From NCBI GenBank assembly GCA_037441705.1, contig JBBIRR010000045.1:1-29102 (forward strand): a DNA stretch of 29,102 nucleotides, in the 5' to 3' direction. Under the pieces are notes generated by a model that saw only the letters and a program-made list of their open reading frames with translations, did no database searches and was not told where the DNA came from. Below, in pieces: positions 1-29,102 of this stretch. Origin of the DNA: Ignavibacteriales bacterium (GTDB lineage Bacteria > Bacteroidota > Ignavibacteria > UBA10030 > UBA6906). Position 1 is the first letter of the stretch, and each line of letters opens with the position of its first letter. The position numbers were made by a program, and so were the translations under genes.

Positions 1-1
1 C

Positions 2-103
2 CCAGCGCGGATGTTTGGTGCTGAGGACGTAGCTGTACTGCACGTCGCGCTGTTCAGCGTAGTCCTTGGTGCTGATGTGTACCGAAAGCGGATGCAGGCT
101 CAC
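2..103 (-). CDS. Possible 5' end of a gene running off the left edge (MSLHPLSVHISTKDYAEQRDVQYSYVLSTKHPRW...)
   Basis: GTG at 103-101 overlaps the TGA of the upstream gene (GTGA coupling); the frame is open to the window edge; no family recognised. Confidence 0.35.
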   Translation of the reverse strand, partial: MSLHPLSVHISTKDYAEQRDVQYSYVLSTKHPRW

Positions 104-1254
104 TTCCAGACCTCCGTAACTTTCTTGGTAATCCGGACGTTGCGCTTGGCCAGTTCGTCAATCATCAGTTTGCCGGGCACGCACAGTTCGGGCACGATGA
201 CGCCGCGCTCGGTGATGATGCCGTGCGCCAGCATTTGCGCCACAATGGATGTCGGAAATGCCGTCGTTCTCATCATGGCAGTCATCTTTGTAGCATCATC
301 ATAATAATCGATGAACTCATACACAAGCGTTTTCTCAGCGGTCTTGGTTCGCCCGCTGATGGTGGCGCGGGCCAGCACAACATCCTTGTCCCCGTAGTCA
401 AGCTTCTTCCGCAGGAGGTCGGCGAAGAACTCCCGGTTGGTCTTGACGCTTCCGCCGACCATCATCGGCTCGTTCGTGGCGAAGCCGAGATCGAGCAGCG
501 TCTTGAACTTCTCGCAGTGACCCTTGTAGCGGATGGTCTTGTAGTCGAGATTCTTCAATCTGCCGGCAAACACTTTCGTGAGGGTCGAAAGTCCGCCCGA
601 GGTGTTGAACGCCTCGAGCGTCCCGAACGGCGGCGGAAACTCGATCTCTTCCAATCCCGACATCGGATCAATCAACTTCAACTCTCCATCCTGAATCACC
701 GTTGCCTTCTCAACATACTCGTTGATGAGTCCCTCCACGGAGAAGACGATCTGGTAGTACAGCGGCGGCCGCGGGTTTTGCGGCAATCCGCCCACACGCA
801 GATGGATGGAATCGAGTTCGTCGAATTCCTTCGATCCTTCCATGGCCAGGATGTTGATGAGACCCGGCGCCAATCCGCAGTTGGGAACGATGGTGATGTT
901 TCTCTCTTTGGCAGCAGCATCGAGCGTCAGTTGTCTCTCGACGATCTCGTTGTTGCCGCCAAGGTCACACATGGAAACGCCGGCCTCGATCGCGGCCTTC
1001 GTCATGTGGTAGTTGACGGAGTAGGAGACGGCGCTGATGACGGCTCCGCACCCTTCAATGAGTTTTACCACATCCCGGTTGTTGTTGACGTCAATCCGGA
1101 CGGGTTGAACGTTGGGGCCGATGGAGGCAGCCGAGCTTTTCGCCTGCTGGATGTTGATGTCCGCCAGAATGATTTCGTCGTTGGGATTTCTCATTGCGAG
1201 GTCGTAGGCAGCCGCACTGCCCATCATACCCGCACCGATCACAGCATATTTCAT
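100..1254 (-). CDS. Saccharopine dehydrogenase-family / lysine 6-dehydrogenase-like NAD(P)-dependent oxidoreductase
   Basis: N-terminal Rossmann motif MKYAVIGAGMMG; DLGGN, NCGLAPGL, FSVEGLINEY, LEAFNTSGG, YKTIRYKGH, AMMRTTAFP. Start moved to ATG 1254, which has AAAGGT upstream. Confidence 0.88.
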   Translation of the reverse strand: MKYAVIGAGMMGSAAAYDLAMRNPNDEIILADINIQQAKSSAASIGPNVQPVRIDVNNNRDVVKLIEGCGAVISAVSYSVNYHMTKAAIEAGVSMCDLGGNNEIVERQLTLDAAAKERNITIVPNCGLAPGLINILAMEGSKEFDELDSIHLRVGGLPQNPRPPLYYQIVFSVEGLINEYVEKATVIQDGELKLIDPMSGLEEIEFPPPFGTLEAFNTSGGLSTLTKVFAGRLKNLDYKTIRYKGHCEKFKTLLDLGFATNEPMMVGGSVKTNREFFADLLRKKLDYGDKDVVLARATISGRTKTAEKTLVYEFIDYYDDATKMTAMMRTTAFPTSIVAQMLAHGIITERGVIVPELCVPGKLMIDELAKRNVRITKKVTEVWK

Positions 1255-1270
1255 GATGTACCTTTCGTGT

Positions 1271-1924
1271 TCATTTGAGAATCTCGCCGGTCTCGCTGCT
1301 CCACAAGAGCAGATCAAGCTCGTCCATCGGAATGCCGATGACCTGGGCGAAGCGTTGGAATTTTTTTTCGATAGAAAGATAACGCTTTGGCGTCAAAGTT
1401 CTTGGGAGCGAGCGAAGAACGCGATGCTTCTTCAGGTTTTTGAGAATATGTCTATCGAGAATGGCAAGGTTGCGATGCCCGATGTTGCGCAGGAAATGCG
1501 ACGCTTCCTTCCAGCCCAGGCCCTTGACGTTGCGAACGAGCCATACGCGAAGCTCGACGGCCGATGATCCGTTCGTCAGCACGCGGAGCGTCACGTCGTA
1601 CTGACGCCACAGATCCCGTATGCATTGCGCTTTCGTGTTATGAAATCGAATGTAGTGTTCGCGGCATGCAAGGACGCGAGCAAGCGATGCAGTGTCGTCC
1701 CACACCCTCTCTGCCTTCAGCCGCTCCACGGCCTTTGCCGCATGCACGGCGCTGGACTGTGGGGTGAGCAAGCAGTAGATGAGTTCGTATACATACTCTT
1801 CCGGCTTGACGGCGGCGAACTCTTCCAGCCGCGCCCGTATTGCCTCGCGGTGGCGAGCATAGCGCTCGTTTATTTCATCAACGTGTTGGTAGGAGTTCCT
1901 CATGCCCGCCCCGATCCTGATCAT
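1271..1924 (-). CDS. ogg: N-glycosylase/DNA lyase, 8-oxoguanine DNA glycosylase of Ogg2 type
   Basis: ELIYCLLTPQSSA, RFHNTKA, HhH region VKGLGWKEASHFLRNIG (catalytic Lys), AILDRH (catalytic Asp), ELDLLLW and a terminal Lys (GEILK*). ATG 1924 overlaps the mutY stop (ATGA); ATG 1903 is an alternative start. Confidence 0.88.
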   Translation of the reverse strand: MIRIGAGMRNSYQHVDEINERYARHREAIRARLEEFAAVKPEEYVYELIYCLLTPQSSAVHAAKAVERLKAERVWDDTASLARVLACREHYIRFHNTKAQCIRDLWRQYDVTLRVLTNGSSAVELRVWLVRNVKGLGWKEASHFLRNIGHRNLAILDRHILKNLKKHRVLRSLPRTLTPKRYLSIEKKFQRFAQVIGIPMDELDLLLWSSETGEILK

Positions 1925-2841
1925 GCTAACGAGATGTACGTTGACGCAAGGGATCTCTCGCCGCGGAGCGTAATCAATCCATCGCGCTGCAGTCCAGAGA
2001 GCAGCTCTTTGAACCATCGTTCCTGTCGGGATGAGAATGCCGGATGCACGGATCGTGCGAGAACATCGGCCCGAACCCGGCGGGCGCCGTTCACGTTGCG
2101 CAGAAACTCGACGATCCTTCCCCGGTAGATTCTGTTCGGGAGTCCGTTGCGTCGTGACGTGCGGCCTGTTCGGGACACGCCCGCGCGAACCATGCGAGCG
2201 GCCGACGAACACCACCGCAGCACGGGGCACGCTTCGCAGCGGGGACTTCGCGCAAGACACACAGTGGCTCCAAGGTCCATCAGCGCCTGGTTCCACTCGT
2301 ATGCGCGTTGGGTCGGGAGTAACGTGCCGGAAAGCGCAGCGACTTCTTCGGCGCTGCGCGCCGAGTCTGTCGAGTGCATCGGCCAGAATACGCGAGAAAG
2401 TACCCGTTGCACATTCACATCCACCACGGGGACCGGCCGTGCGTGAACGGAGGAGAGCAAGGCGTTGGCGGTATACATGCCGATGCCCGGAAGTGCCAGC
2501 AGGTCGTTGAGTGTGTTCGGAATCCTGCCGTTGTGGTCACGGACGAGAACACGTGCACACTCGTGCAAGCGCACCGCGCGTGTGTTGTATCCCATGCCGC
2601 GCCACATGAGAATCACCTCGCGCCGTGATGCGCGCGCAAGCGAACGCAGTGTGGGAAAGCGACGAAGGAAGCGCGGATACTTTTCCAGCACGCGACTGAC
2701 TTGCGTCTGCTGAAGCATGATTTCGGAGACGAGGATGCGGTAGGGATCGGAGATGTTTCGCCAGGGGAGTGTTCTGCCGTGACGTTTGTACCACGCGAGA
2801 ATGGCGCGGACAACGCTACGCTGTTTGATGTGCTTCTGCAT
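1921..2841 (-). CDS. mutY: A/G-specific adenine glycosylase MutY, short form
   Basis: LPWR, PYRILVSEIMLQQTQV, WRGMGY, LPGIGMYTA (HhH), VDVNVQRV, NQALMDLGATVC and the Fe-S motif CLARSPRCEACPVLRWC. Confidence 0.93.
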   Translation of the reverse strand: MQKHIKQRSVVRAILAWYKRHGRTLPWRNISDPYRILVSEIMLQQTQVSRVLEKYPRFLRRFPTLRSLARASRREVILMWRGMGYNTRAVRLHECARVLVRDHNGRIPNTLNDLLALPGIGMYTANALLSSVHARPVPVVDVNVQRVLSRVFWPMHSTDSARSAEEVAALSGTLLPTQRAYEWNQALMDLGATVCLARSPRCEACPVLRWCSSAARMVRAGVSRTGRTSRRNGLPNRIYRGRIVEFLRNVNGARRVRADVLARSVHPAFSSRQERWFKELLSGLQRDGLITLRGERSLASTYISLA

Positions 2842-3241
2842 ATTTCACGAGTCGCTCGATCGCTTCTCGATTGCCCTCCAGGATGTCCATGCCTTGAAGC
2901 TGCCGCGGCGTCGTCCATCGTATCTGCTCGAACGCATGATTGACCGGTTCGCCCGAGAACTCTCGTACCAGAAAATAATAGACTCGAAAGGCCCCATCCT
3001 GACCGGGTGTGTCGATCCCTTCCGTGTAGGTCCACTCCTGACGAAAAAACTCTTGCGGCTCTTGTGGTTCGATCCCCAACTCTTCCCGCAGCTCTCTGAA
3101 GAGCGCATGCTCGGGGGCCTCGCCGGGCTCCAACTTTCCGCCGGGGAATTCCCACTTGAGGGCATAGCGTGCAGAGCGTTTCCGCTGGCACGCGAGCACA
3201 TACCCGTTGCGCATGATCATGCCGACAGCCACTTCTTTCAT
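2816..3241 (-). CDS. mutT: MutT-like NUDIX (d)NTP pyrophosphohydrolase
   Basis: Intact Nudix box WEFPGGKLEPGEAPEHALFRELREELGI; 141 aa from ATG 3241. The longer ORF extension is antisense to nrfH. Substrate is inferred from context. Confidence 0.82.
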   Translation of the reverse strand: MKEVAVGMIMRNGYVLACQRKRSARYALKWEFPGGKLEPGEAPEHALFRELREELGIEPQEPQEFFRQEWTYTEGIDTPGQDGAFRVYYFLVREFSGEPVNHAFEQIRWTTPRQLQGMDILEGNREAIERLVKYAEAHQTA

Positions 3242-3248
3242 GGCACTA

Positions 3249-3276
3249 AAAATACGCAAAAGGATTGTGACTTCAA
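3249..3276 (-). promoter_or_regulatory. Putative sigma70-type promoter for mutT-mutY-ogg, probably leaderless
   Basis: Minus strand reads TTGAAG-16 nt-TATTTT, then 7 nt to the mutT ATG; no Shine-Dalgarno. Confidence 0.45.
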
Positions 3277-3402
3277 ACGCGACGGATGAACTCCGTATGG
3301 AGTTCCATACTGCTATGTTGCTGATACAAACATGGAATGCAAGAATCAAGCGGGGCAGCCCGACCCCGCCAGAAAGAAGACGTGGCCGAAGTTTCCGCGT
3401 TC

Positions 3403-3431
3403 TTGCTTTCTCTCCCGCATGGCCGTATCTT
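3403..3431 (+). promoter_or_regulatory. Putative sigma70-type promoter for nrfHA
   Basis: TTGCTT(3403-3408)-17 nt-TATCTT(3426-3431), about 60 nt upstream of nrfH. Confidence 0.5.
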
Positions 3432-3490
3432 GAGTACCAAAATTCGCACACGTTATTTGCGTTTCGTTCACGTCGCACAGATCGACCGCA

Positions 3491-3961
3491 ATGCAGTTCA
3501 TTCCATCCCATAAGGCAGGCATCGTGCTTGCAGCCCTGGTAGGCTTCATGCTGGGGCTGGGGTACTTCACGTGGACGTACGCCGAAGGCGGCTCCTACTT
3601 CAGCAACGACCCGCGGGCTTGTGCTAACTGCCACATCATGCGCGAGTACTACGACTCGTGGCAGAAGTCCAGCCACAAAAGCCGCGCAGCCTGCAATGAT
3701 TGCCACACGCCGCATGACGTCGTGCCGAAGTATGTTGCCAAAGCAGAAAACGGCGTTCGGCATTCCTGGAAGTTCACGTTCCAGTCCTTTCAGGAGCCTC
3801 TTCACATCACGCAGATGAACCTCGACAACCTCCAGGCAAACTGCGTGAGCTGCCACGAGGGATTGGTGCGGGAGATTGCCGGCAGAACGCAACATGGACT
3901 TTCTACCGAGCAGACCTGTGTCCACTGCCATGCGGACGTCGGACACGGGGCGCGGTTCTAA
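3491..3961 (+). CDS. nrfH: Cytochrome c nitrite reductase small subunit NrfH (NapC/NirT family tetraheme)
   Basis: N-terminal TM helix; four heme motifs CANCH(IM), CNDCH, CVSCH, CVHCH; directly upstream of nrfA. Confidence 0.95.
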   Translation: MQFIPSHKAGIVLAALVGFMLGLGYFTWTYAEGGSYFSNDPRACANCHIMREYYDSWQKSSHKSRAACNDCHTPHDVVPKYVAKAENGVRHSWKFTFQSFQEPLHITQMNLDNLQANCVSCHEGLVREIAGRTQHGLSTEQTCVHCHADVGHGARF

Positions 3962-3988
3962 TCCGTCCATCATCACGCAGGAGAATCT

Positions 3989-5323
3989 ATGACTTCATCG
4001 GACCGAAAAAGTACGTATCGAACATACGCCATCATCGTTGGGGTGGTCGCTGCGCTGACGTTTCTCACCACGTTGTTGTTGTTCAACGTCCGCGATCGAA
4101 AAGAGGAGGCGAAAGAAGTCTCCTTTCGCCTTGCGGACCTGAGCGAAGAAACGATTGATCCGGCGATCTGGGGCAAGAACTTTCCACGGCAGTACGACGG
4201 CTACAAACGGACGGTGGATACGCTGCGTACAAAGTACGGAGGCAGCGAGGCGTTTCAGAAGCTCGATGCCGAGCCGATGTATCGCCGCATCTTTGCCGGA
4301 TACGCCTTCAGTCTGGATTACCGCGAGGAACGCGGGCACGCGTTCATGCTGCTGGATCAGGATATGACCGAGCGTGTGAAGCAGCGGCAGCAACCGGGTG
4401 CATGCTTGCACTGTCACTCCTCCGTCATCCCCGCGTATCGCACGGTCGGCAAGGGCGACGTGTTCAAAGGATTCGAACAAGTCTGCGCCATGCCCTACGC
4501 CGAAGCGCGCAAACTCGTCGAACATCCCATTGCTTGCGTGGATTGCCATGACCCGAAAACGATGGACCTGCGGGTGACACGACCCGCGTTCCTCATTGGC
4601 ATCAAAGCACTGATGAAGAAGGAAAAGGGAATTGACAACTACGATCCGAACAAGATGGCAACACGCCAGGAGATGCGCAGCTTCGTCTGCGGGCAATGTC
4701 ATGTTGAATACTACTTCAAAGGCGAGGGAAAGCTCTTGACGTATCCGTGGGCGAACGGCATCAAAGTGGAAGAGATGCTTGCGTACTACGACGAATACGG
4801 CTTCAAGGATTGGACGCATGCCGAAACCGGCGCCCCCGTCCTCAAAGCCCAGCATCCGGAGTTCGAGATGTGGAATCAGGGCATCCACGCGCGCAGCGAG
4901 GTTGCCTGCGCCGATTGCCACATGCCGTACAAACGCGACGGCGCGGTCAAAATCAGCGACCATCATGTGCGCAGTCCCATCCTCAACATCTCGCGCGCCT
5001 GCCAGACGTGTCACCCGCAGCCGGAAGAGGAGTTGAAGGCGCGTGTGGAGACGATTCAGGATCGCACACGTGCTCTGTTGACGCGTGCCGAGGAAGCGCT
5101 CGTGCAACTCTACGACGAGGTAAAGAAGGCACGCCAGCGGGGCGTATCCGAGACGGTGTTGGAAGCGGCGTTGAAGCTCCAACGGAGTGCACAGTTCCGG
5201 CTGGATTTCGTCGCAGCTGAAAACTCCATGGGCTTCCACGCACCGCAGGAATCTGCCCGCATTCTCGGCGAAGCAATTGACTACGCGCGGCAGGGCCAGC
5301 TTGCAGCTGCCACGGCGCGCTAA
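3989..5323 (+). CDS. nrfA: Ammonia-forming cytochrome c nitrite reductase NrfA (c552), CXXCH first-heme variant
   Basis: Five heme motifs CLHCH, CVDCH, CGQCHVEYYF, CADCH, CQTCH; EERGH, LKAQHPEFE, AENSMGFHAPQE. Confidence 0.95.
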   Translation: MTSSDRKSTYRTYAIIVGVVAALTFLTTLLLFNVRDRKEEAKEVSFRLADLSEETIDPAIWGKNFPRQYDGYKRTVDTLRTKYGGSEAFQKLDAEPMYRRIFAGYAFSLDYREERGHAFMLLDQDMTERVKQRQQPGACLHCHSSVIPAYRTVGKGDVFKGFEQVCAMPYAEARKLVEHPIACVDCHDPKTMDLRVTRPAFLIGIKALMKKEKGIDNYDPNKMATRQEMRSFVCGQCHVEYYFKGEGKLLTYPWANGIKVEEMLAYYDEYGFKDWTHAETGAPVLKAQHPEFEMWNQGIHARSEVACADCHMPYKRDGAVKISDHHVRSPILNISRACQTCHPQPEEELKARVETIQDRTRALLTRAEEALVQLYDEVKKARQRGVSETVLEAALKLQRSAQFRLDFVAAENSMGFHAPQESARILGEAIDYARQGQLAAATAR

Positions 5324-5376
5324 TCACGCAACGCTGAGCTTCGAGTTCACAGGCTGAGATCACAACGATTGAGAGC

Positions 5377-6741
5377 ATGAAGAACAAACAGAAAGTCCAC
5401 GTCATCACCATGGGGTGTGCGAAGAACCTCGTGGACTCGGAAAAGCTCATGGTGCATCTTCAGCGCAATGACATCGAAGTAACGCCGAGCATCGAGGAAG
5501 CCGATATCGCCGTAATCAATACCTGCGGGTTCATTACGGCGGCGAAGGAAGAATCCATCAATATGATTCTTGCCAACGTCCGGCGGAAGTCGCGAGGTAA
5601 GCTGAAAAAAGTTTACGCCATGGGCTGCTTGGCGGAACGCTACAAAGCCGAGCTGGAAAAAGAAATTCCGGAGGTGGATAAATTCTTCGGCTCATCCAAC
5701 AACCTCAGCGGCATCTTGAAGGAGTTGGGGGCAGAGTACAAGTACGAGCTGCTCGGCGAGCGGTTGCTCAGCACGCCTTCGCATTTTGCCTATCTCAAAA
5801 TCTCGGAGGGCTGCGACAACCCGTGCTCGTTCTGCGCCATTCCCCTCATGCGCGGGAAGCATGTCAGTCGAACGATGGAGGAGATTGTTCGAGAGGCAGA
5901 GCTGCTTGTCGCGCGGGGCGTGAAGGAACTCATCGTCATCGGGCAGGACACAACATACTATGGTCTCGACCTCTACGGTGCCCGAAAGCTTCCTGACCTG
6001 CTCGACCGGCTTGCCGGCATTGAAGGAGTCGAGTGGGTTCGCTTGATGTACGCCTATCCCGCAAAGTTTCCGTACGACGTCCTGAACGTGATCGCGGGCC
6101 ATCCCAAACTCTGCAAGTACCTCGATATTCCCGTCCAGCACATCTCCGACAACGTGCTGAAGTCTATGCGGCGCGGCATATCGAGTCGTGCCCTACGCAG
6201 GCTGCTGGACGACATCCGCGGCGCTGTGCCGCGCATAGCACTGCGCACCACGGTGATCGTGGGGTATCCGACGGAAACGCCGAAGGAGTTCGACGAGCTA
6301 TTGCGATTTGTTGAAGACGTGAAATTCGATCGGCTGGGTGTGTTCTGCTACTCGCAAGAAGAAGGAACCTCCGCCTTCGGGCTGGGTGATCCCATTCCGC
6401 AGAAAGAGAAGGAGCGGCGCAAGGGGTTGGTGATGGAACTGCAGCAGGGCATCTCGCGAGAAAAGAATCGGATGCTCATCGGCACGACGCAGCGCGTGGT
6501 CGTGGATGCATGTGAGGATGGCGTCTGCATCGGACGAACCGAACGGGATGCCCCTGAGATTGACACGAATGTTCTGATCTCCAGCGATCGGCCGATCGCG
6601 GCGGGAACGTTCCTGGATGTTGCAATTGAAAGCGCTTCTGAGTATGATGTGTGTGGAAGCCCGGTGTCTGCGCACGGGCAATCCCCTACCCACCATCCTA
6701 CGCAAGACGAGTGTCGCAGAACGAATCATGTTGGATCTTAG
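5377..6741 (+). CDS. rimO: Ribosomal protein S12 methylthiotransferase RimO
   Basis: MGCAKNLVDSE, NTCGFI..AKEESI, radical SAM KISEGCDNPCSFCAIP, QDTTYYG, DAPEID TRAM region. Confidence 0.96.
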   Translation: MKNKQKVHVITMGCAKNLVDSEKLMVHLQRNDIEVTPSIEEADIAVINTCGFITAAKEESINMILANVRRKSRGKLKKVYAMGCLAERYKAELEKEIPEVDKFFGSSNNLSGILKELGAEYKYELLGERLLSTPSHFAYLKISEGCDNPCSFCAIPLMRGKHVSRTMEEIVREAELLVARGVKELIVIGQDTTYYGLDLYGARKLPDLLDRLAGIEGVEWVRLMYAYPAKFPYDVLNVIAGHPKLCKYLDIPVQHISDNVLKSMRRGISSRALRRLLDDIRGAVPRIALRTTVIVGYPTETPKEFDELLRFVEDVKFDRLGVFCYSQEEGTSAFGLGDPIPQKEKERRKGLVMELQQGISREKNRMLIGTTQRVVVDACEDGVCIGRTERDAPEIDTNVLISSDRPIAAGTFLDVAIESASEYDVCGSPVSAHGQSPTHHPTQDECRRTNHVGS

Positions 6742-6777
6742 CCCATCGCCGTCCTGAAAGGACGGAAGGAGGACGTC

Positions 6778-8061
6778 ATGAAGATGCTGGCTATGCTGCT
6801 GATGCTGATCGGCGCCGCGTCGGCAGCGCGCGGGCAGGTGGAAGTCAGGGGCGGCAAGGAGGATGCGCCCTTCGACGTGGATGCGATCAGCTTTGCCTCG
6901 GACTCCGCCCACATTAGCCGCCTGCACGTATTCGCTGCCATTCCGTACGAGCAACTCAGTTTTGTGAAGGAGGGAGACAACTTCGTTGCTTCCTACGAGT
7001 TTACCATCTCCATCTTCGACTCCCTGCAGGCCCTGGTCACAGAAAAGCTGTACACGACCGACGTTCGGGTGCCGACGTTCGAGCAATCGGTTTCTTCCGC
7101 CGCGTTCAGCATCGAGCGTTTGTATTTCTATCTCCCGCCGGGTCTGTATCGCATTGCGGTGATGTGCCGCGACCGCGAAAGCCGTGTCACGCGGCGTGTC
7201 ACGAAGCAGCTCACCGTTTCGGATTATTCTCATCCCGGCCTCCAGCTCAGCGACATCATGCTCGTGAGCAAGCTGACGGAAAAGGATGAGAAGCGTTTGT
7301 TTACGCCCAGCATCTCTCCCAATGTCGGCAACATTCCGCCGCCCATGCACATCTTCTTCGAGGCGTACAATGAAGGCCGCCAGGACTCGGTCGAGTTTAT
7401 CACCACCATCTTCACGGACAAGAATCAGCAATCCTTAAAGGCCGACACGCTGCTGGCGCTGGCCCCGGGGCGCAACCAGGTGTTCTTGGCGATTGATCAG
7501 AGTTCGCTGCCGATCGGCGATTACAAAATGTATGTTCAAGCCTATCCCGCCGGCAAAGTCGCCACCGCACAGCCGCTCGGCACAACTAGTCGGTCGTTCA
7601 TCGTTCGCTGGAGGGCCTTACCCAAGAGCATCAAGAACCTCGATCTTGCCATCGAACAGTTGGTCTATATTGCAAAAGAGAAAGAATTAGAGTTCATCAA
7701 ACAGGCTGAAACGCCGGAGGAGAAACAGAAACGATTCATGGAGTTCTGGAAGAAGAAAGATCCCAATCCCAACACCGCGCGCAACGAGAAGATGGAGGAA
7801 TACTACGAGCGTGTGGAGTACGCGAACAAGCACTTCAAGCACTACACTGAAGGCTGGCGTACGGATATGGGGATGATCTACATTATTTTCGGCGCGCCCA
7901 GCAACGTTGACCGTCATCCGTTTGACAGCAACGCGAAGCCGTACGAGGTGTGGTCGTATTTCGATCTGAACTACACGTTCGTGTTCGTTGACGAGACCGG
8001 CTTTGGCGACTACCGGCTCACGACGCCGATCTGGGATGTGTGGCAGCGCCCGAGGAACTGA
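6778..8061 (+). CDS. Secreted GWxTD-domain protein
   Basis: RBS AAGGAGG; signal peptide; C-terminal FWKKKDPNP..EYYERVEYAN..EGWRTDMGMIYIIFGAP..YEVWSY..FVFVD. Confidence 0.88.
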   Translation: MKMLAMLLMLIGAASAARGQVEVRGGKEDAPFDVDAISFASDSAHISRLHVFAAIPYEQLSFVKEGDNFVASYEFTISIFDSLQALVTEKLYTTDVRVPTFEQSVSSAAFSIERLYFYLPPGLYRIAVMCRDRESRVTRRVTKQLTVSDYSHPGLQLSDIMLVSKLTEKDEKRLFTPSISPNVGNIPPPMHIFFEAYNEGRQDSVEFITTIFTDKNQQSLKADTLLALAPGRNQVFLAIDQSSLPIGDYKMYVQAYPAGKVATAQPLGTTSRSFIVRWRALPKSIKNLDLAIEQLVYIAKEKELEFIKQAETPEEKQKRFMEFWKKKDPNPNTARNEKMEEYYERVEYANKHFKHYTEGWRTDMGMIYIIFGAPSNVDRHPFDSNAKPYEVWSYFDLNYTFVFVDETGFGDYRLTTPIWDVWQRPRN

Positions 8062-8080
8062 GTGTTCCTGCTCGCGCGGG

Positions 8081-8109
8081 TTGACCTTCAGACGAAGAAT
8101 CTCTATACT
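8081..8109 (+). promoter_or_regulatory. Putative sigma70-type promoter for the Omp85 gene, leaderless
   Basis: TTGACC(8081-8086)-17 nt-TATACT(8104-8109), 6 nt before ATG 8116. Confidence 0.6.
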
Positions 8110-8115
8110 TTTTCC

Positions 8116-9891
8116 ATGAACGCCGCCCGCACGAAACGGTTTCTGACAATTCTCTCCGTGCATGTTATCCTCTGGTGCTCTCCGGCACCGGCGGCAACCA
8201 TCCGCTCGATTGAAATCCGCGGCAACACGGCCTTTACCGCGCGCGAAATTCTGGCGTGGCTTTCCTCCGCGCCGCGGCTTCCCTACAACCAAACAGTAGC
8301 GGCCAACGATGTGCTGCGCGTTCGAGACGCGTACCTGCGGCAGGGCTTCCTTGCCGTCGAGGTGGGACACACCGTCGTGCCTTCCGACGACGACACCGCA
8401 CACGTCAACCTCATCTTCACCATCACCGAAGGTCAGCAGACCCTCATCGGCACGATCACGCTGCGCGGCAACACACACCTGCCCACGGAAGAGCTGCTCC
8501 GTCAGTTCGATGCCCGACCGGGTAGTGTGCCGGATGCTTCTGTTCTCGAACGAGACGTCGAGAACCTGCTGATCCGGTACGAACGTGCAGGCTATCCGTT
8601 TGCACAATGTACGGTCGAACATCTTGCCGTGCGCGCGGGGGAGGAGCATGATTCGCTGGACATCCTTCTTGCGATTGACGAAGGTCGGCAGGTCACGATT
8701 GACGAGATTCGTGTCGAAGGCAACAAAGAAACCGATCCGGCTGTAGTTGTCCGCGAGACTCGCATTGCCGAAGGCGAAGTGTTCAATCCGACAAAAATTG
8801 ATGCGATCAAAGGGCGCTTGATGCGGCTCAATATCTTCTCGGATGTCTCGGAACCTGAGGTGTACGTCCGCAACGAGCGAAGCGGCTTGTTGATCAAAGT
8901 GCAGGAAGGAAGCACCAACACGTTTGACGGCGTGATCGGCTACATTCCCGGAAGAACCGCGGACGAATCGGGCTACGTCACCGGACTGGTTTCCGTGTCC
9001 ATGCGGAATCTCTTCGGCACAGGTCGCAAGCTCAGTTTTCGCTGGGCGCGCGAGGATCGCTTCTCGCAGGAACTTGCCGTCCGCTACCTCGAACCGTGGG
9101 TGTTCCAGCTTCCCGCAAACATCGGCGGCGGATTCCTTCAACGTCAGCAAGATTCTTCGTACGTCCGTCGTGTTCTTGACCTGAAAGCCGAGCTGATGAT
9201 CTCGGAAGAACTCTCTGTTGCGGGAGTGTTCAACTCGGAAAGCGTTATTCCTTCGGCAAGCGACACGCTCTTTCGCCGCGTGTTTCAAAGCTCTATCGTT
9301 TCGTTCGGCGGCGAACTGGTGTACGACACGCGGGACGATCCGTACAGTCCGACCTCGGGTGCGCGGTACCGCACGGATTATCAGTACGGCAGGAAGCGCT
9401 TCAGCAAAGTGCCGGCTTCTCTTGCCGCACAAATTCCTGCACGTGTGTCCGTCCAGCGGTTTACATTCGATCTCGATTTCTATCTTTCGACCTTCACGCG
9501 GCAGGTGCTTGCCGTTGGCGTCCACGGACGTGAATTGCAGAGCGGGCATCCGGAAGAAGGAGAGATGTTCCGCTTCGGCGGCAGTCGCTCGCTACGCGGC
9601 TTTCGGGAGAACCAGTTTCTCGGCGCGCGCATCGGGTGGACGAACACCGAGTATCGCTTCCTGCTCGCGCGGCGTTCCTACTTCTTCGGGTTTCTTGATG
9701 CGGGGTATTACCTCCGCCCCGCCGACGATGTACGCGGCATCCCGAAGTCGGATGCGTTCAAGTACGGCTACGGCATCGGCATGCAGCTGGAAACAGGGTT
9801 GGGCGTGTTGGGGGTGAGCTTTGCCCTCGGCAGCGATACGCCTTCGTTCAGCAGCGGCACGGTTCATTTTGGATTGATCAATGAATTCTGA
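8116..9891 (+). CDS. Omp85/BamA-TamA family outer-membrane protein with about three POTRA domains
   Basis: Signal peptide; POTRA-like IRSIEIRGN, IGTITLRGN and IDEIRVEGN; barrel motifs YDTRDDPYSPTSG, FGGSRSLRGF, GYGIGMQLETGLG; C-terminal Phe. Start set at ATG 8116. Confidence 0.88.
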   Translation: MNAARTKRFLTILSVHVILWCSPAPAATIRSIEIRGNTAFTAREILAWLSSAPRLPYNQTVAANDVLRVRDAYLRQGFLAVEVGHTVVPSDDDTAHVNLIFTITEGQQTLIGTITLRGNTHLPTEELLRQFDARPGSVPDASVLERDVENLLIRYERAGYPFAQCTVEHLAVRAGEEHDSLDILLAIDEGRQVTIDEIRVEGNKETDPAVVVRETRIAEGEVFNPTKIDAIKGRLMRLNIFSDVSEPEVYVRNERSGLLIKVQEGSTNTFDGVIGYIPGRTADESGYVTGLVSVSMRNLFGTGRKLSFRWAREDRFSQELAVRYLEPWVFQLPANIGGGFLQRQQDSSYVRRVLDLKAELMISEELSVAGVFNSESVIPSASDTLFRRVFQSSIVSFGGELVYDTRDDPYSPTSGARYRTDYQYGRKRFSKVPASLAAQIPARVSVQRFTFDLDFYLSTFTRQVLAVGVHGRELQSGHPEEGEMFRFGGSRSLRGFRENQFLGARIGWTNTEYRFLLARRSYFFGFLDAGYYLRPADDVRGIPKSDAFKYGYGIGMQLETGLGVLGVSFALGSDTPSFSSGTVHFGLINEF

Positions 9892-10528
9892 TGAGCTTTC
9901 CCTCGAGCAGCAGAAGGATTTTTTTCTGAGGTTCGAACGGGAGTATTGGCGAAGCGGAACAGTGTCGGTGGCAGGCGTGGATGAAGCCGGACGCGGCCCG
10001 CTTGCGGGACCCGTTGTTGCCGCTGCGGTGATATTTCCGCCCGAACATTTTATTGAAGGCGTTCGAGATTCGAAACTTCTGACGGAGGACGAACGCGAGG
10101 AATTGTACGCGAGAATCGTTGCCGAAGCGAGCGCCTACGGAATCGGCATCGTGCAGCCCGAGGTGATTGATCAGATCAACATCCTGCAGGCAACGTATCG
10201 AGCAATGCACGAGGCGATCCGATCGCTGTCGGTTGAACCGTCGCTGCTGTTGGTGGACGGCAACCGGTTTCTCGACATGGGCATTCCCTTCAGGACGATT
10301 GTAGACGGCGATGCGTTGAGTTTTTCGATTGCGGCAGCGTCCATCATCGCCAAAGTCACGCGCGATCGTTTGATGATGGCATACGACGCGCAGTTTCCCG
10401 GCTACGGCTTCGCGCAGCACAAGGGCTATGCAACGCCTCAACACCGGGAGGCAATACGGCGGTTGGGGTTGTGCGAAATCCACCGGCGCTCGTTCACTGT
10501 GCGCCCGCAGCTCGAGTTGGAATTCTGA
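9881..10528 (+). CDS. rnhB: Ribonuclease HII
   Basis: AGVDEAGRGPLAGPVVAAAV, DSKLL, LVDGN, DGDALSFSIAAASIIAKVTRD, HKGY, IHRRSF. Confidence 0.97.
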   Translation: MNSDELSLEQQKDFFLRFEREYWRSGTVSVAGVDEAGRGPLAGPVVAAAVIFPPEHFIEGVRDSKLLTEDEREELYARIVAEASAYGIGIVQPEVIDQINILQATYRAMHEAIRSLSVEPSLLLVDGNRFLDMGIPFRTIVDGDALSFSIAAASIIAKVTRDRLMMAYDAQFPGYGFAQHKGYATPQHREAIRRLGLCEIHRRSFTVRPQLELEF

Positions 10529-10539
10529 GAAACAACACC

Positions 10540-10869
10540 GTGGACTTCATTGCAGACGCGAACGTCGAGAGGCAAGTCATCGAAACGTTGAGGAATGACG
10601 GGCACGATGTGCTTTCGGTAGCAGAGATTGACTGTGGAATGGATGACTCGAGGATTCTTGCCATTGCTAACGGGCAATCAAAAGATTTTGGTGAACTGGT
10701 GTTCAGGCAACGGCTTATCACGTCGGGTGTACTTTTGTTGAGATTAGGGGATCTTGATGGTGCACAGAAGGCGAGGAGGGTTCATGAGCTCATGAAGACT
10801 CATGCGGACAAGATCAAGAATCATTTTAGCGCTGTGTCCTTGGTGAAGAATAGGTTTGTCAAACTGTAG
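10540..10869 (+). CDS. DUF5615 family PIN-like protein (VapC45/Mut7-C-like), possibly defective
   Basis: GTG start; FIADANV..LRNDGHDV, DSRIL, KDFGELVF, GVLLLRL; appears to lack the usual RILxTxD segment. Confidence 0.75.
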   Translation: MDFIADANVERQVIETLRNDGHDVLSVAEIDCGMDDSRILAIANGQSKDFGELVFRQRLITSGVLLLRLGDLDGAQKARRVHELMKTHADKIKNHFSAVSLVKNRFVKL

Positions 10870-10882
10870 GAGATATGGGTTC

Positions 10883-11107
10883 ATGGATGTCAAACTGCTG
10901 GAACTGATAGAAACAAATCCACACATCATGCTTGGAAAACCGGTTATCAAAGGCACACGGCTGACCGTGGAGCTTATTCTCGAAAAACTCGCTCAGGGCT
11001 ATACGCATGAGAAGCTGATAGACGAGTATCCATTCCTGAGCGAGGACGGCATCCGCGCTGCACTCCTCTACGCTGCACGTTCTCTTTCTGGATCCGAAGT
11101 TTTGTAA
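10883..11107 (+). CDS. DUF433 family putative antitoxin
   Basis: RBS AGGAGA; NPHIMLGKPVIKGTRLTVELILEKLAQG..EYPFLSEDGIRAALLYAA. Confidence 0.9.
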   Translation: MDVKLLELIETNPHIMLGKPVIKGTRLTVELILEKLAQGYTHEKLIDEYPFLSEDGIRAALLYAARSLSGSEVL

Positions 11108-11118
11108 CCTAAGTTCCG

Positions 11119-11481
11119 ATGGCAAAGCACTCCACAAAAGATTCCGGCGACGAAGGTGAGGAAATCGCGCGCCAGCACCTGGTCCAGCAGGGCCTCACCA
11201 TCCTCGAAACGAAGTACCGATACGGAAAGACGGGAGAGATCGATATCATCGCGAAGGATGGCGACGTGCTGGTGTTTTGTGAAGTGAAGATGCGCACATC
11301 GGATATGTACGGCGATCCGGAATTTGCCATCACGCCCCGGAAGCAGGCTCAGGTGCGGAGAGTGGCTCACGCCTACCTGTACGAGCACGATATTGACGAG
11401 CAGGAATGCCGCTTCGACGTCGTGGCCATCAAGAAGGATGGTGGGAAGGTGGACATCAACTACATTCAAAATGCTTTTTAA
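11119..11481 (+). CDS. yraN: YraN (UPF0102) family PD-(D/E)XK nuclease-like protein
   Basis: GDEGEEIA, GEIDIIAKDGDVLVFCEVKMR, RFDVVAI; usual neighbour of rnhB. Confidence 0.93.
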   Translation: MAKHSTKDSGDEGEEIARQHLVQQGLTILETKYRYGKTGEIDIIAKDGDVLVFCEVKMRTSDMYGDPEFAITPRKQAQVRRVAHAYLYEHDIDEQECRFDVVAIKKDGGKVDINYIQNAF

Positions 11482-11502
11482 CTTTTGTCGGAGAAGAACG
11501 CT

Positions 11503-13254
11503 GTGAACATTGCCCTTATCCTTGTCGCTTCCAGTCTGGTCCTCGTTCTTGGCTATCGCCTCTACAGTCGCTTCATCGCCCGAACCATCGGTCTCGATGA
11601 ACATCGTCCGACGCCGGCCACAACGATCAACGACGGCGTGGACTATGTGCCGGCGAAGCCGTTGGTGTTGTTCGGCCATCACTTCGCAGCGATTGCCGCT
11701 GCGGGCCCCATCGTCGGACCGACCCTCGCGCTTTACTTCGGCTTTGTGCCGGCATGGTTGTGGATTTTGTTGGGCGTTGTGTTTATCGGTGCCGTGCATG
11801 ATTTCATGGCATTGTTTGTCGCCGTGCGCGAAGGCGGCCGTTCCGTTGCCGAGGTTGCTCGAAAGACTCTCGGGAAAAAAGGCTTCATCTTTTATATTGT
11901 CTTCGCCATTCTACTCTGCCTCCTGGTGATCGCCGCCTTTCTGCAACTTACGGCCATCGCCCTCACCTCCACGCTTCCACCCGATGATGTAAATCTCACG
12001 GCCGCCGACACCAGTCTGCATTTGCTCGAGGAAAACGGCGCGCTCAAAGTGCAGATCGGCGGTGTGGCGTCGGCATCGGTCATCGTCATGACGCTCTTAG
12101 CGCCGCTCGTCGGTTGGTTGATCTACAAGAAGCACGTACGTCTGAGGATCGTGACAGCCCTTGCTCTTGCCGTCTCCTTCGGTTCCATCATCCTCGGCTT
12201 TTACAACCCCGTGACGCTGCATCCCACAACATGGATTCTGATCATCACGTTCTATGTGTTCTTTGCGTCGTGGATTCCGGTGTGGATCATTCTGCAGCCG
12301 CGGGATTTCGTGAACGCGCAGATTCTCTACGTGGGCCTTGCCTCGATGGTGATCGGTGTTCTCGGTGCGGGCATGCAGGGCGCTGTCGTCAACATCCCCT
12401 CGTTCAACCTGACGGAAGCGCTGAGTGCGCCGAACCTCGGCGTGCTGTGGCCCTTCCTCTTTATCACCATCGCCTGCGGTGCAGCCTCCGGCGCGCATGG
12501 ACTCGTTTGCGGCGGAACGTCGTGCAAACAGCTTGCGAACGAGAAACACGCTCGGCTTATCGGCTACGGAGGAATGTTGTTAGAGGGCCTGCTTGCGCTG
12601 TGTGTCATTCTTCTGATTTCCGGCGGGTTAGAGTTTGAGAAGTACAAGAACCTCGTCTATCCCGCGCAAGGCGGCAGCAACGCGCCGTTAGCGTTCGCGC
12701 TTGGCCTCGGCAGCATCCTGCACAGCAGCATCGGATTGCCGAAGGTGTTCGGGACCATCTGGGGTATTCTGCTGCTCGAAGGCTTCCTCGTCACTACGAT
12801 TGATGCGCTGGTGCGTCTCTCGCGATATTTGTTCGAGGAATTGTGGAGTGCGCTCTTCGACAATCCTCCGGCCTGGCTCAGGAGCCGCGTCTTCAATAGC
12901 TTTCTGGTCATCGCAGGTTTCATGTCGCTCACATTCACGAACGCCTATTTGAAGATCTGGCCCATCTTCGGCGCGGCGAACCAACTGCTTGCTGCGCTCA
13001 CGCTCATCGCCGTCACGGCATGGCTCGCGCAGAAAGCGAAGACGTATTGGTTCACCGCCATTCCCGCAGCCTTCATGGTCGTCACCACCATCACGTCGCT
13101 GTTCATCCTGCTGGGGCGCTACATCAAGTTCGAGAGCTGGACACTGTTGACGACCGACATTATCCTGCTTGCGCTTGCGCTTGGCGTGGTAACGCTAACG
13201 TTCAGGTACTTCTATTCCTTGCGCGCCCGCCTGCTGGCGGAGGTCGGAAAGTAG
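11503..13254 (+). CDS. cstA: Carbon starvation protein A family transporter
   Basis: TPATTINDGVDYVP, FGHHFAAIAAAGPIVGP, GAVHD, LQPRDF, PFLFITIACGA, IWPIFGAANQLLA. GTG 11503 with GGAG upstream is preferred over TTG 11485. Confidence 0.92.
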   Translation: MNIALILVASSLVLVLGYRLYSRFIARTIGLDEHRPTPATTINDGVDYVPAKPLVLFGHHFAAIAAAGPIVGPTLALYFGFVPAWLWILLGVVFIGAVHDFMALFVAVREGGRSVAEVARKTLGKKGFIFYIVFAILLCLLVIAAFLQLTAIALTSTLPPDDVNLTAADTSLHLLEENGALKVQIGGVASASVIVMTLLAPLVGWLIYKKHVRLRIVTALALAVSFGSIILGFYNPVTLHPTTWILIITFYVFFASWIPVWIILQPRDFVNAQILYVGLASMVIGVLGAGMQGAVVNIPSFNLTEALSAPNLGVLWPFLFITIACGAASGAHGLVCGGTSCKQLANEKHARLIGYGGMLLEGLLALCVILLISGGLEFEKYKNLVYPAQGGSNAPLAFALGLGSILHSSIGLPKVFGTIWGILLLEGFLVTTIDALVRLSRYLFEELWSALFDNPPAWLRSRVFNSFLVIAGFMSLTFTNAYLKIWPIFGAANQLLAALTLIAVTAWLAQKAKTYWFTAIPAAFMVVTTITSLFILLGRYIKFESWTLLTTDIILLALALGVVTLTFRYFYSLRARLLAEVGK

Positions 13255-13261
13255 CCGCTGC

Positions 13262-14155
13262 ATGATCCGGCATCTTCCTCACGCACAACAGACCAACATC
13301 GGTCTTGCGCTTGGCAGCGGTTCGGCGCGCGGCTGGGCACACATCGGCGTCGTGCGTGAGCTTGATGCGCTGGGCATCAAACCCCGAACCGTTTGCGGGA
13401 CGTCAACGGGCGCGTTGGTCGGCGCTGCTTTCGTGATGGGCAAGCTCGATCTCCTCGAGTCGTGGGTCCGCGCCATGAACACGCGCAACGTCGTCAAGTA
13501 TTTCGATATCCGGTTGGTTGTTGGTGGGGGATTTGTGGAAGGGAAGTGGCTGATGGATTTCCTCCGCAACCGTTTCGGCGACGTGATGATCGAGGAGTTG
13601 CCTACGCCCTTTGGCGCGGTGGCCACGGACCTGAAGTCGGGGCGCGAAGTGTGGATACGCAGCGGCCCCCTCTGGGACGCCGTGCGCGCGTCGATCGCGC
13701 TTCCCGGATTCCTCACGCCCGTTCGCGTTGACGATCAGTGGCTGGTAGATGGCGGTTTGGTGAACCCGGTGCCCGTCTCGCTCTGCCGTGCCATGGGTGC
13801 GGAGAAGATCATTGCCGTGAATCTCAACGGCGACATTGTCGGACGACATTTCAGCGATGAGAAGAAAGCCGCAGCGGGCACGGAACGGAGATTGCTCAAC
13901 AAGTTGACGATTCGATTGAAAGAGCGCGTGAAGACGGGCACGCCCGGATTGTTCGACGTCCTCGCGGGCGCCATCAACATCATGCAGGATCGCATCACGG
14001 TCGGGAGACTTGCCGATCATCCGCCCGACGTCATGATCACGCCGCGTCTGGCGCATATCGGACTGTTGGAATTCGATCGCGCCGCAGAGGCGATCGAAGA
14101 AGGACGGCAGGCGGTGCGACGCGTTGAAGCGCAGCTGCAGGCTTTGGGGGAATAA
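13262..14155 (+). CDS. rssA: Patatin-like phospholipase (RssA/YchK-like)
   Basis: LGSGSARGWAHIG, nucleophile motif GTSTG, LVDGGLVNPVP. Confidence 0.88.
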   Translation: MIRHLPHAQQTNIGLALGSGSARGWAHIGVVRELDALGIKPRTVCGTSTGALVGAAFVMGKLDLLESWVRAMNTRNVVKYFDIRLVVGGGFVEGKWLMDFLRNRFGDVMIEELPTPFGAVATDLKSGREVWIRSGPLWDAVRASIALPGFLTPVRVDDQWLVDGGLVNPVPVSLCRAMGAEKIIAVNLNGDIVGRHFSDEKKAAAGTERRLLNKLTIRLKERVKTGTPGLFDVLAGAINIMQDRITVGRLADHPPDVMITPRLAHIGLLEFDRAAEAIEEGRQAVRRVEAQLQALGE

Positions 14156-14194
14156 TTCACATTACCCATCATCCACCTATCCGAGGAGGGTTGC

Positions 14195-15637
14195 ATGAGT
14201 CCCACACGAGGTGTGCCTGCATGTATTTCGATTCTTCTGCTTGTCCTGTCGGGGTGCTGCAGCCCTCCCGATCGGACACCGACGGCAGGAGTCGAAGTGA
14301 TCAACATGGTTCCGTACGCGATGAGCAGCGAAACCAATCAGGACAGCGAGCCGTTTCTTGCCGTTGACCTTTCCCAACCCGAACGCATGGTCGGTACGGC
14401 GTTCACACCCAACCCCTTCGGCGCAAGCGGCAACGCGCCCGTGTACGTTACCACCGACGGCGGCGCAACCTGGGTGCTCAACATGATCGTTGACAGCCAC
14501 GGCTTCGTCGGCACGGGTGACATTACCGTTGCCGGGACCGCCGCACCGAAGAAACTCTACGCGGGCATTCTTCGCATGCCCGGCACACTGGTGATGAACA
14601 TTCTTCGCACCGGCGACTTCACCTCGCCGTCAACAATGTCGCTGCTGCAGGTCCGCGGCTCCGTTGATCAACCCTTCGCACAGGCAGCGACGGTTGCGGG
14701 CAGCGACAGGGTGTACGTCGGCAACAATGACTTTAACGCCAGCAGCGGAAAGACTGCGACGGTGGATGTTTCAACCGACGGCGGCGCCACGTTCCGCACC
14801 ATCCGTCTGGAGCCGCGCAGCACCAACGGCCAGCAGAACGGTCCTTCCATTCGGCCCGCGGTGTCGGGCGATGGGACGGTGTACGTTGCCTACTTTGGCT
14901 GGCGCGGGTTCGTCAACAACATGGCGACGAGCGACATCGTTGTTGTTCGTGACGATCAGGGCGCGACCGGACCAAACCCGTTTCGCGATCTGCTCGACCC
15001 ATCCGATAATTTGCCGGGCCGAAAAGTTGCGACCAACGTCAAGATTCCCTGGTCGAACGCCCCAACGTTGGGCAATGAACGCATCGGCTCGACACTTTCC
15101 ATCGCCGTGCATCCGACCAATAGCGATGTTGTGTACGTAGCGTGGGCGGACCGGGTCAGCGGCGAAACCTACACGCTTCACGTCCGCCGCTCCACCGATC
15201 GCGGCGTGACGTGGTCCGGCGACCTTCGCACGGTGAAGAACGCAACGTGCGGATCGCTTGCCGTCGCCCCGAACGGAACCGCGGCCTTCCTGTACCAACA
15301 GTACGTTTCCGAGTGCCAGGGATTCTGGGCAACACATCTCGAGCAATCCGGCGACGGCTTCCAGACGCGAGAGGATCTCATCCTTGCTTATACGCCGGCC
15401 AACACACCCGATCCGCAGTTCCTTCCGTACATCGGCGATTACAACTTTCTGCTCTGCGTCGGTAACGAGTTCCGCGGCGTCTTTTCGGCAAACAACGCCC
15501 CCGTGCTGGACAACTTCCCGTGCGGCGTGCGCTATCAACGCAATGCAGACTTCAACGCGGAGAGGTTGCTGACCGCAGGAGGAAGCCCGGTAGCAATCTC
15601 CATTGATCCGTTCTACTTTCGTGTGCCAGTGAGATAA
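14195..15637 (+). CDS. Putative lipoprotein with BNR/Asp-box repeats (sialidase-like beta-propeller), function unknown
   Basis: RBS GAGGAGG; lipobox-like LVLSG|C; Asp boxes TTDGGATW, STDGGATF, STDRGVTW. Confidence 0.75.
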   Translation: MSPTRGVPACISILLLVLSGCCSPPDRTPTAGVEVINMVPYAMSSETNQDSEPFLAVDLSQPERMVGTAFTPNPFGASGNAPVYVTTDGGATWVLNMIVDSHGFVGTGDITVAGTAAPKKLYAGILRMPGTLVMNILRTGDFTSPSTMSLLQVRGSVDQPFAQAATVAGSDRVYVGNNDFNASSGKTATVDVSTDGGATFRTIRLEPRSTNGQQNGPSIRPAVSGDGTVYVAYFGWRGFVNNMATSDIVVVRDDQGATGPNPFRDLLDPSDNLPGRKVATNVKIPWSNAPTLGNERIGSTLSIAVHPTNSDVVYVAWADRVSGETYTLHVRRSTDRGVTWSGDLRTVKNATCGSLAVAPNGTAAFLYQQYVSECQGFWATHLEQSGDGFQTREDLILAYTPANTPDPQFLPYIGDYNFLLCVGNEFRGVFSANNAPVLDNFPCGVRYQRNADFNAERLLTAGGSPVAISIDPFYFRVPVR

Positions 15638-15649
15638 GGAGAGAAAACC

Positions 15650-16513
15650 ATGAAAACCTCATTCATCCGTGATCGTCGAAGCAGGCAGGCACGCCCGACC
15701 GCGTATGCCATCCTTGCGATCGCGTTGGTGTTCTGCAGCCCGGTTCGCGCGCAAGAGTTTGACAGGGAGTTGATGAAGCGAGCAAGCGTTGCATTCATTG
15801 GAACGGTTGTGAGACAGAATGCCGTCACATTCCCCGCTGTTCCTCGTTCGGCAGAAACGGCCGTCGTGCGCATCGATCATGTGCTGGAGAAACCGAGCGC
15901 GATTGCGCTGCGCTCCGGCGACAGTGTCACGCTTCGACTCAACGATCCTTCGCTTCTTCCGGAGAACTCGCCGGCGACGTTTTATGCCGATGGATGGATT
16001 GTAGGCACGGGCGTGGCGCTCGTCGAGGTGGGACATACACCGGTCTCCGCGCCCGACGCCGCACAACGGGAACAGGCAGGCAGAAATTTTCTGACGCTCA
16101 AACGACAACTTGTGGAAGAGGATCTTCGCGCACGCATTGACGGCGCCTCGCTCGTTGCGCTGGGCAAAGTCGTTGCGGTCCAACCCGCGGTCCAGGATCG
16201 GCGCTTCATCACCGAACACGACCCCGACTGGAAGGAGGCTGTCGTCCGCGTCGAAACAGCCATCAAAGGCGCGAACGTGGGAGACGACATCGTCATCCGT
16301 TTCCCGGGCTCGATGGATGTGGCGTACTATCGCATCCCGAAATTGACGGTGGGAGACGAGCCGCTTGTGCTCGCCGCGAAAGACACCGTGAGCGGACTCC
16401 CTCCAGCAATGCTTGCAGGCAAACCGACCGAAGCGTTCATCATCCAATCTCCGGGGGATGTTCTGACGAAGGATGATCTTGAACGCGTTCAGCAGGCCGC
16501 GAGACGGAAGTAG
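15650..16513 (+). CDS. Secreted hypothetical protein with two internally similar OB-fold-like domains
   Basis: RBS AAGGAG; signal peptide PVRA|QE; repeated ASVAFIGTVV..AVVRIDHVLEK and ASLVALGKVV..AVVRVETAIKG. Confidence 0.72.
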   Translation: MKTSFIRDRRSRQARPTAYAILAIALVFCSPVRAQEFDRELMKRASVAFIGTVVRQNAVTFPAVPRSAETAVVRIDHVLEKPSAIALRSGDSVTLRLNDPSLLPENSPATFYADGWIVGTGVALVEVGHTPVSAPDAAQREQAGRNFLTLKRQLVEEDLRARIDGASLVALGKVVAVQPAVQDRRFITEHDPDWKEAVVRVETAIKGANVGDDIVIRFPGSMDVAYYRIPKLTVGDEPLVLAAKDTVSGLPPAMLAGKPTEAFIIQSPGDVLTKDDLERVQQAARRK

Positions 16514-16570
16514 CGTCAGCTCACTTCTATCAACGACGACGTACGTAACCAACATCAACGGACACGACAA

Positions 16571-17377
16571 ATGGAGATTGACCTCTTCGAGTGGCTCAAC
16601 CTTGCGCTGCGTTGGATTCACATTTTTGCCGGCATCATGTGGGTAGGGGCGACGTTCTTCTTCACGTGGCTGGACGGCAGGTTCTCGGAGTTGATGGAGA
16701 AGGGGAACGACACCGGCGAACGGCACGTGTACATGGTACACAGCGGCGGGTTCTATGTTGTCGAACGGCAGAAGTCGCCGAGTGTGCTGCCCGAAAAACT
16801 GCATTGGTTCCGGTGGGAAGCAGCCGTCACGTGGATAAGCGGCATTCTCCTTCTCTTCTATCTCTATTATTTTGGGGGATTGATGGTTGAAGATCCCGAG
16901 GGAGAAACGACGGCCATGCTGGTCGGCGTTGGAGCGATCCTGCTATCGTGGCCCGTGTATGACGCGCTGTGGAAGTCGCCGCTCGGCAGGAACGAGCGTG
17001 TTGGTGCGGCGGTGTCGTTCATGCTTATCGTTGCCGCGGCGTATGCCTTGCGGAACTTCATGGGGCCGCGGGCAATGTACATTCACATCGGTTCGATGCT
17101 CGGCACGCTCATGGCGGCGAATGTCTGGATGATCATCATTCCCGCGCAGCGGAAGATGGTAGCAGCGCTTGCGCAGGGAAAGGAACCCGACCAGACACTT
17201 GCCGCACGTGCCAAAGGACGTTCCAAACACAACACCTTCATGGTTGTACCCGTCGTGTTTTTGATGATCAGCAACCACTTTCCCACGATTACATACGGAG
17301 CGGAGATGAACTGGCTTGTGCTTGCCGTGATGGTGTTGGTGGGATGGATCGCAGCCAAGTTCATCCGCCGTGCTTGA
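16571..17377 (+). CDS. puuD: Urate hydroxylase PuuD-like membrane protein without a cytochrome c domain
   Basis: RWIHIFAGIMWVG, VHSGGFY, LHWFRWEAAVTWISG, GTLMAANVW, RSKHNTF, MISNHFP; no CXXCH. Confidence 0.8.
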   Translation: MEIDLFEWLNLALRWIHIFAGIMWVGATFFFTWLDGRFSELMEKGNDTGERHVYMVHSGGFYVVERQKSPSVLPEKLHWFRWEAAVTWISGILLLFYLYYFGGLMVEDPEGETTAMLVGVGAILLSWPVYDALWKSPLGRNERVGAAVSFMLIVAAAYALRNFMGPRAMYIHIGSMLGTLMAANVWMIIIPAQRKMVAALAQGKEPDQTLAARAKGRSKHNTFMVVPVVFLMISNHFPTITYGAEMNWLVLAVMVLVGWIAAKFIRRA

Positions 17378-17400
17378 AATTATTCACCGAGCCAAGAACC

Positions 17401-17763
17401 ATGCTCACACACATCAAATCCCCTTCTATCATCAAAGCGGCGGGCAACAAGCCGAAGATCATCGAAGAGTTTGTCGGACGAGTCAACTCCAACACCGACG
17501 CTCTCAGCATTGCGCGCATGAAGAGTCCGTCGGGCTGGGTCGAGCCGGGACAAACGCCCGAGTTCGAGGAGTTCACGGTCGTGCTCAGCGGCGAGCTGCG
17601 TGTAACAACGCATCACGGCGTGGTGGACGTTCGAGCCGGAGAAGCCGTCATCGCCCACAAAGGCGAGTGGGTTCAGTACAGCACTCCGGGGCCGCAGGGC
17701 GCGGAATACATTGCCGTGTGCCTTCCGGCCTTCTCGCCCGAAACCGTTCACCGCGAGACGTGA
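17401..17763 (+). CDS. Cupin-domain protein (EutQ-like)
   Basis: AAGNKPKIIEEFVGRVNS, GWVEPGQTPEFEEFTVVLSGEL, EWVQYSTP, AEYIAVCLPAFSPETVHR; start ATG 17401. Confidence 0.85.
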   Translation: MLTHIKSPSIIKAAGNKPKIIEEFVGRVNSNTDALSIARMKSPSGWVEPGQTPEFEEFTVVLSGELRVTTHHGVVDVRAGEAVIAHKGEWVQYSTPGPQGAEYIAVCLPAFSPETVHRET

Positions 17764-18980
17764 TGCAGGATCGGACGCTGCTTTTTGTGACCCGCAGTGT
17801 GCGGCTGTTTGCGTACGGGTTTCTTTCGGTCATTCTTGCCTTGTACCTTTCGCGCATCGGCTTGAGCGACGCGGAGATCGGGCTTCTCGTGACTCTCACA
17901 CTCCTGGGCGATGCTGCGATCTCGTTGCTCATCACCACCACGGCGGACCGCGTCGGCAGGCGCAGGATGCTTCTCCTCGGCGCGATGCTGATGGCCATCG
18001 CGGGTGTCGTATTTGCGCTTACGGAGTCGGTCCCGCTGCTCGTTGTTGCTGCTATCATCGGTGTCATCAGTCCGGGCGGTAACGAGATCGGTCCGTTCCT
18101 TTCCATCGAGCAGGCGGCGCTCTCCCAACTCTCGTCCGACGAGCGGCGGACCCACGTTTTTGCCTGGTACACGCTGAGCGGCTCGCTTGCCGCTGCCGCC
18201 GGCGCGCTTGCAGGCGGGTGGATCACACAGATGTTGCAGATGGCGGGCTTGACGGCTGTCGGTTCTTACCGCGCTCTTCTCTTCGCGTACGCGGGCGCTG
18301 GCGTGGTTCTCTTCGTCTGCTTCGCGTTGCTTTCTCCTCGAGTGGAAGTCGCAGCGCCCGTCCGATCGCCATCCACGCGCTTTGGCTTGCATCGCTCACG
18401 CAATGTTGTCTTGAAACTGAGCAGCCTGTTCGCGCTGGATGCGTTTGCCGGCGGGTTCATCGTGCAAAGCATCCTGGTGTATTGGTTCCATCTCGAGTTT
18501 GGAGCGGATACCGGGCTGCTCGGGACGATTTTTTTCGCAGCAAATCTTTTGGCGGGACTTTCCTCGCTGCTTGCTTCACGGCTTGCCCGTCGGTTCGGTC
18601 TCGTCAACACGATGGTGTTCACCCATATTCCATCCAATCTTCTTCTATTGCTCGTTCCTCTGATGCCGACGCTGGAGCTCGCCGTCGCTGTGCTGCTGGC
18701 GCGCTTTGCCATCTCACAAATGGACGTGCCGACACGGCAATCGTATACGATGGCCGTGGTTGCCCCCGACGAGCGTTCCGCAGCGTCGGGCATCACAACC
18801 ATCGCACGCTCGGTGGGCGCTTCGCTTTCGCCGGCACTCACGGGTATCCTCCTTGCCCATCCGGTTCTGCGCAGCGTTCCGTTCTTTCTCGCCGGAGGAC
18901 TGAAGATCGTGTACGATTTGATTCTGTACTGGAGTTTCAGGCAGGTTCGCCCGCCGGAGGAACGGAACGCATCCAACTGA
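17763..18980 (+). CDS. MFS transporter
   Basis: About 12 hydrophobic segments; motif A ADRVGRRR; GPFLSIEQA, SQMDVPTRQSY; start overlaps the cupin stop (TGATG). Confidence 0.9.
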   Translation: MQDRTLLFVTRSVRLFAYGFLSVILALYLSRIGLSDAEIGLLVTLTLLGDAAISLLITTTADRVGRRRMLLLGAMLMAIAGVVFALTESVPLLVVAAIIGVISPGGNEIGPFLSIEQAALSQLSSDERRTHVFAWYTLSGSLAAAAGALAGGWITQMLQMAGLTAVGSYRALLFAYAGAGVVLFVCFALLSPRVEVAAPVRSPSTRFGLHRSRNVVLKLSSLFALDAFAGGFIVQSILVYWFHLEFGADTGLLGTIFFAANLLAGLSSLLASRLARRFGLVNTMVFTHIPSNLLLLLVPLMPTLELAVAVLLARFAISQMDVPTRQSYTMAVVAPDERSAASGITTIARSVGASLSPALTGILLAHPVLRSVPFFLAGGLKIVYDLILYWSFRQVRPPEERNASN

Positions 18981-19263
18981 CCCTCCTGCTCACGTCTTTG
19001 CTAGGCATTTGTTGTGACGATTATTGAATTGCTTGAGGAGTTTGCAGTACACCGCCTGCTCTCGTCTGCAAGCGCCGACGGCATCGGCAGGAGGGAATGA
19101 TGCATGCAAACAGTCGAAGTCGCAATACGCAGGAAGCGGAGTCCGGTGCGGACGAGATTTGGTTGGGCGACGCTGCCGCGGCATAGAGTTCTCTTACCTA
19201 ATTTGAAAATAATGGTGGAAATGATTGTGACGAAGGAAATCCCGCCCTCGTCTCTGGGAAATA

Positions 19264-19292
19264 TTGACAAAAGCTGATTTATTTTGTAGAGT
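19264..19292 (+). promoter_or_regulatory. Putative sigma70-type promoter for the three-gene operon
   Basis: Consensus TTGACA(19264-19269)-17 nt-TAGAGT(19287-19292) in an AT-rich patch. Confidence 0.55.
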
Positions 19293-19601
19293 ATAACGGC
19301 TTCACGACTGTTCTTTTCGCATCTTCAACACACCTCCAGCGGGGGAATGCATGACTTTTCGTTCTGATAGAGTCAGTCCGCCCGGCGATGTCTGTTTCGG
19401 ATCTGCCCCCCCACTCTCGTGTAAACGGTCGGCCTTTCATAGAGACTTCGACTCCCCTTACCTGTTTTCCCCTCACTCACGAACATACACCTTCTCGCAT
19501 AGGCTCGCTCATGGCCGCAGCGATGGAGAACGATTGGTGTCCATGACCCTTGTGGGAAGAATGCCTTTATCTTCATCACTGTCATCAAGGAGGTCCATGA
19601 G

Positions 19602-22600
19602 ATGCGAAGCCGTCGTTCGTCGCTGTTGATGCTTCCCTTCCTTGTGTGTGTGCTGGTCGCCGCAGCGCCCGCAAACGCACAGGTGAATGCAACGCTGTTC
19701 ATTCAACCCTTCCCTCCGCCGTATCCCGGAGAGTGGGAAACCAATCCCTCCATCGGCTATCTGACGGTGACCAACTCCTCGTCGGCGCTGCTTCAGGTAG
19801 TGTTCGACATCAAGATCTCGCGTCGTGCAACGGGCACGCAGATTTTGCGCGGATCGAGCAGCGTGCAAAGCCTGCCTCCCGGCGTTCCGTCCGTGTTCAA
19901 CAACACACAGTTTCTCAATCTGAACAACGTGACGTACGATGCCTCGGTCCGTTCGCAGATCATTCGCAGCGGCAGGATTCCCGAAGGCGAGTACGTCGCT
20001 TGCGTCGACATCCGCGATGCCGCGGGAGCGTTGATCGCGCAGAATGTTTGCTCGCAGTTCTTCACCATTGTGTACCCCGATCCGCCGTTTCTTGTAAGCC
20101 CGCTCGACCGCGACACGATTCAACAGCAGTACCCGATTTTCAGCTGGACGCCCGTCACCGTTCCGCCGGCGTACACCATCAACTATCAACTCAGGATCGT
20201 CGAGGTCCTTCCGAATCAGGTTCCCGCACAGGCGCTCGCGGCAAACACGCCGCCGCATTACGAGAATCTCTCGCTTACCACCACCAGCTTCATCTATCCT
20301 GTCGAAGCGCTTGCGTTTCAAGCCGGCAAGCGTTACGCGTGGCAGGTGCAGGTGATTGATCAGAACGGCTACCCGCCAAGTACCAACAACGGGCGAAGCC
20401 AGATCTTTACGTTCGTCTACCGCGGCGGCGGCCCGCCGCCCCCTCCACCCATCACGTTGCAGGAATGTCTCCTGCTGTGGGCGCATACGCCTGAGGCGAA
20501 CAGCAGGTGGATCGAGCCGGGCACGCCGAGATTCATTCTGAACGTGCGTCCCGCGATCAACTTCTCCCAACTCCGTCAGGGCAGGCTGCGTGTGTGGCGG
20601 ATGAATGATTCGAGTGAGGCCACGTCGAGCGTGACACAACGAACGCCCACGCTGCTCTATCCTTTCAACGTCTCTGCCGCAACCCTGCAGATGACGGAAA
20701 TCGACACAAGCATGAGCCGGCTTGAAGTGAAGGTTGATACTGCGCAGCATCCCTTCCGTCCCGACTCGAACGCGTGGTATCTCTGGAAATTCGATCTCAA
20801 GTACAATCCCCTTCTCGTTCGGAGAGATACGGTGGACTGTGTACGTGACACGGTTACGAGCGAGTATTTCAAATTCAAGTATGCGCCGCGTCCCGCACTT
20901 GCAGGAGGCGAGTGCCGCGACGTGTGCAGCGTTCCCGCGCCGACGGATCAAGCACCTGCAACGTTTGCCCTCACGCAGGGAGATACACTGAAGATCGGCC
21001 GGTTCGACATGGTGCTGACGCAGGTTTCGGGAAGTCCGGCGGGCCTCACGGGAAAGGGCGAGATCAAAATCCCCCTCTTCCGTGCAAAGCTGCAGGTGAA
21101 GTTCTCGGGCATCAGAGTTAATCGTCTGAAGCAGGTGTACGATGGTGAAGTAACGGCCGAGCAGGCGCAGGACTCGCCTCTTTCGGAAGCGCAAGCCAAC
21201 GCGCTCGGCACCGCGCTGAACCTGACGCCGGAACAGATCAATGCAATTCACACGTTCAGCTCGCAGACAGCGCGGCTCGTCAGCTCGCTTCTCGGCACCA
21301 CACCGCTGACGCTTCCCATCGGTCTCGACAATGAGATTGCGGGTCAGCGCTTCATTGTCGGCATCATCGGCATGGTTTTCAAGCCGACCGCCGCGTATAT
21401 GAACATGGCAATGTCCTATCCGATCCCGGAGTGGGGTCCGGGCATCGCGGTGAGTTTGGGTGCGCGCAACATCTGCTTCTCGCCTACCGGTATCGGCGGC
21501 GATGGGAATGTTCAGCTCTACCTCCCCTCCGATATCGGCTACACCTCCGGAGAATCCTGGGGGTTCAAGTTTCTCGCCTCTGCCTCGGGCGACTCGGGTT
21601 GCTATGTTACACTCGACTGTCGCGGGTTCAAAGACCTCCGCCTGAGTGCGCAGGTCGAGTTCCCGCGTGCGTGGCTTCGCCCGTTCCCGACCGATGACGG
21701 TGTCTCGAAGGTGAAGGCTTCCTTCACGACACACATTGCGCGCGGGCGCAACTTCATTGTTGGAGCGAATCTGGATCGGTGTGAGATTGCCAGCGCGCCC
21801 GGCTTCGTGCTGGAAGTACAGGAGATGACGCTCGACTTTTCGGACGAGCAGAATCCGGTCGGCATAGTGTTTCCGCCCGAGTATGTCGGCGTGCGGGATA
21901 ATACGTGGAAAGGATTTTACATCCGGCGAGCCAGTGTGTCGCTTCCGCCGCAGTTGCGGACGTTCGGCAGCTCGCAGCCCCCGCAGATTGCCGTGCAGAA
22001 CTTGCTCATCAATCGCGGCGGGGTAACGGGAAGCTTCCGTGCCGAGAATGTCTTTATGTATCCGAACGGCAACTTCGGCGATTGGGGCGGCAGTCTCGAT
22101 ACGCTCGCAATCGAGGTTGTCAGCAGCTCGCTCCGGTCCGGCTGGATGAAGGGGAAGATCAAGATGCCGATCTCCGAAACGCCGATGCTCTACTCGGCGA
22201 CGCTCTCGCGACCCGGATCAGGCGACACCTCACGCGTGCTGCGCTACGCGTTTGTCATCACGCCGGGCGATACGTTCGATGCAAACATCTGGATGGCGCG
22301 CATCAAACTTCTTCCCACATCCAACATTACCATCAGCAACGATAACCCGCAACGGAAGCTGCAGGCCGTTGCCATCCTCAACGGCAGCGTCTCCATCGCC
22401 GGAACGATCGGCGGTGTCCCCGATGTGAAATTCCCCGGCATCGGCTTCCAGAACATGAAGCTGCAGAGTGTGCGTCCGTACTTCACGCGGGGCACGTTCA
22501 GTTTTGCCAGCCCGGAGAAGGGCGTCGCCGGGTTCCCCGTCTCCATCTCCAACATCGACATGGAGAACGCAACGCGTCAGGGGAAGGACCTCACCGGTGT

Positions 22601-24053
22601 CAAGTTCACGATCAACGTCAATCTCGCGCCCGGGTCGAACTCCATCAGCGGCGGCACGACACTCAAGCTCTGGGGTGAATTGGATTTGACCGGTCCGGGA
22701 CAGAGGTTCAAGTTCAACAGCATCGAGTTAGATTCCATCGGCGTGAACGCCGACCTCGGGCCGGTGAAGGTGCTGGGCTACTTGAAGTTCTATCGCGACG
22801 ATCCGACGTTCGGCTCCGGCTTCCGCGGCGCGGTGCGTGCCGACATCATTCAGCGCATCACCATCACCTCAACGGTTCAGTTCGGCAAGGTGAGCGGCTT
22901 CCGGTATTTCTACGTTGATGCGAAGGGCGTCTTCAGTCCGGGCATTGCGTTCGGGACAACGGGTGTCGGGTTCTACGGACTTGGTGGAGGCTTCTGGTAC
23001 AACATGCGGCGCGAGGGTCCGGCAACTCCGCCTGTTCCCACATCATCGGGCGTTGCGGGTCCGCAACCGGGCGCGACGGTTTCAGGTTTCCGTTTCGTGC
23101 CCAGCGAAGGAACGTTCGGCTTCAAAGCGATGGTTGTGCTGGGGACGTATCCGTCGTCGGTTGCGTTCAACTGTGATGTCGTTCTCGAGATCGAACTGCA
23201 GCGCACGAGCACGGGTTCTCTCTCGATGAACCGCATTACGTTCCAGGGCAACGGCTACATGATGGCGGAAGTGACCGCGCGCCAGAACGCAAAGGTGACG
23301 ATGTTCTGCGACATCACCTACAACTTTCCGCAGAGTACGCTGCACGGTGTCTTCAACGTAACAATCAACGCCACGCCGGTGACCGGCACGGGTCAGACAG
23401 TGATTCATGTCGAACCTGCAACGTGGTACATCAAGATCGGCGAACCGAATAGCCGGTTCAATCTGCGGATGACGAGCTGGCTGCAGACGCAAGCGTACTT
23501 GATGATGGGAAGGAATCTTCCCCCGCCGCCACCTCCGCCCGAACAAGTGCGCCGTGTGATCGGCAGTCCGTCTTCCAACCGCGACAGCCGGATTGCTGCG
23601 GGCAGCGGGTTCGCCTTCGGTGCGTCCATCTCGTTCAGCACGGGGCGCGTCACCTACTCCATCTTTTATGGTGAGGTGAGTGCCGGCGGCGGATTCGATA
23701 TCGCCGTGCTGAAGCAGACGCGCTGCACAGGCATTAACGGCTGGCAGGCACAAGGCCAGCTCTATGCGTGGGTCAACGCTTCGATCGGGTTGTATGTTGA
23801 TGTCGGATTCTGGACCTACAAGCCCTGCGGGCCATGGTACTGCTGGTTGTGCAGATGGTGCCGTGACCGCTACGTCGGTTATCGGGGCAATTTCGAAATC
23901 CTCGGCGTGAGCGCTGCCGCGCTGTTAGAAGCCGGCGGTCCGAATCCCCTCTGGATTAAGGGGACGATTGCAGGACGCTACAACATTCTCGGCGGCCTTG
24001 TGAGCGGTTATTGTTCATTCCAGTTCAGTAAAGGAACGGAGTGTAGAATATGA
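19602..24053 (+). CDS. 1483-aa secreted protein: TANFOR-like N-terminal domain, Ig/FN3-like domains and a long Gly-rich beta region
   Basis: RBS AAGGAGGT; signal peptide APANA|QV; PPPYP..IPEGEYVACVDIRD..PPFLVSP..FSWTP..YAWQVQ pattern recalled from Bacteroidota TANFOR-type proteins; two poly-Pro linkers. The CDS is secure; the domain name is from memory. Confidence 0.75.
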   Translation: MRSRRSSLLMLPFLVCVLVAAAPANAQVNATLFIQPFPPPYPGEWETNPSIGYLTVTNSSSALLQVVFDIKISRRATGTQILRGSSSVQSLPPGVPSVFNNTQFLNLNNVTYDASVRSQIIRSGRIPEGEYVACVDIRDAAGALIAQNVCSQFFTIVYPDPPFLVSPLDRDTIQQQYPIFSWTPVTVPPAYTINYQLRIVEVLPNQVPAQALAANTPPHYENLSLTTTSFIYPVEALAFQAGKRYAWQVQVIDQNGYPPSTNNGRSQIFTFVYRGGGPPPPPPITLQECLLLWAHTPEANSRWIEPGTPRFILNVRPAINFSQLRQGRLRVWRMNDSSEATSSVTQRTPTLLYPFNVSAATLQMTEIDTSMSRLEVKVDTAQHPFRPDSNAWYLWKFDLKYNPLLVRRDTVDCVRDTVTSEYFKFKYAPRPALAGGECRDVCSVPAPTDQAPATFALTQGDTLKIGRFDMVLTQVSGSPAGLTGKGEIKIPLFRAKLQVKFSGIRVNRLKQVYDGEVTAEQAQDSPLSEAQANALGTALNLTPEQINAIHTFSSQTARLVSSLLGTTPLTLPIGLDNEIAGQRFIVGIIGMVFKPTAAYMNMAMSYPIPEWGPGIAVSLGARNICFSPTGIGGDGNVQLYLPSDIGYTSGESWGFKFLASASGDSGCYVTLDCRGFKDLRLSAQVEFPRAWLRPFPTDDGVSKVKASFTTHIARGRNFIVGANLDRCEIASAPGFVLEVQEMTLDFSDEQNPVGIVFPPEYVGVRDNTWKGFYIRRASVSLPPQLRTFGSSQPPQIAVQNLLINRGGVTGSFRAENVFMYPNGNFGDWGGSLDTLAIEVVSSSLRSGWMKGKIKMPISETPMLYSATLSRPGSGDTSRVLRYAFVITPGDTFDANIWMARIKLLPTSNITISNDNPQRKLQAVAILNGSVSIAGTIGGVPDVKFPGIGFQNMKLQSVRPYFTRGTFSFASPEKGVAGFPVSISNIDMENATRQGKDLTGVKFTINVNLAPGSNSISGGTTLKLWGELDLTGPGQRFKFNSIELDSIGVNADLGPVKVLGYLKFYRDDPTFGSGFRGAVRADIIQRITITSTVQFGKVSGFRYFYVDAKGVFSPGIAFGTTGVGFYGLGGGFWYNMRREGPATPPVPTSSGVAGPQPGATVSGFRFVPSEGTFGFKAMVVLGTYPSSVAFNCDVVLEIELQRTSTGSLSMNRITFQGNGYMMAEVTARQNAKVTMFCDITYNFPQSTLHGVFNVTINATPVTGTGQTVIHVEPATWYIKIGEPNSRFNLRMTSWLQTQAYLMMGRNLPPPPPPPEQVRRVIGSPSSNRDSRIAAGSGFAFGASISFSTGRVTYSIFYGEVSAGGGFDIAVLKQTRCTGINGWQAQGQLYAWVNASIGLYVDVGFWTYKPCGPWYCWLCRWCRDRYVGYRGNFEILGVSAAALLEAGGPNPLWIKGTIAGRYNILGGLVSGYCSFQFSKGTECRI

Positions 24054-26158
24054 GAACGCGGCTGTTCTTCTTTTCCGTCTTTGCGCTCCCGACGATCATC
24101 GCTGCGCAGCAGCGTGATACGCTGAATACTTTTGAGCTGGGCGGCGCCATACGCGATCCCGGCTTCGCGCAGATCAAGGTGATTGCGCGAGCAAGCAACG
24201 ATTCCGTTGTGCTGCGTTGGGCGCCGACAACACCCCACGGCTGGTATGTCGCCAACAGAACAGGCTACGTGATCGAACGGCGCAGCGGAACGGGACCGTT
24301 CACACGACTGACGCCGGATACGCTTCACCCGTGGCTTCCCGATCAAATGGCTGCTGCCATCGAAGCCGATCGCAACAACCAATACCTTCCTCTTGCACTG
24401 CAAGCGGTATGGGGAGACTCAGCGTTGCTGGAATTGATTCCGAGCGGACGCGACACGCTCGGCGCTGCGGCAGAGCTGGCAACGAATTTCTACAGTCTCG
24501 CACTCTTTGCCGCCGATAACGATCCGCTTGTCGCCCATGCCTTGGGCTTACGCTACGTTGACCGAACCGTTCGGCGAGGGGAACGATATACGTATCGCAT
24601 TTCTCTTCTTGAACGTCGAGACTACCGTATTGACCCCGGCGAAGTGACTGTGGATGTTCGGCCCGACGTCGTCGGACCGCCGCCGGTCAATCTCACGGCT
24701 CGCGGTCTCGACAGGCGTATCGAGTTGCGGTGGGAAGGACAACGCCAGAATGAGTACACGGGATACAACGTGTATCGTTCGGAAGATAATGGCCGCACGT
24801 ACCGGAAGCTGAATCCTCTCTCCATCGCGCTTGTTGTCAGCCGCGAGGCGAATCAAATCGGCATCGGGGTGTTCACGGATTCGACCGTCATCAACTACAG
24901 GCGGTATCGTTATCAGGTACGCGGGATCAACGCGTTCGGTGAGCTTGGTGCGGCTGGGGAGGTCGAGGCAATGGCTCGCGATCTCACGCCGCCCGTTCCG
25001 CCGCTGGTGAAGAATCCCGAACAGATCGGCGCGACGCGTATTCGTTTGACGTGGGAGATGCTGGAGCTTGATCCCGACCTCGCGGGTTTCGTCGTTTCGC
25101 GCAGCGCATTCTCCGACAGCAACTTCCGCCCGCTAACGCCGCGGCCTCTGCCCAAGACGGCGCGCAGTTACACCGACGAAGCCGCTTCGGACAACGAGCC
25201 GTACTATCTTGTTGCTTCCGTAGATACGGCCGGCAATGTCTCGCCTTCGCTGCCGCTCTACGGCTTCCTGATTGATACCATGCCGCCCGCCGTGCCGAAA
25301 GGTTTGACGGGGATGATTGATACCAACGGCGTCGTCCGCTTGCGGTGGAGGAGAAACACCGAGCGGAACATTCTGGGGTACCGCGTGCTACGCGCAAACG
25401 CGCTCGACCACGAGTTCACGCAGATTGCCAATCAGGTATGGAGGGACACGCTCTTCGTTGACACGGTCGAGGTCAATACACTCACGCGCTTCGTCTATTA
25501 CAGGATCGCCGCCGTGAACAATCGGTACAACCATTCGGAGATGACGCCGCCGTTGGGGCTGCGCCGTCCCGACCGAGTGCCGCCGGAAGCGCCTGTGTTC
25601 AGCGATGTGCGTGTCAGCGATTCGTCTGTTACACTCCGGTGGGTGCCGAGCACCAGCGAGGACGTAAAGTCGCATCTTCTCTATCGTCGCATGCAAGGGG
25701 AGACACGCTGGACGCTGCTCGCGACGCTCGCCCGAACGGAGGGAACGTACACCGACAAGGCGGTGAAGCAGAACATCATGTATGAATACCAGATCGAGGC
25801 TCTGGACAGCACGGGGCTGCGCGCCATGGCGCTGCTGGCGGTACAGGCGCGCCCCTACGATGTGGGAGTTCGATCGGCACCATCGGCGCTGCGGGCAACA
25901 TACGATGAGGCGCAGCGACGCGTGCTGCTTTCGTGGTTCTACATTCCGAAGAAAGAAGAACGATTCTACTACGTCGTGTATCGTTCGGCGCCGAACGCCT
26001 CCCTCACGCAGTACAAATCCTTTGCATCTCAACAGCCGGCCTTCACCGATACCGACCTCCTCGGCGCCGGAGTGTATGCCTACGCGGTGAAAGTGATTAC
26101 CGAATCGGGAGCGGAGTCGCCGCTGAGTGAGAGAGTCCAGGTCACGGTCGCCAGGTGA
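24050..26158 (+). CDS. Secreted fibronectin type III repeat protein (about 6-7 domains)
   Basis: ATGA overlap with the upstream gene; signal peptide; repeated LRW..GYNVYRS..YRYQV patterns with DLTPP, DTMPP and DRVPP linkers. Confidence 0.85.
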   Translation: MRTRLFFFSVFALPTIIAAQQRDTLNTFELGGAIRDPGFAQIKVIARASNDSVVLRWAPTTPHGWYVANRTGYVIERRSGTGPFTRLTPDTLHPWLPDQMAAAIEADRNNQYLPLALQAVWGDSALLELIPSGRDTLGAAAELATNFYSLALFAADNDPLVAHALGLRYVDRTVRRGERYTYRISLLERRDYRIDPGEVTVDVRPDVVGPPPVNLTARGLDRRIELRWEGQRQNEYTGYNVYRSEDNGRTYRKLNPLSIALVVSREANQIGIGVFTDSTVINYRRYRYQVRGINAFGELGAAGEVEAMARDLTPPVPPLVKNPEQIGATRIRLTWEMLELDPDLAGFVVSRSAFSDSNFRPLTPRPLPKTARSYTDEAASDNEPYYLVASVDTAGNVSPSLPLYGFLIDTMPPAVPKGLTGMIDTNGVVRLRWRRNTERNILGYRVLRANALDHEFTQIANQVWRDTLFVDTVEVNTLTRFVYYRIAAVNNRYNHSEMTPPLGLRRPDRVPPEAPVFSDVRVSDSSVTLRWVPSTSEDVKSHLLYRRMQGETRWTLLATLARTEGTYTDKAVKQNIMYEYQIEALDSTGLRAMALLAVQARPYDVGVRSAPSALRATYDEAQRRVLLSWFYIPKKEERFYYVVYRSAPNASLTQYKSFASQQPAFTDTDLLGAGVYAYAVKVITESGAESPLSERVQVTVAR

Positions 26159-26165
26159 CGACATC

Positions 26166-27866
26166 ATGATCACACCAAAGACCTCGATGATCCATTGGAG
26201 ATGGTGGGGAACGGCCACTGCGTTGATTGCCGTGCTCATGTCGTCGGCACACGCGCAGGTTCCCGGATTGCCCGGCACACGCACCGTTGCTTTTTCCGGA
26301 GAGATGGGAACGTACGGCGAATGGTACAGCATCCGGGGACAGAACAAGCGGCGACCTTCGTCAACAGGCAGATTGTTCCTGCGTCCAACCCTGACGCTGT
26401 TCGACGCGCTTTCGCTGAACTTCGACTTTCTCCTTTCGACCGAAGGGAGCGGCGCGCGCCAGAACATCAACCAATTTGGATTGCATCCCACGTGGTCCTG
26501 GGGCAAAGCGCATCTCGGCGATTTCTCCGACTCGTATTCCGACTACACTTTCAATGGCATTCTTGTGCGCGGCGGGGCTGTGAGTATCAATCCGGGACTG
26601 TTGCGATTTTCCGCTCTTGGGGGATTTACAAAGCGAGCGGTGCCGGGCGGCGCAAGTGACGGAGCATTCGATCGGTATCTCTACGGCGGGAAGCTCGGCA
26701 TCGGCACGGAAGCAGGCGGGTACGTTGATCTCATGTTCCTTCGCGTGCGTGACGAGATCTCTTCACTGCCACCGCTTTCTTCAGGACAGATGCCGATTGA
26801 TACACTCAATCCGTCCGCCAATCCGCTGCGCGGCTACGAAGTGACGCCGCAAGAGAACCTGATCGGCGGCATTCTGAGCAACCTCAAGTTCTTCGACAAC
26901 CGCCTTCAGTGGAAGACCGAAGCGTCGGTCAGCCTGTTTACACGCGATATGCGTGTTGCGTCCGATACGACGATAAAACTGCCGGGTTTTGTGAAGGATC
27001 TGTATCGAGCAAACATCACTTCGAATGTAGATGTGGCGGTCACTTCGGAAGTTCAGGTCGAGATTGACAATGTCTCGGTGCGAGGCGGGTACAAATGGAT
27101 CGGTCCGGGCTACAATTCGCTCGGCGTTGCGTCGCTGTTCAATGACCAGCAGGAGTTTCTCCTCGCTCCCTCATTTCGCATTGCGGATTGGTCGGTATCG
27201 TTGACGTACACACGGCAGAACGACAACCTTCTGGACCAAAAGACCTTTACTCTGGTGCGTAACCTCTACGGCGCGAATGTTACGTTCCGGCCTGCATCCA
27301 TCTGGACGTCGAATGTCCTTGCCAACTACGTCGTGATGAGTAACGATGCAACGAACGACACCATGCGCGTTGCCTTCAGCAATCTCATCTTGGGCACGAA
27401 CCAGATCTTCACGCTGCCGCCGGGAAGCGCGGTGCAGGCGGTGACGTTCAGCTATATCTTCCAACACTCCGGCGACGATGTGCCGTTGCGTTCAGGCTCG
27501 CGCTCGACCGGCCATTCGGCAACGCTGGGGGCGGCGATTCCGGTCGGCACGTCGCTCACGCTCTCGCCATCCATATCCGTTGTGACCTACAAGGTCGGTT
27601 CGTTCGGTAGCCAGACCACGCAGACCTACAGCCTTGCGGCGTCCTACCGCGCTCTCGAGAACAAACTCACCACAACGCTCTCCTCTGCGGCATCGTTCAT
27701 CCGCTCAAGCACCACCCTCCGCAACAGCCTTGCGTCCGCGTATCAAATCGCTCCGATGACGAGCATCGGGATAAGTGTGGGGATGACGACATTTCGCGGC
27801 GGCACGTTCCCTTCGCGCAACTTCGACGAGTTGATCGGCACGCTGAATGTGACGCAGAGGTTTTAG
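26166..27866 (+). CDS. Putative outer-membrane beta-barrel protein
   Basis: Signal peptide SAHA|QV; amphipathic beta strands throughout; GYKWIGPGYNSLG; BAM-type C-terminus TLNVTQRF*. Start 26166 or 26187. Confidence 0.75.
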   Translation: MITPKTSMIHWRWWGTATALIAVLMSSAHAQVPGLPGTRTVAFSGEMGTYGEWYSIRGQNKRRPSSTGRLFLRPTLTLFDALSLNFDFLLSTEGSGARQNINQFGLHPTWSWGKAHLGDFSDSYSDYTFNGILVRGGAVSINPGLLRFSALGGFTKRAVPGGASDGAFDRYLYGGKLGIGTEAGGYVDLMFLRVRDEISSLPPLSSGQMPIDTLNPSANPLRGYEVTPQENLIGGILSNLKFFDNRLQWKTEASVSLFTRDMRVASDTTIKLPGFVKDLYRANITSNVDVAVTSEVQVEIDNVSVRGGYKWIGPGYNSLGVASLFNDQQEFLLAPSFRIADWSVSLTYTRQNDNLLDQKTFTLVRNLYGANVTFRPASIWTSNVLANYVVMSNDATNDTMRVAFSNLILGTNQIFTLPPGSAVQAVTFSYIFQHSGDDVPLRSGSRSTGHSATLGAAIPVGTSLTLSPSISVVTYKVGSFGSQTTQTYSLAASYRALENKLTTTLSSAASFIRSSTTLRNSLASAYQIAPMTSIGISVGMTTFRGGTFPSRNFDELIGTLNVTQRF

Positions 27867-27986
27867 GCGGTGGGGTTGAGGTTCAGAGGCAGGATTCACG
27901 ATTCAGGATTTGGGATCACAGCGCTTCCCTTCGTCATGCTGAGCGTTGCTTTCCAAACGCGAAGCATCCAGAACCCGAGAACCTGC

Positions 27987-28095
27987 TGTAGGGACATGCC
28001 TCCGGCATGTCGCCGTGGGCGTGCAGACACCGCGCAGCATCAAGGCAAGCATTCAGCATTCCTCACATCAGACACGGCGGAGCCGCGTCCCTACA
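27987..28095. repeat. Inverted GTAG-type REP doublet (REPIN-like)
   Basis: TGTAGGGACATGCCTCCGGCATGTC (27987-28011) vs reverse complement of 28071-28095, TGTAGGGACGCGGCTCCGCCGTGTC; 20/25 identical. Confidence 0.75.
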
Positions 28096-28249
28096 CCTGC
28101 CTGCTGGCACGTCACACCTTTCGACTCCGTCCCACCTAAAAACGGTGGGACTGCGCTCAGGGTGACACCAGCGTTCGGGCGTCACGGCTTATGCACACAA
28201 CCCTGTGCCGTAACGGGAGGGGGGAACGTGAGCGTGCAAAGGCGCGGGT

Positions 28250-28340
28250 CGGTTCGGGTTCGGGGTTTGAGATTTGAGGTTCGAGGTTCAGGGTTCAGGA
28301 TGCACGGGATGCAGGATGCAAGATGCAGGATTCAGGTTGA
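28250..28340 (+). repeat. Degenerate 7-bp tandem repeat tract
   Basis: GTTCGGG GTTTGAG ATTTGAG GTTCGAG GTTCAGG GTTCAGG ... GGATGCA GGATGCA AGATGCA GGATTCA. Confidence 0.8.
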
Positions 28341-28759
28341 TTCTCGTTCTGGATTCTTCGCCTCTGAGAAGCGAGGCTCAGAATGACGGAGGGATCGGCC
28401 GTCGCGGCTTACGCGCCATACGCACAGCGCCGTGACGGAAGGGCGGGGTTTAGACGACTCCGTCATGCTGAGCGCTGCTGTCCAAGCGCGGTTTGAGGTT
28501 TGGGGTTTGAGGTTCAAGGTTGAGGTCGCGTAGCGGGTGCGGTTCTTCGACCGGGATGCATCCAGCACAGGGAAGCAAAAGGGCAACTGCACCACCGAAC
28601 GCCCCTCGGGCTTTGCCTTCAATGCCCACACCCCTCGGACAGCCTGTGGCGTTGGCGGTCTTATGCCCGGCATGCAACGTGTTGATGTGACGACAACCCC
28701 TTGCGTTTTTGAATCGAACGTGGTAGCTTGCCGCAGAGCACCAAGAGAGAAATAAACGC

Positions 28760-28798
28760 ATTGCGTCTATCATGCCGTTTTGGGATAATAGACGCAAT
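28760..28798. promoter_or_regulatory. Perfect 11-bp inverted repeat with promoter-like geometry on both strands
   Basis: ATTGCGTCTAT-17 nt-ATAGACGCAAT; + strand TTGCGT-17-GATAAT, - strand TTGCGT-17-CATGAT. Confidence 0.4.
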
Positions 28799-28872
28799 AG
28801 GCGTTGCGTAGTTACGGGAGTTAACTGCAACCGTGCAAAACCGACAGCACAACCATTGACGAGAGTTTCATT

Positions 28873-28982
28873 AGACACTGAATGACTGTCCCCTTCGTCC
28901 TTTTTCGGCAGACTTGGACGTAGGTTTTCAGTGTTGCGCTTTTTATTTCAGTTCGGTTTCGGGGGACAGTAATTCAGTGTCT
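28873..28982. repeat. 110-bp element bounded by 20-bp inverted repeats (MITE- or REP-like)
   Basis: AGACACTGAATGACTGTCCC (28873-28892) and GGGACAGTAATTCAGTGTCT (28963-28982) are 19/20 complementary. Confidence 0.65.
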
Positions 28983-29102
28983 TACGGACTTGGTTAACGA
29001 CAGGACAATCAATTTCGCACGACTACATTTAACGCTTCGGGCAGACAACTCGACAAATTCCCGGGACGACTTTTTCCGTTTTCCATTTTTGGTTTTTAGC
29101 AA

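Follow-up and report, generated by a model that had tools for sequence, protein, structure and literature searches.

A putative plug-in-barrel module pairing a predicted 26-strand outer-membrane barrel with the TANFOR-related head of a giant protein in an Ignavibacteriales bacterium

MtrB is a 26-strand barrel that lacks a plug of its own and sheathes part of a partner protein that reaches the cell surface, and LptD, also of 26 strands, has its lumen filled by a separate protein. Ushers are wide barrels of 24 strands, TpsB is a 16-strand Omp85 barrel with POTRA domains, the TPS domain being a beta-helix, and a combination of TPR repeats and a barrel occurs in known outer-membrane exporters. 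On the side of the exported protein, a pertinent class is that of the TANFOR toxins, around whose genes Fn3 (COG3401) and SprB are enriched, and whose export route was given as unknown (Jana, Salomon and Bosis 2020; PMC7073777). SprB repeats and Por_Secre_tail are enriched near these genes, a type IX secretion system (T9SS) is present in >95% of TANFOR genomes, and the authors consider the toxins unlikely to act in the producer's own periplasm (PMC7073777). In the first 15 rows of Supplemental Data 1 of that paper, many TANFOR genes are followed by one for an unannotated protein of ~750-800 aa (PMC7073777).

The window dealt with here, a 29,102-nucleotide stretch of DNA from an Ignavibacteriales bacterium (contig JBBIRR010000045.1), has three co-directional genes, A, B and C, for a giant, an Fn3 protein and a barrel respectively (Table 1). 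Their tight coupling, asserted in a first-pass annotation made from the sequence alone, was confirmed at both junctions, with an ATGA overlap of A and B at 24050-24053 (read ...AGAAT ATGA GAACG) and a 7-nt gap between B and C at 26159-26165 (read TGA-cgacatc-ATG). Its description of the flanks as non-coding also holds, the 621-nt upstream gap (18981-19601) and the downstream 1.2 kb having only short ORFs without a Pfam match. Its claim that the module has its own promoter fares less well, in that there is one sigma-70-like site with 10/12 consensus matches, but against a mean of 0.4 such sites in shuffled sequence this is a weak candidate. No terminator-like site was found directly after position 27866.

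Table 1. Coordinates of the module's genes and features in the window
Feature	Position	Strand	Description
Gene A	19602..24053	+	1,483-aa exported giant: head, Fn3-like domain and conserved all-beta core
Gene B	24050..26158	+	702 aa: leader, N-terminal domain, five Fn3 repeats
Gene C	26166..27866	+	566-aa barrel, presumed outer-membrane; alternative ORF start 26127 gives 579 aa
Promoter candidate, sigma-70-like (TTGACA-17-TAGAGT)	19264..19292	+	~310 nt upstream of Gene A; consensus only
Signal peptide of A	19602..19679	+	residues 1-26, cleavage ANA/Q27; read from sequence
Head of A	19680..20423	+	residues 27-274; divergent TANFOR-like domain and second beta-domain; predicted inside barrel
Hexaproline linker of A	20433..20450	+	residues 278-283, between head and body; seen in sequence
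Fn3/Ig-like domain of A	20463..20888	+	residues 288-429; structural match
Conserved core of A	20913..24050	+	residues 438-1483; all-beta, long hairpins; profile A3 match
Second polyproline run of A	23520..23540	+	within core
Fn3 repeats of B	24680-24958, 24989-25249, 25283-25552, 25577-25837, 25889-26140	+	residues 211-303, 314-400, 412-501, 510-596, 614-697; iterated search

Each of the three products has the Sec leader earlier ascribed to it, with a basic n-region, a hydrophobic core and an AxA-type site, and we infer Sec export of all three. By reading of the sequence, cleavage in B would be at IAA/Q20 and in C at AHA/Q31; in A, Q27 is kept in at least 90% of alignment A1. Beyond its leader (residues 1-30), the product of C has 26 strands over residues 41-565, no Cys and the C-terminal sequence ...VTQRF. 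An AlphaFold2 model (pLDDT 82.9, pTM 0.69) gives the beta-barrel that had been proposed, with 26 strands, an empty lumen and no plug or periplasmic domain; the fold is thus a predicted one, and location in the outer membrane is presumed. At E<=0.001 the barrel family numbers 2,701 representatives, and neither Pfam nor NCBIfam has a model for it. DUF6029 (PF19494), a language-model lead (score 0.93), was set aside, there being no Pfam match at E<=0.1. Three of the six long barrel relatives scanned have TPR repeats at the N-terminus. Long barrel variants of 817-818 aa can be likened, by size, to the TANFOR neighbours in the first 15 rows of the supplement cited above.

The best structural match of C is MtrB of MtrB-MtrA(-MtrC) (PDB 6r2q), likewise 26-stranded and plug-less, both in Foldseek (6r2q_B, E 3.1e-10, TMq 0.52) and in VIA (Z 21.4, rmsd 5.2 Å, 462 aligned; next row 16.3), where the usher PapC is also among the matches (Z 15.3). 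However, C has no sequence relation to MtrB, and its partner would be a beta-sandwich head, not a decahaem cytochrome. Assignment to the MtrB/PioB porin family was rejected, with no Pfam match at E<=0.1, a PDB profile search that did not return MtrB, and no cytochrome in the operon, the likeness being of fold only. With LptD-LptE the parallel is a 26-strand barrel filled by a separate protein, and LptD chains are among the matches to a curved sheet of the giant (see below), but in the window a 1,483-aa protein would supply the plug with its N-terminus, in place of a small lipoprotein, and nothing at the locus points to lipopolysaccharide transport. LptD itself was rejected for both A and C (no OstA/LptD match in Pfam or NCBIfam, and no N-terminal domain in the C model vs the beta-jellyroll of LptD).

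Two-partner secretion (type Vb; FhaC/FHA, CdiB/CdiA) is similar in having one dedicated barrel per giant exoprotein, the latter being recognised by a conserved N-terminal module and otherwise variable in its body and C-terminal toxins. It too was rejected, since C has 26 strands, no periplasmic domain and no POTRA or Omp85 match, and the head consists of beta-sandwich domains. (An Omp85/POTRA gene at 8062-9891 of the window is unrelated to the module.) Ushers (FimD, PapC) are wide barrels holding a plug that folded Ig-like subunits replace, and inverse autotransporters (intimin/invasin) have the topology proposed below, the N-terminus being anchored in the membrane and the Ig-rich passenger at the C-terminus lying outside; the window differs from both in lacking usher, chaperone, pilin and intimin matches and in having anchor and barrel as separate chains. 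Also rejected for C were a TonB-dependent transporter (no Plug or TonB_dep_Rec match; 26 strands and a plug-less model vs 22 strands) and autotransporters of types Va and Ve (no family match; a separate 26-strand protein vs 12 strands in the same chain). The absence of T9SS C-terminal domain (CTD), POTRA, TonB plug and autotransporter signatures from A, B and C, as first reported, is borne out by Pfam and NCBIfam models for these and for TonB-dependent families at E<=0.1. So is the view that the locus corresponds to no named secretion type, no characterised system that maps onto it having been found in Pfam, NCBIfam, a PDB sequence search or the literature; the module is described in no paper found.

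The product of B has a leader (residues 1-19), an N-terminal domain (20-205) and five repeats that make good the 'FN3 array' first reported, with a score against Pfam fn3 (PF00041) of 44.2 bits, above the gathering cut-off of 25, that places it in the Fibronectin type III family. The giant, whose size had been given correctly, belongs to no curated family in Pfam or NCBIfam. Its first ~280 residues constitute the head, and the Fn3-like domain beyond the linker resembles the FnIII domains of the insulin receptor (model residues 4-145; Z 7.8, rmsd 3.6 Å, 106 aligned). There are 19 Cys in the mature giant and none in the barrel or the Fn3 protein. The variable C-termini mentioned for such clusters in the first-pass annotation do not apply to the window copy, which ends exactly at the conserved core; 60 of 80 relatives have a C-terminal extension, and these extensions are one conserved family, not polymorphic ends. 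From its lack of this extension, the window copy may be a reduced form.

The label 'TANFOR-like' stands as to homology and not as to membership. Against TIGR02542, whose curated cut-off is 67 bits, the window giant scores 14.1 bits (E=0.033, residues 98-156 on profile positions 87-144; NCBIfam), while in a scan of 67 related giants (first 400 residues of each) 18 match at E<=0.1 and two pass the cut-off, at 106.9 and 89.8 bits. Judged by this graded series, the window giant is a divergent TANFOR homologue that is not a member by the curated rule. It further differs from TANFOR toxins in having no toxin end, and the paper describing these makes no mention of a barrel (PMC7073777).

That the three families co-occur was substantiated in a set of 81 sequences (80 loci and the window), with the core in 80, core and Fn3 protein together in 64 and a barrel ORF in 37, the gene orders being A-B-C, A-C-B and C-A-B. 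The Fn3 family adjoins the core-bearing gene in 48 of the 64 loci with both, and is within 3 ORFs in the other 16. Among 301 genomes sampled from the phylum, 26 have the core (25 strongly) and 54 the barrel family; all 25 strong-core genomes are barrel-positive, in 24 of them the barrel shares contig and strand with the core, ~26 kb away at most, and the linkage is kept across several classes.

A different type of evidence comes from 20 barrel loci in genomes lacking the core, whose 156 ORFs were scanned with an HMM of the head. In 19, a head-bearing ORF directly adjoins the barrel on the same strand (E 1e-31 to 1e-107) with differing bodies (636 to >3,200 aa), and these neighbours account for all head matches among the 156 ORFs; in the 20th the giant runs past the end of the fetched stretch. 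The window's own head scores E 9e-112, with the barrel gene two genes downstream, which places the window in the barrel-head module. Elsewhere in its genome, the only other head match (382 aa, contig C14) has the one further barrel-like ORF ~0.7 kb away, and one of the best 150 barrel representatives (P0320) has head and barrel in a single chain. Seven of the 37 barrel-holding loci have no head-bearing ORF, two of them being cut at a contig end, and because a head-less giant adjoins the barrel in the other five, the barrel may also pair with different proteins or draw on a head from elsewhere. As far as gene neighbourhoods tell, the invariant pair is barrel and head, with core and Fn3 protein making up another sub-module, joined to the head by fusion in the window. 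The 'minimal three-part machine' of the first-pass annotation thus keeps its barrel with a beta-rich partner, but is not strictly of three parts. The module is widespread in Bacteroidota-like bacteria, so that the window is one minimal, toxin-free member.

Structure prediction for barrel residues 38-566 with head residues 27-292 gave ipSAE values, which express the model's own confidence, of 0.91, 0.92 and 0.91 in three runs, the best of three controls giving 0.00; 116 of 157 solved complexes attain this mark, as do 2 of 215 mismatched pairs, a benchmark that is rough, own alignments having been used. At least 88% of the ~300 contacts are common to the runs, with partner pLDDT at least 82. The predicted interface involves every second residue of ~20 of the 26 strands together with loops L1-L10, a pattern that places the head in the barrel lumen. 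Contacts of lowest error are between head residues 267-268, just before the linker, and extracellular loop L7 (323-325), and most strand contacts fall in the outer half of the barrel; orientation and surface exposure would follow from this handful of predicted contacts and from strand parity. The earlier suggestion that the barrel anchors or translocates a beta-rich partner is strengthened by the modelled complex and by the gene pairing.

The balance of evidence tips modestly towards a plug-in-barrel arrangement, anchor or exporter, by which the giant is mounted on the outer membrane independently of T9SS, surface exposure and function being presumed. Following Sec export of all three products, C would fold in the outer membrane as a wide plug-less 26-strand barrel, in whose lumen the head (first ~250 mature residues) would lodge as LptE does in LptD and MtrA in MtrB, a predicted placement with the gene pairing in its support. 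The C-terminal end of the head and the hexaproline linker would then be near the extracellular loops, so that the Fn3-like domain and the ~1,050-residue disulfide-rich all-beta core most likely project from the surface, held by the plug. Since it is the core, not the barrel, that the Fn3 protein accompanies, synteny suggests that this protein is most likely the core's stalk or partner. The need to pass a ~1,200-residue body through the membrane counts against the anchor or exporter reading.

Because the same barrel family adjoins head-bearing proteins with differing bodies, including TANFOR polymorphic toxins in other genomes, it is the best candidate for anchoring or exporting head-bearing proteins at the outer membrane without T9SS. 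A bolder proposal, advanced tentatively and at somewhat less than even expectation, is that this family is dedicated, as outer-membrane translocon and anchor, to a two-step pathway of secretion or display that works without T9SS in Bacteroidota-like bacteria and serves giants and TANFOR toxins, with the TANFOR-type head as targeting and plug domain. If so, the pathway is one previously unrecognised, with a barrel family that counts ~2,700 representative clusters and lacks a curated model, and the export route of TANFOR polymorphic toxins, open since 2020, would be accounted for; the module may be the missing outer-membrane route of this protein and toxin class.

It is unlikely, though worthy of some weight, that the head instead enters from the periplasmic side, and that body and Fn3 rod stay in the periplasm as an envelope-spanning strut or as a bridge for lipid or other hydrophobic cargo, comparable to LptD/LptA and TamB/AsmA-type sheets. 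The attraction is that 1,200 residues need not be moved across the membrane, and Fn3 rods could perhaps span the periplasm. In the model of the core (pLDDT 82.2, pTM 0.46), the last ~500 residues curve into a wide sheet resembling the wall of a large barrel, and the VIA matches that favour a periplasmic body are to open LptD (Z 10.5, rmsd 5.7 Å, 269 aligned) and the ApoB100 lipid belt (Z 12.4, rmsd 8.9 Å, 266 aligned), others being to OpdQ (Z 13.5, rmsd 12.4 Å) and SprA (Z 9.5, rmsd 5.8 Å); Foldseek lists LptD chains at probability 1.00, but with TM<=0.21. In view of this resemblance to large barrel walls and a lipid-wrapping belt, the giant itself could be membrane- or lipid-associated and not a free passenger, a point against the anchor or exporter reading. 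The L7 contact and the outer-half strand contacts point the other way, as does the lack of an AsmA, TamB or LptD match in the window giant at E<=0.1. The same head also occurs in relatives ending in nuclease or deaminase toxins, whose action in the producer's periplasm has been argued to be unlikely (PMC7073777).

Export of the giant by T9SS, as was proposed in 2020 for TANFOR toxins, with the barrel an accessory such as a PorV-like shuttle or attachment site, is improbable. The enrichment of SprB repeats and Por_Secre_tail and the near-constant T9SS of TANFOR genomes (PMC7073777) speak for it, and the window genome has SprA and 137 Por_Secre_tail matches, but none of these is on the module's contig (C45), and given how common T9SS is in the phylum, co-presence tells little. 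As cargo, A, B and C were rejected since neither the type A (TIGR04183) nor the type B (TIGR04131) CTD matches them at E<=0.1, the SprB-repeat paralogues of a Flavobacterium locus also have no CTD match, and a linked dedicated barrel with the head predicted in its lumen offers a simpler route.

Quite improbable is that porin-like channel, adhesin and Fn3 protein form no complex and act independently, merely sharing an operon. Large barrels can act alone as channels, and the head-barrel link comes from gene pairing and prediction, but a plug-less 26-strand barrel would be an open hole, whereas LptD and MtrB are filled; the linkage outlasts three gene orders and several classes, head and barrel adjoin in nearly all of the independent core-less loci, and the complex score stands far from its controls.

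Another genome has a cluster comprising the Fn3 protein, the barrel, a core giant and head-bearing proteins (1,036-1,255 aa) whose C-termini are toxin domains, e.g. an XOO_2897-like deaminase (E 3.5e-08); a small ORF (150-164 aa) comes after each of these toxin-ended proteins. Despite this and the head's relation to TANFOR, it is highly improbable that the window giant is a TANFOR-class polymorphic toxin in a delivery cassette, since it stops at the core with no toxin family in Pfam or NCBIfam, the next gene encodes the Fn3 protein with no small downstream immunity-like gene, the extensions of the 60 relatives are a single family, and those toxins have the giant's head and Fn3-like domain but not its core. 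Given that the window copy has no toxin domain, it probably serves as a surface structure, whether adhesin-like or a contact apparatus, rather than as a weapon.

The locus is one compact member, free of toxin, of a module that is widespread and unpublished, and the features seen in the first-pass annotation, which had proposed an undescribed outer-membrane export or surface system here, are confirmed. The invariant pair of the module is a barrel of 26 strands with a TANFOR-type head as its predicted plug (TANFOR, NCBIfam TIGR02542, being a domain of polymorphic toxins). The core of the giant, together with the Fn3 protein, is a second sub-module which, in the window, is fused to the head, i.e. 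to the giant's N-terminal TANFOR-like domain and second beta-domain.

Positions of features in the window and in related loci (window nucleotides unless a contig, locus or residue numbering is named)
Feature	Position	Strand	Detail
Gene A (giant)	19602-24053	+	ORF, 1,483 aa
Gene B (Fn3 protein)	24050-26158	+	ORF, 702 aa
Gene C (barrel)	26166-27866	+	ORF, 566 aa
Longer gene C frame	from 26127		GTG start
Sigma-70-like site	19264-19292		TTGACA-17-TAGAGT
Cleavage site, A (predicted)	codon 19680		after ANA, before Q27
Cleavage site, B (predicted)	codon 24107		after IAA, before Q20
Cleavage site, C (predicted)	codon 26256		after AHA, before Q31
Giant, head	residues 27-274
Giant, linker	residues 278-283		hexaproline
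Giant, Fn3-like domain	residues 288-429
Giant, core	residues 438-1483
Fn3 protein, N-terminal domain	residues 20-205
Head-only protein	C14: 24331-25476	-	382 aa, head E 1.4e-17; divergent
Barrel-like ORF	C14: 21174-23666	-	831 aa, E 1.8e-12
Further head-bearing proteins, genome G239	L082: 6078-9188; L083: 9202-12969; L084: 8694-11867		1,036-1,255 aa
SprB-repeat paralogues (example)	L039: 16563-22658
Repeat-bearing stretches	27933-27975 and 28462-28500; 28251-28336 and 28490-28526		non-coding
GWxTD-domain protein	6778-8061
Omp85 protein	8062-9891		three POTRA domains
Cytochrome c552	3989-5323		NrfA-type nitrite reductase, E 1.3e-136

The ORFs and junctions of the three coupled genes are as first noted, with the ATG of gene B overlapping the TGA of gene A (ATGA) and gene C starting 7 nt past the stop of gene B. 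So are the non-coding flanks: a 621-nt gap 5′ of gene A and, 3′ of gene C, 1.2 kb containing only repeats and short ORFs lacking family matches. For the proposed own promoter, one weak sigma-70-like site lies in the upstream gap (one found, 0.4 expected). A terminator scan gave no terminator-like site directly past gene C. Sec signal peptides had been assigned to all three products, and each leader, read by eye from the sequence, indeed opens with a basic stretch that leads into a hydrophobic core and ends in an AxA-type site. The predicted first mature residue is Gln in all three, with Q27 of the giant and Q31 of the barrel kept in at least 90% of their respective family alignments. The ‘Q-rule’ refers to N-terminal pyroglutamate in Bacteroidetes signal peptidase I substrates, and the Gln-first mature ends of the three products agree with it.

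Curated families recognize little of this. At E<=0.1 the gene C product has no Pfam or NCBIfam match, and the sole match of the gene B product is fn3 (44.2 bits versus a cut-off of 25); iterated search resolves the latter into an N-terminal domain and five Fn3 repeats, in accord with the proposed Fn3 array. Matches to the giant are all sub-threshold. Its description as TANFOR-like holds in that a TIGR02542 match is seen, but at 14.1 bits this is under the cut-off of 67. Over 301 genomes the TIGR02542 profile matches in three at E<=1e-5 and in none above cut-off, so that it is too narrow for tracing the head. As in the initial reading, no match to T9SS (type IX secretion) C-terminal sorting domain (CTD), POTRA, Plug or autotransporter models was found for any of the three products in Pfam or NCBIfam. 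Searching PDB sequences gave no match at E<=1 with the core profile, and a single irrelevant one (E 0.46) with the barrel profile. In the ESM Atlas the giant falls only in unnamed clusters; DUF6029, suggested there for the barrel (0.93), lacks Pfam support and was rejected as its identity.

Linkage of the three families was followed in 80 loci plus the window, ORFs being clustered within 10-kb flanks, and in a phylum sample of 301 genomes. The core is present in 80 of the 81 loci and occurs with the Fn3 protein in 64 (adjacent in 48, at most three ORFs apart in the other 16), while a barrel ORF falls within the flanks in 37. Gene orders seen include A-B-C, as in the window, A-C-B and C-A-B. 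The Flavobacteriia order is A-B, then several SprB-repeat paralogues, with the barrel 13-26 kb downstream and hence outside the 10-kb flanks. In the phylum sample the core was detected in 26 genomes (25 strong matches, one weak and partial) and the barrel family in 54, and all 25 strong-core genomes are barrel-positive. The barrel is on the core's contig and strand in 24 of these, the core of the remaining one being at a contig edge. Three of five sampled genomes of the window's own genus, G000 among them, have both. The co-occurrence on which the original proposal depended is thus well supported. In 29 loci (e.g. L039 and L085/L086, Flavobacteriia) the Fn3 gene is succeeded by SprB-repeat paralogues, three to five in tandem at ~400 aa each or fused up to 2,186 aa; five from Flavobacterium that were scanned gave no T9SS CTD match.

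The barrel is also encoded where there is no core, as in 29 barrel-positive genomes of the 301. A head profile made from 29 giants plus the window was run over all 156 ORFs (at least 150 aa each) of 20 barrel loci from such genomes. In 19 of the 20, a head-bearing ORF adjoins the barrel on the same strand (E 1e-31 to 1e-107), and the bodies behind these heads are unrelated, from 636 to >3,200 residues; the neighbouring giant in the 20th extends past the fetched stretch. Those 156 ORFs gave no further head match and no core match. Counting against a head-barrel rule, seven of the 37 loci with a barrel in the first set have no head: two are truncated, and in five a headless giant adjoins the barrel. 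The window's genome itself has one further head and one further barrel-like ORF, both on another of its contigs (C14), with the head gene ~0.7 kb upstream of the barrel-like ORF. No core or Fn3 partner was detected for this second pair.

In a Flavobacteriia genome (G239) the giant is headless, and a 1,551-aa head-bearing protein instead follows the barrel. Elsewhere in that genome are three more proteins with a head. Behind each comes a small ORF (150-164 aa), and the end of one of them matches an XOO_2897-like deaminase (E 3.5e-08). All three resemble TANFOR polymorphic toxins accompanied by immunity genes. The L082 protein is in a second cluster, together with an Fn3 protein, proteins bearing SprB repeats, a barrel and a core giant that has no head.

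That the third protein is a beta-barrel, as had been supposed, is supported by an AlphaFold2 model from an alignment of 36 relatives (pLDDT 82.9, pTM 0.69), in which residues 41-565 form 26 strands, long loops alternating with short turns, without plug or periplasmic domain. The chain has no Cys and ends ...VTQRF. In Foldseek the barrel's first-ranked match is MtrB from the Mtr complex (E 3.1e-10, TMq 0.52). VIA, an independent search, also puts MtrB first (Z 21.4, rmsd 5.2 Å, 462 aligned), followed by OpdQ (Z 16.3) and PapC (Z 15.3). The family is large, with 2,701 representative clusters at E<=0.001, 2,023 at <=1e-10 and 887 at <=1e-30. Among the 150 best barrel representatives, one (P0320, a candidate fusion from its gene call) has head and barrel in a single 865-aa chain. 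TPR repeats precede the barrel in three of six long representatives scanned (P0233, P0252 and P0256).

Modeled together, barrel residues 38-566 and head residues 27-292 gave complex scores of 0.91, 0.92 and 0.91, against 0.00 for the highest-scoring of three controls. Of solved complexes, 116 of 157 reach that mark, as do 2 of 215 mismatched pairs; these counts are approximate here, since own alignments were used. The runs have at least 88% of contacts in common, with partner pLDDT of at least 82. Head-barrel binding is supported, short of demonstration, by these predictions. The predicted interface of ~300 contacts involves alternate residues of ~20 of the 26 strands as well as loops L1-L10, which would place the head inside the lumen since only a luminal object reaches them all. 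The lowest-error pairs involve outer strand ends and loops L7-L9, and include head residues 267-268, just N-terminal to the polyproline linker. Among the predicted pairs are barrel 404/406 with head 183 and barrel 358-360 with head 127-128. By strand parity, L7-L9 are predicted to be extracellular. From the position of residues 267-268 at outer loops and beside the linker, the giant's body would leave the barrel on the outer side, the weakest step of the argument. The main rival, in which the giant is a periplasm-facing strut or conduit, is unlikely. Surface display of the giant is the best reading, and is favored somewhat beyond an even chance.

The giant's relatives are all ‘hypothetical’, from MAGs of Ignavibacteria, Kapabacteria and Bacteroidota as well as the cultured genera Flavobacterium, Tenacibaculum, Chitinophaga and Reichenbachiella; the core has relatives in at least 554 loci among 185,579 species genomes. 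A model of residues 285-1483 (pLDDT 82.2, pTM 0.46) shows an all-beta chain whose hairpins reach 28 residues. Over its last ~500 residues it can be aligned with OpdQ (Z 13.5, though at rmsd 12.4 Å), MtrB (Z 12.3, 7.6 Å), open LptD (Z 10.5, 5.7 Å), SprA (Z 9.5, 5.8 Å) and ApoB100 (Z 12.4, 8.9 Å). As this alignment is with walls of large barrels and a lipid belt, the reading of this region goes no further than a wide, curved sheet of antiparallel strands. The mature giant has 19 Cys, several conserved, which is more in keeping with a disulfide-bonded extracytoplasmic protein than with a membrane barrel. Foldseek with the whole giant model lists teneurin, Tc-toxin shells and LptD, but at TM<=0.21 and rmsd 27-60 Å, and a YD-shell or cocoon is not read from these matches. 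In 60 of 80 giant relatives the core leads into a conserved extension (400-800 aa). The extensions are one family and partly Ig-like, 12 of 36 matching Big_5; tested as a possible fused barrel at ~485-650 aa, the extension is not one, its hhalign probability against the barrel profile being 0.09%. The window's giant lacks the extension, and a profile of the 60 finds none in its genome at E<=1e-3. The window's copy has its head joined to the core and carries neither a toxin nor the extension, so that it lends itself to structural work as a minimal case.

As to T9SS, the window's genome has a SprA match of 880.6 bits and 137 matches to the sorting-domain model Por_Secre_tail, none of the latter on the window's contig. 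In the work defining TANFOR proteins as polymorphic toxins, their neighborhoods are enriched in SprB, Fn3 (COG3401), PKD and CTD; the export route is left open with T9SS offered as a guess (sections 4 and 9); sections 4, 6 and 9 do not mention a barrel; and in part 1 of 20 of Supplemental Data 1, many TANFOR genes are followed by one for an unannotated 750-800-aa protein (PMC7073777). The literature searched, on polymorphic toxins, TANFOR, DUF6029 and 26-stranded barrels, yielded no description of the barrel, of barrel and head, or of barrel, giant and Fn3 protein, so the earlier failure to match a named secretion type stands. In its working the module is most like the plug-and-barrel complexes LptDE and MtrAB, though a member of neither, and its partner logic resembles that of two-partner secretion, to which it also does not belong. 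A barrel encoded beside a TANFOR-type head, and predicted to hold it in its lumen, is a testable candidate for the TANFOR export route. Such a system would add a plug-in-barrel, two-partner-like route to the few Bacteroidota surface-display systems. Also pertinent is that a barrel family of 2,000-odd clusters at the intermediate threshold is without a curated model or a paper that could be found.

Other features of the window deserve brief mention. In the repeat-bearing non-coding DNA 3′ of gene C, an element containing GTCATGCTGAGCG is present twice, a motif with 28 occurrences in the window's genome versus ~0.1 expected, and there are also 7-nt tandem arrays (GGTTCGA, CAGGATG and GGTTTGA). 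The GWxTD-domain gene and the Omp85 gene that follows it without a gap may form a further coupled pair at the outer membrane, one with no relation to the barrel module. The cytochrome c552 gene is without link to the MtrB-like barrel gene, and hints at a nitrite-ammonifying lifestyle.
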